In this document: in pieces, positions 1 through 64,000 of the stretch
Numbering within the stretch: position 1 is the first letter of the stretch
Layout: each line of letters begins with the position of its first letter
DNA from: a bacterium
GTDB lineage: Bacteria > Patescibacteriota > Dojkabacteria > B142 > OLB20
Assembly (NCBI GenBank): GCA_021463645.1
Contig: JAJTYI010000006.1
Span: forward strand, 181,692 to 245,691
Direction: 5' to 3'
DNA: 64,000 bases
Notes under the pieces: model-generated
What the model was told of the DNA's origin: nothing
What the model saw: only the letters and a program-made list of their open reading frames with translations
Database searches by the model: none
Translations under genes and position numbers: made by a program

Positions 1-1093
1 ATTTGGTTGTACGTAGTTCTTCCCACAAACGACCTTGTTCCCTTGTGAGTTTGGTAGGGATTACTACCTCTACCTTCACGTATTGGTCTCCATTACCTTT
101 TCCACGGAATTTGGGTGCACCTAGTCCAGTCATTTTCAATACGGTTTCTGGTTGTGTACCTGCGGGGATTTTCAATTCCTTGTCACCATGGACTGTGGGG
201 ATTTTGGTAGTGACTCCAAGCGTTGCAACTGGTGCAGAAACTTCGATTTCAAGATAAATGTCGTCTCCGCGACGTTCGAATTTGTCGTGTGGTTTGACTT
301 CTATGTTCAAAAACAAATCGCCGTTTGGACCTCCTTTTAATCCTGCACTTCCGCGATCTTTGAATCTAAGTGTTACTCCGTCTGGGATTCCTTGAGGAAT
401 CTTTACTTTGAAAAGTGTGTTTTCATTAATAATTCCGTCACCGGAACATTTGGTACATTTATCTTTGATGATTTTCCCTTCTCCACGGCATTCAGGGCAG
501 GTCGTAACTGTTTGGAAGTTCCCTAGGAAAGTTTGTTGCGTTCTCCTCACTTGTCCCTGTCCGTTACAGGTGGGGCAAGTTATTGGAGTAGTGCCTTTTT
601 CTGCTCCAGTCCCATTACATTCTTTACATTTGGTTTTTCTCGAGTACTCGATCGTTTTCTCGGTACCGAAAACAGCATCCATAAAGTCAACTTTTAGAGT
701 AGCTTCGATGTCTCGACCTCTTCTACTTCCATTGTCTGATCGTCTAGGTTGTCCTCCAAATCCTGAAAATCCTCCACCAAAGAATTGCTCAAAAATGTCT
801 CCAAAACCTGAGAAGTCATTGAAATCATAAGTACCACCGCCGTAGCCATATGGCGATCCTCCACCAAATCCCTGGGTGGCTGCATGTCCGTACTGATCGT
901 ATGCTGTTTTCTTTTGGTCGTCTGAGAGGACTTCGTATGCTTCTTGGACTTCTTTGAATTTGGCTTCTGCGTCTTGTGCCTTATTACGATCTGGATGAAA
1001 TTCTTTGGCTAATTTTCGATATGCGGATTTAATCTCTTGTTTAGAGGCACCTTTCTTAAGTCCTAAGACTTCATAATAATCTCTCTTTTCCAT
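1..1093 (-). CDS. dnaJ: Molecular chaperone DnaJ (C-terminal end runs off the left edge)
   Basis: Absent from the ORF track because no stop lies in-window. Reverse translation from the ATG (complement of 1091-1093) gives [37 protein letters not shown] (J domain with HPD). A G/F-rich linker follows, then four zinc-finger motifs: [32 protein letters not shown]. Confidence 0.93.
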
Positions 1094-1190
1094 CGTTTAG
1101 CAGTCGTATGAATTGAATGCTAACTATTATAGCAGAAAATTTGTTCATATTTTTACGAAAATTATAAAAGTTTTATCAAGACTATTAATT

Positions 1191-2804
1191 ATGTTAAAAT
1201 GCTCAATTAGAAGTAACTTTCCAATATTGAAGAAGAAAACAGAAAAAACAAAATCATTTGAAATTGGCAGAACACCTGTTATTGCTGTGATGGGTCACGT
1301 CAACCACGGGAAGACATCTTTGCTTGATGTTATACGTAAAACTCATGTACAGGAAAATGAAGCGGGTGGAATTACGCAAAACACTAGAGCACATCAAATC
1401 GACTACAAAGGATACAGGCTGACTTTTATTGATACACCAGGTCATGAAGCTTTTTCAGAGATGCGTTCCAGAGGTGCAAAAGTAACAGATATAGTAATGT
1501 TGGTTGTTGCTGCGGATGATGGAGTGCAACCTCAGACTAAGGAGTCAATAAAATTCGCTAAAATGGCTAAAGTACCTGTTGTTGTTGCGATAAACAAAAT
1601 AGATGTACCTGGAAAAAATCTCGATAAATTGAAACAAGAGCTTAGTAGCGCAGGTCTCGAGCTCGAAGAATATGGGGGAGATGTTATTATTACTGAAGTT
1701 TCAGCTAAAAAAGAAACAAATATTGATGGTTTATTAGAGAATTTATTATTAGTTGCGGAATTAAGCAATCTTAAACTTCATGACAAACCTGAGAATGGTC
1801 TAGCACAGGGTTTCGTGCTTGAGTCTAACTTAGATAAAAATGTTGGTCCTGTTGCTTTGATTCTGATACAAGCAGGGACGGTGACATCGAATAATTATCT
1901 TGCATATGAAGGAAATGTCGACAAAGTAAGATCTTTACTTGATGAAAAACAAAATAAACTAGAAACCGCTCAACAAGGAGATCCTGTATGGATCACAGGC
2001 CTTGATAGGGTATTGCATACAGGAGAGACTGTGATATTTTGTGAAACTGAAAAACAGGCAAAAGCTATAGATAATAAAACTATTGAAGAACAGATTAAAA
2101 TTGTTAATGAAGTCGAAGAAGAGACAGAAGCTGAGAAAAATGATAATGATGTTGATTTATTAGCTTCTCTTATCAATTCTGCAAAAACCGAAGAAGAAAT
2201 TAAATATTTAAATGTAATTCTTAAGACATCTACCTCCGGGACCCTAGAGGCTGTCAAAGAACAGTTAGAGAATCTTGATAGTGATAAAGTTAAAATAAAA
2301 GTAATATTAGCTGGAGTTGGAAAGATTAACGAGAAAGATATACAAGCCGCACAAGCCTCGTATGGAATCGTAATCGGTTTCCAAGTTGAACCAGATAAAA
2401 ATATCGTTGAAATTGCCGAGAAAGATAAAATTTTGCTTAAAAATTACGAAATAATCTATGAGATGCTCGACGAACTAGGGGAAGTTCTCGATTCGATGGA
2501 AGATCCAGTCCATGAAGAAGTCGAAGTCGCTAAAGCATCTGTTAAAAAAGTATTTGTTCTTTCAAACGGGAAATTTGTAGCTGGCTGTGTAGTAGAGAAA
2601 GGGAATGTTGTGAAAGGCTATAAAGTTTATGTGATGCGCGATGAAATCAGACTAGAACAAGATGCAAAGATAGTATTATTAAAAAAGCAAAAAAATGAAG
2701 TAAAAGAAGTGAAGAAAGGCGAAGAATGTGGAATTATGCTCGATCCTAATTTTGAGATTAAAGAAGGCGACGTAATCGTATGTTACAAAATGGAAAGGGT
2801 TTGA
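1191..2804 (+). CDS. infB: Translation initiation factor IF-2 (short form, no long N-terminal region)
   Basis: G-domain motifs VIAVMGHVNHGKTSLLD, DTPGHEAF and NKID, plus the C-terminal IF-2 domain. The ORF opens at TTG 1113, only 20 nt from the divergent dnaJ start, so ATG 1191 is preferred. The start remains uncertain. Confidence 0.9.
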   Translation: MLKCSIRSNFPILKKKTEKTKSFEIGRTPVIAVMGHVNHGKTSLLDVIRKTHVQENEAGGITQNTRAHQIDYKGYRLTFIDTPGHEAFSEMRSRGAKVTDIVMLVVAADDGVQPQTKESIKFAKMAKVPVVVAINKIDVPGKNLDKLKQELSSAGLELEEYGGDVIITEVSAKKETNIDGLLENLLLVAELSNLKLHDKPENGLAQGFVLESNLDKNVGPVALILIQAGTVTSNNYLAYEGNVDKVRSLLDEKQNKLETAQQGDPVWITGLDRVLHTGETVIFCETEKQAKAIDNKTIEEQIKIVNEVEEETEAEKNDNDVDLLASLINSAKTEEEIKYLNVILKTSTSGTLEAVKEQLENLDSDKVKIKVILAGVGKINEKDIQAAQASYGIVIGFQVEPDKNIVEIAEKDKILLKNYEIIYEMLDELGEVLDSMEDPVHEEVEVAKASVKKVFVLSNGKFVAGCVVEKGNVVKGYKVYVMRDEIRLEQDAKIVLLKKQKNEVKEVKKGEECGIMLDPNFEIKEGDVIVCYKMERV

Positions 2805-2842
2805 TAGACAAAAACTATTTGCTCCGATAAAACATTAATTAA

Positions 2843-3613
2843 ATGAATCTAAGAGAATTATACCTCAAGTTGAAGTTAAGTTTTTCTGCAGTCACCTTAC
2901 TGATTGTAATAAATGTTTTGTTTTTTGTGCTTAGTACAATAATCGGCTCATTTATAGGTTCCACAAGTGCATTGAGACTCCTTGGTGCAGAATATGTACC
3001 TGATATTCTTAGAGGTGAATATTGGAGGCTTGTGATGCCTGCATTTTTACACGCAGGAATCTTTCATTTGTTATTAAATATGTGGGCGCTTTACCATCTA
3101 GGTGGTGCTATTGAAACATTCTACGGACATGGAAAAGTCCTAGTAGTTTATGTTATTACAGGTTTTTTTGGTTCATTGTTTAGTGTTATTGCTTCACTTT
3201 CACAGATCTACTTCTCTCAGGGGACTGATGGTTTTTCAATCTCAGTCGGATCTTCAGCAGCTGTATTCGGTTTTGTTGGGTTATTAATTGGTAATAAATT
3301 CAAAAAAAACACTTTCTCGGTAAGTATTGATAATTATATTAATACCTCTCAACTCTGGTTTTTTGTGGGTGTAAACATACTTTTCGGTCTTGGCGTAAAC
3401 TTCATGGGAAGTGGTTTCGCGATTAACAACTTCGCGCATATTGGCGGATTTCTTTCTGGTTTGGTTTTGGGAGTTATTCTTGATTTAATAAATACAACCT
3501 ATCAGAGCAAATCAAAGAGTTTTATTGAAAAATTTTTATTTGTATTCGCATCCGTTCTGATTATTTTGAGTTTAATAGGACAATCAGTGTATATTTTTAC
3601 AAGTATTTATTAG
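2843..3613 (+). CDS. Rhomboid family intramembrane serine protease
   Basis: Polytopic membrane protein with WRLVMPAFLHAGIFHLLLNMWAL, the catalytic Ser context GSSAAVFG and the His context AHIGGFLSG. Confidence 0.85.
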   Translation: MNLRELYLKLKLSFSAVTLLIVINVLFFVLSTIIGSFIGSTSALRLLGAEYVPDILRGEYWRLVMPAFLHAGIFHLLLNMWALYHLGGAIETFYGHGKVLVVYVITGFFGSLFSVIASLSQIYFSQGTDGFSISVGSSAAVFGFVGLLIGNKFKKNTFSVSIDNYINTSQLWFFVGVNILFGLGVNFMGSGFAINNFAHIGGFLSGLVLGVILDLINTTYQSKSKSFIEKFLFVFASVLIILSLIGQSVYIFTSIY

Positions 3614-3630
3614 ATTATTAATTAAATAAC

Positions 3631-4215
3631 ATGGTAGCAGTAGTATTCGGAATCCCTGGCGTGGGTAAATCAACAATAGTTAATAGGGTAAAAGATGACC
3701 TCGGTTTAGTGTATATTCATCCAGGTAATATTATGTATGAAATCGCCTCAGAAAAGGGCATCGTCGAGAATGTTGATCAGATGAGAAAGCTGAAATTGTC
3801 AGTACAACAACAATTACAGGAAGAAATGGCTGGAGTTGTAGCAGAGAAAATTAACTCTCAGAAAGAAAATAGTTTCATAATAGATACTCATGCAATAGTC
3901 AAAACTCCCCAGGGGTTCTTCCCAGGCTTAAGAAATGCTTTCTTTGAAGTGGTACAACCTGACATCTATCTGGTCGTAGAGTCAAAACCCGAGATGATAT
4001 TACAGAGGAGGACTGCCGACAAGGATAGAGTTAGACAAGATGATCATTCACTAGATGAGATTTTGCTCCATATCGACCTTACGAGAGATTTCGCTTCAGC
4101 GTATTCGATATATAGCCAAGCAAATTTTGCTGTAATTGAAAACAAAGAAGGCGACATTGATTATGCAGTAAACGAAATGTCGGGAATAATTTCCAGATTT
4201 ATGGAAATACAGTAA
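3631..4215 (+). CDS. adkA: Adenylate kinase, archaeal type (AdkA family)
   Basis: 194 aa. P-loop GIPGVGKST, IDTHAIVKTPQGFFPGL and the QRRTADKDRVRQDD segment align along the whole length with archaeal AdkA as I recall it (Sulfolobus: GIPGVGKST, IDTHAVIRTPSGYLPGL, SRQKRDTTRNRNDY). Confidence 0.85.
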   Translation: MVAVVFGIPGVGKSTIVNRVKDDLGLVYIHPGNIMYEIASEKGIVENVDQMRKLKLSVQQQLQEEMAGVVAEKINSQKENSFIIDTHAIVKTPQGFFPGLRNAFFEVVQPDIYLVVESKPEMILQRRTADKDRVRQDDHSLDEILLHIDLTRDFASAYSIYSQANFAVIENKEGDIDYAVNEMSGIISRFMEIQ

Positions 4216-4326
4216 TTTGTTTTGATATACTTGCTTTAGAAATTATGAAAAACTACACCTTAATACAAAAATTCATGATGATGTACTCTCCACCGGGTTC
4301 ATAATCTATGGATTTATTGATTATCG

Positions 4327-4351
4327 GACCCCTAAAAAGGGGTCTTTTTTT
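4327..4351 (+). terminator. Rho-independent terminator
   Basis: Perfect 7-bp stem GACCCCT / AGGGGTC with AAAA loop, followed by T7. It lies downstream of adkA and inside the 5' part of the ORF-track ORF 4308-5168, which argues for the later start at 4371. Confidence 0.6.
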
Positions 4352-4370
4352 ATTTATTAATTTCTTAATT

Positions 4371-5168
4371 ATGTTTGTAACAATTATAAGCGACTGTAAT
4401 GATGCAAATGAATCAGCAAGGCAGTTAACTCGAGCCAACGTTTTATTCAATTGTCCCGCAAATTCATTGCGTCTAGGTAATTACTCCGATATCCAGTCTT
4501 CGGGAAACTTAATAGACATTCTAGATGCGAGTGAGGGTAGGGAGGGGGTAATAATTTTAAATGTTGCTCCTCGATTTGGAACGGCTAAAAGATGGTCAAA
4601 TGGTGTTCCTTTTGGATTCTTCCGTTATAAAGAGTCTATTGTGGTATTGACTGTAAACGATTTTGTATTAGCATTGTTAAAAAAGCTTGAGATAACAAAT
4701 GAAGTAAATGTCACACAAATCCCAGAGGTAATTGATACATTGATTAATCATAAATTGATAGTAGAGGATAATAGAGACTACATAATCAACACACAATTCA
4801 GAAGCTATGAGTACGCACCAAAGCTCGCAAAACTTGTGTTGGATGGTATTAATTTCCCTCTGGAAGTGATGAAAATCAGCGACAACCCTGAATTAGAGAA
4901 AGGGAAAGTATGGTTTATTGATAGTTTTGGAAATTGCAAAACTACGCTATTGAGAGATGAGTTAGAATTTTCAACTGATGGCTTTGTTAAAACGAGATGG
5001 GGGCATATTAAATTCTATGAAAGATTGAAGGACGTAGATAATGACAATCTGGGTATATATATTGGAAGTTCCGGAATAGGCCAAAAGCGATTTGCAGAGA
5101 TTACAATACAAGGAGGAAGTGCTTCTTCTGGAATTGGTATAAATATTGGTGACAATGTGCTTGTATAA
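4371..5168 (+). CDS. Divergent SAM hydroxide adenosyltransferase-like protein (DUF62 / chlorinase-fluorinase fold family)
   Basis: Colinear with DUF62 landmarks: VTIISDCN (cf ITLLTDFG), ILNVAPRFGT (cf VIDPGVGT), TQFRSYEYAPKLA (cf TFHGRDIFAP), VWFIDSFGNCKTTL (cf YIDRFGNLITN), and C-terminal GSASSGIGINIGDNV. Several catalytic-site residues differ. Confidence 0.6.
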   Translation: MFVTIISDCNDANESARQLTRANVLFNCPANSLRLGNYSDIQSSGNLIDILDASEGREGVIILNVAPRFGTAKRWSNGVPFGFFRYKESIVVLTVNDFVLALLKKLEITNEVNVTQIPEVIDTLINHKLIVEDNRDYIINTQFRSYEYAPKLAKLVLDGINFPLEVMKISDNPELEKGKVWFIDSFGNCKTTLLRDELEFSTDGFVKTRWGHIKFYERLKDVDNDNLGIYIGSSGIGQKRFAEITIQGGSASSGIGINIGDNVLV

Positions 5169-5173
5169 ATAGC

Positions 5174-5839
5174 CTAAATAGTGGATTTCGATTTTCTCCA
5201 GGCTTCAATATTGCTATGATTTCCACTTAGTAAAACCTCAGGGACAGTCCACTCACTGCCCTCGTCTGTTATGAACTTCTCTGGTCTGGTGTATTGAGGT
5301 GCTTCTGTTTTGTTTTCATCAGTGAATGATTCGTTTTCAATAGAAGTTTCGTTTCCTAAAACCCCTGGCAATAATCTCGTGACAGCATCTGTGATTACCA
5401 TTGCAGGGATTTCTCCTCCGGTTAAAACATATTGTCCAATTGAGATTTCGAGGTCAGCAATATGTTCCTTAACTCTTTCGTCAATTCCTTCGTAATGACC
5501 ACAAATGAAGATTATTGCCTCATATTTTGAAAAATCTCGTGCATGTTTCTGTGTAAAAACTTGCCCCTTTGCGCTCGTGAGAAGCACTAAAGTTTTTTTG
5601 TCCCCGATGGATTCTTGAATTTCTTTTACTGCTTTGTAGATAGGCTCGACCATCATAACCATTCCTGCACCACCACCGTATGGCCTATGATCGATTGTTT
5701 TATGTTTGTCAGTTGTCCATTTACGAATATTGTGTGTTTTTATTGTGATTAGTTCTTGCTCTTGTGCTCGTTTCAGGATGCTTTTACTGAATGGAGATTC
5801 GAACATTTCAGGAAAGGCTGTAATTATGTGAATTTGCAT
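5174..5839 (-). CDS. trmD: tRNA (guanine37-N1)-methyltransferase
   Basis: MQIHIITAFPEMF..., DHRPYGGGAGMVMMVEP, ICGHYEGIDERV, LTGGEIPAMVITDAV. Confidence 0.93.
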   Translation of the reverse strand: MQIHIITAFPEMFESPFSKSILKRAQEQELITIKTHNIRKWTTDKHKTIDHRPYGGGAGMVMMVEPIYKAVKEIQESIGDKKTLVLLTSAKGQVFTQKHARDFSKYEAIIFICGHYEGIDERVKEHIADLEISIGQYVLTGGEIPAMVITDAVTRLLPGVLGNETSIENESFTDENKTEAPQYTRPEKFITDEGSEWTVPEVLLSGNHSNIEAWRKSKSTI

Positions 5840-5957
5840 TTTATATTTAATTATTTTTAAATTGCATAGTTTTGTACTACTTAAAGAAAGCTTTGTTACT
5901 TTCCTTACTTTAATACCATCAAAAAATCAGGTATTATAGGTAAATACTACTTTCACA

Positions 5958-6704
5958 ATGCATCTTAATTATACAGCTAAAGGACAAGGCAAAAAAACGA
6001 TAATTTTGCTTCATGGTTGGGGTGGTAATTCGAAAAGTCTCACTCCGCTTCAGAACGAATTAATTAAATCAGGGAAATTCAGAGTTTTTAATATTGAATG
6101 GCCAGGTTTTGGCGATAGCCCTGTAATAAATCACTCAGCCAATTTAACTGATTATGTAAAATATCTAGAAGATTTTATAAAAAGTCAGAATTTACTAAGA
6201 CCCATCCTCGTTGGGCATTCGTTTGGTGGTAAAGTTGCAATGTCTATGCTAATAAATAATTCTGGAATCGCAGAGAAGTTAATTTTAATTAACTCCTCTG
6301 GAATAAAGCCGAGAAATAGTCTGAAAAAGGCAGCTCTATTTTTGCCAACAAAACTCTTTGGAAGTGTCTTTTCTTTGCCTGGATTAAAAAAAGTTAAACC
6401 ACTAACTAGAAAAATTTATTATAAAATTGTGGTTCGTGAATCTGATTATTTAAAGTCTGAAGAGCTGAGCGAGAGCTTGAAGTACATATTGGATGAGAAT
6501 TTGGATGAAAAAGTTAAAGACATAGAGGTTGAAACATTATTATTATGGGGGGAGAAGGACACCAGAACACCTTTATGGATGGCGGAATATCTTAGAGACG
6601 AAATACCTAACTCAAAACTCGAAGTTATAAAAGATGCACGACACAATTTGCCACTTGTACAACCTGAACTGGTATCAACCATGATATCGCTATTTATTAA
6701 ATAA
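5958..6704 (+). CDS. Alpha/beta hydrolase
   Basis: LLHGWGGNS oxyanion region, nucleophile elbow GHSFGG, and a C-terminal His context DARHNL. Confidence 0.8.
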   Translation: MHLNYTAKGQGKKTIILLHGWGGNSKSLTPLQNELIKSGKFRVFNIEWPGFGDSPVINHSANLTDYVKYLEDFIKSQNLLRPILVGHSFGGKVAMSMLINNSGIAEKLILINSSGIKPRNSLKKAALFLPTKLFGSVFSLPGLKKVKPLTRKIYYKIVVRESDYLKSEELSESLKYILDENLDEKVKDIEVETLLLWGEKDTRTPLWMAEYLRDEIPNSKLEVIKDARHNLPLVQPELVSTMISLFIK

Positions 6705-6709
6705 TTTAA

Positions 6710-8512
6710 ATGGACAAGTTTCTTGTACTTTACCTTTTATTAATTTTTCCTGCATTTATAGGAATCATTAGATATTTTCTTCAGTTATTGCAATTATGGC
6801 AGGTCAAAGAATATCGAATCGACCGAGTTGCATCGTATCTCCGATATGAGAAGAAGTACACACAAATTGGGACTATTCTTTGGTTAATGAAAATCGCCTT
6901 TCTCGTAAATGGTGTGCTGTATATCCTATATCCAAATGCAGGGTATCTATCGTTTACATACATACTTGCCTATGTTCTTTATTTCATGCATTTGGAGTGG
7001 TTTATAACAGATATAATAAGTCGACGGTTAGTGCGGCCAAGGGTTAAAAGTTTAAGAAATCTATTAATATCATCAGCAGTTCTTGCATTTATAGTTTCAA
7101 TTTATTCAAGGATTCTTGTATGGTTTTTACAGTTCGATTTTCATAATGTAAATTTTGTATCTCCCGAAGGACTTACATTAAAAAACCTTGCTGATACCTT
7201 CAATCCTGCCATCATCCAAAGCGAAGAAGTAATTCCACTTCTGACTTTAGTAGTTGGATTAACTCTTTGTGTTTCACTCTTTATAGATTTGTTAATTCCA
7301 TTTTGGACTTTTTTAATGGTGATGGCCACAGCACCGCTATCGTATATTTCTAGGAAACGAAAGATTATGGCTGCCAAGAGAATCATAAGAGAGAAGGGTA
7401 GCGGAATGAAAATTGTTGCGATTACAGGGAGTTATGGCAAAACAACCACCAAGGAATTAATTTACGAAATAATTAAAGACAAATATAAAGTTGCAAAAAC
7501 TCCACTAAACAACAATACTGCCGTTGGTTTAGCACAAGCAGTAAAAACATATATTAAAGGGGATACAGAAGTTTTCGTAGTCGAAATGGGTGCATATAGA
7601 AAAGGAGAAATTAAACAATCTACTAAAATCGTTTCCCCTGACATAGCCGTTGTTACGGCACTTTCACAACAACATGTGAGTTTGTTTGGTTCTGTCGAAA
7701 AATTATATCAAGCAAAATTTGAACTTATCGACGGACTTAAAGATGACGGTGTTGCCATTTTTAACGGCGATGATGAAAAATGTCAAATGATGTCTAGAGA
7801 AACAAGTAAGGAAAAAGTATTTTTCTTTAAGAAAAATTCAGAAGGGTTAAAATTCGATAAATTCAAGATGAATACAGATCAATTGAGCTCAGAAGATAAT
7901 AACTTGTACATTTCAAATGTAATAGATTTGGGGGATGTATTAGACGTACAAATAAGATACAAAGGAGAGATCTATCGATTTAAAGTTGGATTAAAGGAGG
8001 AAAGATTTACAATTAATCTTGCTGCGGCAATCTTAGTCGCGCTACAACTAGGTATGACTATGGACGATATAATTACGAAAATCTCGTCATGGAACTATTC
8101 TGTAGAATACCTAAAAGTACACAAAGGGATCAATGAATCCCTTATTATCGATGATGGAAAAACTTCGAATAAAGAAGGTTTTCTCTTAGCATTGGATTAT
8201 TTAAATAATAAGTTTGAAGGAAACAAGTGGGTTATGACACAAGGTATTATTGAACTAGGAAACGAAAGGTATTATACATACAAAGAACTTGCCGAAAATA
8301 TAGTAGAGGTATCAAATGGTTTAATTTCTAATGATGATAATCTAATCACAGCAGTTCGGAATGCAAAATCAAATTTCGTTGTAACGAAGGTAAACAACAT
8401 CAATGGTTTTGCAGATGCCTACAAGTTTAATGTAAAAAAAGGCGATAAAGTTTTAATAGAAGGAATATTCCCTCAAACAGTTTTAAATCAAATAATTGTC
8501 TATGATTCATAA
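6710..8512 (+). CDS. Mur ligase family protein (MurF-like) with an N-terminal polytopic membrane domain
   Basis: The first ~230 aa are hydrophobic helices. They are followed by the Mur ligase central domain: VAITGSYGKTTTKE, EMGAYRKGEI, PDIAVVTALSQQHVSLFGS, plus a C-terminal domain. Confidence 0.75.
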   Translation: MDKFLVLYLLLIFPAFIGIIRYFLQLLQLWQVKEYRIDRVASYLRYEKKYTQIGTILWLMKIAFLVNGVLYILYPNAGYLSFTYILAYVLYFMHLEWFITDIISRRLVRPRVKSLRNLLISSAVLAFIVSIYSRILVWFLQFDFHNVNFVSPEGLTLKNLADTFNPAIIQSEEVIPLLTLVVGLTLCVSLFIDLLIPFWTFLMVMATAPLSYISRKRKIMAAKRIIREKGSGMKIVAITGSYGKTTTKELIYEIIKDKYKVAKTPLNNNTAVGLAQAVKTYIKGDTEVFVVEMGAYRKGEIKQSTKIVSPDIAVVTALSQQHVSLFGSVEKLYQAKFELIDGLKDDGVAIFNGDDEKCQMMSRETSKEKVFFFKKNSEGLKFDKFKMNTDQLSSEDNNLYISNVIDLGDVLDVQIRYKGEIYRFKVGLKEERFTINLAAAILVALQLGMTMDDIITKISSWNYSVEYLKVHKGINESLIIDDGKTSNKEGFLLALDYLNNKFEGNKWVMTQGIIELGNERYYTYKELAENIVEVSNGLISNDDNLITAVRNAKSNFVVTKVNNINGFADAYKFNVKKGDKVLIEGIFPQTVLNQIIVYDS

Positions 8513-9521
8513 AGAAATAACAGATAAAAATTATTGGGAAGAATTTATTTCTACTAGTGGTTACAATACAAGTTTTTTTCAATCTTGGGCTTGGGGAGAA
8601 TTCGAAAAATCACTGGGTAAAAGCGTGGTTAGGATGGGATTCTATACGGATAATAAGTTAGAGGCAATCGCCCAAATTGTAAAAGTTAATGCAAAACGAG
8701 GAGTGTTCCTACATATAAGAAACGGCCCAGTAGTAGACTGGGATAATGAAATCCTTGTCAAAGAATTATTACTTGAATTAAAACTTATAGGAAAAGAACA
8801 AGATGTTGATTTTATTAGAATGAGTCCGCATATTAAACATTCCGAATATAATCCAAAATTGTGGAAAAAACACGGTTTTGTGTCTAACCAAATGCATGAT
8901 GTAGATGCAGAAATCACTTGGGTCTTAGATTTAACACAAGACCTGGAAACTATTTTGCAAAATATGCGAAAAAATACTCGGTATTACATACGCAAAGCCG
9001 AAAAGGAGGGGGTACGAATTTTTAAAAGCAAAAAAATTGAAGACTTAAAGAAGTTCTATGATGTATATGAGGATACTGTTAGAAGACAGAAGTGGAATGC
9101 TTATAATTACGAATATTTAAGAAAAGAATTTGATGTGTTCAGCAAAGAAGGTGACATATCGATTTATCTTGGGGATTATCAGGGTCAGATTATCGCAGCT
9201 TCGCTTTTTATTTACTATCTTGGAGAAACATTTTATCATCACTCGGGAACATTAACTGAATTCCAAAAAGTACCTGCGTCATATCTTTTGCAATGGGAGT
9301 CAATTAAGGATTCTAAGGAGAGAGGAATGACAAAATATAATTTCTTTGGTATAGCCAGAGATGACAACTCAAAGCACCCATGGGCAGGACTCACTTTCTT
9401 TAAGAAAGGTTTCGGAGGTGTAGAACAAAGATGGATGCACGCTCATGATCTACCAATAAAAAAGAAATATTGGTTGACATACTTCTATGAACGTTACGAA
9501 AGACTCAAAAGAGGATATTAA
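8496..9521 (+). CDS. FemAB-family peptidoglycan bridge-formation peptidyltransferase
   Basis: FFQSWAWGEFEKSLG at the N-terminus, 341 aa, with an internal RKNTRYYIRKAEKEG segment typical of FemAB/lipid II aminoacyl transferases. It overlaps the upstream MurF-like gene by 17 nt. Confidence 0.8.
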   Translation: MSMIHKEITDKNYWEEFISTSGYNTSFFQSWAWGEFEKSLGKSVVRMGFYTDNKLEAIAQIVKVNAKRGVFLHIRNGPVVDWDNEILVKELLLELKLIGKEQDVDFIRMSPHIKHSEYNPKLWKKHGFVSNQMHDVDAEITWVLDLTQDLETILQNMRKNTRYYIRKAEKEGVRIFKSKKIEDLKKFYDVYEDTVRRQKWNAYNYEYLRKEFDVFSKEGDISIYLGDYQGQIIAASLFIYYLGETFYHHSGTLTEFQKVPASYLLQWESIKDSKERGMTKYNFFGIARDDNSKHPWAGLTFFKKGFGGVEQRWMHAHDLPIKKKYWLTYFYERYERLKRGY

Positions 9522-10138
9522 TCCCTCTTGCTATGAGTTTTATGTGTTTTTCCTGCTTGTAATACATGTCCTAGTGTTGTGAATGTTGTCCCGAATACAA
9601 CTCCACTAAGGAAAGCAATTAGCAGGAACATATATAGAAAAGCGGAAGATTCAGTTTCAGTAGTCTTTGTAGATGCTGTTGTTGTTCCAAATAGAAGGAA
9701 TGCTTCCCCGCTATCTTCTTTGAAAACACCGTCAGGTCCCATATATGAGTTTCCCTCAGTTTTGGTAATTCTTAATTGAGAAAGGTTATCTTCTCTTTCA
9801 ACTGTGAAAACTCCTAAAACATCCCCGTATTCGAACACATCGGTGGCATTAGCAATATCAACACAGACTTTGGTTTCAGTAAATTTATTGTTTTCTTCAT
9901 CACAAACACCAATTGATAGTAGTCCATCATCTCCAGCACTGAAACTTGTGATTGTTCCGCCTTGAACTTCAAGTCTAAGCTGGACAGCTGTGCTATTCAT
10001 GTCTGGACTAGCAAGAACAATGAATGTTTGTAATTCACTGGTTTTTTCACTCTGAGATTCTACCGTAACAGCTTGTGAGATTTGTGTGAAAAGTGTTAAA
10101 AATACTACTGTAGCTAGGGCAAAGAAGAACTTTTTCAT
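9518..10138 (-). CDS. Secreted, C-terminally membrane-anchored cohesin-like protein (paralog 1)
   Basis: Signal peptide MKKFFFALATVVFLTLF, core AVQLRLEVQGGTITSF...LLSIGVCDEENN...VCVDIA, and a C-terminal TM plus basic tail. The cohesin assignment is tentative. Confidence 0.6.
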   Translation of the reverse strand: MKKFFFALATVVFLTLFTQISQAVTVESQSEKTSELQTFIVLASPDMNSTAVQLRLEVQGGTITSFSAGDDGLLSIGVCDEENNKFTETKVCVDIANATDVFEYGDVLGVFTVEREDNLSQLRITKTEGNSYMGPDGVFKEDSGEAFLLFGTTTASTKTTETESSAFLYMFLLIAFLSGVVFGTTFTTLGHVLQAGKTHKTHSKRD

Positions 10139-10157
10139 GGCAGTTTTTAAAAATAAA

Positions 10158-10775
10158 CTAATTAATTTGGTTTTTGGGTTCTTTACTTGAAAAGAAAATA
10201 ATTACAAGGAAAGCTCCTACTAACACTACTAAGATACCAATAAGCAAAACAAATGGCAAGGAATTTGATTCATTGACCACTTCTTCCTCGATAATCGGTT
10301 CTGGTAGTTCCTCTAGGGTATTGATAGAGTATGATTCAAGAACAACTCCACTCTCATTTATCAAATCTCCGTTAATTGTAAGATATGCATGATCAGGATT
10401 CGCGGAGAAAACTGGTTCAATCCCGGGTTGTGTTTCCACTGTGACCTTTAATAGAACTTGATCAGTTTGTATCAAATCTTTTTTTGCAGCAATTTCTATA
10501 CAGATGTTCTGCTCAAAATAGGATTCGTTATTGTCACATACTGGGATATAACTAAGATTTATATCATCACTATAGGCAACGTCAATGATGTTACCCCCAT
10601 CAACTTTTACACGGAATTGTACAGCTGAGCTATCCTGAGTAGGTTCTGCAAGGATGTTGTAGACTTTAGTGTTATCTTGTTCGCTGACTAATTCTGCAGT
10701 TAATGCATTCACTCCAACAGTGAAGAACAATACCGAGAATAGAATTGAGAGACCTAGTGAAAAAATAAAACGCAT
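10158..10775 (-). CDS. Secreted, C-terminally membrane-anchored cohesin-like protein (paralog 2)
   Basis: Same architecture: signal peptide, AVQFRVKVDGGNIIDV...IPVCDNNES...ICIEIAA, and a C-terminal TM LPFVLLIGILVVLVGAFLVIIFF. Confidence 0.6.
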   Translation of the reverse strand: MRFIFSLGLSILFSVLFFTVGVNALTAELVSEQDNTKVYNILAEPTQDSSAVQFRVKVDGGNIIDVAYSDDINLSYIPVCDNNESYFEQNICIEIAAKKDLIQTDQVLLKVTVETQPGIEPVFSANPDHAYLTINGDLINESGVVLESYSINTLEELPEPIIEEEVVNESNSLPFVLLIGILVVLVGAFLVIIFFSSKEPKNQIN

Positions 10776-10821
10776 ATTAGATAGTTAAAATATATATAAA
10801 TCAGTATAAACAGAATATTTT

Positions 10822-10859
10822 ATAAAGAAAAGACCCTTCAAAAAGAAGGGTCTTTTTTA
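10822..10859 (-). terminator. Rho-independent (bidirectional-looking) terminator after the giant gene
   Basis: Stem AGACCCTTC / GAAGGGTCT with a 5-nt loop. It is flanked by an A-run on one side and a T-run on the other, so a U-tract follows the hairpin on either strand. Confidence 0.65.
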
Positions 10860-10876
10860 ATTCTATTTATCTTACT

Positions 10877-13800
10877 TTAAAGAGCACAAGAAGCTTTATT
10901 GTATCTTTGTGCGAAACTTTGGAAGTCAACTATGTCGACTTTTCCTAGTTTATCTACATCTTTTCCTCCACACTCTCCGTAGCTAATATGGTCAGCCTCT
11001 GTATCATCACAGAGTTTCTGGTAGTAGGAAGCAAAACCAACTTGGTATCCACCAAAATCGTATATGTTAAACCATCCATCTCCATTGACATCGGCTGGTC
11101 CACAAATGAATCCTACAACTACTGTGGGAGTAGGGGAAGCTTCGTCCGCCAACGTAGGGGTAGGAGAACTATCTATTTCCGGAGTAGGTGTTGGAGAACT
11201 TTCTACCTCAGGTGTTGGAGTTGGTGAACTCTCAACTTCTGGAGTTGGAGTAGGTGAACTTTCAACTTCTGGAGTAGGAGTAGGTGAATACTCGGGAGTT
11301 GGAGTAGGTGATTGTATAGGTGTTGGTGTGTTCGAACTTGTGACATCAGGGCCTGTTACCTTGAAGTCGGAGGTACAGGTGTTAATTTTTGTATTTGTAC
11401 CTGTCTGCACCTCTGCTGTATTTGTTATAACATCACCTTTTTTACCCTTAATCTTCATAACGTATGCGATTCTCTTAACTCCTTCAGGTACTTTACACTC
11501 TAGGTAGCTACCGGAAATCAAAGCTGGAGTATCACCTGGAGAGACATCCTCTTTGGTCATGAGGAAGTAGAAGCCTCCAATTAATAATACTACTCCTGCT
11601 ATTACTAATCCTCCAAGATATGGTTTTTCTTTTAGTGTTGAATTAGTAATACTATCTTTATTTTTATAAAGAATGTAATAAGTTACTCCACCAGATAGTA
11701 TTGAGAAGAGTATGAAACTAAACAGTACTGATCCGCGGGAAGTATATACATCGGATATCCCTAGAACTGCTGATTGAACTTCTTGTGTCTTGAGTTCACA
11801 ATATTTAGGTTTTGAAACTAGTTCCATCTTCTCACTTAAGTCGTCTCTTACAACTACAGTTCCGTCTGGTCCAGGTGCTAAATCGTTCAAGACGACCTTG
11901 TATTTGACTTGTTCACCAGTCCATAGTTTGCTTGGTAATTCCTGAACTTTTCTACATGTTAGTGCAGTAATGGTTAAAGGAGTAGGCGTTATTGATGGGC
12001 TAGGTGTAGTTGTTGGCTTCTGAATCACATTAAATGTGTATGCAGGACAATCTGTTGTTAAGCCACTACTTACAACTCTCGAGTTAACAGTAATTGGAGT
12101 GCCAATGGTGACATTATCCTTAACTTTCAAATTTAATATCAAAGCTCCGCCAGTTAAGTTACAGGTGTATTTATCGCCTGCTTCTGTCTTCGCGAAAGTG
12201 CAAGCAGGGTTAGGGTTAGCACCAATGTCCGTAGGTACTTCTAATTGGTTTGGAATGAAGAAGTGTAAGGTATGGAAAACTCCTTCGTTGAACGGAACTC
12301 GGGTATTTAGCATCGTTTGAACCTGAATTCTATTCCCAGGATAGGGGTCGTCATAGTTGCTATTAAGCTTAATATTTCTGCATTCAGCAGGTAAGTCTAA
12401 CCTATTCAAGTCACTAACAAATGTACTAGTTGATGCAGCTTCTTCTAGACTTGCTTCAGATCCATGGGTAATTGGTATTTGTAAGTCTTCTATACTGGAA
12501 GAGTTTGTTTGACTTCCACACTTTTCGAAAGGTGTGGTGGAGCTGGAGTTGAAATCGCAGAGATAATTTTCTATACTCCCTAGGAATCTTGTTAAATACG
12601 ACTCCTTTATCTTTTTCCCGTTGCTTGTCTCAAAAACATATGAGTCCATACCAAGATAATTATCCATAGAGGATTCTCTATTATTTTCTTTCCATGCTGA
12701 GCAAGAATTTGTTCCAGTTTCTACTGGATATGTTATACACTCTCTTGAGAAAAACTTGTATTGTGATACTGTATCGGTAACTCTAGTTAAGGTTCTGTAT
12801 TTACCGTCTCTGAAGTATGTTGTGTTTTCTATAGATTGGGCAATAATATTTGGTGGTCCAAATTTGCTAGTTTCTGTGGATGTCCATTCTGTACAATTGG
12901 CAACATCTTGATTATCTAAAATGTCACAACTCCTTGTATAAACTGTTTTCCCATCTTGTGAAAGAGCCGTGTAGTACAAGATATTCTTTGTTAAGGTGTC
13001 GTTTTCATATCTACCAATTCTATGATCAATATCTAGTGATCGTAATTTTGATGTAACTAGATCAGCATTCACAATATTTAAGGATTTTACTGAATGTTTT
13101 GTCCAAACTTCATCTTGGTAAGTGAAGTTGTTACACTTGGTGAAATCGACTCCTTCTGCTTTGCTCTTGTCCATATTACAGCTTCTGTAGAAGAAGTTTT
13201 CCCCTGCGGCATCGAGTACAACTTGTGAAAGGTTGTCACCTTGTGGCAAATCAACAACTGGTGGTGGAGGGAGAATTGGTAGCGGTAAATCTATAACATT
13301 ACTCTTTTTAATAAGAACATCACTTTGATATACCTTCAACATGTATCGTTTGGGTTTAATCCCATCCCATTGACGTATATCAACATGTGTAGATACATCA
13401 GTTTCCTTTTTGTAATTATTTTCAAGAAGGTTATCTGGTTGACATTTTTCTCCATCACACCCCCACACTTCGTATTTTATGTTAAGCTCATTAATGTATT
13501 CCCAGTTTAGCTCTACTTTATTATCTGTAAGTACTCTTGCGGTGATAGGCGTTCTAACAACATTCAAACCTTGTGGCTCAACTGTATTATATTCTAGGTA
13601 ACCATTACATTGTAAGCCTTCTGACCAGCTGTAACCACCCCTATTAGAATTGCATCCTAGTTCAGAATCCCATGTTCCAGTTGACCATGTATGGTGTGCT
13701 TCTGTTTGGAATGTTTTGGCATCAATAACTAGTTTGTCTATATATAAGTTTCTATCTCCTTCATCATTAGTAAATTTAACTCGAATTTTACCATTTACTA

Positions 13801-15916
13801 AATCCAAACCCGCTGTTGAAAACCCATAATTTGCATATGTGCCGGTTACAGTCTTTTTATCAATTAATATTTTCTGTTCGACACCATTTAATGAATATAC
13901 TACAGACATTTGAGGGAAGCTTAGTTTACCAGCATCTTGTGTACCTTTTGCGACTACGTAGGCATTATTTCCAATCGATGGTTGAGTTGATGGCGTAATA
14001 TTTTGAGCTAGTACCTCAGCCTGAATATTATCGTAATAATAACCCAGATTGTATGTGTAATTCATTTCAGGCTTAAGAACTATTCTAAATCTAGTCGTAT
14101 TTATATCTGTTGATGCAGGAATCTTAAGATCGAAGGTGTATGTCTTCCAACTTCCTGTCAATGCTGTCTTCGGAATTGGGATTTGTTGTAACCATCCCGA
14201 CCCGTCAGGGTGTTCTCTTTGTATGAATAGGCCCTCTAATGATGGTGGTGGCTGATGAACACTGCTTACACTATGTGCTTTCGCATTAAATTTTACTCGT
14301 ATTGTTCGCCCACTTAAGTTTTGTCCTGTTGCTATCCAGTGTGTGGAAAAATCAGCTTTTGTTTTGTCACCATCTAGTTTCCTTGCTAGGGTAATGTATT
14401 GTTTTCCATCAGAGCAAGGACCCCATTGGTCGCAATTATGCACTTGCGTTGCTGATGTGTCTATTCCTGTTCCATAAAACCAGCTCTTGTAGTCCCCCCA
14501 CTCAAAAGAAGAGTTTAGTATAAAAGGTATAAAGTTAGGAGAACAATCTCCTCCAGGACAGTCATTTGGACCACCGTAAAAACCCATATCGGATCTAGTA
14601 CCGTCAGAATCTTTCAGGTTGGGATCTCCGGCATTTATCCCGGGAGATCCTGGTTGTAGATGAAAATCCGATTCACTGACAAACTTAGGATCATCGTGCA
14701 GAGAGTTACAGAACTCCCATTTCCCGCACTTGGTACCTTCACCGGCATTTGCGAAAGTAATGTTAAAAGCTATTGAATCATAATTATTATAGTCGTCGGT
14801 AAAAGTATCATTATACCACCGACCTCTCATTATGCCGAAACCGTCGTAACGAGAATCGTCCGATTTTTTTGTGTGGGTAATAATGTTGTTAAGAATAATA
14901 GGGTAAGTGCCATAAGAGTAATCTAAAACATGTATTCCTGCCCCCTTATTCCCAACAAGAATATTATTCCTAACGATAGAAGTAGATGAGGAGAGAAGAT
15001 AAATGCCCTCTTCATTATTATTATTAATACGATTATTCTGAATTCTAGTCTTATCCATATAACCCACCACCACTCCTGCTCTGCCATTTCGTTCAACGAT
15101 ATTATTGGTAATTATACTTTCTGATCTATTACTCGAAACGATACCATCTCCAATATTTTCGACTATATTATTATTGGAAATAACAACACTGGAGGAACTA
15201 GTTGTATGAATGGCGGTATTAGGAGAGACGTTCTGTAATTGAAGACCATTTTGAATTAGTTGGTTATCAGAAATAGTGCCCTTAGATTCAATAAATGTAA
15301 TTCCATCTCCACCGTTCTGAGAGATTGTACTATTAATAATGTTTACTGTAGCCTTATACGCTATTATAGCATCACTACCGCAAGGGTCATTCTTCCCCGT
15401 ACACCATGTCCAATGCATCCCTGTAATTTTTATATTTTCTATAGTAGTAGTCCCTTCGTAGATTGATATGCCATTTCTGCCAACAGTTTTATCAGTAGAT
15501 CCGTCTAGAACAACAACTCCCTCACCTTTAAGTTTAAGGTTTCTTCCAGATTTTCCAGGAATATATAGAAATGCTCCGGAGAAACGATCAGGGTTGTCCT
15601 CGTTATACGTGTATGAGGTATAACCTGTTCTGGTATAAGTACCTGCTTTCAGTAACACAGTATCTCCACTCTTGGCTGCATCCACCGCTTGTTGGATTCC
15701 GTCACCACCCAAATATTGACAGCCATTTTGTCCTACTGTCCCAGTGGCACATACTGTAAGGGTATTCCCAGTGCCAGTTTGTGCAGATGCATCTTCGTGT
15801 TCTGTCCTCTCAGACAAATACCGAGCCAAAACGAGTGTGAAAACCATAAACAAAAACAGGAACAAGACTAGCAATATGGTTACTATTTGCCTTCTTTGGA
15901 GATTTGTCTTAAGCAC
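10877..15916 (-). CDS. Giant surface protein: signal anchor, parallel beta-helix repeats, CBM-like modules, DUF11-like domains, two internal TM helices, PT-rich linker and a C-terminal dockerin-like module
   Basis: PbH1-like repeats (NNIVENIGDGIVSS, NNIVERNGRAGVVVG, NNRINNNNEEGIYLL, NNILVGNKGAGIHVL). CBM-like segment KIRVKFTNDEGDRNLYIDKLVID. SSPTPTPEVE x4 linker. C-terminal DVNGDGWFNIYDF ... DVDKLGKVDIVDF. Start set at GTG 15916 (VLKTNLQRRQIVTILLVLFLFLFMVF signal anchor). The longer ORF to 16117 would overlap gltX. Confidence 0.8.
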   Translation of the reverse strand: MLKTNLQRRQIVTILLVLFLFLFMVFTLVLARYLSERTEHEDASAQTGTGNTLTVCATGTVGQNGCQYLGGDGIQQAVDAAKSGDTVLLKAGTYTRTGYTSYTYNEDNPDRFSGAFLYIPGKSGRNLKLKGEGVVVLDGSTDKTVGRNGISIYEGTTTIENIKITGMHWTWCTGKNDPCGSDAIIAYKATVNIINSTISQNGGDGITFIESKGTISDNQLIQNGLQLQNVSPNTAIHTTSSSSVVISNNNIVENIGDGIVSSNRSESIITNNIVERNGRAGVVVGYMDKTRIQNNRINNNNEEGIYLLSSSTSIVRNNILVGNKGAGIHVLDYSYGTYPIILNNIITHTKKSDDSRYDGFGIMRGRWYNDTFTDDYNNYDSIAFNITFANAGEGTKCGKWEFCNSLHDDPKFVSESDFHLQPGSPGINAGDPNLKDSDGTRSDMGFYGGPNDCPGGDCSPNFIPFILNSSFEWGDYKSWFYGTGIDTSATQVHNCDQWGPCSDGKQYITLARKLDGDKTKADFSTHWIATGQNLSGRTIRVKFNAKAHSVSSVHQPPPSLEGLFIQREHPDGSGWLQQIPIPKTALTGSWKTYTFDLKIPASTDINTTRFRIVLKPEMNYTYNLGYYYDNIQAEVLAQNITPSTQPSIGNNAYVVAKGTQDAGKLSFPQMSVVYSLNGVEQKILIDKKTVTGTYANYGFSTAGLDLVNGKIRVKFTNDEGDRNLYIDKLVIDAKTFQTEAHHTWSTGTWDSELGCNSNRGGYSWSEGLQCNGYLEYNTVEPQGLNVVRTPITARVLTDNKVELNWEYINELNIKYEVWGCDGEKCQPDNLLENNYKKETDVSTHVDIRQWDGIKPKRYMLKVYQSDVLIKKSNVIDLPLPILPPPPVVDLPQGDNLSQVVLDAAGENFFYRSCNMDKSKAEGVDFTKCNNFTYQDEVWTKHSVKSLNIVNADLVTSKLRSLDIDHRIGRYENDTLTKNILYYTALSQDGKTVYTRSCDILDNQDVANCTEWTSTETSKFGPPNIIAQSIENTTYFRDGKYRTLTRVTDTVSQYKFFSRECITYPVETGTNSCSAWKENNRESSMDNYLGMDSYVFETSNGKKIKESYLTRFLGSIENYLCDFNSSSTTPFEKCGSQTNSSSIEDLQIPITHGSEASLEEAASTSTFVSDLNRLDLPAECRNIKLNSNYDDPYPGNRIQVQTMLNTRVPFNEGVFHTLHFFIPNQLEVPTDIGANPNPACTFAKTEAGDKYTCNLTGGALILNLKVKDNVTIGTPITVNSRVVSSGLTTDCPAYTFNVIQKPTTTPSPSITPTPLTITALTCRKVQELPSKLWTGEQVKYKVVLNDLAPGPDGTVVVRDDLSEKMELVSKPKYCELKTQEVQSAVLGISDVYTSRGSVLFSFILFSILSGGVTYYILYKNKDSITNSTLKEKPYLGGLVIAGVVLLIGGFYFLMTKEDVSPGDTPALISGSYLECKVPEGVKRIAYVMKIKGKKGDVITNTAEVQTGTNTKINTCTSDFKVTGPDVTSSNTPTPIQSPTPTPEYSPTPTPEVESSPTPTPEVESSPTPTPEVESSPTPTPEIDSSPTPTLADEASPTPTVVVGFICGPADVNGDGWFNIYDFGGYQVGFASYYQKLCDDTEADHISYGECGGKDVDKLGKVDIVDFQSFAQRYNKASCAL
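11151..11300 (-). repeat. 30-bp tandem repeat encoding the SSPTPTPEVE linker (about 4-5 copies)
   Basis: Successive 30-nt units are visible on the plus strand: ggagtaggtgttggagaactttctacctca / ggtgttggagttggtgaactctcaacttct / ggagttggagtaggtgaactttcaacttct. Confidence 0.85.
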
Positions 15917-16064
15917 TTTAAAAAAATCTAATATGTAGAGATACCTATAAATTAGAGTATTTAGAGAGCAATGTAAAGTATTTGAAAAAATTTCACAGAA
16001 ATCTCTGATAAGTTTATTAAAATCCCTGAATGAATTATAATTACAGCATATTGAAAGATTAAAC

Positions 16065-17537
16065 ATGGTAATAACTAGAATCGCACCAAGTCCTACTGGA
16101 AGTTTGCATATTGGCACACTAAGAACTGCATTGTTTAGCTATGCTTGGGCAAAAAAAAATAAAGGGAAATTCTTATTAAGAATTGAAGATACTGATCAAT
16201 CACGACTTGTTCCAGGGACAGAAGAAGAAATCGAAGAAATGCTAAAAATCTACGGCCTTGATTACGATGAGAAATCTAAACAAACCGAAAGAAAAGATAT
16301 TTATAAGAAATATGCAGAAGAATTAATACAGTTAGGACAGGCTTATTATTGTTTTGCATCAAAAGAAGAAATCCAAGAAGCTCGTGAAATAGCAGAAAGA
16401 TCCGGAGAACAGTTTAGATTTAGATCGCCTTATAGAGATTTTGATCTTGATAAAGCAAAGGAAAAGATAGAGTCTGGAGAGCCGTTTGTAATTCGTTTAA
16501 AAGTTGCGGAGGGCGAAGAATTTGAATTTGAAGATTTATTACAAGGGAAAATGCATTTCAAGAGCGAAGAAGTGGATGATACTGTCTTGCTTAAATCTGA
16601 TGGTTTACCCACATATCATTTAGCAGTTGTTATTGATGATCATTTGATGGGGATTACACATGTCATGCGGGGGGTTGATTGGGTGCCAAGTATCCCTAAA
16701 CACGTGTTGATTCACAGAGCTTTTAACTGGGAAATGCCAAAATATCTTCATTTGCCTCTCGTTCTTGATCCAGAAGGAGGGAAGCTCTCAAAACGCAAAG
16801 GAACTGTGGCTGCAAAAGATTTCCTAATACAAGGTTATTTGCCTGAGGCGATATTGAATTTCTTGATGTTATTAGGTTGGTCATCACCTATTAAACATGA
16901 GTTTGGAGAGAAAGAAAGGGAGATATTTAGTTTGGAGGAGTTTATAGAATTATTTGAATTGAAGGACTTGAATAAAAGCAGTGCAGTTTTCAATCGAGAA
17001 AAACTGCTTTGGTTTAGTCACCAGTACATGATGAACTTTAGTATCGATGAACTTCATAAAAGGTACGGTGAATGGCATGCAAAATATAGCGAGGAAAAAC
17101 AACTCAGACTTAAAATTGCTGAGAAAGGGGATAAATATTTGAAAGAAGTTTTAGAATTGGTACACGATAGAGTCAGGTTGTTGAGTGAAATAGACGAATT
17201 AATAAGAATCTTCTATTTTGAACCAGAGAAAATAAAGTTTAACGAATTTAAACAAATTAAGAATTTAAGTGATGAGCAGGTTTCGGTAATTTTGAAATCT
17301 GTGGTTAATGAATTAGAGAAAAAATCAGAAAATTTGGACGACTGGCCTCATGAAAAGTGGGAAGAATTTATGAGGAATCTTGCAGAAGAAAATGGGCTTG
17401 GTGCGGGAAAAGTCTTTATGACATTAAGATTGGCGATTACCAGTTCACCTGCAACTCCACCGTTATACGAAATTATGACAATTCTTGGTAAATCTGAAAT
17501 ATTGACCAGACTCTCGAAGTATGTAGATAATATCTAA
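16065..17537 (+). CDS. gltX: Glutamate--tRNA ligase
   Basis: RIAPSPTGSLHIGTLRTALF (HIGH), LLRIEDTD, KLSKRKG (KMSKS). Confidence 0.93.
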   Translation: MVITRIAPSPTGSLHIGTLRTALFSYAWAKKNKGKFLLRIEDTDQSRLVPGTEEEIEEMLKIYGLDYDEKSKQTERKDIYKKYAEELIQLGQAYYCFASKEEIQEAREIAERSGEQFRFRSPYRDFDLDKAKEKIESGEPFVIRLKVAEGEEFEFEDLLQGKMHFKSEEVDDTVLLKSDGLPTYHLAVVIDDHLMGITHVMRGVDWVPSIPKHVLIHRAFNWEMPKYLHLPLVLDPEGGKLSKRKGTVAAKDFLIQGYLPEAILNFLMLLGWSSPIKHEFGEKEREIFSLEEFIELFELKDLNKSSAVFNREKLLWFSHQYMMNFSIDELHKRYGEWHAKYSEEKQLRLKIAEKGDKYLKEVLELVHDRVRLLSEIDELIRIFYFEPEKIKFNEFKQIKNLSDEQVSVILKSVVNELEKKSENLDDWPHEKWEEFMRNLAEENGLGAGKVFMTLRLAITSSPATPPLYEIMTILGKSEILTRLSKYVDNI

Positions 17538-17554
17538 TAATACATCTTCCTTTA

Positions 17555-19072
17555 ATGATAAAACTGCTAAAACTCCTGATATTTATCAATATTTTGGTTT
17601 TGTCTTCGATATTTACTAATCAAGATGCAAATGCATTGAGCTATGATCTCAAAATGGAATTTGAGGTTAACCTGCAAGAGAGCAATGCTGCAGGTGTGAC
17701 TCAGAAGGTGAAAATCAGAAACAACTCCGCTGATTTTCTTTCTACTTCAATGAGTTTGGATTTCCCTTTTTCTACTGTAGATTCCTTGAAAGTGGTATCT
17801 GAAGGAACACCTCTCCCGGCATCAATTGAAAACGGAAGATTATGGGTTGAGTTCGAAGACCAAGCGCTTGAATATGGAGAAAACAAAGAAATTGATATAT
17901 CCTACCAGATTGTAAATTTTGTTAAACCTTATGGAGACATCAGAGGGATTGTTTGGCCTAATTTTACAATAGAAGATCAAGAGGCTATTTATCCCTTAAA
18001 AATAAGCTATCCAGTAAGTTGGGATGATATTTACTACAGTTCCGAAGGTGTTGACATGAATGTAGTATTCGATACAAAGCGTGCAGTAGCGTTTAATGAC
18101 GTAAAAAGACCTGTAGGAATTTACTTCGGGAACTACACATTGAAACAATTTAATATACAACTTGATAAATCAAGATTGCTAAAGGGAGAAACATCGATTA
18201 GGGTTCCTTTAAATAGTGATTTTTATATTACTGGAATTAAAGAATCCACTTCGATTAATCGAGATAATAACACTTCGTCTGTGACAATTGATATTGAAAA
18301 ATATCTTGGGGAAATCCCGATGGGTATAATTTCTACTCAGGAAAATAATTTTGATGAAAATATTTCACCAAGCACATTCTCGAAAGGAATTGAAAAAATT
18401 GATGGGATAGAAAGTGATGACCCTTCTAAACTTTATAAAGTTCTTTCGGCAAAACTCAAACCACGTATAGAAATAACAGAGTGGAGCAGAAATAATATCT
18501 CTGAGATTCTTGAGGCAGATAAGCAATCGGATGTAGATTATGCTACTGTTTTTTCTGAAGTGTTCAAATCAAAAAAAATCCCTTCTCAAATATTGTATGG
18601 AATTGTACTTTTTCCGGATGGTAACTACCACTGGCATTTTTGGGTTTCTTATCTTGATAAAAATGATCAGAAAAGTGAGTGGAAACAAATTGATCCATAT
18701 ATGGATGCAATAAGTGGTTATGAAAGTTTCGACAGAATTACTCCTGTTCGAATCGTATGGGGTCAGCTAAACGAAAATAGTGATTTGTCAGATATTAATT
18801 TGGATCTCTTTCTAATTACCCCTGAAAATTTCCAATTAAGAAACTTTACGAATCCATCTGCTCAATCAGGCTATATAACTAGCCAATTGAATGAAAGGGG
18901 ACATGCTGGAGAAGTTTCAGTACTTGGTGAGTCTACAAACAACCTAAGCATTGATAACAACTTGAAATATAGTGTTTTATACGTTCTTACGGGGATAGGA
19001 TTGCTTTTTATCTCCGCATTAATCTTCAAGAGAGAATATCAACTTAATTTGAAAATAAAATCAAACAGTTAA
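17555..19072 (+). CDS. Secreted membrane-anchored protein with a transglutaminase-like core lacking the Cys nucleophile
   Basis: Signal peptide and C-terminal TM. DVDYATVFSEVFKSKKIPSQILYG...HWHFWVSYLD...WKQIDPY resembles the TGase core (G-x-C...H...D) with Tyr at the Cys position. Confidence 0.5.
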   Translation: MIKLLKLLIFINILVLSSIFTNQDANALSYDLKMEFEVNLQESNAAGVTQKVKIRNNSADFLSTSMSLDFPFSTVDSLKVVSEGTPLPASIENGRLWVEFEDQALEYGENKEIDISYQIVNFVKPYGDIRGIVWPNFTIEDQEAIYPLKISYPVSWDDIYYSSEGVDMNVVFDTKRAVAFNDVKRPVGIYFGNYTLKQFNIQLDKSRLLKGETSIRVPLNSDFYITGIKESTSINRDNNTSSVTIDIEKYLGEIPMGIISTQENNFDENISPSTFSKGIEKIDGIESDDPSKLYKVLSAKLKPRIEITEWSRNNISEILEADKQSDVDYATVFSEVFKSKKIPSQILYGIVLFPDGNYHWHFWVSYLDKNDQKSEWKQIDPYMDAISGYESFDRITPVRIVWGQLNENSDLSDINLDLFLITPENFQLRNFTNPSAQSGYITSQLNERGHAGEVSVLGESTNNLSIDNNLKYSVLYVLTGIGLLFISALIFKREYQLNLKIKSNS

Positions 19073-19143
19073 ATTCTCACTTTGACAGCGCTCTTGAAAT
19101 TTCCGATAATAAGCTAGAATTCAATTTTACATAATCTGTCCAC

Positions 19144-21630
19144 ATGTTTGTATCCACGCCTACCTATTCGAAAAATTATATATTAAATATCTCTCAAGTA
19201 AGTGAGTATGAATTGCCCTACGCGGGCGAAAAAGCACTAAATCTCTCTAACCTAAGTAGAATCGGTGCACCAATCCCTTCGGGTTTTGTTATTGCCAGTA
19301 AAACTTTCGATGATTTACTTTTTGCAAATAACCTAATAACAAAAATTAATGAGGTAAACAAACATATTTATCAACATACTTTGAGCACCAAGAGAGCAGA
19401 ACCTATGATTAAAAGAATGATGCTTGGAGCGAAATTTCCAAGACTGATGCAGGAAAGCCTATTACGTGCCTACAACCTATTAACTAATGGCAGTAGGATA
19501 CCCATTAGAATGGAGGTCTCTTCTATAAATCCTGAATTGAAGGAGTCCATAAAAGATAATCCTGAAAATATCATATTGTCAGATAGTTTTGAAGAATTTT
19601 TGGAGAAATTGAAGATTACATGGATGGAGCTATTTACTCAGGAATCTTTGGATTTTAGATTAAACTCAAAATACAAAGGTGTTCTATCGATGGCGGTATT
19701 AGCTACTAAATTTATACAACCTGAGATTTCAGGACGTTCCTATACGATGTCTATTGATAATGCTAATCCAGATTTTGTGGAAAGTAGGGTGGTCTATGGC
19801 CTATCTCCGGAAGCATTTTTCCATCACAAATTCCCTGATAGGTATTTAGTTGATAGAAAATCCGAACAAATAGTATTAAGAAATCTAATGAAACAAGATT
19901 GGATGTACGTTAGAAGAAATGGGAAGATCGTAAGAGTACAAATAGAATCCGATAGACAAAACAAACCAAAACTTGGGGATGTAGAGATATTGAAGCTTGC
20001 CAGAACTGTAGATAAGCTCAAAGAGAGCTTCAAAAATGAATTGAAAATTGATTGGATGTACAATTCGGGGAAAGTCCTCTTTACTGATATGTCGCGATTG
20101 AGGGAGGATGACGTGGTTGAAGCTAGAAAGCTTCTGATTGGTAAGAATTCTGCAGAAACTGTGAAGCAAACGATTCCGATGTCTCTCGAAAGATTTGATT
20201 TACATCCAATTGATCAGCTTACTAAGCTAACGCAAGGCGAGGGAAACGATAGGGGATTGGTTTATGGGAGGGTAAAACTAATCAGAAATAGCGAAGATCT
20301 TGAAAATGCGAAAGCAGTAAATATTCTGGTGATGAACAAATTTCCAAAGAGATTTGACTTGAGCAATATTCAATACAGAGGTCTGGTTTTCCAGGATAAA
20401 ATTAAACATGATGTTTCGCATATTCCAACGTTGTTTGCTGCAAAAGACGTCACCGAATTAGTTCTGGACAATGAAGTTGTTACGATAGACACGGACTCTG
20501 GAATCATGTATTTAGGTGCAGGCTTTCGTCCAGTAGTGAAAAAGGAAAGCGCGATTATTAAAGATTCGATTAGACCAAATACCGTAAATACAAAACAGAT
20601 AAATGTTACCATGCAAAGCCCAGTAACTCATGGATTGTTCAAAACTAACCTACTTGGTAATACGACTGCAGAGTCTTGGCTTCCAGAGGAAAGGCAGGTA
20701 AATAACCCCAATAATGATGTTCAAAATCCAATTCAACAACCAAATATTACAAATATTAACATGACGGAGGAGTGGTTCCTCAAGCCACCCGTATTTGTCG
20801 ACGAGGATATTGCCGAGTCGGGTTGTGAGTATCTTCAGATTGTGAATGTTGAAAATCCAAAAATTTTAAATAATGCAAATGGAGTCTATTTTAGGATGAG
20901 TTCTATATTGAGATCTCTAGACATAGATAAGTATGAGCTTGTCAGAAATCTACATATGAAAAGAAAATTTATCGATTTTCTAGAGGGATACTTCACTCAA
21001 TATTCAAATACTGGAAAGGTAGTTATCTTGTTAGATGTAGTCGAGAATTCAAAACAACTTCTTGCGGAGACTGAGGTGCTTGAATTTCAATTGGAATTAA
21101 TAAAAAGCCTTAAATATAAAACAGAGTTAAAGAATGTTTCAATAAATTTCCCAGATGTGCGTTTAAGTGACGAATTGACAGTATTGAAAAAGAACGCAAT
21201 ATCCTCGGGTATTCGCAGGTCGTCCACGTTTAAGATGTTCGTTGAAGTAGCCTCTCCATTGGCAGGAATCTCTGTAAACAAGATTGCAGATGAAGGTGTA
21301 GACTCCATAGTAATAGATTTAGAAAAATTAAATACAAATTTGGGATGTGAAAATTCGCGAAAACTATCAGAGGAGGTTCTTGATTTTGTAGTAGAGATTA
21401 TTAAGAAAGTTAAGAAGACAACTGTTCCTACTTATATTTCTGCGGACAACATTTCTCTGACTGACGATGATATAGAGACATTTATTGATTCAGGAGTAGT
21501 AAACTTCATTTTCCCGGAAGCTAAAATCACTCAATTGAGTCCAATACTCGAGAATATTGAAATAAAATCTTTAAAATCTAATAAGATCAAGAGGGGCAGG
21601 AAGAAGAAAGACATCAATTATGGTTTTTGA
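19144..21630 (+). CDS. Divergent PEP-utilising enzyme (PpsA/PPDK-like)
   Basis: N-terminal PPDK_N-like YAGEKALNLSNLSRIGAPIPSGFVI. Swivel-domain-like GLVFQDKIKHDVSHIPTLFAAKDV...VTIDTDSGIMY. The C-terminal TIM-barrel-like region (MFVEVASPLAG, DSIVIDLEKLNTNLG) is strongly degenerate. Confidence 0.6.
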   Translation: MFVSTPTYSKNYILNISQVSEYELPYAGEKALNLSNLSRIGAPIPSGFVIASKTFDDLLFANNLITKINEVNKHIYQHTLSTKRAEPMIKRMMLGAKFPRLMQESLLRAYNLLTNGSRIPIRMEVSSINPELKESIKDNPENIILSDSFEEFLEKLKITWMELFTQESLDFRLNSKYKGVLSMAVLATKFIQPEISGRSYTMSIDNANPDFVESRVVYGLSPEAFFHHKFPDRYLVDRKSEQIVLRNLMKQDWMYVRRNGKIVRVQIESDRQNKPKLGDVEILKLARTVDKLKESFKNELKIDWMYNSGKVLFTDMSRLREDDVVEARKLLIGKNSAETVKQTIPMSLERFDLHPIDQLTKLTQGEGNDRGLVYGRVKLIRNSEDLENAKAVNILVMNKFPKRFDLSNIQYRGLVFQDKIKHDVSHIPTLFAAKDVTELVLDNEVVTIDTDSGIMYLGAGFRPVVKKESAIIKDSIRPNTVNTKQINVTMQSPVTHGLFKTNLLGNTTAESWLPEERQVNNPNNDVQNPIQQPNITNINMTEEWFLKPPVFVDEDIAESGCEYLQIVNVENPKILNNANGVYFRMSSILRSLDIDKYELVRNLHMKRKFIDFLEGYFTQYSNTGKVVILLDVVENSKQLLAETEVLEFQLELIKSLKYKTELKNVSINFPDVRLSDELTVLKKNAISSGIRRSSTFKMFVEVASPLAGISVNKIADEGVDSIVIDLEKLNTNLGCENSRKLSEEVLDFVVEIIKKVKKTTVPTYISADNISLTDDDIETFIDSGVVNFIFPEAKITQLSPILENIEIKSLKSNKIKRGRKKKDINYGF

Positions 21631-21635
21631 GGTAG

Positions 21636-22499
21636 TTAAATTGGAGCTTGGATGTTATTTTTCTCACCAAATCCAAAGAAATATCCTTTCTCAAGCGAGA
21701 CTTTCTCAATATCTATTGTATAGTCAACGACTTCAAGGCGATTATTAACTGTTATCGTGGCTTTCTTTGTAACTTGTTGGCTAAGTTCATTAATGGTTTT
21801 ACTACTAGTTACAATCTGTTTGTAGTCAGTACCTCTAGTCGATTCTTGAATAGATTTCTCTTGTTGAGATTTTACTTCATCTACCACCCTAATCAGTTTT
21901 GATTGGCCAAATCTTGGTTTACTATCTAGGTTCCAGTTCCCAGAAGAATTCAAAACATAAAGGTTGTCGGCAATATGGATTGTAGTAGCAGGAGGTTTAG
22001 AAATGAATGAGTTTTCGCATATTTCTGCATAATAACTATTATATTCCTTGTCAGGGTTATCGCTTTCTAGATAATTTCCATAGCAATTACGGTCTTTGTA
22101 GGAAGTAAAAACTGAATTAGATTTAAAATTGTTCTTTTCAAGAGCTACAGTTCTTGCAGTATCTATCATTTCGTCTACATCACAATTTCGGAAACATTCT
22201 AATCGTGCATTATCTGTTTCTTCTGGAGACTGAGTTGGTTTCAGGGATGGCTTAATGGTCGCTATCGGAGTAGTATTCGCACTCCTTGTCGGAATCACGA
22301 CTGGAGTTACGGGTTTATCATTTCCGGCTGATGCTAGAGCAACAATGAGTAGTAAAACATTTAACACGATGCTTATTACAAGCATTATCGCTAAATTTCG
22401 TGGCTTCAGGATAGTAGTTTTTAAGCTGGGCAATTCTGTTCCAGAATGATTTTCGTCAGTAGCAATATTGTTTAGTTCAATTTTTGAGGAAATTGACAT
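21636..22499 (-). CDS. Hypothetical single-pass membrane protein
   Basis: 287-aa ORF with TM LAIMLVISIVLNVLLLIVALASAG and a PT-rich stalk. No recognisable domain. Confidence 0.6.
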   Translation of the reverse strand: MSISSKIELNNIATDENHSGTELPSLKTTILKPRNLAIMLVISIVLNVLLLIVALASAGNDKPVTPVVIPTRSANTTPIATIKPSLKPTQSPEETDNARLECFRNCDVDEMIDTARTVALEKNNFKSNSVFTSYKDRNCYGNYLESDNPDKEYNSYYAEICENSFISKPPATTIHIADNLYVLNSSGNWNLDSKPRFGQSKLIRVVDEVKSQQEKSIQESTRGTDYKQIVTSSKTINELSQQVTKKATITVNNRLEVVDYTIDIEKVSLEKGYFFGFGEKNNIQAPI

Positions 22500-22515
22500 T
22501 TTTCTAATACTGGAT

Positions 22516-23154
22516 TTATAAAAGTTCTCGTCTTTTATCTAGTAAGAAAATTTTAATTGCAACAGCTAAGCTCACTATTCCGGAGATAAGAATGGCACCA
22601 CCTAGTATGCCTCTGCTTGGCATATAATCTGATAGTGCTGTATTTGGAAGAACTGTAACATTACTACTTGTTCCGAAAACATATGATCCTAATACGCCAC
22701 TCTTGGGTTCTGTGAGGACACTTCCGGTTACATAACCATTTTCTTCACCACCTTCTATTGTGAATGTACCACCTGATGAGCTCAGGCTTGCAACAGTGAT
22801 TGAGCCTAGTGCTGTTCCGTTTGTGATGGGGCTGCTTGTACTTGCAAGGTCTACACATACTTCGTATTTAGTAGTGCTTATAGATCTTGAGGTAGATCCG
22901 TTTGAGTCACAGACTCCTATTGACAGTAGATTCCCACCTGATCCGCTAAAACTAACTACTTTTGCATTATTAACGATAAGTCGAATTTGTATAGTAGTTG
23001 TTGGTGTGTTTGAGTTTGAAGTGATATTTATTGTTTTGTTCCCTGAGACTGGAAATGTTCCGCTACCAGGGGACAGAGTCAATGCTGACAAACTTACAGG
23101 GTTCAGAACCAAAGCTGAAAGTGTCAATATTATGGTGATTAATAATTTTTTCAT
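22516..23154 (-). CDS. Secreted, C-terminally membrane-anchored cohesin-like protein (paralog 3)
   Basis: Signal peptide, TIQIRLIVNNAKVVSFSGSGGNLLSIGVCDSNGS...VCVDLAS, and a C-terminal TM GGAILISGIVSLAVAIKIFLL. Confidence 0.6.
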   Translation of the reverse strand: MKKLLITIILTLSALVLNPVSLSALTLSPGSGTFPVSGNKTINITSNSNTPTTTIQIRLIVNNAKVVSFSGSGGNLLSIGVCDSNGSTSRSISTTKYEVCVDLASTSSPITNGTALGSITVASLSSSGGTFTIEGGEENGYVTGSVLTEPKSGVLGSYVFGTSSNVTVLPNTALSDYMPSRGILGGAILISGIVSLAVAIKIFLLDKRRELL

Positions 23155-23218
23155 GGCAGAAATTTTATGGATAATATATATAGAATAAGTAATTCCTGAA
23201 AATTTGTAAAGGAATACT

Positions 23219-23437
23219 TTAAGAAAAAAAGGGGATTGAGTTGAGTATATTTATTAGTAATGTTGAAATCCTAGATATTATCAAAACAAACTCGTATTGT
23301 ACAATAAATATTGTGATTAAAGTTACATAAACTAGTAGTAGAACAGTCGTGAAAATAAATTTAAAAACTGAACTTATCAATCCAAAAATTGAGACAGAGT
23401 TCAGTAAGATTTTAATATTTTCTAATAGGTTATGCAT
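23219..23437 (-). CDS. Possible small two-TM membrane protein
   Basis: 72-aa hydrophobic ORF in an otherwise empty 370-bp gap, with no other support. Confidence 0.3.
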   Translation of the reverse strand: MHNLLENIKILLNSVSIFGLISSVFKFIFTTVLLLVYVTLITIFIVQYEFVLIISRISTLLINILNSIPFFS

Positions 23438-23526
23438 ATTGTCTCTATTATGAATAATATTTCTAAGCTTATCAAGTAAGATTGTCCAGTGTATAATAAA
23501 AAATACCTAAAATCTCATAAATTGAT

Positions 23527-24174
23527 ATGCCTTTTATAAAACATCAAATCTTTGGAAAATTGATCTTCACCAAAACGTTCTGGTTGCTAACGTTCTCGGA
23601 CTTATTTACCTGGGGATTTTATTTGATTATTGCAACATTGTCAGGAATATATCTAGAACACAAGCTGGGTGAGGATGTAATCAAAATTGTCGGAATTGGT
23701 GGTGCGATTTACTATGTGATTAGAGGAGTACTACAAATACCTATAAGTAAGGTTCTTGATCGAATCAAAAATGATAAAGATGAGATTTTTGTTCTAACCT
23801 TTGGCTGTGTTTTGATGGGCTTACCATTCCTCTTCTATCCCACATTAACTTCTGCCAATCAATACTATGTCCTTCAAATAATATTTAGTCTTGGAGTTGC
23901 TATGAACTTGAATCCCTGGAGGAAATTGTTTGCTACCAATCTCGAAGCAGGTAGAGAAGCGAGAGAGTATGCTGTATATGACATGGTGAACAGTTTGTTT
24001 ATTGCACTGTCCATATTCTTCGTAGGTCAAATTGCAAATATCAATCAATTTTATTTTGATGTAGTAATGGTAAGTCTGGGACTGCTTGTGATGACTGGTG
24101 GACTTTGGGCTGCACTAATTACTACAGATACAACAAGAAAAAGTGCAAATGATCACGAAAAAAAGAAACCCTAA
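23527..24174 (+). CDS. Six-TM membrane protein (MFS-half-like)
   Basis: 215-aa hydrophobic ORF. An extended -10-like TGTATAAT lies about 30 nt upstream. Confidence 0.6.
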   Translation: MPFIKHQIFGKLIFTKTFWLLTFSDLFTWGFYLIIATLSGIYLEHKLGEDVIKIVGIGGAIYYVIRGVLQIPISKVLDRIKNDKDEIFVLTFGCVLMGLPFLFYPTLTSANQYYVLQIIFSLGVAMNLNPWRKLFATNLEAGREAREYAVYDMVNSLFIALSIFFVGQIANINQFYFDVVMVSLGLLVMTGGLWAALITTDTTRKSANDHEKKKP

Positions 24175-25166
24175 CCCCCATAAACATTAATGATTATTCC
24201 TGCTGGGATCTGTCTGTATGCAGCTTGTGGATGTTGACCTACACCATCAGCCATTTGAACTAAGTTATTTCCAACTCTATAAATCCCTCGCACAAAATGT
24301 GATTTGTACTCGTCCGATAACGCATAGGGGACTAATAAACCATGTTTAGTATGCCCTCCGTGCGTATGCCCACATAAAAACCTAACATTTTTAACAAATT
24401 CGCCAAGTCTAGCAATATCTACAATACTCGCATTATGAGTTGCAACAATTTGTGGTCCATCGTATAAACATAGGGCTGTAGCGATTTCCTGTATTTGTGT
24501 TGGTGAATAATAATCACTGAATTGGGTAAAATCCGGCAAACCAAGAATGGGGATTGGGAAATCTCCATTGTAAAATTCACTATTTATATCTAAAAGTTGA
24601 ATTCCTGAATGCGTTAAATATTTCATTAATTCTATTCTTTGCGCATGCTTATGATCATGGTTCCCAAGAACGCCGACACGATGTTTTGCTTTCAAATCTT
24701 GCAGGATTTCTAACATAAGTGGGACATCTTTTATATCCGTTTCTCCATTGTTGGGTGCTTGAATGTGGAATCTGGGTTTCTCTTCTTTTGACAACCAATC
24801 ACCCGTCATAATAAAAGCAGTCGTATCTGGGGTTGCTCCTAATTGGTGTGTGGTCTGATTAATTTTTCCAATAATAGTATCTAATACCTGAGCATTTACA
24901 TATGCTTCTGCTCCTCCAAAATGAAGGTCAGTTAAATGAATCACAAAGGCACGCTGAGTCATACCTGGAACTTTATGGTATATTACGTCAATAATTGGAT
25001 TAGAGGGGTCGTACTCAGAAAATCCTTTAATTTCTCTACCAACAAAAAAAGTGGCGAATCCTGCAAGTGATAATCCAAAGACTTTTATTGCCTCTCGTCG
25101 AGATATTCCTATTTTTTTATCTTCCTTATCCACAATTGATTTATTGATTATACGAACGAGGGACAA
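24171..25166 (-). CDS. Metallophosphoesterase with a Tat-like signal
   Basis: DLHFG, GDW, GNHD and GHTHGG motifs. N-terminal ISRREAIKVFGLSLAGFATFF resembles a twin-arginine signal. TTG start. Confidence 0.8.
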   Translation of the reverse strand: MSLVRIINKSIVDKEDKKIGISRREAIKVFGLSLAGFATFFVGREIKGFSEYDPSNPIIDVIYHKVPGMTQRAFVIHLTDLHFGGAEAYVNAQVLDTIIGKINQTTHQLGATPDTTAFIMTGDWLSKEEKPRFHIQAPNNGETDIKDVPLMLEILQDLKAKHRVGVLGNHDHKHAQRIELMKYLTHSGIQLLDINSEFYNGDFPIPILGLPDFTQFSDYYSPTQIQEIATALCLYDGPQIVATHNASIVDIARLGEFVKNVRFLCGHTHGGHTKHGLLVPYALSDEYKSHFVRGIYRVGNNLVQMADGVGQHPQAAYRQIPAGIIINVYGG

Positions 25167-26106
25167 ATCCTATTGAATATATATCAGGCCTGACTCTCCT
25201 CGGTGGATGAAGTGGATGAGCACCTAAGCCGGATGAGTTAATAACTGTTTTGTTTCCTCTGAGACTTAAAGACGATTTTACAAATTCGACATTCTTAATT
25301 TTCGCGCCAAACAATGCGATTCGACCTAATTTATTAGCGATCCAGTTGTAGTCCATATCATAACCTGATAAGTGAGAATGTCCTGTTAATATTAATGACT
25401 GAATATCAGGCGGAATCATTTGTGAAAGATGAACAATCGAGTCAGGATGATGGGCAACAAAAACAAGCTGCTTAGCGTCCTGAGGAATCAAACTTCTCAT
25501 GAATGGTAATGATAACTTGTGCCAGGTTTGATATTGGGGCTGAGTGTAGTCTGGGATTCCTATTATTGGTATCTCCCCAATATATGATGTTTCAAACGGT
25601 GTCAGAAATTTCACACCTAGATTCTGTAGTCTTGGTTTATATTGTGAATTCCAATAAGGATGTTCGAGGTCGTGATTCCCTTCTACGGATATGATTGGAA
25701 TACCTAGATTCGATATTCTACTAAGTAATTCTAATAATTTTGGAAATATTGGGACTGAACTTCCGAAGTCCACAGGTGTAAATATTTTATTTATATAATC
25801 ACCACCTATAAGAAGCCCGGAGTTCTGAACACCTGTTAATTCTTGAACAATTTTTCCAAAAATAAATTCTAGGGCTTCTGGTCCTGAATATTTACCATTC
25901 CTTATATGGAGGTCAGACATAAATACCATTTTGTGTGGCTCCGATACGTCGGTAATTAAATCATGTCTTCTAATTTCTAGTTGTTGATAATCATATTCTG
26001 GGCTGCTCAGTACTGAGGCTAGTAGAAATAATGGTCTGAGAAACAGCTTTGCGGCATCATTTTTATCTATGAATGGGATTCCCTGTTCTTCCATTTTCAA
26101 TACCAA
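25141..26106 (-). CDS. Metallophosphoesterase (paralog)
   Basis: SDLHIRNG, GGDY, EGNHD and GHSHLSG motifs. Overlaps the downstream paralog by 26 nt. Confidence 0.8.
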   Translation of the reverse strand: MVLKMEEQGIPFIDKNDAAKLFLRPLFLLASVLSSPEYDYQQLEIRRHDLITDVSEPHKMVFMSDLHIRNGKYSGPEALEFIFGKIVQELTGVQNSGLLIGGDYINKIFTPVDFGSSVPIFPKLLELLSRISNLGIPIISVEGNHDLEHPYWNSQYKPRLQNLGVKFLTPFETSYIGEIPIIGIPDYTQPQYQTWHKLSLPFMRSLIPQDAKQLVFVAHHPDSIVHLSQMIPPDIQSLILTGHSHLSGYDMDYNWIANKLGRIALFGAKIKNVEFVKSSLSLRGNKTVINSSGLGAHPLHPPRRVRPDIYSIGFVPRSYNQ

Positions 26107-26163
26107 TATTTAGTAAGCAAATCCGACTTTATCAAAATTGACTATTGATAGTAAAGAGAAAAA

Positions 26164-26724
26164 TTAATTTAGGAAGAGGGTTTTGAGTTTAATAAATTTT
26201 TCGGGGTCACTTTTGGCTTGCATTACTTCAAACTTACACTCCACGTCCCTAAAAGTATCTTCCATAACATATGTGTTAATAAAGTCATCAAAAGAAACGT
26301 ACATGAGTTCAATTTTTTCACCAACCTCTAATTTTTGATCACTAACTTTTTTTACACCTTTGGCAATGTAGACATAAATATCCCATTGTATTTTCTCGAA
26401 GGGGGATTCTTTGTACCATAGGGTAAAGTCTTCGGCAGTATATCCTGATTCTTCAAGTAGTTCTCGTTTAATTGCCTCAAGTGGTGTCTCTCCTGGGTCA
26501 ACTCTTCCTCCTATGAGACCGACTTTTGGTTTACCTCCTGGTTGTTGCTCTCGTGAGATAATCAGATTCCCATTTTCGTCAACAGGTATGACTTCTACAG
26601 TATCAGGTCTATCGATCATCTCAAAAGTCTTGAAACTACCATCGAACATTTCTTGTTCCCATTGGTAAACATCAAAAACCTTTCCAGAGAACACTTTCTT
26701 TGCTACCTTCGGTATTTTCCCCAT
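26164..26724 (-). CDS. NUDIX hydrolase
   Basis: Nudix box GGRVDPGETPLEAIKRELLEESG. Confidence 0.85.
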   Translation of the reverse strand: MGKIPKVAKKVFSGKVFDVYQWEQEMFDGSFKTFEMIDRPDTVEVIPVDENGNLIISREQQPGGKPKVGLIGGRVDPGETPLEAIKRELLEESGYTAEDFTLWYKESPFEKIQWDIYVYIAKGVKKVSDQKLEVGEKIELMYVSFDDFINTYVMEDTFRDVECKFEVMQAKSDPEKFIKLKTLFLN

Positions 26725-27710
26725 TATAGATATGTGTAAAATTCATTTAATATCTCATCCTCAATTTCGATTTCATCATCAGCAAGGTTTTCGTCTCTCT
26801 GTGCCAATGTATGCATACCTGGTAAGCGAACTTTCTCGCCATCTTTCGTTTTTGCATTCTCGACACGGTAGATGAATTCGTCCATTCTGGATTTGAATTC
26901 GGTAGTGGACATAAACAGTTCTGGCGATATTGCTATAAACATATTTCCCCAATCTTTCTCTTGATGTTGATCAATAAAGCTTGAACCTGCTAATACACCA
27001 GCCAAAATCTCAACTATCATAGCTAAGCCGGAACCTTTATAAGAATTGTCAAAACTATGCACAGAACCCTCAAGTGCGTCGTCTGGGTTTGTCGTTGGGT
27101 TACCAGATTTATCCAAGGCGATGTTTTCAGGGAGTTTATCACCTGTTGTTGATGCGATTAAAACATCGCCGTAAGTGATCGCAGATGTAGCCATGTCAAA
27201 TAATAGCGGTTTGCCGTTGGTTGGGAATCCATAACCCATTGGGTTCGTCCCAAATAATGCTTCTTTACTGTTGAAGGGAGCAATAAATGGAGCGGACTGT
27301 GACATAACTATCCCAATAAAATTATTACGAGCGATTTGTTCGAGATAATAAGTTAAACAACCAGATGTAGATAGTGTTCCCACTGAACTGACAAGACCAA
27401 TCTTGTTCTTTTTTGCTAACTCAATGGCTTTATTCATTGCTATGTGTCCAATCAAGATTCCTGGTTGGTGATGAGCGATTATCTGCGCGGAATTTTGTGT
27501 CTTATCAATTATCTCATAGGGCTCATCCCCAGTGTTCTTTAGTAGGTTCAAGTCGCCCTTAAATAATCTAACGATTCCATGGCTGAGCTTCCCAGACATC
27601 TGGCCAAACATTACAACGTTGGTAATCATGTTAGCTTCGTCGATGCTGTAACCTGCCTTAATTAGGGCCTGAAGAACTTGAGATTTTAATTCGGATACTT
27701 TTACTTTCAT
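26724..27710 (-). CDS. Ldh_2 family malate/L-lactate/sulfolactate-type dehydrogenase
   Basis: SHGIVRL, GTNPMGYGFP, 328 aa, with the overall Ldh_2 layout. Confidence 0.7.
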   Translation of the reverse strand: MKVKVSELKSQVLQALIKAGYSIDEANMITNVVMFGQMSGKLSHGIVRLFKGDLNLLKNTGDEPYEIIDKTQNSAQIIAHHQPGILIGHIAMNKAIELAKKNKIGLVSSVGTLSTSGCLTYYLEQIARNNFIGIVMSQSAPFIAPFNSKEALFGTNPMGYGFPTNGKPLLFDMATSAITYGDVLIASTTGDKLPENIALDKSGNPTTNPDDALEGSVHSFDNSYKGSGLAMIVEILAGVLAGSSFIDQHQEKDWGNMFIAISPELFMSTTEFKSRMDEFIYRVENAKTKDGEKVRLPGMHTLAQRDENLADDEIEIEDEILNEFYTYL

Positions 27711-27715
27711 AATTT

Positions 27716-28630
27716 TTAAGTTATTAAACTAATCCAAAATATACTCACAACAAAGAATAACATACTGTTTAGTAGTATCGAAGCGATCGTTATATCCTTG
27801 TTTGTGTCGTAATTATCAGCAATTACTAAATTGAAGAATGCAGAAGGCATGCAAGCAATCACAACAGAAGCCTGAGCCGCAATTTCAGGAAGTGGAAATA
27901 TGTAATAGACAACGAGATATGTTGCCAAAGGTAATAGAATTAATTTATTAAATGCGACGACTAAGGGAAGTCGTATATTGCCGAGTATAGCTTTGTAAGA
28001 AAAACTCATTCCAAACGAAATGAAAATAAGTGGAGCAATAATTTCCCCAAATGACTGAGTGATATCCAATACTATATCTGGTAATGCAACATTAATTAGC
28101 ATAAAAATTAACCCTATTAGACTAGCGATTAAAAGAGGAGTTTTTATGAACTTTAAAATCTGCTTTCTTGCATCAAAGTTTTTGCCAGTCAGTTTACTAG
28201 TTAAGAACATTCCTAAAAAATCAACCGTGGTAATGAAAGAAGCGTAGATTACTCCGTAAGGTATATACTCACTTCCTAAGACTGTTGTTAGAACTGGGAA
28301 TCCAAAATAAATGGAATTTCCTACAAATGATGGAGTAATAGTACTTGCGATATCTTTTTTACTAATTCTTGTTTTGTTAACGATTGTGTAATAAACAAGA
28401 TAAAGTATTGCTATTATTGCAATGTTTACGAAAATATAGGGAATGAAAATTCTTACGTCTTCACGATTAAAATCAGAAAATGAACCCAGAAAAAATATTG
28501 GTAGAGCAACATAAAAAAGGAATTTATTAATTTCCTTAGGGAATTCTTTGGGCAGGATTTTTGTTTGACCCACAACGAAACCTATAATCGCGATAATGAT
28601 GAGGGGAAAAAGTGATTCTAAAACTGCCAT
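27716..28630 (-). CDS. AEC (auxin efflux carrier) family transporter
   Basis: About 10 TM and 304 aa, with an N-terminus typical of the Mem_trans family. Confidence 0.65.
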   Translation of the reverse strand: MAVLESLFPLIIIAIIGFVVGQTKILPKEFPKEINKFLFYVALPIFFLGSFSDFNREDVRIFIPYIFVNIAIIAILYLVYYTIVNKTRISKKDIASTITPSFVGNSIYFGFPVLTTVLGSEYIPYGVIYASFITTVDFLGMFLTSKLTGKNFDARKQILKFIKTPLLIASLIGLIFMLINVALPDIVLDITQSFGEIIAPLIFISFGMSFSYKAILGNIRLPLVVAFNKLILLPLATYLVVYYIFPLPEIAAQASVVIACMPSAFFNLVIADNYDTNKDITIASILLNSMLFFVVSIFWISLIT

Positions 28631-28632
28631 GA

Positions 28633-29235
28633 TTAATCTTTTGAATTATTAATAAATTTACTAGCCTGCATATACATTAAAATATCATCAATGTATTTTT
28701 CTCTATATAGTATTCCTCCTGGAATTCTACCAACTTCTTCGAATCCAAGCTTTTCATAGAGATGTATTGCCTGTTCATTCTCTCCAAATACATTCAAGCG
28801 GACGATTTTTATACCCGGAACATTTTTAAGACCTTCTTTGATTACAATCCTTGCCATCATAAAGCCGATACCAGCATTACGATATTCGCTCTTTACACTA
28901 ATTCCAAATTCAGCAACGTGATTATCTCGCTTTCCGTTATATTTCCTTCTGTTAAATCCTGAGACAGCGACAAGTTCTTTGTCAACGAAACACAATAAAG
29001 TTACGCCATTTTGGGATTCCATTTCTTTGAAAACTCTGGTCAGAAATTCCTTTTCTTCTTCAAGGGTTATCTCTTGATTAAAAACGGTTATATACGTATC
29101 TTCTTTTGATAATTCGTTAATATATTCGGTGAGAGCAGTCAAATCATCCCACTTGGGATAGCGAATTAATGCCTTCTTTCCGGTTTTAGTTTTAAATTCG
29201 TGTGTTTGTTCGTCCAAGATTAATGTAGAAGTCAT
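28633..29235 (-). CDS. GNAT family N-acetyltransferase
   Basis: YRNAGIGFMMARIV acetyl-CoA loop and NEQAIHLYEKLGFEE. Confidence 0.8.
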   Translation of the reverse strand: MTSTLILDEQTHEFKTKTGKKALIRYPKWDDLTALTEYINELSKEDTYITVFNQEITLEEEKEFLTRVFKEMESQNGVTLLCFVDKELVAVSGFNRRKYNGKRDNHVAEFGISVKSEYRNAGIGFMMARIVIKEGLKNVPGIKIVRLNVFGENEQAIHLYEKLGFEEVGRIPGGILYREKYIDDILMYMQASKFINNSKD

Positions 29236-29239
29236 TTTA

Positions 29240-30094
29240 TTAATTTAAAGCTAACAGAATAATTCCTGAAATCACCACAACAACACCAAATAATTGCTGT
29301 TTAGAAATTTTTTCTTTCAATATCAAGAATGATAAGACTATTGTCAAAGCAGGGGACGCACTTGTTATGACAGATACCACTCCTGGCTCTGCTGTGGTGT
29401 AGCCTATGTTCATCATTAGAAATGAGGTCACATCAACAAAAATTGCAAAGAAAAGTAGTAACGGGAGATTCTTAAAGTAGGTAAGGATAGGCTTATGAGT
29501 TGTTCCAGCCATAACAAAATAAGTGATAATAGTCCAAAATCTTGTGAATAAACTTACAGAGTACCAGTGATTGTCAGCGGCAAAGTAAGTCATCGTAAAA
29601 AATGAAATTCCTAGGTTTAGTGCAGCAAGGACAGACCATTTAACACCTGCAATTAATTTAAAACTCTTCGATTTCAATAATGTTTTAATATCAATTGAAG
29701 AAAGGAATATTCCTAATACAATGAGCAAGATGCTGATACCTTTTGATAAATAGAAATCTTCGTTCAAAAAGATAAAACCAAAAACCGCTGTAATCATACC
29801 CCATGTACTGATTATGGGTGAGTTGATGCTTGCTTTTCCTTCTTTGAATGCTTTGTTAATGAATACGAAAGCTAATGCCCCCGTAATTCCTGCAATAGTT
29901 AACAAGAAAAAGACTGTAATTCCAGGGTTTTCTTTATACAAAAACGGGAATAATGCTAAAGTTGCGAGTGCGTTGCCTAATTGGATAAGAAATCCAATTT
30001 TGAAAGAGTCCTCATTTCTATTAAGTAGGGAAACCAGTATGTTTAGTACTCCGATACCAACCATTCCTGAAAGCCCATAGATAATTGGGGACAT
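29240..30094 (-). CDS. EamA/DMT family transporter
   Basis: 10-TM, 284-aa protein with two EamA-like halves. Confidence 0.7.
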   Translation of the reverse strand: MSPIIYGLSGMVGIGVLNILVSLLNRNEDSFKIGFLIQLGNALATLALFPFLYKENPGITVFFLLTIAGITGALAFVFINKAFKEGKASINSPIISTWGMITAVFGFIFLNEDFYLSKGISILLIVLGIFLSSIDIKTLLKSKSFKLIAGVKWSVLAALNLGISFFTMTYFAADNHWYSVSLFTRFWTIITYFVMAGTTHKPILTYFKNLPLLLFFAIFVDVTSFLMMNIGYTTAEPGVVSVITSASPALTIVLSFLILKEKISKQQLFGVVVVISGIILLALN

Positions 30095-30210
30095 AAAATT
30101 AATTGTTAATTAATAGCGATTTTAGCACAAACTGCTCCATATCTTAATGGGAAACTTTCACTACAAATGATTTTGTAGTATATTTTAGTATTAAGTTTTA
30201 ATAACTCATT

Positions 30211-30561
30211 ATGCCTATTAAAAAAATTAAAAACGCATATAAAAACCGCAGAAAATTAACATACAAAGAATTAGAGTGGGATTACTTACCTATGATTGTG
30301 CTTTTCGCAGTAGTTGCAGGTATTTTGACACTTCTTTTCATATTATTGGCAATTTACCAAGATGTTCGCGGAGTCGAGGAATCAAATAGGCTAGAGAGAT
30401 TTAGGAGAATTGAGAATTTCCTTCGACGTGAACCAGAAGAAGAGACAGATAATTACTATATCGAGGAGTCAGAGCTTGACGAGCCCAATACCGAAGAATC
30501 AGAAATGGTAGACCCAGAAAATCCAGATATGACAGAACCAGATTCATCTGTCACAGAATAA
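30211..30561 (+). CDS. Hypothetical single-TM protein with an acidic tail
   Basis: 116-aa ORF with one TM and a C-terminal E/D-rich segment. Confidence 0.55.
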   Translation: MPIKKIKNAYKNRRKLTYKELEWDYLPMIVLFAVVAGILTLLFILLAIYQDVRGVEESNRLERFRRIENFLRREPEEETDNYYIEESELDEPNTEESEMVDPENPDMTEPDSSVTE

Positions 30562-30579
30562 TATTTCATCAATATCACG

Positions 30580-31194
30580 ATGCCTTCAACCAACAAAGAA
30601 ATGGTCGAAGACCTAAAGAAACAAGGATTGTTGAAAACCTCTGAGATTATTAATGCGTTTTTGCAAATTGATAGAAAAAAATTCCTAAAAGTTGAGCAAT
30701 ATGGTCATGCTTATGACGACAGCCCATTACCTACATTAAGTGGTCAAACGATTTCACAACCATATACTGTAGCGTTCATGTTTGAATTATTAAAACCGAA
30801 AAATGGGCATAAGATTTTAGATGTCGGATCTGGTTCTGGTTGGACAACTGCTCTCTTGGCTGAAATCGTTGGAGACGAGGGTGAAGTAACGGGTACTGAG
30901 ATTGTTCCGTCTTTAGTGGAATTAGGCAGAGAGAATCTAAAAAAATTTAAACACAAAAATGTAAAGATTGAACAAGCCGTTGAAGAAGAACTTGGTAGGA
31001 AAGGGGAGGTATTTGACAGAATCCTCGTGAGTGCATCTGCAGAAAAACTCCCTGAAGAATTAATTACACAATTAAAACCGGGTGGAATCATGGTTATTCC
31101 TGTTGGTGAAAACATTGTGAAACTAGAAAAGTCACTCGATGAAAAAATCACAACTAAAGATTACCCAGGATTTGTTTTCGTCCCACTAGTTTAA
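30580..31194 (+). CDS. pcm: Protein-L-isoaspartate O-methyltransferase
   Basis: TISQPYTVAFMFELL, LDVGSGSGWTTALLAEIVG, and the GGIMVIPVG tail. Confidence 0.88.
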   Translation: MPSTNKEMVEDLKKQGLLKTSEIINAFLQIDRKKFLKVEQYGHAYDDSPLPTLSGQTISQPYTVAFMFELLKPKNGHKILDVGSGSGWTTALLAEIVGDEGEVTGTEIVPSLVELGRENLKKFKHKNVKIEQAVEEELGRKGEVFDRILVSASAEKLPEELITQLKPGGIMVIPVGENIVKLEKSLDEKITTKDYPGFVFVPLV

Positions 31195-31208
31195 CTTTAA
31201 ATTATTAA

Positions 31209-32099
31209 ATGCCCATAATGAGAGAAATGGACCCATCAATGCACATACCTGTCGACGATAAAATGACGGACAAAGATAAACGTAAATCTGGTAGGTCACA
31301 AAGATTAACCTTAGTGATGTTACTATCGATTATTTATATGCTTGGTTTAATCTATTATCGGGATTTCTATAATAAAGGTGTTGAGATTAATGGGGAGGAT
31401 TATGGAGTTGTCCAACCTGAAGATAATATGCCAATTGTAAACAATGCTCAGAAATTTGAAGAAGCAAAGACTTTGATCGAGGAGGGAATGGCAAAATGGG
31501 ATGATTTGGAATATGTCGAATATGGCGCAAAGGGAAGTGACGGAGATGAAATAGCATACTTCAACGAACAATACTTAATTGATAACGTAAATGATGAGTA
31601 TAGATATGGTGTTTCTTATGATGCTGAATTGTGTTCAGGAGTTATAGAAGGCTCTAATTGCGATACTTTCTCAGGACTAATAAAAAAAGAAGGTAAATTT
31701 TATAAATATGATGAAGGGGAAAAACAGGAGGTAGACTCTGACGATACGAGTCCTTCTGCGAAACTTCCAGAAGTAAAGGATTTTATACTTAATTACCTCA
31801 ATAGCGATATGAGTGAGTATGATTTGGATGTAAATATTTACGATGGATTATACCAACCAGACAATCAAGCAGTTAAGTTTGTCGAGATAAATTATTTTAG
31901 AAAGCAAAATAATAATGCGCTTTCAAAAATCTTTAAAGCTTACGCTGATGTAATCTATGATAAATTATCAATAGAAATGATAATCGATAGTGAAGGAAGA
32001 ATATTGGAGGCAACAATTCCTTATGTTTATTCTGAAATGAAGCTGTACTTCTATAGTTATAACGAGCCAGTAGAAATAACGCTTCCTGAGGAAGAGTAA
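31209..32099 (+). CDS. Hypothetical membrane-anchored protein
   Basis: 296-aa ORF with one N-terminal TM and no recognisable domain. Confidence 0.6.
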   Translation: MPIMREMDPSMHIPVDDKMTDKDKRKSGRSQRLTLVMLLSIIYMLGLIYYRDFYNKGVEINGEDYGVVQPEDNMPIVNNAQKFEEAKTLIEEGMAKWDDLEYVEYGAKGSDGDEIAYFNEQYLIDNVNDEYRYGVSYDAELCSGVIEGSNCDTFSGLIKKEGKFYKYDEGEKQEVDSDDTSPSAKLPEVKDFILNYLNSDMSEYDLDVNIYDGLYQPDNQAVKFVEINYFRKQNNNALSKIFKAYADVIYDKLSIEMIIDSEGRILEATIPYVYSEMKLYFYSYNEPVEITLPEEE

Positions 32100-32113
32100 T
32101 TTGGTTTAGGTAG

Positions 32114-33331
32114 TTAGTTCTTACTGACCTTTCTGACTTGCCACCAAGTTAATGGGAATTGTAACAAGAGATATATCGCAATTATTGGTGTTATCCCTAT
32201 CCCGACAAAGGTGTAAATCAGCCCTGCAATTGTTGGTGCAAAAGCTGAACTAATAGAAAATATTGACTCATCGATTCCGTTTATTAAACCTTGTTTCCTT
32301 TTCTCAACTGCTGAAGTAATTATCGATTTGAAAGTAGGAATACTTAGCGAAATCCCTAAGTTGGTTAAGTAAGAACAGGCGAAGAAAATTAGCAACGAAT
32401 CTGCAAAGTACAAAAGAACTAATCCTGAAAACAACAGGATTTGACCAATTATGTATGTCTTTTGTTCTCCAAATTTATCCGCAAATCTTCGTGAAAATAA
32501 TCCCTGATTGATTACTAAGAAGCTTCCAATAACTAAAAAAATAAGTCCAACTTGCTTTACATCCAAATCATAACGATTTTGTACATAAAGAGTTAACAAA
32601 GAAGTATATGCACTAAAGCTAAGTGTGAAAAATACCCTTCGTGCAAATAGATGTGTGAGGTCCATATCATTAAGTGATTTAATCTTGGCAAAGATATTTA
32701 ATTCTTTAGTTAATTTAATTTCTAGTTCTTTATCCTGCTCATCATGTGATTCAGGTACTTTGAAAATAATTAAAAGCAATGTCACTAGTGAGATACAAAA
32801 AGCAACAATCGCTGTTCCAAGGTATCCAATACTGAATGAGCTTGCATAGCCTCCTAGAACAGGTCCCACCACAAAGGCTAATCCAAAGATTGCCCCCGAT
32901 AGCCCATAAATTTTTGTTCGTTCTTTTGCTTCCGTCTTGTCAGCGATATAGGCATTTGCGACAGAGACATTACCTCCAGTTATTCCATCAATCACTCTTC
33001 CAAAAATAATCACGAGAATTGGAAGTGAAATTCCAACTACGGGAATATCTGGGATGAAATAGGAAATTCCAAATATTATCCAACTGACCATTGTTCCTGC
33101 CTGGCTCAAAATCAAAATGGGGCGTCGACCGTACTTATCACTTAAGCTTCCTAAAATTGGAGCGCCAATAAACTGAAAAAATGCATATGCTGAAACCAAA
33201 AATCCATACATTAGTGGAGTTTCGTTGTATTGCTTGATTACAAACGGTAGAATAGGCAATACCACAGAGAAACCTAGTGCATTTACAAATGTAAGCAATA
33301 ATATTGGATAGATTTCTTTTTTAATTTTCAT
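32114..33331 (-). CDS. MFS transporter (drug:H+ antiporter-like)
   Basis: 12 TM, with the MFS loop motif GSLSDKYGRRP. Confidence 0.85.
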   Translation of the reverse strand: MKIKKEIYPILLLTFVNALGFSVVLPILPFVIKQYNETPLMYGFLVSAYAFFQFIGAPILGSLSDKYGRRPILILSQAGTMVSWIIFGISYFIPDIPVVGISLPILVIIFGRVIDGITGGNVSVANAYIADKTEAKERTKIYGLSGAIFGLAFVVGPVLGGYASSFSIGYLGTAIVAFCISLVTLLLIIFKVPESHDEQDKELEIKLTKELNIFAKIKSLNDMDLTHLFARRVFFTLSFSAYTSLLTLYVQNRYDLDVKQVGLIFLVIGSFLVINQGLFSRRFADKFGEQKTYIIGQILLFSGLVLLYFADSLLIFFACSYLTNLGISLSIPTFKSIITSAVEKRKQGLINGIDESIFSISSAFAPTIAGLIYTFVGIGITPIIAIYLLLQFPLTWWQVRKVSKN

Positions 33332-33453
33332 TATTTATTATTTCCATCGACGATTATAACCTTAATTGGTGTAGTTTGATAATAAGGATATAATAAATCC
33401 ATTGTTGTATAATTATCCCTCTCTCATTTTGTGAGGAGAGATTATGGTCACAC

Positions 33454-33713
33454 GGAAGGGTGTCCAGCCTTCGTCAAGACTACGGCTGGTAAACTGAGAT
33501 TGTCCCTCCCTTCGATGAAGGGTGGGGTGAAGCCGAAAGAGTTCAAATAATGGAAGGGTCGCATCCCTCTACCCCCTGATAAAGTTAGGGGTTCGAGGGA
33601 CAAGTAGACTCAAGATAATAAGTAAAACCATTTTGGAAGGGTGTCCAGCCTTCGTCAAGACTACGGCTGGTAAACTGAGTTTGTCCCTCCCTTCGATGAA
33701 GGGAGGGATGAAG
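33454..33713 (+). repeat. Two copies of a 79-nt GC-rich hairpin unit (33454-33532 and 33635-33713), plus a 13-nt copy of the tRNA 5' end at 33552-33564
   Basis: The units differ by 3 substitutions. Each holds CCAGCC-N14-GGCTGG and CCCTCCCTTC-GAT-GAAGGG(A/T)GGG hairpins, and each starts with GGAAGGG, which equals the tRNA-Ser acceptor 5' strand. Confidence 0.85.
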
Positions 33714-33762
33714 TCGCCACCGCGAAGCGGGGTCCCGCTTTGCGGGAAAAGAGCATAAAATT

Positions 33763-33849
33763 GGAAGGGTCGCATAGTGGTCTAGTGCCCCGCTCTCGAA
33801 AAGCGGTATCGGGGAAACCTGATCGTGGGTTCAAATCCCACCCCTTCCG
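33763..33849 (+). tRNA. tRNA-Ser (anticodon CGA)
   Basis: Acceptor GGAAGGG / CCCTTCC. Anticodon stem CCGCT/AGCGG with loop CTCGAAA. Long variable arm (TATCGGGGAAACCTGATC). T arm GTGGG-TTCAAAT-CCCAC. Discriminator G. CCA is not encoded. Confidence 0.9.
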
Positions 33850-34090
33850 AGACTGTTGATGAATCGAACTAAGCGATGATGAAGCATACAGTCGTTGGGA
33901 ACGGCCTTGCGCTGTTTCGCCACGATTAGATTCCGCAGAGCAAAACAAAACGTGGGCGGGAACAACCTGGCGCTGTTCCGTTCTACTTCGCTGAAGCTTC
34001 GTAGAGCATAGCTATTCTCTATAAGTACAAGTTATATAATCCCCCTAGAAGTAATTTGAAAAATAAGATAAAGTTATCGAGAGGTGCTAT

Positions 34091-34408
34091 GTGAATAATT
34101 ATTTGCTTTTTGATTTTACCAATATGAGTGTCATCAATCATTTCAAACCTAACAAAACCAGGATTAAAATTTTCTTAATAGTTTTTTTACTGTTTATTTT
34201 TCTCAATATCCTAATAATTTATAGATTTGGTCCTTTCTGGGATAGGCCTTTATCTATCGGTTATCCGGTAGATATTTATAAGTTGGGTTGTGGGATGTCT
34301 CCATTGTTAACAGGTGCGGTATGTCTAACTGGTTTCAGTGCTCTAGGCTTACTAATCAACGTGATTTTTTGGTATCTAGTCTCTACATTTATTAAGAGAA
34401 GCAAATAA
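34091..34408 (+). CDS. Hypothetical small membrane protein
   Basis: 105-aa ORF with GTG start and 2-3 TM. Confidence 0.5.
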   Translation: MNNYLLFDFTNMSVINHFKPNKTRIKIFLIVFLLFIFLNILIIYRFGPFWDRPLSIGYPVDIYKLGCGMSPLLTGAVCLTGFSALGLLINVIFWYLVSTFIKRSK

Positions 34409-34457
34409 ACGCTAAAAAAATTGTATAGTTAACTAAATAGTTATTTTTTGGAATATT

Positions 34458-35108
34458 ATGATAAAACTACTATTTTTCACCACAAAACTGCTTATATTAG
34501 TATTTTTTATATATATAATTTCACATATTACTTCCTGGTTCTCTCCACGCAGGTACCTGGGTGATCCTACATGGTGGATCCTCATCTATCGTATTATTTC
34601 TTCTTTCTATTGTTTAAATATAGGTTTAATTATCTTGAAAAAACTGAGCCCAGATCTGAGGAAACAGAAGATCATAATCATGATAATCATATTCTTACTT
34701 ACAATCTTCATATTTGATTGGCAAAGACTTGTTGACCGAACCATAAATGACAGAACCGAAATTGTTGAAGAAACAAGTACTCAGATTCTTTGCTCTAAAG
34801 AAAAATTAGGCAACAGAAGGATATGTGATAGCAAAACAGATATAGAGACAGTATTTTTAGAGGATTCTGATACTTTAGTAATTAGATATTTTTTCCTAAA
34901 CGATATTATGCCCGAACTTGAATCAATATGGGGTAGAAAACCCATGGAAATCAGACTAAAAGAGATTACTGTTTCTGGGAGTATTGGTTCTCCACCATGG
35001 CAATTGGTCGAAATAAAAATTGATTTTAAAGAAGATGTCGTCTTGGATGAAACTGAAATCTATGTTGAGCATATATTAATGGGGGGATATGAGATTCCAA
35101 TTGAGTAA
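34458..35108 (+). CDS. Hypothetical membrane protein
   Basis: 216-aa ORF with 3 N-terminal TM and a soluble C-terminal part. Confidence 0.55.
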   Translation: MIKLLFFTTKLLILVFFIYIISHITSWFSPRRYLGDPTWWILIYRIISSFYCLNIGLIILKKLSPDLRKQKIIIMIIIFLLTIFIFDWQRLVDRTINDRTEIVEETSTQILCSKEKLGNRRICDSKTDIETVFLEDSDTLVIRYFFLNDIMPELESIWGRKPMEIRLKEITVSGSIGSPPWQLVEIKIDFKEDVVLDETEIYVEHILMGGYEIPIE

Positions 35109-35172
35109 TTGGTTATCCTTTTTCTAAAATTGTTGTTATAATTTTCATAAGTGACTTGTTATTCACAAAACC

Positions 35173-36318
35173 TTGAATAAACTCAAGACAATCTTTAAAT
35201 CCATTCATATACCATATCTATCAAGTATTATACTTAACCTCATTATTAGTTATTCTTTATATATTGTTATCTCGGTATCGTCATCTGCTGGAACAAGTCC
35301 ATTTCCTCGAGCAGTCGAATCCCAATATCTCCCTATTTACGGGTTGATTCTCTCATTTATTAATCCGATGTATATAGTTACTTACATTTACATGATTAAG
35401 AATCATAAGAATTTAGAGAATAGTGCATTTTATGGATTAAATATTGTTCAGATTAGTATTTATTTCTCAACATTAATTACGATTTCAATTCAGTTGCTTA
35501 TTTATCTTGAAACATATTGGAATCAATATTTTCCTATTAATATGTTGACTAATCTGACAACTCTGGCAACCATTAACTTGGATTTGGCTTTGAGATCCTC
35601 TGCCTATGTCAATTCATTAATGAATATTCAAGATGGCCCTATTATTATGTCTTCTTTGGGACTCGCTCTAATCACAATTTTTGCACCCATTTTCTTTATT
35701 TTCTATGGTTTGGTATTTTACCTTAGACATAGGAAATATAAAGTTCAATCTGAATCGCAGCAAAGGTTATTCAAGATAATTTCTATCCTTGTTTCGTTAA
35801 ATTTGATTATTATATTCGGAATTATTCTGTTTAATAGCATTAATAAAAACGGACAGTTCCATAAGGCCATTGACAAAGGGGATGTTTCTGCTTGTGAGAA
35901 ATTATTCAATCAAGACTTGAGAGAGAAATGTGTTAGCGAGTATGTATTGGATAAACCATACTTCCATGAATGCAATTCCATATCGGACACTATGAGTTTG
36001 TATGATTATTGTATAGAGGAGGTATCAAAGATAAGTAATGATTGGAAAGGGTGTTATGAATTAAACGAGAATCAAAGAGTGAAAGAATGTATTAATGATA
36101 TTGCTATAAGAAATAACTATTTTCTCGATACTGAAGTCTGTGATGCGATGGCTCCAGACGAAGATGACATATATTTTAGGATGGGAGAAACAATAGCTTG
36201 TTATGCCAAGATTGCTTATATTAAGAAAGATCATTCATTATGCAATGAGCTGAAGGGGTACGATGCTAGGGCATGTTATGATGAATACTTGTCATTATGG
36301 GAGGATGATAATCTTTAG
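35173..36318 (+). CDS. Polytopic membrane protein with a C-terminal Cys-rich repeat domain (paralog A)
   Basis: TTG start. N-terminal multi-TM region, then 10 Cys arranged as five C...C pairs (ACEKL..KCVSEY, ECNSIS..YCIEEV, GCYELN..ECINDI, VCDAMA..ACYAKIA, LCNELK..ACYDEY). Confidence 0.7.
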   Translation: MNKLKTIFKSIHIPYLSSIILNLIISYSLYIVISVSSSAGTSPFPRAVESQYLPIYGLILSFINPMYIVTYIYMIKNHKNLENSAFYGLNIVQISIYFSTLITISIQLLIYLETYWNQYFPINMLTNLTTLATINLDLALRSSAYVNSLMNIQDGPIIMSSLGLALITIFAPIFFIFYGLVFYLRHRKYKVQSESQQRLFKIISILVSLNLIIIFGIILFNSINKNGQFHKAIDKGDVSACEKLFNQDLREKCVSEYVLDKPYFHECNSISDTMSLYDYCIEEVSKISNDWKGCYELNENQRVKECINDIAIRNNYFLDTEVCDAMAPDEDDIYFRMGETIACYAKIAYIKKDHSLCNELKGYDARACYDEYLSLWEDDNL

Positions 36319-36405
36319 TGGGCGATTCCTAAATATTTCAATATAATTAAGACATTATGATAGATAATTGTTAGAATTTCTTATAACTAATACAACTTCT
36401 ACGTA

Positions 36406-37548
36406 GTGAACAGACTAAAAAGAATCCTCTCATCAATCAAAACCCCATATATTTTAAGTGTTCTCCCAAATTTATTAATAACTATCTTTTTCTGGTTTAT
36501 GGTTAGTTTCTTCGGAGATACTGCCACTACAACTATTTCTGACTTCTTGTTATTACCCTTATTCCTACTGGGAGGTACAATTCTCACAATTATAAATCCA
36601 ATGTACTTAGTAACATATTTATATATGAGAAGAAATCACAAAAGATTTGATAATAGTGTGTACTATGGATTTAATATAGTTTTACTGAGTTTGTTTTTTT
36701 CTGCCCTTATTACTGTATTTGTTGAGTTAATTCAGGTCACTAAATTATTCCTCGACTATACAATAATTGAGAATTTCCTTAATAATCCCACTAGTTGGTT
36801 TCTTCTGGGAACGGATCTGACTGTTAGGAATATGCTCTACACCAATTTTATGCGAGATATGTTTTCCGGAATAGCTGATTCTGAATGGCTCCTCGGTCTT
36901 ATGGCACTAACATATTTATTACCACTGTTCTTTATACTTTACGGATTTGTATATATTGTAAGACATTTCAAATTTCGAGTCTTTAATCAAGGGCAAAAGA
37001 GATTATCAATTGCATTGGTAATTCTACTTTCTTTGACTTCCGTTTTATTAATAATGACTCCTATAATACATTCAAAATATTTAGATGGCATGGTTTCAAA
37101 GGCTATAAATATGAACGATATAAAGTTTTGTAGAGATATGAATGATTATGAGATGACCAGAGAATGCATAGTAAAATATTCTTCAGAGAATAAAAGTTTT
37201 GTAGCATGTAATGCATTGTCTGATAATTACATTGAAATGAGGGCTTGTATTGATGAGGTTTCAATACACTCCAAGGACTGGAGGGAATGTTATTCATTAA
37301 AAAAAGATGTACAAATGTGTATATACGATGTTGCTCGCAGAAATGATTACTTCTTGGATTTAGAAATTTGTAATGTATTAACATTAGATGAAGAGAACCC
37401 AAATTCGGGGGGATATTATTCAGCGATGTGTTATGCGAAAATCGGATATGAAACGAAAGACTTCGGATTATGTAGTAGATTACAAACAGAAGTAGATTAC
37501 GAAACTTGCATTCAAGAGTTGGATTCGTTGAGACAATATGATTACTAA
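36406..37548 (+). CDS. Polytopic membrane protein with a C-terminal Cys-rich repeat domain (paralog B)
   Basis: GTG start and colinear with paralog A (MNRLKRILSSIKTPY vs MNKLKTIFKSIHIPY). All 10 Cys positions are conserved. Confidence 0.7.
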   Translation: MNRLKRILSSIKTPYILSVLPNLLITIFFWFMVSFFGDTATTTISDFLLLPLFLLGGTILTIINPMYLVTYLYMRRNHKRFDNSVYYGFNIVLLSLFFSALITVFVELIQVTKLFLDYTIIENFLNNPTSWFLLGTDLTVRNMLYTNFMRDMFSGIADSEWLLGLMALTYLLPLFFILYGFVYIVRHFKFRVFNQGQKRLSIALVILLSLTSVLLIMTPIIHSKYLDGMVSKAINMNDIKFCRDMNDYEMTRECIVKYSSENKSFVACNALSDNYIEMRACIDEVSIHSKDWRECYSLKKDVQMCIYDVARRNDYFLDLEICNVLTLDEENPNSGGYYSAMCYAKIGYETKDFGLCSRLQTEVDYETCIQELDSLRQYDY

Positions 37549-37610
37549 GTTGGGGAATATATGAAGTTTGTAGTTATATGTTAAAAATTCTATTGTAGTC
37601 TATAGACAAT

Positions 37611-38036
37611 ATGATCACTACCGCCACAACTAATGATTTCCAATCAATAGTTAAATTGTATAAACAACTCTGGGAAAAATGGGCTGAGTTTGATGAACGA
37701 AAATTACAGGAAATATTTGATAGAGACATTGGAAGTAAGAGAAAAGAATATTTATTAGCCAATATCGGTAATGAGGTGGTTGGTGTTTGTTCGGTCCGGT
37801 TCAATGATGACTGGCATTATCTGAAAACAGCGATAATTGATGAGTTAATCGTAAATAAAGATTATAGAAACAGAGGGATGGGCATGCAACTACTTGATAA
37901 AGCATGTGAAGTCGCAAGAGAGAAGGGGTGCTATCGGATTGAGTTACATTCAAATATTAAGCGAGCAGAGGCGCATGAGTTTTATGAAAAATATGGATTT
38001 GAGAAAAGTTCGTATTTCTTTAAAAAGAAACTGTAA
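37611..38036 (+). CDS. GNAT family N-acetyltransferase
   Basis: YRNRGMGMQLL and AHEFYEKYGFE. Confidence 0.8.
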   Translation: MITTATTNDFQSIVKLYKQLWEKWAEFDERKLQEIFDRDIGSKRKEYLLANIGNEVVGVCSVRFNDDWHYLKTAIIDELIVNKDYRNRGMGMQLLDKACEVAREKGCYRIELHSNIKRAEAHEFYEKYGFEKSSYFFKKKL

Positions 38037-38058
38037 ATTTGGATAACCAAACACATCC

Positions 38059-38415
38059 CTAGCTAATCACAGAATCCACCAATTCAGCATTTACAACATT
38101 ATCTTTTTCATCAAAACTCACATGCCAAGTTCCAGAATCTCCAGCAGTGGGGTCGGGGAAACAGCCGAAGAAAATTTTGAACTTGAATTTCTCCAACTCT
38201 GTAACTTTTAATACATAAGGGTCAGGATTTCCCAATAAAATTACAGACTTGTCGGGTTTTTCTCCCGCTAAAATTTCATCTATTGTTTTTCCTTCGTCGA
38301 TTTCATCCAGGAGACATTCGACTGCGAATACCTCGTCATCTTTACTGACAAACTTCAGAAAATTTATAAACTGTTTCTCTGTAATAGGGGAGATGGTTTT
38401 TCGGTTATTAGTCAT
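38059..38415 (-). CDS. Hypothetical protein
   Basis: 118-aa ORF with no recognisable motif. Confidence 0.5.
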   Translation of the reverse strand: MTNNRKTISPITEKQFINFLKFVSKDDEVFAVECLLDEIDEGKTIDEILAGEKPDKSVILLGNPDPYVLKVTELEKFKFKIFFGCFPDPTAGDSGTWHVSFDEKDNVVNAELVDSVIS

Positions 38416-38481
38416 TGATTGTCATTAGTGTAATTATAAATGTAGTTTGTTATACAATAATATATCTTTGAGAGACAAGAA

Positions 38482-39114
38482 ATGAAAGACAGAAAGTCTA
38501 CACACATTTTTTTTGATGTCGGAGGAGTAGTGGTATTAGATTTCTCTGGAACTAACAAATGGGAAGAAATGCTTCAATCAATGGGCGTTAATGATGAAAA
38601 CGAGGTGAGATTTCTTGAAGTTTGGAACAAACATAAACCCAGAAGATGCATCGACTTTGATGTGGATTCGATGATTGATGAGTTTCGCAATTATGTAGGA
38701 TTAGAATTATCTGAAGATTTCTCTTTTCTTGACGAATTTGTAAATCGCTTTGACCCTAATCTATCAATTTGGCCTGTGCTAGATTATGCTGCGCAAAATT
38801 ACAAAGTTGTATTAATTACCAATATGTATCCGCGTATGTTGGACAAAATATACCAGCGTGGTGATTTGATGCCAGATATTTCTTGGGATTGTGTTATTGA
38901 TAGTTCGGTTGTCAAATTACAAAAGCCAGATAGGGAGATATACGAATTTGCTCATAAAATGATGGGTATAGGAAAGGATGGCAAAGTGCTTTTCATAGAT
39001 AATTCAAAAGAACATTTAGTCGAACCCGAAAAACTAGGATGGGATACATTTCTATATGATCCGACAAATCCAGAAAATTCAAGTGAGGTGTTATTAAATT
39101 TAGTTAAACTTTAA
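38482..39114 (+). CDS. HAD family hydrolase
   Basis: Motif I-like IFFDVGGVV, with a C-terminal FIDNS region. Confidence 0.7.
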   Translation: MKDRKSTHIFFDVGGVVVLDFSGTNKWEEMLQSMGVNDENEVRFLEVWNKHKPRRCIDFDVDSMIDEFRNYVGLELSEDFSFLDEFVNRFDPNLSIWPVLDYAAQNYKVVLITNMYPRMLDKIYQRGDLMPDISWDCVIDSSVVKLQKPDREIYEFAHKMMGIGKDGKVLFIDNSKEHLVEPEKLGWDTFLYDPTNPENSSEVLLNLVKL

Positions 39115-39213
39115 TTGATATGTCAGACGCACAAGTGGGATTTCTCTTTGCACTCTTTGCATGTATAGTCGGAGGGGCATGGGTGGTGAAAAAGAAACAA
39201 TAACGATTCTAAG

Positions 39214-39861
39214 TCAAAGTACTTTTTGTATCTCATTCCAATTCTTGAGCTGGTTTGGAACTTTCTCCTTTAACTCTTCTGGTGTCTCTTCCGCAATAAA
39301 TAAAATCGGCAATCCAACAGCTCCAAAAATGGGGATATCTGAGTCACCATCTCCAATCGCGGCACATTCTGTAGGTTTGATTCCTGTTTTATCACAAAAC
39401 TCCAACAAGAAATCTAATTTTTCTTCTCCGCGACTTAATTTGTAATCAAAATCGATTAAATAACCAGAATCATCAAATTTAAATTTTGTGGAAGCATAAT
39501 TATGTTCAATATGAAGCTTCTTCGAGGAGATTTCTACAAAAATATCTATCGCTCCAGATATTATGCATAAAGTGTACTTCTTCCTTAGATAATCTACTGC
39601 ATCTTTGGCACCTTTTCTAAATTTCACATTATTGAATATTTCCCTGATGTCATTAATATGTGTTTTTCCGGTCTTCACCCATAGTTTAATCAAAGTATCT
39701 TTTGCTTCTTTGTATTCTAACTTTCCACTTTTATAATTTTCGTAAATCTGTGTATGTGTATGTTTGTCCGCCCCAATAAGTTCAGTGAACTGAAGCCATG
39801 AAGCTTCGTCCGTCGTTAAGGTTTGATCTAAATCTAAAATTACTGCTCTAATATTTTCCAT
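39214..39861 (-). CDS. HAD-IB family hydrolase (phosphoserine phosphatase-like)
   Basis: Motif I ILDLDQTLT, motif IV GDGDSD, and an internal cap helix region. Confidence 0.75.
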   Translation of the reverse strand: MENIRAVILDLDQTLTTDEASWLQFTELIGADKHTHTQIYENYKSGKLEYKEAKDTLIKLWVKTGKTHINDIREIFNNVKFRKGAKDAVDYLRKKYTLCIISGAIDIFVEISSKKLHIEHNYASTKFKFDDSGYLIDFDYKLSRGEEKLDFLLEFCDKTGIKPTECAAIGDGDSDIPIFGAVGLPILFIAEETPEELKEKVPNQLKNWNEIQKVL

Positions 39862-40011
39862 CTATTGAGTAATTACTGTGTTATTATCTCATGTACTATG
39901 CAAAAAAATCGTATTCAACTATTTTTTTAATATACCCAAATCGCATTTCCGCAATACATTTACCCTTGAATAAGGTATACTCTATTTACTTTTACAATTT
40001 AATTCAATTAA

Positions 40012-40536
40012 ATGCCAGATTTTAGACAAAAAAATTATTCAGGTGGAAATAGAAACTTCAGAGGTGATAGAGGAAATTTCCGTGACCGAGACAGAGGTAA
40101 CCGCAACTACAACGATCGTGACGGAAACAAAGAAATGTTTGATGCAGTTTGTGATAACTGTGGAAGAAATTGCCAAGTGCCTTTTCAGCCTACAAGCGGA
40201 AAACCAATTTTCTGCAGTGATTGTTTCAGAGATAAACGAGATGGTGACGAAAGACCTTCAAGAGGGAATTTCAATGCTCCTCAATCTTCATCCAATTCAT
40301 CAAAAGATTTGTCAGCCTTGAATAGTAAATTAGATAAGATTATCTCACTACTAGAAAGACAATTAGAGCAAAGTACTCCTAAACAAAAGGAAACCGCTAT
40401 GATTGTTCAGCCTGAAATGGCTATAGTGGAGGAGAAGCCTAAAGCTACTGCTAAGAAGGCAGTTGCAAAGAAATCTACTGCGAAAAAAGCTTCAGCGAAA
40501 AAGACTGCAAAAAAGTCTAAATATTTAGAGGAGTAA
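40012..40536 (+). CDS. CxxC-x17-CxxC zinc-ribbon protein with an RG/RD-rich N-terminus and a K/A-rich tail
   Basis: CDNC-(17 aa)-CSDC counted directly. N-terminal GGNRNFRGDRGNFRDRDRGNRNY. C-terminal KATAKKAVAKKSTAKKASAKKTAKK. Confidence 0.7.
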   Translation: MPDFRQKNYSGGNRNFRGDRGNFRDRDRGNRNYNDRDGNKEMFDAVCDNCGRNCQVPFQPTSGKPIFCSDCFRDKRDGDERPSRGNFNAPQSSSNSSKDLSALNSKLDKIISLLERQLEQSTPKQKETAMIVQPEMAIVEEKPKATAKKAVAKKSTAKKASAKKTAKKSKYLEE

Positions 40537-40556
40537 AAGTTTCGAAATTCTCGAAC

Positions 40557-40949
40557 CTAAAAAAGATAGATAAGCACAAATAGTGTCAAAACTATCCCGA
40601 TGAATGCATTTCTAAATCCTGATAATTGATAGAGGATATACACAGCATCGTTACCTAGCTTCTTTTGTGAGGTAGATGGTCGATATTTTTTCTCGCCAAA
40701 TTGTTGAAGGAGCCAGTAAATCATTTCTCCTAGTCCACGTAGAGTAAGGAATACACCAATTTCGAGCAGCATAAACTTCCAGCTAAATATTCCTGTTATA
40801 AGGATGAAAATCCAAATTGGAATAATTTCAAGAGCATCACCTTTTACATAGACATGTAACTGTCTGAGAATAAAGTTCGGTTTAGAATAAAACCATTTAT
40901 CAGTTAATTCTCCAGATTTAATTTTTTTTATAACTTTTATAGCGCTCAT
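40557..40949 (-). CDS. Hypothetical membrane protein
   Basis: 130-aa ORF with 3 TM. Confidence 0.55.
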   Translation of the reverse strand: MSAIKVIKKIKSGELTDKWFYSKPNFILRQLHVYVKGDALEIIPIWIFILITGIFSWKFMLLEIGVFLTLRGLGEMIYWLLQQFGEKKYRPSTSQKKLGNDAVYILYQLSGFRNAFIGIVLTLFVLIYLF

Positions 40950-41011
40950 TTTGCGTAAATATTGACTTTGTATAGTTAAATAACTACGATTATCTTAATT
41001 AATTATATATC

Positions 41012-41755
41012 ATGTACAAGTCAATTCCCACTTTTAGCAGAGTAATCGCTATTTTAACGGTTGTAACAACCTTGCTTTTTTCAGTATATGAAGGAGGTTT
41101 TTTAGGGTTAATTCTCTCTGCTGTTATTTGGGCTTTTGTTGGTTTTCTGTTGCCAAGGCTCAAGTTCATGGATTTAAGCAACTACTTTGCATTTTATGGA
41201 TTATTAATTGCCACAGCTGTTGTTGCAGTATCGGCACCTTTTATTGCCAATCTAATTACTTCAGAAAAAGAATCAAATGAGACAGAAAATGCCACAGTAG
41301 AGGATGTTACGAATAGCGATCTTGGGGTTTTACCTACTGATGAGCCCAACGAAGATGGTAGTATAGTTATTGAAGCAGGAGATGGAGTTTTAGGGGGGGA
41401 TGTTTTCCTATCATATATCGGTGAATCTGCTCGAGGAAAAGAAGCATATCTAGCTGATGGTGGAGTAACTGCAACTTATGTAGTTGAAACTACCGTTCCT
41501 GGCCAGTATGAATTATGGGTTAAAATCAATGACGATGGTCTTCATCTTGACGGTGCACGAAACGCAAAAGTCACTGTGAATACTAGTCAAGTTGGACAAT
41601 ATAACCATGTTAGTCAGGAAATAGACGGATAGAAATGGGTAGAAATAACTTCATTTACCTTAATGGATGGTGATAATACTGTAGTTTTTGAAAAAATCGA
41701 GGATACAACTGCTGCTTTCGTAATGGACGAATTTAAATTTGTTCCAGTAAATTAA
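41012..41755 (+). pseudogene. Membrane-anchored CBM-like protein interrupted by an in-frame TAG (41630-41632)
   Basis: The ORF-track ORF ends at ...SQEIDG-TAG. The same frame continues KWVEITSFTLMDGDNTVVFEKIEDTTAAFVMDEFKFVPVN-TAA, which completes the beta-sandwich begun at GQYELWVKINDDG. Confidence 0.6.
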
Positions 41756-41782
41756 TATTATTTTTAATTGTTAATCAAAAAT

Positions 41783-42079
41783 ATGAGTGACTTTATAATA
41801 AACATACAATCTTCCCCAGAAACAATTGATCCCCTATTAGGTACATTCATGGCTGGCTATCTTGGTTTCATGTTGATTGGATCAATAATCAACTGTTTGG
41901 TTAGTCTGGTGATTATTTTCTCTATTGTTGTTTTTATCATGGCTTTGATAGATATTGTCCAGAGAGAGAATTGGAAGGAGGAAAATGACAAAGTTATGTG
42001 GTTATTGCTGATTATTTTTGTTCCTCTAGCACAGTTTTATTACTATTTCGTTGAGAAGAAGAAATTAGAAGGCAAATAA
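41783..42079 (+). CDS. Small membrane protein with a PLD-N-terminal-like (PLDc_N) motif
   Basis: KVMWLLLIIFVPLAQFYYYFVEKKK resembles the PLDc_N small-protein family. ATG 41783 is preferred over TTG 41768. Confidence 0.55.
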   Translation: MSDFIINIQSSPETIDPLLGTFMAGYLGFMLIGSIINCLVSLVIIFSIVVFIMALIDIVQRENWKEENDKVMWLLLIIFVPLAQFYYYFVEKKKLEGK

Positions 42080-42221
42080 AATTTTCGATTAAAATATTAA
42101 AATTGAACCGCATTTTGATAGTGAGTAATTTGTGTGAGATTGCATAGTAATCTGCTTGATGAACAAATTGATTGTACTTCGATTTAAATATACAATAATC
42201 TAAATAACTTATTTCGAATTA

Positions 42222-43472
42222 ATGCGGTTACATCCCAAGTTAAAAAACGTTTCGATTCCGCGCTCACCGCTCAATATCTTTTTCCTATCATTTTTCCTAA
42301 TAATCATCGCAGATGGGACGATGAGCTATGTTTTTCCGATTGTTGTTGAGGAAAGTCTAAGCTCAAACACCTTGATGGGTATAATTATGGCGCTATCATC
42401 AATAACAGGGTTGATTTGTGATTTCATTTTCCCTTCATTAATCTCTCGTAAGAACTGGAAACAACTCTTAGTTGCGTGTGTACTTATGGCACTGTTGTTC
42501 CCAGTGCTTTCTTATTTTGGAGAAATATTCAATTTAGTTGGGTTCTTTATATTGGCAAGTATTGCATGGGGTGTTTATTATGAGTTCTTAGCTTTTTCAC
42601 AGCAGAATTATATTATCGAAAGCAACAAAGAGAAAAATTTCAGTAAGGACTGGGGATTGTTAGCCGTATTGATAAGTATGATGGAGGTAATCGCCCCGAT
42701 TCTAGGCTCAACGCTATTGGTTGTCGGTGGACTAGCTTATCCAGTAGCAGTTCTTTTGATGCTTTCAGTGGCGTTGGCAATATTAATGCTTCAAGAAACC
42801 AAGTCAGAAGAAGATGTTGAAATAAAAAGTGTTAGCAGAGAGTTGGTAAAGTTAATTAAAGAATTCAAGATGTGGGATTTGCTTTACGGCAGGGTGTGGC
42901 AAGTATTACTCGTATCGTTTGTTTTACAAAGTGTCTTCGCAACATATTGGACATTCGGAGGACTGTTTGGACAACAATTAGTCGGGGAAGAGGGGATGGA
43001 TTGGATAGTTATAGTTCTTTATGCAATCCCTTCGTTGATTGCATCGCTCTTGCTTTCCAAATTTATGATTAAGAAAAACAAGAAAAAACTTACACAAATA
43101 TTCCTAATCTTTGGTGGTTTTATTTTAACAATGTTGGTTTTTGCTCGTGAATCTGTTTATTTAACTGCATTTCTAATTTTACTCTCCAGTTTAATGTTTG
43201 CTTTTGCTTATCCATTAAATAATGCAGTCTTTAGTGACTTGGGTGCAAGATTGGGCAAAGAGAAAAACCACTTATTTGGAATGATGAATGCTATTGGATC
43301 GTTAGCTTTTATTGTGATTCCAATTGCTCTTGGAATATTAAGCGATAGTTATGGATATATTTATGCATTTGCTTTTACTGGAGCGTTTTCTATGATTGCG
43401 GGAATTGTATTAATTATTAAAACACCAAAGAAAATTCGTTTGCCTCAAAAGGAAATTCAATCAATGGATTAA
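42222..43472 (+). CDS. MFS transporter
   Basis: 416 aa with about 12 TM. Confidence 0.75.
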   Translation: MRLHPKLKNVSIPRSPLNIFFLSFFLIIIADGTMSYVFPIVVEESLSSNTLMGIIMALSSITGLICDFIFPSLISRKNWKQLLVACVLMALLFPVLSYFGEIFNLVGFFILASIAWGVYYEFLAFSQQNYIIESNKEKNFSKDWGLLAVLISMMEVIAPILGSTLLVVGGLAYPVAVLLMLSVALAILMLQETKSEEDVEIKSVSRELVKLIKEFKMWDLLYGRVWQVLLVSFVLQSVFATYWTFGGLFGQQLVGEEGMDWIVIVLYAIPSLIASLLLSKFMIKKNKKKLTQIFLIFGGFILTMLVFARESVYLTAFLILLSSLMFAFAYPLNNAVFSDLGARLGKEKNHLFGMMNAIGSLAFIVIPIALGILSDSYGYIYAFAFTGAFSMIAGIVLIIKTPKKIRLPQKEIQSMD

Positions 43473-43476
43473 ATCT

Positions 43477-44118
43477 ATGGATATCACGAAAGAAACATAC
43501 GAGAGGGAGGGTGTTGTTGATGAATATTACGAAAGGTACTTAAATATCCCCGATTATTTCGAAATAAATATTTCAAAACTAGTAAAGAAATTTCCCGGGA
43601 AGAAATTACTTGATGTAGGTTGCGGTCCTGGTCAGTTCTCTCGAATTTTCGCCAATCAAGGCTTCGAAGTTGTTGGAATAGATTATTCTAAAACAATGAT
43701 AGAAAAGGCTAAATCACTTTCGGAGGATAAGGATAATCCCGAGTACAAAGTGATGGATATGCGAAATTTAAAAGGATTCTTCGATAAAAGTACTTTTGAC
43801 GTTATATGGGCTTCGGCCTCATTGTTACATTTAGATTTGGATGAGATTCAAAAAGTACTTTCGGATTTTAAATACATCTTAAAAAGAGGATGTCATATTT
43901 TTTTGATTGTTAAGTTAGGTGAACAGGGTACTATCTTACTAAATGATGGCGATTTGGGTGAGAGTGTTAGAAGAAAGTTCACTTTTATAAACGAACGTTG
44001 GTTTGAAGAATTATTAAAGAAACTAAAGCTTTCGATAATTGATAAGAAATTGAAAAAAGGTTCGGTAATAAATAAGCAGTCTTCATATTGGGGAAACTAT
44101 TGGCTGAAATCGGATTGA
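43477..44118 (+). CDS. Class I SAM-dependent methyltransferase
   Basis: LLDVGCGPGQFS motif I, followed by VVGIDYS. Confidence 0.8.
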   Translation: MDITKETYEREGVVDEYYERYLNIPDYFEINISKLVKKFPGKKLLDVGCGPGQFSRIFANQGFEVVGIDYSKTMIEKAKSLSEDKDNPEYKVMDMRNLKGFFDKSTFDVIWASASLLHLDLDEIQKVLSDFKYILKRGCHIFLIVKLGEQGTILLNDGDLGESVRRKFTFINERWFEELLKKLKLSIIDKKLKKGSVINKQSSYWGNYWLKSD

Positions 44119-44150
44119 TGGTGTATGATATTGGTCGATTTCATTTATAA

Positions 44151-44375
44151 ATGCCCGATATACCTAATCCTCAACCTGGAAATGAGAAATATGTTAACCC
44201 CTTTGTAACTGGGGACAGGGTGATACATAAAGGGCTTGAATGGGTTGTTCTGAATCCACAAGTGCTCATAATCGATGGTAGAGATCAAGCGTTGATAGCC
44301 GCTGGTGCTTATAGTTCTATTAGAGACGTTGTTTTTGCAGACGAGTTGCAATTTCCACAAGTTGATGTTGACTAA
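44151..44375 (+). CDS. Hypothetical small protein
   Basis: 74-aa ORF with no motif. The position is compatible with a real gene. Confidence 0.35.
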   Translation: MPDIPNPQPGNEKYVNPFVTGDRVIHKGLEWVVLNPQVLIIDGRDQALIAAGAYSSIRDVVFADELQFPQVDVD

Positions 44376-44394
44376 TAATTTTTTTGCGAATATA

Positions 44395-44415
44395 ATATCC
44401 CCATATAGGGGATAT
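44395..44415 (+). promoter_or_regulatory. Putative CsoR operator
   Basis: ATATCCCC-ATATA-GGGGATAT is an 8-bp inverted repeat ending 3 nt before the csoR ATG. It has the same C4/G4 palindrome style as characterised CsoR boxes. Confidence 0.6.
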
Positions 44416-44418
44416 ATT

Positions 44419-44697
44419 ATGAAACAAGACAAAAGATTTAAAACAACTCCAAAAGACAAGGCGCTTCATAGGATTAAAATAATCCAAGGCCATTTGTCAG
44501 CAATAGAAGAAATGATTAATAACGACAAATACTGTGTCGATATAGTTCATCAGTCCAGAGCAGTCCAAAAAGCATTGAAGCAACTCGATTTATTGCTTAT
44601 CGAAAACCACTTAAAGACTTGTGTGGTGCACCAAATTCATAACCACGAGGAAACACGAACTACAGAAGAGTTATTAAAATTATTTGAATATAAATAA
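44419..44697 (+). CDS. csoR: CsoR/RcnR family copper-sensing repressor
   Basis: 92 aa: LHRIKIIQGHLSAIEEMINNDKYCVDIVHQSRAVQKALKQL...HLKTCV (C-H-C ligand pattern). ATG 44419 is preferred to the longer ORF start at 44305. Confidence 0.85.
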   Translation: MKQDKRFKTTPKDKALHRIKIIQGHLSAIEEMINNDKYCVDIVHQSRAVQKALKQLDLLLIENHLKTCVVHQIHNHEETRTTEELLKLFEYK

Positions 44698-44699
44698 AT

Positions 44700-46133
44700 A
44701 TGAGAAAACATAAAAACGCTCAAACAATATACGTGGAGGGAATGCACTGTGCATCATGCGAGTTACTCATCGAAAAAACACTCGAAGAACATCCAGGTAT
44801 AAAAAAAGTTGATGCTTCTCTTGAAAAGGGTCAGGTGAAAATCGTATCCGATAAAAGTGATTCTGTTGATATTGAAAAATTAAATAAGGAATTTAAAGAA
44901 GCTGGTTATAAATTCAGTAATAAGCAATTTCCCAAGGAAAGCTATAAGTTAATTGAATTGACTGATGCCGGGATCGAGATAAACAGAGATAAATTTTATG
45001 AATATTTAAAAATATTTGGAATTCTCGTCTTTGTGTTGGTTCTTGTTATGTTAATCAATAATTCCAATATTGGCAGATATGCAGGTGTGGATGCAAATTC
45101 ATCTCTACCTGCATTCTTGGTCCTTGGTATTGTCGCTGGCTTATCTAGTTGCGCTGCTTTGGTTGGAGGATTATTACTGGTCATGACTAAGCAATGGAAT
45201 GATTTATACATTACTGACAAAACAAATAAACTCAAATTTCAACCACATCTTTTATTTCACACAGGACGTTTAATAGGCTACTTTATTTTTGGAGGACTGC
45301 TAGGACTTCTTGGCCAGGTAGTTTCAATAGGAAGTGGAACATCTTTTGCAATTGTCATTATTGCAGTTTCCGTAGTTATGTTGGTTCTGGCATTGCAAAT
45401 GATTGGAGTGAAACAAGTGCAAAATCTGCAGCTTAAAACACCTAAAGTAATTAGTAAATTCATAACTAATGAATCCAATTTTTCAGGTAAATATGCACCG
45501 TTTATTCTCGGTGCGTTAACATTCTTGCTTCCCTGTGGTTTTACATTAATCGCACAAGCCGCTGCTCTAGCTTCTTCAGGGTTTCTCAAAGGTGGTTTGA
45601 TTATGTTGTTTTTTGCCATTGGAACATTACCTATATTGGGTGGAATTAGTTTGACTGGAGTTAAATTCAATACAAAGCCGAAACTCACCTCAATGTTTAA
45701 TAAGACGGCCGGAATTTTAATTGTCGTTTTTTCAATTTATACGATCAATAGCCAACTCAATGTTTTGGGTTTGAAAAGTTTGAGTGATTTGGAACTCAAA
45801 AGTAACGATACTGTAACTGAGAAAGTTGATCAAGAAATCTCTGAGAATCCCGATGTTGACGAAAATGCTCAAAAATTAGTAATTGTTGCAGATGATTTTT
45901 CCTATACACCACAAGGGTCGATGACCATAGAGGCCGATAAGCCGACAGTGCTGGCAGTAAACAATAAAGGTGTACAAGGTTGTGGTAGGTTTATGGCAGC
46001 CCGAGGATTAATCGATAATTTTGTGGAGTTGGATGATGGGTGGAATTATGTTGAATTGACCCCGAAAAAAGGTGTTTATAAATTGACATGTACCATGGGC
46101 ATGGTACGTCCTGTGACAATCACAGTTATTTAA
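44700..46133 (+). CDS. Tripartite copper-associated membrane protein: HMA domain, TauE/SafE- or DsbD-like permease, C-terminal cupredoxin-like domain
   Basis: N-terminal GMHCASCELLIEK (MxCxxC). A central block of about 6 TM with LPCGF. C-terminal beta-rich LVIVADDFSYTPQGSMTIEADKPTVLAVNNKG...YKLTCTMGMVRPVTITV. Confidence 0.7.
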   Translation: MRKHKNAQTIYVEGMHCASCELLIEKTLEEHPGIKKVDASLEKGQVKIVSDKSDSVDIEKLNKEFKEAGYKFSNKQFPKESYKLIELTDAGIEINRDKFYEYLKIFGILVFVLVLVMLINNSNIGRYAGVDANSSLPAFLVLGIVAGLSSCAALVGGLLLVMTKQWNDLYITDKTNKLKFQPHLLFHTGRLIGYFIFGGLLGLLGQVVSIGSGTSFAIVIIAVSVVMLVLALQMIGVKQVQNLQLKTPKVISKFITNESNFSGKYAPFILGALTFLLPCGFTLIAQAAALASSGFLKGGLIMLFFAIGTLPILGGISLTGVKFNTKPKLTSMFNKTAGILIVVFSIYTINSQLNVLGLKSLSDLELKSNDTVTEKVDQEISENPDVDENAQKLVIVADDFSYTPQGSMTIEADKPTVLAVNNKGVQGCGRFMAARGLIDNFVELDDGWNYVELTPKKGVYKLTCTMGMVRPVTITVI

Positions 46134-46152
46134 TTATTAGTGAACTTTCAAC

Positions 46153-48579
46153 ATGAATAAAACATTTGATGTCCTAGGCGTACATTGTGCTTCATGCAAA
46201 TCGCTAATTGAAAGGAATGTAAACAAACTTGATGGAATTAATGTGGTAAATGTTAACTTTGCGTCAGCGAAGATGATGGTCGATTATGATGAAAAGAAAG
46301 TAGGTCTTGAAGAAATTGCAAAAGCGGTAGCGAGTGCTGGAACTTACAAATTAGTAAAAAATGAAGATGAGGTGGTTCTTGCAAGTCCCGGTGAAATTAA
46401 TAAATCTCCTCACTTGAAAGGAATCGCAAAGCCAGCACATGGTGAAACTGGTCACAATCACGCAGAAATGCTCCGAGCTGATGAGTATAAATTACTAGAG
46501 AAAAAAACAATACTTGTAGGACTTGCGAATATTCCATTCTTGTTTGTGATGATAACTATGATTTTCAATAAAAACGAAGAGATGATGAGTTATTTAGGAA
46601 TGATTAAGCTTGAGAACTTCGGAATGTCTCTGAATTTGGATTGGGTTTTACAATTTTTCCTAGCTACTTTCATTCTTTTTTGGGGAGGAAGTCAGTTCTT
46701 CAAGAGTGCGTGGACTGCTTTGAAGAATAGAACTGCCAATATGGATACGCTCATTGCTCTCGGGACATTCGTAGCGTGGTTATTCTCGGCAGTTGTGACA
46801 TTTATACCTCAAATATTCACAGATATTGAAGCCGAACCGTTTTATGAAGCGGTAGGTTTTATCATCTTTTTTGTTTTACTTGGTAGATTGCTTGAGGCAA
46901 AGGCAAAAGGCAGCGCAAATCAGGCCGTTAAGAAGTTAATGGAAATCCAAGCAAAAGATGCGTCAGTGATTCGTGATGGAGTAGAGGTGAAGGTTCCTAT
47001 AAATGAAGTTGTAATTGGAGATATCGTAGTCGTAAGACCAGGTGAAAAGATTCCAGTTGATGGGGTTATTACCAAAGGAAGCAGCACGATCGACGAATCC
47101 ATGGTTACCGGAGAATCCATGCCAGCAGAAAAATCAGTTGGCCAAAATGTGATTGGTTCAACCATAAATAAATCATCTACTTTTCAGTTTAGTGCTGAAA
47201 AAGTTGGCAAAGACACACTACTTTCTCAAATCATAAAATTAGTTGAGGATGCACAAATGAGTTCAGCCCCGATACAGAAATTGGCAGATAAAATTTCCGC
47301 AATTTTTGTTCCGGTGATAGTAGTGATTTCACTTGTGGTAGCTATGTTCTGGTTACTTATCGCACCACAGCTAGGAATCGTTGGAGACATTTCTAGTGTG
47401 CAGTTAGCCATTTATATTTTCGCAACAATTTTAATTATTGCTTGTCCTTGTGCTTTGGGTTTAGCCACGCCTATTGCGGTGATGGTTGCAACTGGTAAAG
47501 CAGCAACAAAGGGGATATTGATCAAAGATGCTGAAGCATTTGAATTAGCATCCAAAGTCGACACCATAGTTTTCGATAAAACCGGTACTCTTACCAAAGG
47601 AGAAGTTGAAGTAGTTGAAACTGTATTAATTGAGAGTTTTAAAAGCAACAGTGATTTACTGGATAGTTTACGAATGGATGTATGGAACGAAGATACTTTG
47701 GTCACGTTATCGGCAGCACTTGAAAATAATTCGGAACATCCATTATCAGAAGCGATAGTAAAACTTGCTAATGATAAAAAACTAGATTTCGGTAAAATCA
47801 AAGTTGACTCTTTTAAAAACCATGAAGGTAAGGGTGTATCGGGAATCGTAAGAGGAAAAGAGGTTGTTATTGGAAATGAAAAGTTAATGGATAAATTTAA
47901 AATTGACTCTATAAAAGATGCGAATTCAGATATAAAAGATAAGTTGGAGAAGTACAGAAATGAAGGTAAAACTATCGTTTCGGTCGCTTATGGCAAGGAA
48001 ATTATTGGATATTTTGCACTTGCGGACGCTCTGAAGCCAGAAGCGAAAATTTTGATTAATCAAATAAAAAAGAAGGGCATTAATGTAATAATGCTCTCAG
48101 GGGATAACGAACAAACTGCTCGAGCAATAGCTGATAATTTAGGAATCGAAAATGTCATCGCGAATGTTCTACCCCAAGAAAAATCTGAAGTGATACAAAG
48201 ACTGAAAAGTGAAGAAAACGGCAAGATAATCGCAATGGTCGGTGATGGAATTAATGATGCACCTGCACTAACTTTGGCAGACGTAGGAATTTCAATGGGT
48301 ACTGGGACGGATATTGCCATAGAGTCAGGTGATATTGTCATTGTCGGAGGAAAAATCGAGAAGGTTCTAGAAGTTCTTGAGATTTCGTCAAAAACACTTA
48401 AAATTATTAAGGAGAACTTAATCTGGGCTTTCGGTTACAATATTATTGCTATTCCGATTGCAGGTGGATTGTTATATCCATTTATTGGGCTTTTACTTTC
48501 TCCAGTAATCGCTAGCGTTGCTATGGCTTTCAGTTCTATATCGGTTGTGCTAAATAGTCTAAGATTGAGGTCTGTTTAA
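46153..48579 (+). CDS. copA: Copper-translocating P1B-type ATPase
   Basis: N-terminal [44 protein letters not shown]. Confidence 0.93.
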
Positions 48580-48677
48580 AGGTAATCTATCACAACTATT
48601 TCAACTCTTTTCAAATCTTTTTTCGATTTTGCGATGAAATTGATTTAAGTGTACACTTTGTTGATTAATATATTCCT

Positions 48678-49464
48678 GTGAAAAAGTATCTGAAACAAAA
48701 CCTTCGAACAATTTTATACATTTTAGTTCCACTATTGATAATCTCAATTTTCTCAACTTATGTTGTAGCATCAGCAGAGAAACACAATAATCCACTTTGG
48801 GCAGATCCTGGTAATGCGCTTTGGTGGTGGTTGATTACAATCTCGACGATAGGGTATGGCGATATGGTTCCTACCACCTACTTAGGAAGATTCTTTGGTT
48901 CTTTTGTCGTCCTTTCCGGAGTGGTATTTTTCGGAACAGTTGTTTCGGAATTAGGAATTCTTTTAAAGGTCACCTCCCAAAAAGAACACCTAGGATTAAA
49001 AAAGATTAAGGATAAAGATCATATTATTATACTCGGAGACAATCCACTATTAAGCAGTCTGACATCAAATATTAGGAAAATTGATGAGAATAAAAAAATA
49101 ACTGTTGTTACTCATCATTTGGAATCAAGACCATATGAAGACATTTCTTTTGTAAAAGTGATCCTAGATATCATGAAACCCTTGTGAGGGCAAATGTGAA
49201 AGATGCTTCTCTAGCGATTATCCTTGCGGATGATCAGATAAATAATCCCGATGCCTATAGCATAATAATCGGAAATGAACTGGAGAAGATGAACCCCTTA
49301 CTAATTAAGATTGCAGAAATTACGGATGAAAGATGGAAAAGTATTTTACAGATTCGGGAATTGATGTTTTTGTTACTGAGAAGAAATTCTTAAAGAGTAT
49401 ACACAGCAAGGCGAACAACCAAGTTTCTGAAATTCTCGAAAAAGTTATGAAAACTAATAAGTAG
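48678..49464 (+). pseudogene. K+ channel (2TM pore plus RCK/TrkA-N domain) disrupted by two single-base frameshifts
   Basis: The pore TISTIGYGDM is intact. The RCK domain reads on in a second frame from about 49157 (SDPRYHETLVRANVKDASLAIILADD) and in a third frame from about 49330 (KMEKYFTDSGIDVFVTEKKFL...KTNK-TAG 49462-49464). Both shifts sit next to short A runs. Confidence 0.65.
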
Positions 49465-49468
49465 GCAA

Positions 49469-50617
49469 TTAATCTGTTTTCGGTAATGTTATCACGAATA
49501 TTGTACCCATAGGTTTATTCTCCTGGATTTTAATCTCCCCATTATGTAGGTTGATTATTTCCTTTGTGATTGCTAACCCAAGTCCACTTCCACCAGTTTT
49601 TCGTGACCTAGAGTCGTCAATCCTGAAGAATCTTTCAAATATTAGTTTATGATATTTCTTATCGATACCAGGACCATTGTCTATAACCTTTGTAATAAGT
49701 TCTCTAGCATTGCTTTCAATCTGAATCTCGATTATCGATTGCTCTTGAGAATACTTAATAGCATTTTCCACTACGTTACTAATAGCTCTATTGAGTAGAG
49801 TAGGATTAGCTTTAATTAAGATTTTCTCTTCTGGGGTAGTTATTTTTACTTCAATATCTTTTTTATTCGCAATCGAGTCCAGATTTTTAGTCAGGTTTTT
49901 AATCAATCTTAAATAATTAACACTCTCAAAACTTTTTTTGTACTTTTCGAGCGAGCTCAGAAGTAACAAATCTTCCAGTAAAACGTTCATATTATATACT
50001 GTCCCGAGCGATGTTTCGAGATATTCTTTAGTGTCTCTTGGAATGTTTTTATTCATTAAAGCTGTTTCGATATTAGTCATCAATACTGCCATTGGAGTTT
50101 TCAATTCGTGTGATGCATTGGCAACGAATTCACCTTGCACATCAAATGACTTCTGAAGTCTGTCTGTCATAGTATTGAAATTTCCAATAAGTTCATCAAT
50201 CTCGTCGTTTGTACCACTTTGGGGAATTTTCCTATGGAGATTTTTTGCTTCAATTTCTGAAATTTCTTTGTTAATTCTTTTTATTGGGCGGAGCATTTGT
50301 TTAGCTAGAATGTAACCGCCGGTAATACCAATGAGTAAATTTCCGGTTATCACGAAAAGTGATATCTTTTGAATTTGCTTTGCATCGTTTTCGCGAATTT
50401 CTTTAAGTAAATCTCGGATACGGTAATTTCCTCTATTGTCATGTTCGAGTGTGAGGAATCTTTGACGGATTGGTCCTGGGAGCACATCCTCCAATGTCTG
50501 ATTGACGAATCGAACGTATATGAAGTTCACAACAAATAAAATTATCATCCCGCTGATAAATGTTACTAATCCGTACCAAAATGTAAGTTTGAAGTTGATG
50601 CTTTTGTGGAATTTCAT
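49469..50617 (-). CDS. Sensor histidine kinase (2 TM, HAMP, HisKA, HATPase_c)
   Basis: H-box SHELKTPM, N-box NVVENAIKYS, G-boxes DNGPGI and GGSGLGLAI. Confidence 0.88.
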   Translation of the reverse strand: MKFHKSINFKLTFWYGLVTFISGMIILFVVNFIYVRFVNQTLEDVLPGPIRQRFLTLEHDNRGNYRIRDLLKEIRENDAKQIQKISLFVITGNLLIGITGGYILAKQMLRPIKRINKEISEIEAKNLHRKIPQSGTNDEIDELIGNFNTMTDRLQKSFDVQGEFVANASHELKTPMAVLMTNIETALMNKNIPRDTKEYLETSLGTVYNMNVLLEDLLLLSSLEKYKKSFESVNYLRLIKNLTKNLDSIANKKDIEVKITTPEEKILIKANPTLLNRAISNVVENAIKYSQEQSIIEIQIESNARELITKVIDNGPGIDKKYHKLIFERFFRIDDSRSRKTGGSGLGLAITKEIINLHNGEIKIQENKPMGTIFVITLPKTD

Positions 50618-51288
50618 TTTTTCGTGTTTAACATATATCCTTTTCCATGAATTGTTTTGAGTATTTTCTTTTGTGGATCAAATTTTTTTCGTAATGTTTT
50701 TATATGAGTCTTTATTGTATCACTAAATGGATTTGCCTCTTCGTCCCAGACATGCTCCAAAAGCTCTTCTGCGGGTATTGTGCGATTTATATTTCGAATC
50801 ATGTACTCTAGCATAGAACATTCTTTCGTAGTGAGTTCAATCTCTTCGCCAGTTTGTGTATCTAATAAAGTGTTTTTGTCTGGGATTAATTCGTAATTTA
50901 GGAATTCTAAATTATGAGTCTTGTTTTCGCTGGACCTGCGAACTATTGCTTTTATCCTGGCAGTCAATTCTTTCAAATTAAATGGTTTTGAGATGTAGTC
51001 GTCTGCACCTGCTTCAAAACCTATTAGTTTGTCATCAATCTGATGTTTTGCGGTTACCATTAAAATCGGTGTGTTGATATTTTGTGCTCTGAGTTTATTT
51101 GAGATGGAAATTCCATCAATTCCCGGGAGGTTGAGATCGAGAAGGATACAATCGTATTGATTAATTTCTGCTTTTGATAACCCTGAAGTCCCTTCATTTG
51201 AATAATCAACAGCAAAACCATAATCAGAAAGAGCCTTGATCAAAGGCCTGGCTAAATCTTCTTCGTCTTCTATCAATAACAATCTCAT
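50614..51288 (-). CDS. OmpR-family response regulator
   Basis: MRLLLIEDEED, DLNLPGIDG, and a winged-helix tail TIHGKGYML. It overlaps the kinase gene by 4 nt. ATG 51288 is preferred over the GC-hairpin-encoded extension. Confidence 0.88.
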   Translation of the reverse strand: MRLLLIEDEEDLARPLIKALSDYGFAVDYSNEGTSGLSKAEINQYDCILLDLNLPGIDGISISNKLRAQNINTPILMVTAKHQIDDKLIGFEAGADDYISKPFNLKELTARIKAIVRRSSENKTHNLEFLNYELIPDKNTLLDTQTGEEIELTTKECSMLEYMIRNINRTIPAEELLEHVWDEEANPFSDTIKTHIKTLRKKFDPQKKILKTIHGKGYMLNTKK

Positions 51289-51347
51289 ACTTGTGCCGCC
51301 CACTCCCACATCTTAATCTGATGCAGGAGCGAGGGCGGATTAAAAAA

Positions 51348-51821
51348 TTATTGTACGTGTCTACCCATACCCATTCCGTTTCCTCTTCCCATACCTTGTC
51401 CATTACCTCTTTGGCCGTTCATTGGCATTTCGATGCCTTGTTCTTCTAGCCAGTTTTGGAACTCTTCACGTTCTGCTTGCATTAGTTCGTGCATTTCGGT
51501 TCTTGTTTTACCTTCTGCAAGTAATGCATCTCTTTTAGCCATCATTTCTTCGTGATGTGCCTCAATAACTGCTTTCTGTTCTTCTGTGATAGTACCATCT
51601 TCTACTAAGCCGTTCAATCTTTCTGTATGTCTAGCTTCTCTTTCCTGTGTAAATACATTTTGAACTTCTGTTTTATCTAGATTGAATTTCTCAGATAGAG
51701 TTTCTACCATTGGTGGGTAGGTTTCTGTATCTTGTGCGAATGTTGGCACTGCGACGACTCCAAGAGCTGAGGCTGATACTACAACACCTGCACCTAATAT
51801 TAATAATTTATTTCTATTCAT
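51348..51821 (-). CDS. Secreted DUF2680-like protein with a Gly/Met-rich tail
   Basis: Signal peptide, helical GTITEEQKAVIEAHHEEMMAKRDALL, and C-terminal GQRGNGQGMGRGNGMGMGRH. Confidence 0.6.
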   Translation of the reverse strand: MNRNKLLILGAGVVVSASALGVVAVPTFAQDTETYPPMVETLSEKFNLDKTEVQNVFTQEREARHTERLNGLVEDGTITEEQKAVIEAHHEEMMAKRDALLAEGKTRTEMHELMQAEREEFQNWLEEQGIEMPMNGQRGNGQGMGRGNGMGMGRHVQ

Positions 51822-51998
51822 AGTTAAATAATAATAATTTAAATCTTCACTTAAAACGTATGCTTAATATTAGATCATATATTAATATTAACAAATTAAA
51901 TACAAACATATATTAGACTTTGTTAGGTGAAATCAAGGTGAAGGTTAATTTTATTTTAATAAACTGCTAAAATCAGACATTAATTAATTGCAAATAAC

Positions 51999-52487
51999 AT
52001 GAAAGAATATCCATACAAATAAAGACTATTGGCAGGAATAATCGACAGTATGTTAATTTCCTTTATCAATTCGATTTATTTATTACCTGCATTGTTCCTC
52101 GCTATTTTACCTCTAATCGCACAAATAACTAGCCAAGCTAGTGTTGACCCTGATTTAGTTGATGGAGCAGGTTTTATTGTGTCCTTTGCATGGTTGATGA
52201 TGTGGTCCTTAATAATTTTTGTCATAAATACGGCATTCGGAGTTTTCTGGCATGTATATAGACCTGCAAAACATAATGGTCAAACATACGGGAAGGAGTG
52301 GATGAAAGTTAAGGTTGTAAAAATAGATAACTCAGAGTTGACGATGAAAAGTCTTTTAATTCGATATGTTGCCTAACTCTTCCTAGCTCAAGCAATCAAT
52401 ATTTTCATGTATATCACTATTTTCATAGACGAAGAGAAAAGAGCAGTTTATGACTTTGTCTCCAACACCAAGGTTGTCAGAGCGTAA
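51999..52487 (+). pseudogene. RDD family membrane protein with two in-frame TAA codons (52020-52022 and 52374-52376)
   Basis: A single frame reads MKEYPYK-TAA-RLLAGIIDSMLI...GQTYGKEWMKVKVV...LLIRYVA-TAA-LFLAQAINIFMYITIFIDEEKRAVYDFVSNTKVVRA-TAA. Both RDD landmarks (R..A..ID at the N-terminus, D....T.VV at the C-terminus) lie outside the ORF-track ORF. Confidence 0.65.
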
Positions 52488-53048
52488 TCAATTAATCGCT
52501 TCTTTCAAATTTTGGAGCTTGTTCTCGAATAAATCTTTAGCTAATGCAATAAGTGCAAAAATCATTGGTGCAAAAACCATATTCCCATACAATTGGTTCT
52601 TCAAGAAAGGAAGGGCATTGATATAGCTGTTCATCAATCCTGAAATTGTATCTGGATACATTGCTGTAGTGACTACAACACCGAAATTTGTCCAAAGGTA
52701 GAAGATTAATACTGATAACAGTGATCCCCCAAGTCCTGCCAACGCTGGGTATGCATTCCCTTTTTCCTTATTAACCCTTGAAAGTGCCACACCTATTAGA
52801 GGTGTCAACAGAAATGCACTCCATGTGAATAGGAAAATCGAAGTATTTCCAATAACTACATCAGAAAGTGCCATTATCACTAATGGTACTATCATCGCTA
52901 ATTTTTTGTTGTTCATAAAATATCCAGCACCCAAGGAGGCGATTGTCACGAATTCGACATTTGGACCAATCGTAAAAATTGTACGAGTGAGGAATCCTAA
53001 TGCGATAAAACTGAGAACTAATACCTTGTCGTTATTTGTTATTTTCAT
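52488..53048 (-). CDS. ECF S-component-like membrane protein (putative corrinoid uptake, inferred from context)
   Basis: 186 aa, 6 TM, with N-terminal LTRTIFTIGPNVEFVTIASLGAGYF resembling solitary S components. Second gene behind the cobalamin riboswitch. Confidence 0.5.
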   Translation of the reverse strand: MKITNNDKVLVLSFIALGFLTRTIFTIGPNVEFVTIASLGAGYFMNNKKLAMIVPLVIMALSDVVIGNTSIFLFTWSAFLLTPLIGVALSRVNKEKGNAYPALAGLGGSLLSVLIFYLWTNFGVVVTTAMYPDTISGLMNSYINALPFLKNQLYGNMVFAPMIFALIALAKDLFENKLQNLKEAIN

Positions 53049-53067
53049 TTTGAAATATTATTTAATA

Positions 53068-53538
53068 TTAGTTAATTGTGTCTAATTCAAAGGAAACTTT
53101 ATCGTCTGCTTTGGGTAAGTACTGAGAAATTCCGACCTGACTTAGTTCTCCGTTAATTTTGAATGACCAGAATTTATTATCTGCGGAAGGATTGTATCCG
53201 TTAATCGAAGTGATGAAAAATGCAGTTTCACCATCCATTTCAAATGAGTCAAACTCAATTTTTAAATTTTCGTTCTCATAGATGACTTTATTTAAGATTT
53301 CATATAGATTCTCACCCTCAGTAAACTCAGCCTCAGTAACAATACTCTCGCCGTTCTGGTCTACGACTGTAATTTCGGTTTTCTGCATTACTTGTGTGAC
53401 TTCTTCCTCTTGTTGGGTTTCTTCAGAATTGTTTATTACTTCTTTTGCCTTATCAAAATACGTACAACCTGTAAGTGTGACTACAGAAAGTAATAAAATA
53501 ACTGCTAAGGGGAGTTTTTTAGATAATGTGTCGCGCAT
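53068..53538 (-). CDS. DUF4430 lipoprotein (transcobalamin-like corrinoid-binding domain)
   Basis: Lipobox LTGC. C-terminal FITSINGYNPSADNKFWSFKINGELSQVGISQYLPKADDKVSFEL matches the DUF4430 pattern. Confidence 0.75.
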   Translation of the reverse strand: MRDTLSKKLPLAVILLLSVVTLTGCTYFDKAKEVINNSEETQQEEEVTQVMQKTEITVVDQNGESIVTEAEFTEGENLYEILNKVIYENENLKIEFDSFEMDGETAFFITSINGYNPSADNKFWSFKINGELSQVGISQYLPKADDKVSFELDTIN

Positions 53539-53554
53539 TTAAATGCTGTAAAAA

Positions 53555-53720
53555 ATAAAAATTCTCCGAGTAGGAGACTTTTTAAGATTCCTGCTCGGGA
53601 TTGTGGTTCTTACCAGGCTCGGACTTTTCAGTAAAGAACTGAATTACCGTAGCGGCACTGTGCAGGATTTTCACCTGACTTCACCGATAAGAATTTTAGT
53701 CTAGCAAACCCGAGCGAAGA
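53555..53720 (-). promoter_or_regulatory. Cobalamin riboswitch (compact) with a terminator-type expression platform
   Basis: The minus strand reads GCUCGGG...GGUGAAGUCAGGUGAAAAUCCUGCACAGUGCCGCUACGGUAA...AAGUCCGAGCCUGGUAAGAACC...CCCGAGC (P1 = GCUCGGG/CCCGAGC). Then comes UCUCC-UACUC-GGAGA plus AAUUUUUAUUUUUU, just before the DUF4430 start. Confidence 0.7.
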
Positions 53721-53801
53721 TAGTCAAACTTATCTTTTAAGATTCGAATAAATGTGGTTGAGTTTCGTGTACTAGCTTATTCTATTCTAACGGATGATTG
53801 T

Positions 53802-54062
53802 CTACTCTATATTACCTTGCTCTAAAGCGTTGCCGGTATAACCTATTGCTCCAGCTGTTATCAGGAGTCCTGCGGCAGAAGCCGCTATAGGGACGGGATT
53901 GTCAGTGAATATTGTAAGTGCTAAATTGCCGACTCCAATTAAAAGAGCCACGCCCAGTTCTTTTGTAAGACGAAGTCTTCTTTCTTTGCATATTTTCATG
54001 GCTTCGACACATCCAATGATGAGACCAGAAGCTGCGCCAACAATTTCAGGTAAATTCTCCAT
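53802..54062 (-). CDS. Hypothetical small membrane protein
   Basis: 86-aa ORF with Gly/Ala-rich TM helices. Confidence 0.45.
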   Translation of the reverse strand: MENLPEIVGAASGLIIGCVEAMKICKERRLRLTKELGVALLIGVGNLALTIFTDNPVPIAASAAGLLITAGAIGYTGNALEQGNIE

Positions 54063-54072
54063 TATAATAATT

Positions 54073-54396
54073 TTAATTATTTAAAACCTCCCAAGCAATA
54101 ATCCCACCTTTCAAGTCATAGACTTCTTTGAAACCAATTGTTTTCATAATGTCTAAGACTGCTTTCGTACGACTGCCAGTTCTGCAGTATATGAAATAAG
54201 AGTGGTTTTTGTCTAGGTTTTCGAGTTGTTTTTCAAAATCCACTGAATAAAAATCAAAATTGATAGATCCATGTAGATGTTGTTCAGCGTATTCGCCTGG
54301 AGTCCGGATATCAATAAGAGTCCCTTTACGGTCTTCGTGCATCGCTAGAAATGTCTTTGGATCAAGCGAAGAAAAGTTAAGTGATGAAGTAATCAT
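54073..54396 (-). CDS. Rhodanese-like domain protein
   Basis: IDIRTPGEYAEQHLHGSINF and the active-site loop YCRTGSRT. Confidence 0.85.
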   Translation of the reverse strand: MITSSLNFSSLDPKTFLAMHEDRKGTLIDIRTPGEYAEQHLHGSINFDFYSVDFEKQLENLDKNHSYFIYCRTGSRTKAVLDIMKTIGFKEVYDLKGGIIAWEVLNN

Positions 54397-54424
54397 AATA
54401 AAAAATTTATTTAATTAATTGAAA

Positions 54425-55348
54425 TTATTGACTGTTTACTTGTTGGCTTTGTGAGTTACTGGCGTTACGTTTCTTTAACCTCAGAAGCCAGCCATAGGTG
54501 TGGACTGAGACTACTGCGATAATAGTTACCCAGAAAGTTGTTTGCATAGAAGTCGGTTGCAGTACGAAATAACCTTTCCATGCGTGAAAGATTACTGAGA
54601 GATAGGCGAGATAGACGAGATAATGAAGCTGTTTCCATGCATTAACTCTCAAAAATAACTTTGCGGGGAGACTCCATGGCGCTATCAATACCCAAAAGAT
54701 TATAAAACCAGTAAAGATTACATAATGAAAAGTTTCTAGGTTCAATATTCCGAGTGCACTCAGCCCTAATGTGTAAGCAATGTAGAATAAGAGTAATCCA
54801 GTATGAATCAAGTTGTAATATTTTGTTGGGAGTTTTGTCTGGAAGTAATTTGTCGAAGTAAATGCTAATGCTGATAAAATAATTAATGCAGTGCTACCAA
54901 AGTAATTTGCGCTTAGAGAGTAAATCAACTCTGGATTAAATTCATAATATTTCGCAATCACAAAATTTGCATGAATAAAAGCCAACAAGAAAGAGGCAAC
55001 GCCGACATGTCTTCTATGTCTGAATAACGGTGCAAAGCGTTTGTTTATTCGTGTCAATGGTCCGATAACAAGTGTGATTTGTAAAAATGTAAACGCTGTG
55101 AATGCTGTAGCTTGAACTATATGTCTGGTGTCATCGAGATTGGGATACATTAATTGATGGAGGAAAACATTGCCTGCAATCAGGAAAAGAAGAATCATAT
55201 CAACCCAATTTTTAGCTAATAGGCTTAGTAAGATTAGCACACCTAAAAGAATCCAGAAAACAACCAAAGTCGGAAAGAGGATTGGAGCAAGTAAAGCATA
55301 GAAGAGGCAAAGTGCAATTGTTGTGTAAACCTGGATTTTCTTATTCAT
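54425..55348 (-). CDS. Polytopic membrane protein, ferric-reductase-like TM domain (tentative)
   Basis: 307 aa with about 8 TM, and His-containing helices (HRRHVGVASFLLAFIHA, HYLVYLAYLSVIFHA). Confidence 0.45.
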   Translation of the reverse strand: MNKKIQVYTTIALCLFYALLAPILFPTLVVFWILLGVLILLSLLAKNWVDMILLFLIAGNVFLHQLMYPNLDDTRHIVQATAFTAFTFLQITLVIGPLTRINKRFAPLFRHRRHVGVASFLLAFIHANFVIAKYYEFNPELIYSLSANYFGSTALIILSALAFTSTNYFQTKLPTKYYNLIHTGLLLFYIAYTLGLSALGILNLETFHYVIFTGFIIFWVLIAPWSLPAKLFLRVNAWKQLHYLVYLAYLSVIFHAWKGYFVLQPTSMQTTFWVTIIAVVSVHTYGWLLRLKKRNASNSQSQQVNSQ

Positions 55349-55544
55349 CTGATAATTGTTGTTATAAAAGTCTTATTTTGTCTGATTACTTGGTATCAGT
55401 CAAAATGGTCTAACTATGATAATACATTCTCACTTTTTAGGGTAGTGAAAACAAGTGCATTAAAATAAATAATACACTTGAGAAAGTTTGAATCATTCAG
55501 TTTCAGTTTGAAATTCTCAGCCGGCTTTTCAGATATCTCTTGGA

Positions 55545-56039
55545 TTAAGTTTGATAGAGTTCTGGTTTTAACCATTCATATTGATTCTTGTTGTAAGCGT
55601 ATTTTTCAAAGTTGAATTTCGTCAATTTAGAATCAGGTTTCGAACGTAAGTATTGCTCGATAAATTCTTTACTCAAATCTTCGTCAACATTCTCTGCCAG
55701 TTCAAAAAAGTTCTCATTAAGTAATGTTATTCCTGAGTCAATTTGGGGAATATCTTGATCAGTGGATTTATTTATCAATGAGAGTTTCAGGTAGGGTTTC
55801 TGTTTAAAAGATTGGATTTCTATGTAATTAACTGAATTGTTGAATCGATTACTACTCGTAGCAATCAGTCCGAAAATATTTTCATCGGAACTCGTCCAGA
55901 CACGGATAACATCATTATGATTGATTTCGTTACCAAATATCTTTACACCAGCTGACAAATCCTCTTTCACTTTTGACATTAACAACGAAATATCTGGCTT
56001 TGAAATTGTTTTATTGTTCGAGCTTTGAAGATCCATCAT
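55545..56039 (-). CDS. Hypothetical protein
   Basis: 164-aa ORF overlapping the LCP gene by 4 nt (operon). Confidence 0.55.
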   Translation of the reverse strand: MMDLQSSNNKTISKPDISLLMSKVKEDLSAGVKIFGNEINHNDVIRVWTSSDENIFGLIATSSNRFNNSVNYIEIQSFKQKPYLKLSLINKSTDQDIPQIDSGITLLNENFFELAENVDEDLSKEFIEQYLRSKPDSKLTKFNFEKYAYNKNQYEWLKPELYQT

Positions 56040-57526
56040 TGAGGTGAGGGAAGAAGTATTGTGAAGTCTTCTTTGTTCAACCTATATCTTTGGTAAGGCT
56101 TACCATCTACAATATTAGTACTTAAGTTCTCAGAGAGATACTGACGAGTAGCGGGCAACTCACCATCAGAGAAATCTAAGATAATTATTGAGTTTTGATT
56201 TTTGAATTCTTTGGATAGAGTTACGAGATACTTACTGTTGGTAATTCTAAGCGGAGGTTCATTGGATGAGAAGTCAACGAACTTGGGATAATCGAAATAT
56301 AATTTACCTTTTAGATTTGCAGTACCGTATGCAAATACTTCAGCATTTTCCTCATAAACGATAGGGTTTCCAATAATGCTTTTAATTAATTCCTGAATTC
56401 TACAAAATTCATTTCCCGGGCAATCTTTCCAATGAGTAGGAACCATGTAATATGGGCCACCAGGTCTATCGTGTGGCTGTTTATTTAAATATTTTTCGCT
56501 ACCTCCAATTTCGGGATCGAGCACAATATTAATAACCTTGTCCAAATCAAACTTCTCAATTAGTTTAGTGCCGGCAAGGATTTCTTTGACTGTTAATTCG
56601 CTAACAAGTGTTTTTTCGCGATAAATTTTGTAGAGGTCTGTGAGTTTATTCGGATCAAGCAATGTCTCAGAAGTTAGTGCTCTATTTAATACGGCTTCAA
56701 TCACAATTTGTTGTCTTCGTGCTCGACCAAAATCTGAGGTAAGTTGTCTGACTCGAACGTATTTTAAGGCATCTTCACTACTCAGAAATATTTTGCCTTT
56801 CTTGAAATAAACATTTTCCCAACCGTAATCATTGAAAGGGTATACATCCCAAACATCTGCTGGATTATCCACGAAAATACCGACTTCACCTGTTTCTGGG
56901 TTAGTTTCTCCGACTGTTTCTATTGCCTCCACAAAACTGTCCAATGTAACGAAGATATGGTACTGGATTGGGATTCCTGTTACAGAGGTGACTGTATCTT
57001 TCAATTCTTCAATTCCACGACCAGGGCAGTTTGCATTTTCAGTTTTATCATAAATCCAGTGTATGCTACCGCTAAATTTGAGACATTCTTCCCTGAAATC
57101 TACACCCAAATCTCTAGGAATACTTATCATAGTAAGTTTTTCAGTTTCGTGGTCGTAAACCACTTGAATAATTGTGTCTATATTACGAGTTCCTGCTTGA
57201 CCTTTAGGGTCTGTACTTTTAAACTCACCATCTTCAAATATTATGTCTCGAGTGTCTACTCCAGCAATTAATACCGAAGTTACCTTATTATCATTTTTCA
57301 ACTCTAAATCAACAAATTTATCTACAAATTGAGTCCCTGTAGATATTGCACGAATTAAACTGCTTCTAGAAAATAATTCTGCACCAGAAAAGAAAAAGTA
57401 ATCAACCAAGAAAAACATTCCAAACATAATCACAAAGAGGAAGGGATAGAGTATGAATTTGGCTCTTTTCCTTAGACGTTTCTTGGGCTGATTTTTTTGC
57501 ACTTTATTAATTTCGACTTTATACAC
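56036..57526 (-). CDS. LytR-CpsA-Psr (LCP) family protein with a long C-terminal extension
   Basis: N-terminal TM, then VLIAGVDTRD...NIDTIIQVVYDHETEKLTMISIPRDL. GTG start. Confidence 0.8.
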   Translation of the reverse strand: MYKVEINKVQKNQPKKRLRKRAKFILYPFLFVIMFGMFFLVDYFFFSGAELFSRSSLIRAISTGTQFVDKFVDLELKNDNKVTSVLIAGVDTRDIIFEDGEFKSTDPKGQAGTRNIDTIIQVVYDHETEKLTMISIPRDLGVDFREECLKFSGSIHWIYDKTENANCPGRGIEELKDTVTSVTGIPIQYHIFVTLDSFVEAIETVGETNPETGEVGIFVDNPADVWDVYPFNDYGWENVYFKKGKIFLSSEDALKYVRVRQLTSDFGRARRQQIVIEAVLNRALTSETLLDPNKLTDLYKIYREKTLVSELTVKEILAGTKLIEKFDLDKVINIVLDPEIGGSEKYLNKQPHDRPGGPYYMVPTHWKDCPGNEFCRIQELIKSIIGNPIVYEENAEVFAYGTANLKGKLYFDYPKFVDFSSNEPPLRITNSKYLVTLSKEFKNQNSIIILDFSDGELPATRQYLSENLSTNIVDGKPYQRYRLNKEDFTILLPSPQ

Positions 57527-57579
57527 AGGAATAGTGCTTATGTAATAGCTTGGATAATTACTCTATCATAGCGAGTGAA

Positions 57580-58020
57580 TCAATCCAACTCTTTAGTTTT
57601 TCGCAGATGATTTACAAGAATTGCAACAGCTGCACTAATTAGTACAATATTTTTAATAATATACTGTCCCTCAAGCGAGAATCCGTAGGGAAATTTTGTA
57701 AATACTGTATCGGTCAGTGTAATAAATGGAGTAAATGTGCCTCCCATATGGAGTATAAATATCCAAAAAGTAATTTTCGTTAGTCTTGGAATTAGAAACA
57801 TAATACCCAAAACTGTTTCCCAAACTCCTAAAAAGATAAAAAATGGTTCTCTCGGAAGGAAATATATTGAATTTGCTACCAAATCTGCAGCTGGACTTGA
57901 GTCGAATGGTTTTAGAATACCAAACCAAATGTAAATGATGGCGATTGAAATCCTCAGAAACCAATCCGAATAATTATTAAAAATTGTATAAACCTTTTGT
58001 TCAACGGAATGTAGATTCAT
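57580..58020 (-). CDS. DoxX/DUF417-like membrane protein
   Basis: FLRISIAIIYIWFGILKPF...SPAADLV...GVWETVLGIMFL. ATG 58020 is preferred to the longer ORF. Confidence 0.5.
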   Translation of the reverse strand: MNLHSVEQKVYTIFNNYSDWFLRISIAIIYIWFGILKPFDSSPAADLVANSIYFLPREPFFIFLGVWETVLGIMFLIPRLTKITFWIFILHMGGTFTPFITLTDTVFTKFPYGFSLEGQYIIKNIVLISAAVAILVNHLRKTKELD

Positions 58021-58206
58021 TTTTCTGAGTAATAAGTTAGAACAAATTATAATAATAATTAGCTTTAATGTTAAGTTTTTTGAAAGTGAGATTCTAAATA
58101 CTTTGTTACGATTCATTGGAGAAAATAAAACTAGCAATTACTAATATTTACTACTCCAATTCCTTGTGTTAGGATAAATTAAACAATTAATTATTACCCC
58201 AATTCA

Positions 58207-59454
58207 ATGTTAAGAAGATTTTTCACCGTTCTCACTGGAGGATTGTTTTTGTTTATAGTATTTCCTTTCGGTAACGTAGATGCGCTTGTTATCGAGAGCG
58301 TAAAAGATGATACTCAAATCGTAGTTACAAATGATGTTGATGATGATTTGTTGTTAAAGGGTGAAGGTATGATCACTGTCGATGGGGATGTGAACGGTGA
58401 TTTAATAATTCTAGGAGAAACAGTAAAAGTAACTGGTGATGTAGAAGGGAATGTTTATATTTTCGGGAGTACAGTAACCATAGAAAGTATTGTTGGTAAG
58501 AGTGTATACGTAATTAGTGGTACTACTTTTTTGAATGGTGAAGTTTATAGAGATGTATATCTAATGGGTGGAAGTGTTCATTTGAGTGGCCCAGTTAAAG
58601 AAGATGTAATCATTGCAGGAGGAGATGTTTATGTTCAAGGTGAAGTAGGAGACGACATAAGAGCTTTTACAGGAACAATGCGAGTTAATACTACTGTAGG
58701 TGGAGATATTGTCTCTGCTAGTGGAAATACAATTATTGGAGGAACGGTTCAAGGTAGTGTGATTTCTACTGGAGCAACTGATTTGCAAGATTCTATTGTT
58801 GAAGGAGATTTTGTCGCTTACACTGACAAAAATGATGTTGTTAAATATTCTGAAAGTACAATACAAGGAGAGCGTTCAATCAAAGGATATGAGCAGTTTG
58901 GGGAGTTCTTTAAAACTAACAATACTTCTATCACAAGCACCTTAATTGAAGATATTTGGACAAAAACATTTTGGTCTATGTTTCAATGTGTCGGAACTGT
59001 GATTTTAGGGTATCTTCTTTTCAAATTTGCTCCAGTTAGACTCGAGAATACATTGGCAAAGATGAATGACACCCAAGAAGTTCTAAAGAGTTTCTTGATT
59101 GGATTTTTTGCTTTCCCGGTTGGAATATTCATAGTCATCTTCCTGGCATTATCTATAATCGGTTGGCCGATTCTGAAAGTAATAGTACTGCTAGCATTGC
59201 TTTCGACTTCTGTGGTGACACCCATATCTGGAATCATTTTGGGAAGGAAAATCCTACCGTTAATTGGTAGTAAAAGAAGATATGTCGTTCCTTTAACACT
59301 TGGTGTTGTGATAATTCAAATCATCAGTACAATCCCTATTCTTGGATGGTTTTTCTATCAAAGTGTCGTATTTGTTGTTATTGGAGCAATGCTTCGTATG
59401 CAGTGGGGTAAATACCAAATTGCACAGAAGATGACGGTAAAGGTAACAAAGTAA
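58207..59454 (+). CDS. Bactofilin-like beta-helical repeat protein fused to a C-terminal polytopic membrane domain
   Basis: Signal/TM, then about 10 repeats of the G(D/E)V.GD(L/V)...G..V.V.G type. The last ~170 aa contain 4-5 TM. Confidence 0.55.
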   Translation: MLRRFFTVLTGGLFLFIVFPFGNVDALVIESVKDDTQIVVTNDVDDDLLLKGEGMITVDGDVNGDLIILGETVKVTGDVEGNVYIFGSTVTIESIVGKSVYVISGTTFLNGEVYRDVYLMGGSVHLSGPVKEDVIIAGGDVYVQGEVGDDIRAFTGTMRVNTTVGGDIVSASGNTIIGGTVQGSVISTGATDLQDSIVEGDFVAYTDKNDVVKYSESTIQGERSIKGYEQFGEFFKTNNTSITSTLIEDIWTKTFWSMFQCVGTVILGYLLFKFAPVRLENTLAKMNDTQEVLKSFLIGFFAFPVGIFIVIFLALSIIGWPILKVIVLLALLSTSVVTPISGIILGRKILPLIGSKRRYVVPLTLGVVIIQIISTIPILGWFFYQSVVFVVIGAMLRMQWGKYQIAQKMTVKVTK

Positions 59455-59525
59455 TTTTCTAATTGATAAAAAGAGAGCAGGCTAAAATCTGTTATGAATT
59501 TTTGTTGCCTGTTATCTTCCGCTAA

Positions 59526-60026
59526 TTATTTGTTTTCCACCAACTTCATCAACTCATAGCAGACCATCACATCATTTAGTGCTCTATGGGATTGTAGCTC
59601 GAGTCCGAGATATTCTTTAATAGTGGTTAATCGGAAATTAGTAATCGGAAGATTTGACCTCCTCGCAACTTGCACAGTACATAGTTTTGGGTTATCTAAT
59701 TCGGGAATCTCATACCGACCAAATTCTGCATTCAGAAAACGATAGTCGAAATTTACATTGTGTGCTACAAATGTACTATGACCAATAAAATCCTTTACTT
59801 CTTTAAAAACTTCTTCTGGTTCACGCCCGTCGTTATTTAAGTCTTGTTTGGTAATTCCAGTAATTTGTGTGATCAAAGAGGGGACATCCCCAGGAATGTT
59901 AATCAAAGTTGAATATTCTGAAACAATCTTCCCTTTGGAAATTTTGATTGCAGCAACTTCTATGACTCTATGGTAGTTGCAATTTAATCCGGTGGTTTCT
60001 GTATCGATTATTACCAAATCATCCAT
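59526..60026 (-). CDS. DnaQ-like 3'-5' exonuclease (DEDDh)
   Basis: Exo I IIDTETTGL, Exo II AHNVNFDYRFL, Exo III HRALNDV. Confidence 0.85.
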   Translation of the reverse strand: MDDLVIIDTETTGLNCNYHRVIEVAAIKISKGKIVSEYSTLINIPGDVPSLITQITGITKQDLNNDGREPEEVFKEVKDFIGHSTFVAHNVNFDYRFLNAEFGRYEIPELDNPKLCTVQVARRSNLPITNFRLTTIKEYLGLELQSHRALNDVMVCYELMKLVENK

Positions 60027-60423
60027 TAGACTTCCTTTCAATCATGATGCAGGCCTCATGAATACTTTCAATTTCATTTATTTTGCAGTATTCGAGTGCT
60101 TCAGGGCTCTCACTTCCAGGCTGAAACCATACATTTTTAATTCCCAACTCATTAACTTCTCTTAAAACCTCTAAAGTGACATGTGGTGGAACTACAAAAA
60201 TAACTACATCAATTTTTTCATTAATATCTGACAATTGTGTGTAGACTTTGTGACCTAAAATCTCAGTCTCGTTTGGATTTACAGGATAGACATCATAACC
60301 TGCACTAGTTAAGTCCTTGAAAACCCTGTGTCCATATTTTTCCGGATTTTTCGAGACACCGATAACAGCATAAATATTCTTTTTGTCTATAAGTGAGTGC
60401 ATTTCTTGAGTATTGAATATCAT
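60019..60423 (-). CDS. CoA-binding domain protein (YccU-like)
   Basis: IYAVIGVSKNPEKYGHRVFKDL...YPVNP...VVIFVVPP. Confidence 0.8.
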   Translation of the reverse strand: MIFNTQEMHSLIDKKNIYAVIGVSKNPEKYGHRVFKDLTSAGYDVYPVNPNETEILGHKVYTQLSDINEKIDVVIFVVPPHVTLEVLREVNELGIKNVWFQPGSESPEALEYCKINEIESIHEACIMIERKSNG

Positions 60424-60456
60424 TATTATACAGTATAAGTATATTAAAAATTTCTT

Positions 60457-61245
60457 ATGACAAATAATCTAAACCAACCTACCGTCTCAGAGGCAAATCC
60501 TGTGATGGAAACTCCTGTTCAAACAGTTCCTGTTAAAACAGACGGTTATAACGAAGCGGTAAAGCAGGGAAATTCTATGAAAGTTGTTCTATTGGTTGTT
60601 ATTTTCCTAATTTTTGGAGTGTTAGTAGCGTATATTTTGATGAATTATTTAGGAGGGGATGAAGAGCCAGAAGTTGTCACTCCCACAGCGGTTCCAACGG
60701 TGGAGGCGACGTCTGCAGTAAATGAGCCGACGGTAACACCACAAGGTATTGCTTCAGGTTACAAAGATTTTTCATTCCCCGCTTATATTCCAGACAATAA
60801 AGATAATCCATTCATGATTAGCGGAAAAGCTTTAGAAGACTCTGAATTTGCTACATTAGAAGAGGAAGGATCCGTAGGCTTTACCATCAGCGGAGAAGAA
60901 TATCAACTAAATGTAAGAGCTTATTTTGAATCTCAAAATACACCGTACAATGAATATTTCTTCCTTGAAAGAGATGGAGCGGATACAATAGCAAGAGTGA
61001 AACACGATTATATTGATGCTACTAAAGATCTCTATAAATACGTTAGATCAGATACTGTAAGTGAGACTATTGATTGTAAAGGGATGGGTCCAGAGGATAT
61101 AATCCCTGCTCCTTGCGGACAAGCACGTTATACAAGTTACAATCAAGTTGAAACATTTTATATTCTAGATATCACATGTGATGCTGATGCTGAAAACGTA
61201 ACGAAGTGTGATGAAATAGTTAAATCTCTTGAAATTCAATATTAG
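60457..61245 (+). CDS. Hypothetical membrane-anchored secreted protein
   Basis: 262-aa ORF with one TM, a PT-rich stalk and a Cys-containing C-terminal domain. Confidence 0.6.
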   Translation: MTNNLNQPTVSEANPVMETPVQTVPVKTDGYNEAVKQGNSMKVVLLVVIFLIFGVLVAYILMNYLGGDEEPEVVTPTAVPTVEATSAVNEPTVTPQGIASGYKDFSFPAYIPDNKDNPFMISGKALEDSEFATLEEEGSVGFTISGEEYQLNVRAYFESQNTPYNEYFFLERDGADTIARVKHDYIDATKDLYKYVRSDTVSETIDCKGMGPEDIIPAPCGQARYTSYNQVETFYILDITCDADAENVTKCDEIVKSLEIQY

Positions 61246-61703
61246 TTCTCGACGCTTAATCTTTCAAGTTCCTTAAGGATTTCGGTCTTTCCTTTAAAGC
61301 ACTTGTCTTTTGCCACGAGTAGGGGGACACCTTTCTGATCATTTGGAATATTACATTTCTCTATACTATTATCAAAGCCTCGTTTATTTAGACTATTGCC
61401 TTTTAAACTTTTAATAGATAAATCAATATGATTTGAATACTCTCGAAATTCTATTTCGTCTATCGTTTCTTCACAGAATTTACAATCAGAGTCAGTATAA
61501 AGAATAATCTTGTTAGGATTGTTCACTCCATAGGTATAATTCATAACCATTATAAATGCCAAAATATTCACTAAGAATAGGGCTATTGGACTTTTAGACT
61601 TCATTTCAGAATATTTCATGTAGTTATTATAGCTTATTGGGAAAATTGTATTAACAGAAACAGCAGGTTTGAATTTAACTAGAATCTTACCTAAATAACT
61701 CAT
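61242..61703 (-). CDS. Membrane-anchored thioredoxin/glutaredoxin-like protein
   Basis: One TM, then YTDSDCKFCEE (CxxC) and GVPLL (cis-Pro region). ATG 61703 has AAGGAAA 8-9 nt upstream and is preferred over TTG 61733. Confidence 0.6.
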   Translation of the reverse strand: MSYLGKILVKFKPAVSVNTIFPISYNNYMKYSEMKSKSPIALFLVNILAFIMVMNYTYGVNNPNKIILYTDSDCKFCEETIDEIEFREYSNHIDLSIKSLKGNSLNKRGFDNSIEKCNIPNDQKGVPLLVAKDKCFKGKTEILKELERLSVEN

Positions 61704-61729
61704 TTTTATTTCCTTCAAGTATTTCAAAT

Positions 61730-62596
61730 TCAAGAATTATTCTCAAAGATAAAGTGAGACCTAACATCTGCTACAAATTTGGGGGGATTTTGATAATCTT
61801 TAGCAGGCGAAACTCGAAGAAGAGTGTTAATTCCTTGTAGAATTTTGTGTGCTCCCCATCTGGGGTCTGAAAACAAACCTTCTCTTGTTAAACCATCAGG
61901 AATAGAAGGGAAAACATTGAGGATTTCGTTAGCTATCACTCGAGCTTATTCCAGTGTTTGGGCTTTGGATAATGACATTCCTAGTCTCTTGCTATCTACA
62001 ACATTTCGATTTTGGAACTGTTCTTCAAACATTATCTCCATGAACCATCCGATTGATTGCCAGAAAGAGGGATTATAAGGAACTACAAAGTCACAAACAA
62101 AATGATAACTCCCTCTTCCAACATCACCAGATCGAAGTATATATCCTGATACTTTATTCTTCATTAATATTGAAATAAGTGGAATTAAATCGTGGTATAT
62201 TTTCTCCTTACTTTGGCCTGATGATGGTATATCAAGATCCATCATTGGTACTACGAGTTTTAAACCCTCTTTGGTCTTAAATGTCCCCGAAATTGAGGAT
62301 ATACATGGCTCGTCAAATTCTGCTGTGGCTGTTTGTGTAAATGTTGATAAATCTGAAATTAGATTAATTGAAGAAACGGTCCCTATCAGTTCTAGAGGAT
62401 TGTCTCCATGAAGCCGATCTTGAGCATAAGCTTTCACGAAGATATCTAATTCCCCGAGTGATTCTGTTAGGATTGAATACAAAAATATTACAAAATCTTC
62501 TCCCTTCACAGGATCATCTTCTCCGGTTATGGAATATTTTAGCCCATCTGGTCCGCAACTATTGATGAGGTGAGTAAAATATAGAGGTTCTGTCAT
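61730..62596 (-). pseudogene. Hypothetical protein interrupted by an in-frame TAA (complement of 61946-61948); weak primase-polymerase-like motifs
   Basis: ORFs 61946-62596 and 61730-61939 share one frame: ...KAQTLE-TAA-ARVIANEILNVF... Motifs VVPMMDLDIP and GYILRSGDVGRGSYHFV resemble AEP motifs I and II, and LLRVSPAKDYQNP lies after the stop. The functional call is speculative. Confidence 0.4.
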
Positions 62597-62620
62597 TTAT
62601 TAGTTAGGATACACATTTGG

Positions 62621-62629
62621 ATTATATCA
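62621..62629 (-). promoter_or_regulatory. Extended -10 promoter element TGATATAAT
   Basis: The complement of attatatca. The TATAAT ends 24 nt upstream of the ATG at 62596. The same 11-mer GGATTATATCA recurs before the next gene. Confidence 0.5.
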
Positions 62630-62852
62630 CCATAAGTATCAGTCCTAAGCATGTCTATTTCATAAATCCTACTAAATTGAGTTATTACCTAGTGATTCAA
62701 ATCCAAATGACTGATTCTGTAACTATCTTCTGAAGCAGGATTGTAATTTCCGCGATACGGCATATCGAGTGTGGTTCTATGGGTTGAATATACCATTACG
62801 ATATTACTTCCACAACTTCACGTGGATATGATTTTCCTATAGAAAATATATC

Positions 62853-63242
62853 TCAAGCTTTATCTATTGGGGTAGGCCATACGGGAGGTTCTGAAGGTGT
62901 TTGATTCCCTCCCAGGTTTGATGCTAAATATATGCCGGATGTAACCAAGGGTATACCATTCAATAATATATCTTTAAATAATAGCATTTTCCTCCAACCT
63001 CTCGGTAACATGTCTTCGTTTTCAGGAGAAATCTGGATAGATAAATCCCTGATTGTGTTGTAAGTCAACAATCCTAATTGTAGACCATGCCAGACTCCAT
63101 TTACGGCCAAAATTGGTAATTTGTATTCGGATTCTGTACTAAATGCATTTATGGTCAAAGCATCTAATGCGACATTTGCCATAGTTACAAGACCTCTTAT
63201 TAGAACATCTCTTTGTGTAGGTAAAATATTTATCGTTTCCAT
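62853..63242 (-). CDS. Hypothetical protein
   Basis: 129-aa ORF with a partly hydrophobic C-terminal half. Confidence 0.5.
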   Translation of the reverse strand: METINILPTQRDVLIRGLVTMANVALDALTINAFSTESEYKLPILAVNGVWHGLQLGLLTYNTIRDLSIQISPENEDMLPRGWRKMLLFKDILLNGIPLVTSGIYLASNLGGNQTPSEPPVWPTPIDKA

Positions 63243-63265
63243 CTAGATAATATGAATATATGCGG

Positions 63266-63274
63266 ATTATATCA
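63266..63274 (-). promoter_or_regulatory. Extended -10 promoter element TGATATAAT
   Basis: Identical TGATATAATCC motif (complement of 63264-63274), 23 nt upstream of the ATG at 63242. Confidence 0.5.
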
Positions 63275-63463
63275 TACAGAGGATCTATCACAAACTAGAT
63301 TATGACTGTTGATTAAGCTTTTATCCAGTACTAGAGTGCTCTATTTAATCCTCCCCAAATCCCCATCAATCACAACGGGCTGGAAGGTGATTAATTCATC
63401 CTTGTAATGCATATCGGGTAAACGATTGTAGGGAAAGATCCTTAAGTGCTTCGGAGAGTGCGA

Positions 63464-63735
63464 CCCCGGATTAAATCCGGGGGAACTCACGATCCCACTC
63501 GTCCAATTAGTTTACCCACTATAATTTCAATGATGGTGGACCAACTAGTAAAAATACTAAACGGAGAGGACAGCCCCGGATCTAGTCCGGGGGAACTCGC
63601 GATCCCTTTTGAGACACTTCGTTAGCAGTCCTGCCTGTCGACAGGCAGGGAAGCGTACCGCTTAGCGGTATGAACTTTCGACTTCACCCCGCCTTGGCGG
63701 GGCAAGCTCAGCCAACTATTAAAAATACTAAACGG
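63464..63735. repeat. Interleaved direct repeats and GC-rich perfect hairpins in non-coding DNA
   Basis: 33-nt repeat CCCCGGAT(TAA/CTAGT)...CCGGGGGAACTC(A/G)CGATCCC at 63464-63496 and 63574-63606. 24-nt repeat CCAACTA(G/T)TAAAAATACTAAACGG at 63541-63564 and 63712-63735. Perfect palindromes at 63630-63649, 63656-63670 and 63687-63702. Confidence 0.85.
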
Positions 63736-63788
63736 TACCTTTTGGTTGAAATTCTAACTTTTTTTGAACAAAATCCAGAATAATGAGG

Positions 63789-63946
63789 TGCGTTTCCGCT
63801 TGCCTCCGCTCCGCTACGGCAAACCAAAACAGAAATTTTTTCATTACATTTTTTATTTTTTTCTGCCCCCCCCATTTTTTTCTTTTAATAGGAGATGAAA
63901 AATTTTCTGTTTTTGGTTTTCTCTTAATCAGAGAAAAGCGGAAACG
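63789..63946. repeat. Long imperfect inverted repeat around a T-rich/C8 core
   Basis: Outer arms GCGTTTCCGCTT (63789-63800) / AAGCGGAAACGC (63935-63946). Inner arms AAACCAAAACAGAAATTTTTTCAT (63820-63843) / ATGAAAAATTTTCTGTTTTTGGTTT (63894-63918). The centre contains CTGCCCCCCCCA flanked by T runs. Confidence 0.8.
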
Positions 63947-64000
63947 CTCTATTCTTAATCGCAAAAGGGCAAAAATTCCTTCCCCTCAACCCCCTTCCTT

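Follow-up and report, generated by a model that had tools for sequence, protein, structure and literature searches.

Tandem repeats that re-use a piece of a neighbouring tRNA gene are known from the tyrT operon of Escherichia coli, where they lie downstream of the tRNA, re-use its 3′ end and are co-transcribed with it (rtT RNA). Integrases that target tRNA genes nearly always use the 3′ part of the gene. In phages T4 and T6, the gene of the GIY-YIG enzyme SegB lies within a tRNA gene cluster, and the enzyme promotes the tandem amplification of a tRNA-segB unit through microhomology with the tRNA 5′ end (PMC2330249; PMC13096335). Group I introns also occur in tRNAs of Patescibacteria (PMC13011429).

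Here, we analyse a repeat array next to a tRNA-Ser(CGA) gene in a 64-kb stretch of DNA, referred to as the window. In an original prediction, made from the letters of the window, this array was attributed to novel structured ncRNAs or tRNA decoys, to a processing or regulatory leader, or to scars of repeated recombination at the tRNA.

A tRNA-Ser(CGA) gene in a G+C-rich island

The predicted tRNA-Ser(CGA) gene was recovered by both ARAGORN and Rfam (54.8 bits), which agree on 33762/3-33849/50 of the + strand; 33763-33849 is used below. The gene is located in a G+C island of 618 nt (33415-34032), by far the largest in the window, with 51% G+C compared to 35.6% for the window as a whole. The absence of a credible ORF from the G+C-richer stretch was also confirmed, since only two antisense ORFs, both implausible, cover the upstream region. 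The MFS gene to the left matches transporter families, and three other neighbouring genes that were scanned showed no Pfam match. The window encodes IF-2, a Mur ligase and a protein of the LytR family, which identify the host as bacterial; a thermophilic archaeon with C/D-box sRNAs or split tRNAs was rejected on this basis. NCBI assigns a protein from a conspecific contig to Candidatus Woesebacteria, within Patescibacteria.

The Rfam search suggested with the original prediction was performed with Rfam 15 on 33300-34100. Only tRNA (RF00005) passed, other matches having E values of at least 0.03 and falling far below the gathering threshold. No other Rfam family was found in the region even at E = 10, and tRNA is thus the sole family matched.

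Organisation of the upstream array

The region from the first repeat to the tRNA can be divided into the following features, all on the + strand.

33454-33551, +: unit A1, composed of GGAAGGGTGT, HP1 with TAAA, CTGAGATTG, HP2 and TGAAGCCGAAAGAGTTCAAATAAT
33454-33463, +: GGAAGGGTGT of A1, with its first 8 nt identical to the tRNA start
33464-33493, +: HP1 with TAAA of A1
33464-33489, +: HP1 copy 1, CCAGCC TTC GTC AA GAC TAC GGCTGG, with the TTC-hairpin motif
33494-33502, +: CTGAGATTG of A1
33503-33527, +: HP2 copy 1, with a T-T mismatch, in the frame CTGAGnTTG ... TGAAGyCGAAAG
33528-33551, +: TGAAGCCGAAAGAGTTCAAATAAT of A1, a GNRA-type mini-hairpin and AT-rich leader
33552-33634, +: unit B′, composed of a truncated tRNA 5′ copy, HP3, ACAAGTAG and an AT-rich spacer
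33552-33564, +: GGAAGGGTCGCAT of B′, the tRNA 5′ copy, interrupted by HP3
33565-33599, +: HP3 of B′, a nested hairpin
33635-33762, +: unit A2, composed of the A1 parts plus HP4 and an AT-rich leader up to the tRNA
33645-33670 and 33684-33708, +: HP1 and HP2 of A2
33720-33731 and 33734-33745, +: arms of HP4 of A2, a double mini-hairpin of about 30 nt inside the leader hairpin
33763-33849, +: intact tRNA-Ser(CGA), no CCA encoded

A repeat search delimited an 82-nt unit at 33454-33535 and 33635-33716 with 95% identity. Within the 79 nt that were originally said to occur twice, the two copies differ by 3 substitutions. A 36-nt probe from the unit matched exactly at two places in the window and at none in 100 shuffles. 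The two A units are spaced by 181 nt from start to start.

Re-use of the tRNA start, predicted to occur four times, was observed for GGAAGGGT at 33454, 33552, 33635 and 33763. These are its only occurrences in 64 kb, all within 310 nt and on one strand. The count by itself is unremarkable (4 of 100 shuffles also reach four) and it is the clustering that is rare. The first 13 nt of the tRNA do recur, and they are preceded by the AT-rich leader in both cases (leader and tRNA start at 33546-33564 and 33757-33775).

The predicted hairpins were all present as well. CCAGCC-N14-GGCTGG occurs in both copies (33464-33489 and 33645-33670), and CCCTCCCTTC-GAT-GAAGGGAGGG is perfect at 33685-33707 and carries one T-T mismatch at 33504-33526. 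The nested hairpin occupies 33565-33599, and the 12-bp one (33720-33745) ends 17 nt short of the tRNA. Mutually exclusive pairings exist, GAAGGG being able to pair with CCCTTC. Compared with shuffled sequences, stronger folding was obtained for the complete island (z = -5.1) and for copy 2 (z = -5.2), and copy 1 (z = -0.9) folds no better than shuffles. Neither a sigma-70 promoter nor an intrinsic terminator that would account for the hairpins was found, no hairpin preceding a T-run.

A search for further copies, also proposed originally, showed that within the 64 kb the unit is confined to the tRNA-Ser(CGA) locus. A single related module is found at 63675-63711 on the minus strand, where CCCCGCC-AA-GGCGGGG lies in the same frame as HP2. 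Counted together, four copies preserve the frame CTGAGnTTG-[hairpin]-TGAAGyCGAAAG, around three different hairpins. As for the proposed comparison of homologous tRNA-Ser loci, over 120 of them were examined and, outside the species, contained no detectable homologue of the A unit.

Several other identities of the unit were examined and rejected. As a tRNA-Ser 5′ half carrying a D-loop hairpin, the A unit does give its best alignments with tRNA-Ser, but 35-71 of 200 shuffles score equally and its tRNA likeness is therefore unsupported beyond nt 9. Matches to C/D-box sRNAs were noise, with E above 1. A hammerhead or other small ribozyme built on CTGAG..hairpin..GAAAG does not fit the core, and Rfam gave none at E = 10. 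When a degenerate pattern of the unit was run against GTDB representative genomes, the 8 matches were chance ones, all in G+C-rich genomes and none from the source organism. Similarly, the unit module matched viral contigs 9 times, by chance and within coding sequence. The leader followed by the tRNA start was found in no viral contig, and phage BLAST with the island and with the GIY-YIG protein described below gave no match.

The trailer side of the tRNA

The G+C island reaches about 160 nt past tRNA-Ser(CGA), and this downstream part holds a further diverged hairpin repeat.

33850-33919, +: trailer segment of 70 nt, containing copy 1 of the diverged hairpin repeat (33882-33919)
33920-33939, +: inverted partial tRNA copy (variable-arm/T-stem), 75% complementary to 33809-33828
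33943-33980, +: copy 2 of the downstream hairpin repeat, ending in CTGTTCCG
33980-34007, +: solo TTC-hairpin, GTTCTAC TTC GCT GA AGC TTC GTAGAGC

The CTGTTCCG end of repeat copy 2 appears to resemble a tRNA 3′ end (CCTTCCG). We conclude that the downstream half of the island belongs to the same phenomenon as the upstream array. This half (33850-34010) lies outside the coordinates given in the original prediction.

Hairpin modules turn over between strains

Conspecific contigs were collected by exact-protein look-ups with two flanking genes, which gave dozens of independent assemblies. At least 10 independent SRA assemblies with identical neighbouring genes break exactly within the two copies; those that are k-mer-based end in copy 1 (33483 or 33498) or begin in copy 2 (33650). 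Such break points are expected for a true 45-nt exact repeat, and their occurrence in independent assemblies shows that the repeat is real and not an assembly artefact.

Four contigs, L019, L020, L155 and L156 (the latter NCBI GCA_035445885.1), are 99.5-99.7% identical to the window 3′ of the tRNA. In these contigs, an alpha-2-macroglobulin-like gene replaces the MFS gene left of A1 and homology with the window begins exactly at the GGAAGGG of A1 (33454). Their tRNA-proximal unit lacks the 30-nt HP1 with TAAA, a clean absence in the short allele of L019, as well as the 12-bp hairpin, and carries CCCCGCC-TT-GGCGGGG at the HP2 position in the same frame CTGAGnTTG...TGAAGyCGAAAG. Within the species, the tRNA-proximal unit exists in no fewer than four alleles (window, L164, L019/L155/L156 and L161). 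Since these alleles differ by modules and their flanks are >99% identical, whole hairpin modules turn over.

A further strain, L157, differs on the other side of the tRNA. It is 100% identical to the window over 33650-33849 and 99.1% from 33920 on, and directly after the last base of the tRNA it carries a 438-nt GIY-YIG cassette that replaces window 33850-33919. The insert consists, in this order, of the TTC-hairpin TTCTACTTCGCTGAAGCTTCGTAGAAC, a second similar hairpin, an AT-rich stretch, an ORF of 87 aa (GIY-YIG, PF01541) and the fragment AGTTCTCGCCCCTTCC, which looks like a tRNA-Ser 3′ end with a foreign T-stem. The GIY-YIG cassette is thus polymorphic for presence and absence at the same site between L157 and the window. 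No GIY-YIG ORF or remnant was detected in the window by tblastn. The left-end hairpin of the L157 cassette shares a 30-nt identity with window 33976-34005, and the inverted tRNA piece is complementary at 14 of 15 positions in the L157 version.

GIY-YIG cassettes at related tRNA-Ser loci

Metagenomes were scanned with the first 26 nt of the tRNA. This returned more than 120 contigs of CPR-like composition, with about 110-116 unique tRNA-Ser loci of Patescibacteria. The set, collected by that 26-mer, includes 91 different tRNA-Ser sequences with five anticodons and the one identical 5′ 26-mer. About 15% of the related loci have a GIY-YIG ORF within 600 nt. Over about 116 unique loci, 20 GIY-YIG places were found at 600 nt or less from the tRNA, 20 of 20 on the tRNA strand; the density reaches 0.155 per kb in this interval vs 0.008 per kb elsewhere on the same contigs, a 19-fold enrichment.

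The reverse test, starting from the protein, gave a consistent picture. Six GIY-YIG homologues were looked up in their own contigs, and the four with 55-59% identity and sufficient flank all follow a tRNA-Ser at a distance of 90-180 nt. Three tandem copies of a relative with 43% identity are followed by a tRNA-Arg gene, which starts inside the end of the last copy.

Two types of cassette can be distinguished. In the upstream type (nine unique loci), an ORF of about 80 aa with the GIY-YIG domain ends 1-32 nt before the intact tRNA and is in each case preceded by a truncated tRNA-Ser 5′ copy with G+C-rich hairpins. There are one or two hairpins, mostly inserted between nt 14/15 (D-loop) and sometimes also between 31/32 or 35/36. 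In the downstream type, the ORF comes shortly after the tRNA, with hairpins before the ORF. Here, a TTC-hairpin of consensus TCTAC-TTCGC...GCTTC-GTAGA follows the 3′ end of the tRNA, and the ORF ends in CTACGAAGCCTTGGCGAAGTAG. As CTACGAAGCCTTGGCGAAGTAG is the same hairpin in inverse orientation, the ends of downstream-type cassettes resemble inverted repeats (CTACTTCGC). A repeat of the tRNA 3′ end of 8-15 nt follows the cassette (15 nt in L165, 12 in L169, 14 in L171, about 13 in L173 and 8 in L157).

The TTC-hairpin motif consists of an outer stem, TTC, an inner stem-loop, T(T/A)C and the outer stem. The internal loop TTC...T(T/A)C is conserved, and the stems vary in sequence and stay complementary. 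Such hairpins abut tRNA-Ser 3′ ends and form cassette ends in L046, L047, L075, L101, L142, L157, L165 and L171. The motif is represented in the window by both copies of HP1 and by the hairpin at 33980-34007.

The GIY-YIG proteins have 80-87 aa and comprise the catalytic domain only; in contrast to I-TevI and the Seg proteins, they were not found to carry a sequence-specific DNA-binding domain joined to the nuclease domain. The nearest solved structure is the UPF0213 protein BH0048 (1ZG2, E = 5e-4). No equivalog was matched in NCBIfam, and an upstream-type protein gave a weak match to the PHROG annotation ‘homing endonuclease’. The possibility that the cassettes carry a group I intron was also considered and rejected, none being found in them: searched against Rfam, cassette-bearing loci matched tRNAs only.

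Upstream tRNA starts and ORF-less stacks

An extra tRNA start upstream of the tRNA is absent from most related loci and was observed in about 20 out of 110 unique ones. When the tRNA start was matched fuzzily, 25 matches resembling 5′ fragments were upstream of the tRNA, 5 downstream and 3 on the reverse strand. ORF-less stacks of hairpin-interrupted tRNA-Ser 5′ fragments occur in L039, L050, L068, L079/L091 and L145. In L050, GGAAGGGTCGCAT, a CCC..GGG hairpin and ACAAGTAG are followed by sequence leading on into the tRNA D-loop, the same layout as window 33552-33607 (B′). Apart from the window species, only L050 contained the 10-mer GGACAAGTAG, which each time stood in a B′-type context. Inserts made of a hairpin and TAAA, like HP1, recur in L039, L050 and L080.

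Origin of the array

Taken together, these results suggest that the upstream array is probably the ORF-less debris of GIY-YIG cassettes, to which a 181-bp tandem duplication was added, and that it probably forms a long pre-tRNA leader. The recombination scars of the original prediction are thus supported and sharpened to cassette debris, in view of the hairpins, the displaced tRNA ends and the L157 allele. At the level of sequence, the association of cassettes with tRNA-Ser, the bracketing repeats, the hairpin ends, the polymorphism in L157 and the ORF-less stacks are established.

The cassettes, which would home to tRNA-Ser genes of Patescibacteria, carry an 80-87-aa GIY-YIG-only ORF between G+C-rich hairpin ends, adjoin tRNA-Ser on the same strand and lie between direct repeats of either the 5′ or the 3′ terminus of this tRNA. 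As the comparisons show, the tRNA is thereby kept intact and the old end-copy displaced outward. The nuclease would cut cassette-free alleles, and repair would copy the cassette along with its tRNA-end copy. Later loss of the ORFs, through recombination between hairpins or repeats, would leave stacks of tRNA-end fragments and hairpins. In the window, the upstream remains would comprise A1, A2 and a single 13-nt tRNA start interrupted by a hairpin, and a tandem duplication of 181 bp covering A, leader and tRNA nt 1-13 would have enlarged the array. The hairpin repeats, the inverted tRNA piece and a solo cassette-end hairpin would be the downstream remains. Today, the upstream array would probably act only as a long pre-tRNA leader, cut by RNase P at 33763.

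Cassette debris is suggested by the GIY-YIG cassette of L157 at this very locus, by the enrichment of GIY-YIG ORFs at tRNA-Ser together with the reverse test, and by the tRNA-end copies and hairpins that bracket cassettes. The ORF-less stacks with the L050 layout and the 25/5/3 skew (upstream/downstream/reverse) of 5′-fragment-like matches point in the same direction, as do the occurrence of window HP1 and 33980-34007 in the cassette-end motif, the four hairpin-module alleles and the other gene abutting A1 at GGAAGGG. The lack of any other Rfam family in the region and of a group I intron in the cassettes, and the precedent of SegB (PMC2330249; PMC13096335), are consistent with it. Against it stand the lack of an ORF trace in the window and of a homologue of the A unit outside the species, and a tRNA likeness of the A unit that is not significant beyond nt 9. 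The conserved frame around three hairpins could reflect selection on structure, and the model does not account for the insertion of short G+C-rich hairpins into loops of tRNA fragments. In addition, the proteins are devoid of the DNA-binding domain of proven homing endonucleases, and their cleavage activity and mobility are putative. Because the window holds no trace of a GIY-YIG ORF, the upstream array is linked to the cassettes only by analogy and through the downstream cassette of L157.

A functional RNA is an unlikely source of the array. It would be a structured leader, co-transcribed small RNAs or decoys of the tRNA start, in which the repeated GGAAGGG competes for the 3′ acceptor strand of the tRNA or units released by RNase P act alone. 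Folding beyond shuffles (island z = -5.1, copy 2 z = -5.2), the mutually exclusive pairings of GAAGGG with CCCTTC, the hairpin insertions mostly at loop positions of tRNA fragments and the hairpins of different sequence in the same frame in four copies would agree with such a role, and since a conserved frame around a variable hairpin could mean structural selection, a functional leader RNA is conceivable. However, copy 1 folds no better than shuffles, such a leader is absent at most related tRNA-Ser genes, and fragments without a 3′ half cannot make an RNase P substrate. Gain and loss of hairpins between near-identical strains is also unlike a constrained RNA. Of the original candidates, novel structured ncRNAs or tRNA decoys thus find no support, with no Rfam match even at E = 10, no homologue of the A unit in more than 120 related tRNA-Ser loci and hairpins that turn over at >99% identity; a processing or regulatory leader gained none from the same evidence (Rfam, >120 loci, hairpin turnover). 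Equally improbable is plain local tandem duplication or slippage in a G+C-rich intergenic region, with no mobile element and a coincidental cassette in L157. With starts 181 nt apart, and with leader and 13 nt repeated in parallel, A1 and A2 do look like the product of one tandem duplication, and the downstream hairpin repeat (33882-33919 and 33943-33980) is likewise tandem. Slippage nevertheless leaves unaccounted for the start of the units at tRNA position +1, the cassette-end hairpins within the units, the recurrence of the fragment-plus-hairpin layout in unrelated lineages (L050, L039, L079) and the 19-fold enrichment of GIY-YIG ORFs beside tRNA-Ser.

It is very unlikely that the repeats are att-site scars of larger islands or prophages inserted in the tRNA gene by a recombinase of the tyrosine or serine type. 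The classic signature of integration, a tRNA segment repeated in direct orientation, is present (four copies of GGAAGGGT, two of leader plus 13 nt), and two strain arrangements with wholly different genes left of A1 break exactly at GGAAGGG. On the other hand, no recombinase domain was found in the flanking ORFs scanned (MFS, the three without Pfam match and the A2M-like protein of L019), the repeats come from the tRNA 5′ end and not from the 3′ part that integrases almost invariably use, att sites would be much larger and poorer in hairpins than these units, and neither the viral contigs (leader plus tRNA start) nor the phage search gave a match. A possible but rather doubtful reading is that the units belong, as non-autonomous members, to a so far undescribed class of cassettes with hairpin ends, mobilised in trans by GIY-YIG-only nucleases, which would home to tRNA-Ser across Patescibacteria and overwrite the tRNA 5′ or 3′ end with their own copy. 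If true, it would account for the one 5′ 26-mer common to 91 tRNA-Ser sequences, and a nuclease without a DNA-binding domain could be guided by, or recognise, the tRNA fragments that hairpins interrupt.

Returning to cassette debris, the relic in the window is by itself ordinary and changes little; it points to a recurrent cassette architecture. In practice, assemblies of these organisms break at tRNA-Ser loci. If mobile, the cassettes would represent a minimal homing system in otherwise extremely reduced genomes, and a route for horizontal exchange of tRNA gene ends leading to mosaic tRNAs. They would also offer a testable function for the widespread, uncharacterised stand-alone GIY-YIG proteins of UPF0213/COG2827.

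Comparison with known systems

Literature searches, whose coverage is incomplete, returned no description of the GIY-YIG/tRNA-Ser cassette architecture, and the family appears, provisionally, to be undescribed. The hairpin modules resemble REP/BIME and MITE elements in being short, G+C-rich and cleanly present or absent between strains (the 30-nt HP1 with TAAA, the HP4 of about 30 nt). Unlike those elements, they differ in sequence from one another and come with no RAYT or transposase; within the 64 kb, one further related module was found. The array shares with the tyrT repeats its tandem arrangement next to a tRNA gene, the re-use of a terminal tRNA piece and, probably, co-transcription with it. 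However, the repeats here are upstream and use the 5′ end, and those of tyrT have neither a nuclease association nor hairpin modules; rtT (RF00391) was not matched in the Rfam search.

As in integrative elements bounded by attL and attR, the tRNA would be kept intact by the incoming end-copy, a displaced partial copy would mark the other boundary and repeated events would give stacked partial copies. Here, by contrast, there is no integrase, the elements measure 0.3-0.45 kb, both 5′- and 3′-end duplications occur and the displaced copies contain hairpins.

A close parallel is SegB, likewise a GIY-YIG nuclease gene beside tRNA genes that shows presence/absence polymorphism between close relatives. 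The units of the window each begin at tRNA +1, which parallels the microhomology with a tRNA 5′ end used at the junctions of the SegB repeats. The phage protein SegB possesses a DNA-binding region, whereas the proteins described here have 80-87 aa, are catalytic-domain-only, UPF0213-like and chromosomal in Patescibacteria, and are specific to tRNA-Ser; their cassettes, unlike SegB, are bracketed by tRNA-end direct repeats and hairpin ends, and the window itself has no ORF. As far as can be judged from sequence, the cassettes are homing-type nuclease cassettes at tRNA genes, a known kind that is found here in a new form.

A gene-content breakpoint at the first tRNA-start repeat

The genes to the left of the hairpin array preceding tRNA-Ser(CGA) are wholly different among conspecific strains, with an MFS transporter in the window versus a 1769-aa alpha-2-macroglobulin-like gene in the strains L019 and L155. 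The breakpoint between the two arrangements falls exactly at the first GGAAGGG, the repeated acceptor 5' strand of the tRNA (window 33454 versus L019:1788 and L155:3066). Besides its place in the array, the tRNA-start repeat is thus the border of a larger rearrangement or of an island.

Elsewhere in the window, two adjacent paralogous ORFs were found:

35173-36318, ORF of 381 aa
36406-37548, ORF of 380 aa

Their N-terminal membrane regions are alike and their C-terminal parts are Cys-rich, both ORFs being without family assignment. The pair looks like a tandem gene duplication.

A second hairpin island near the window end

A second G+C island, dense in hairpins, was observed at 63404-63740 when read on the minus strand. 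It has the following module in common with the tRNA-Ser locus:

63711-63675, minus strand, module CTGAGCTTG-CCCCGCCAAGGCGGGG-TGAAGTCGAAAG

The island carries two copies of GGGATCG(C/T)GAGTTC-[CCCCGGA..TCCGGGG]-..CTCTCCG, and a spacer, TTTAGTATTTTTAnTAGTTGG, stands after or before each of these copies. It looks like degenerate tRNA-like pieces carrying inserted hairpins; ARAGORN and Rfam returned no tRNA or RNA family at 63404-63740. At the extreme window end lies an imperfect AT-rich palindrome of ~170 nt (63783-63958, gcgtttccgc...gcggaaacgc), for which Rfam gave weak miRNA-type matches only, judged spurious.

A tRNA 5' end common to many loci and GIY-YIG ORFs beyond tRNA-Ser

An identical 5' 26-mer, GGAAGGGTCGCATAGTGGTCTAGTGC, is present in 91 distinct tRNA-Ser sequences from metagenome contigs (loci L035-L154), which together carry five anticodons (GGA 63, TGA 17, CGA 8, GCT 2 and ACT 1) and 26 different T-arms. 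Such a common 5' end with varied anticodons and T-arms would fit a horizontal replacement of tRNA 5' halves, a pattern that is suggestive only since the set was chosen by the 26-mer itself.

In the metagenome contigs L075 / L082, one tRNA-Ser(CGA) is flanked on both sides by GIY-YIG nuclease ORFs, one of the upstream and one of the downstream type.

At L174:1501-2431 (NCBI GCA_947489505.1), a tRNA-Arg(TCG) gene comes after three 81-aa GIY-YIG ORFs in tandem and overlaps the last of them, its start lying 10 nt inside the ORF end. The first ORF is preceded by a partial copy of the tRNA-Arg start, which is broken by a CCTGCCTGCCGGCAGGCAGG hairpin. The GIY-YIG/tRNA architecture thus extends beyond tRNA-Ser, as it also occurs at this tRNA-Arg(TCG).
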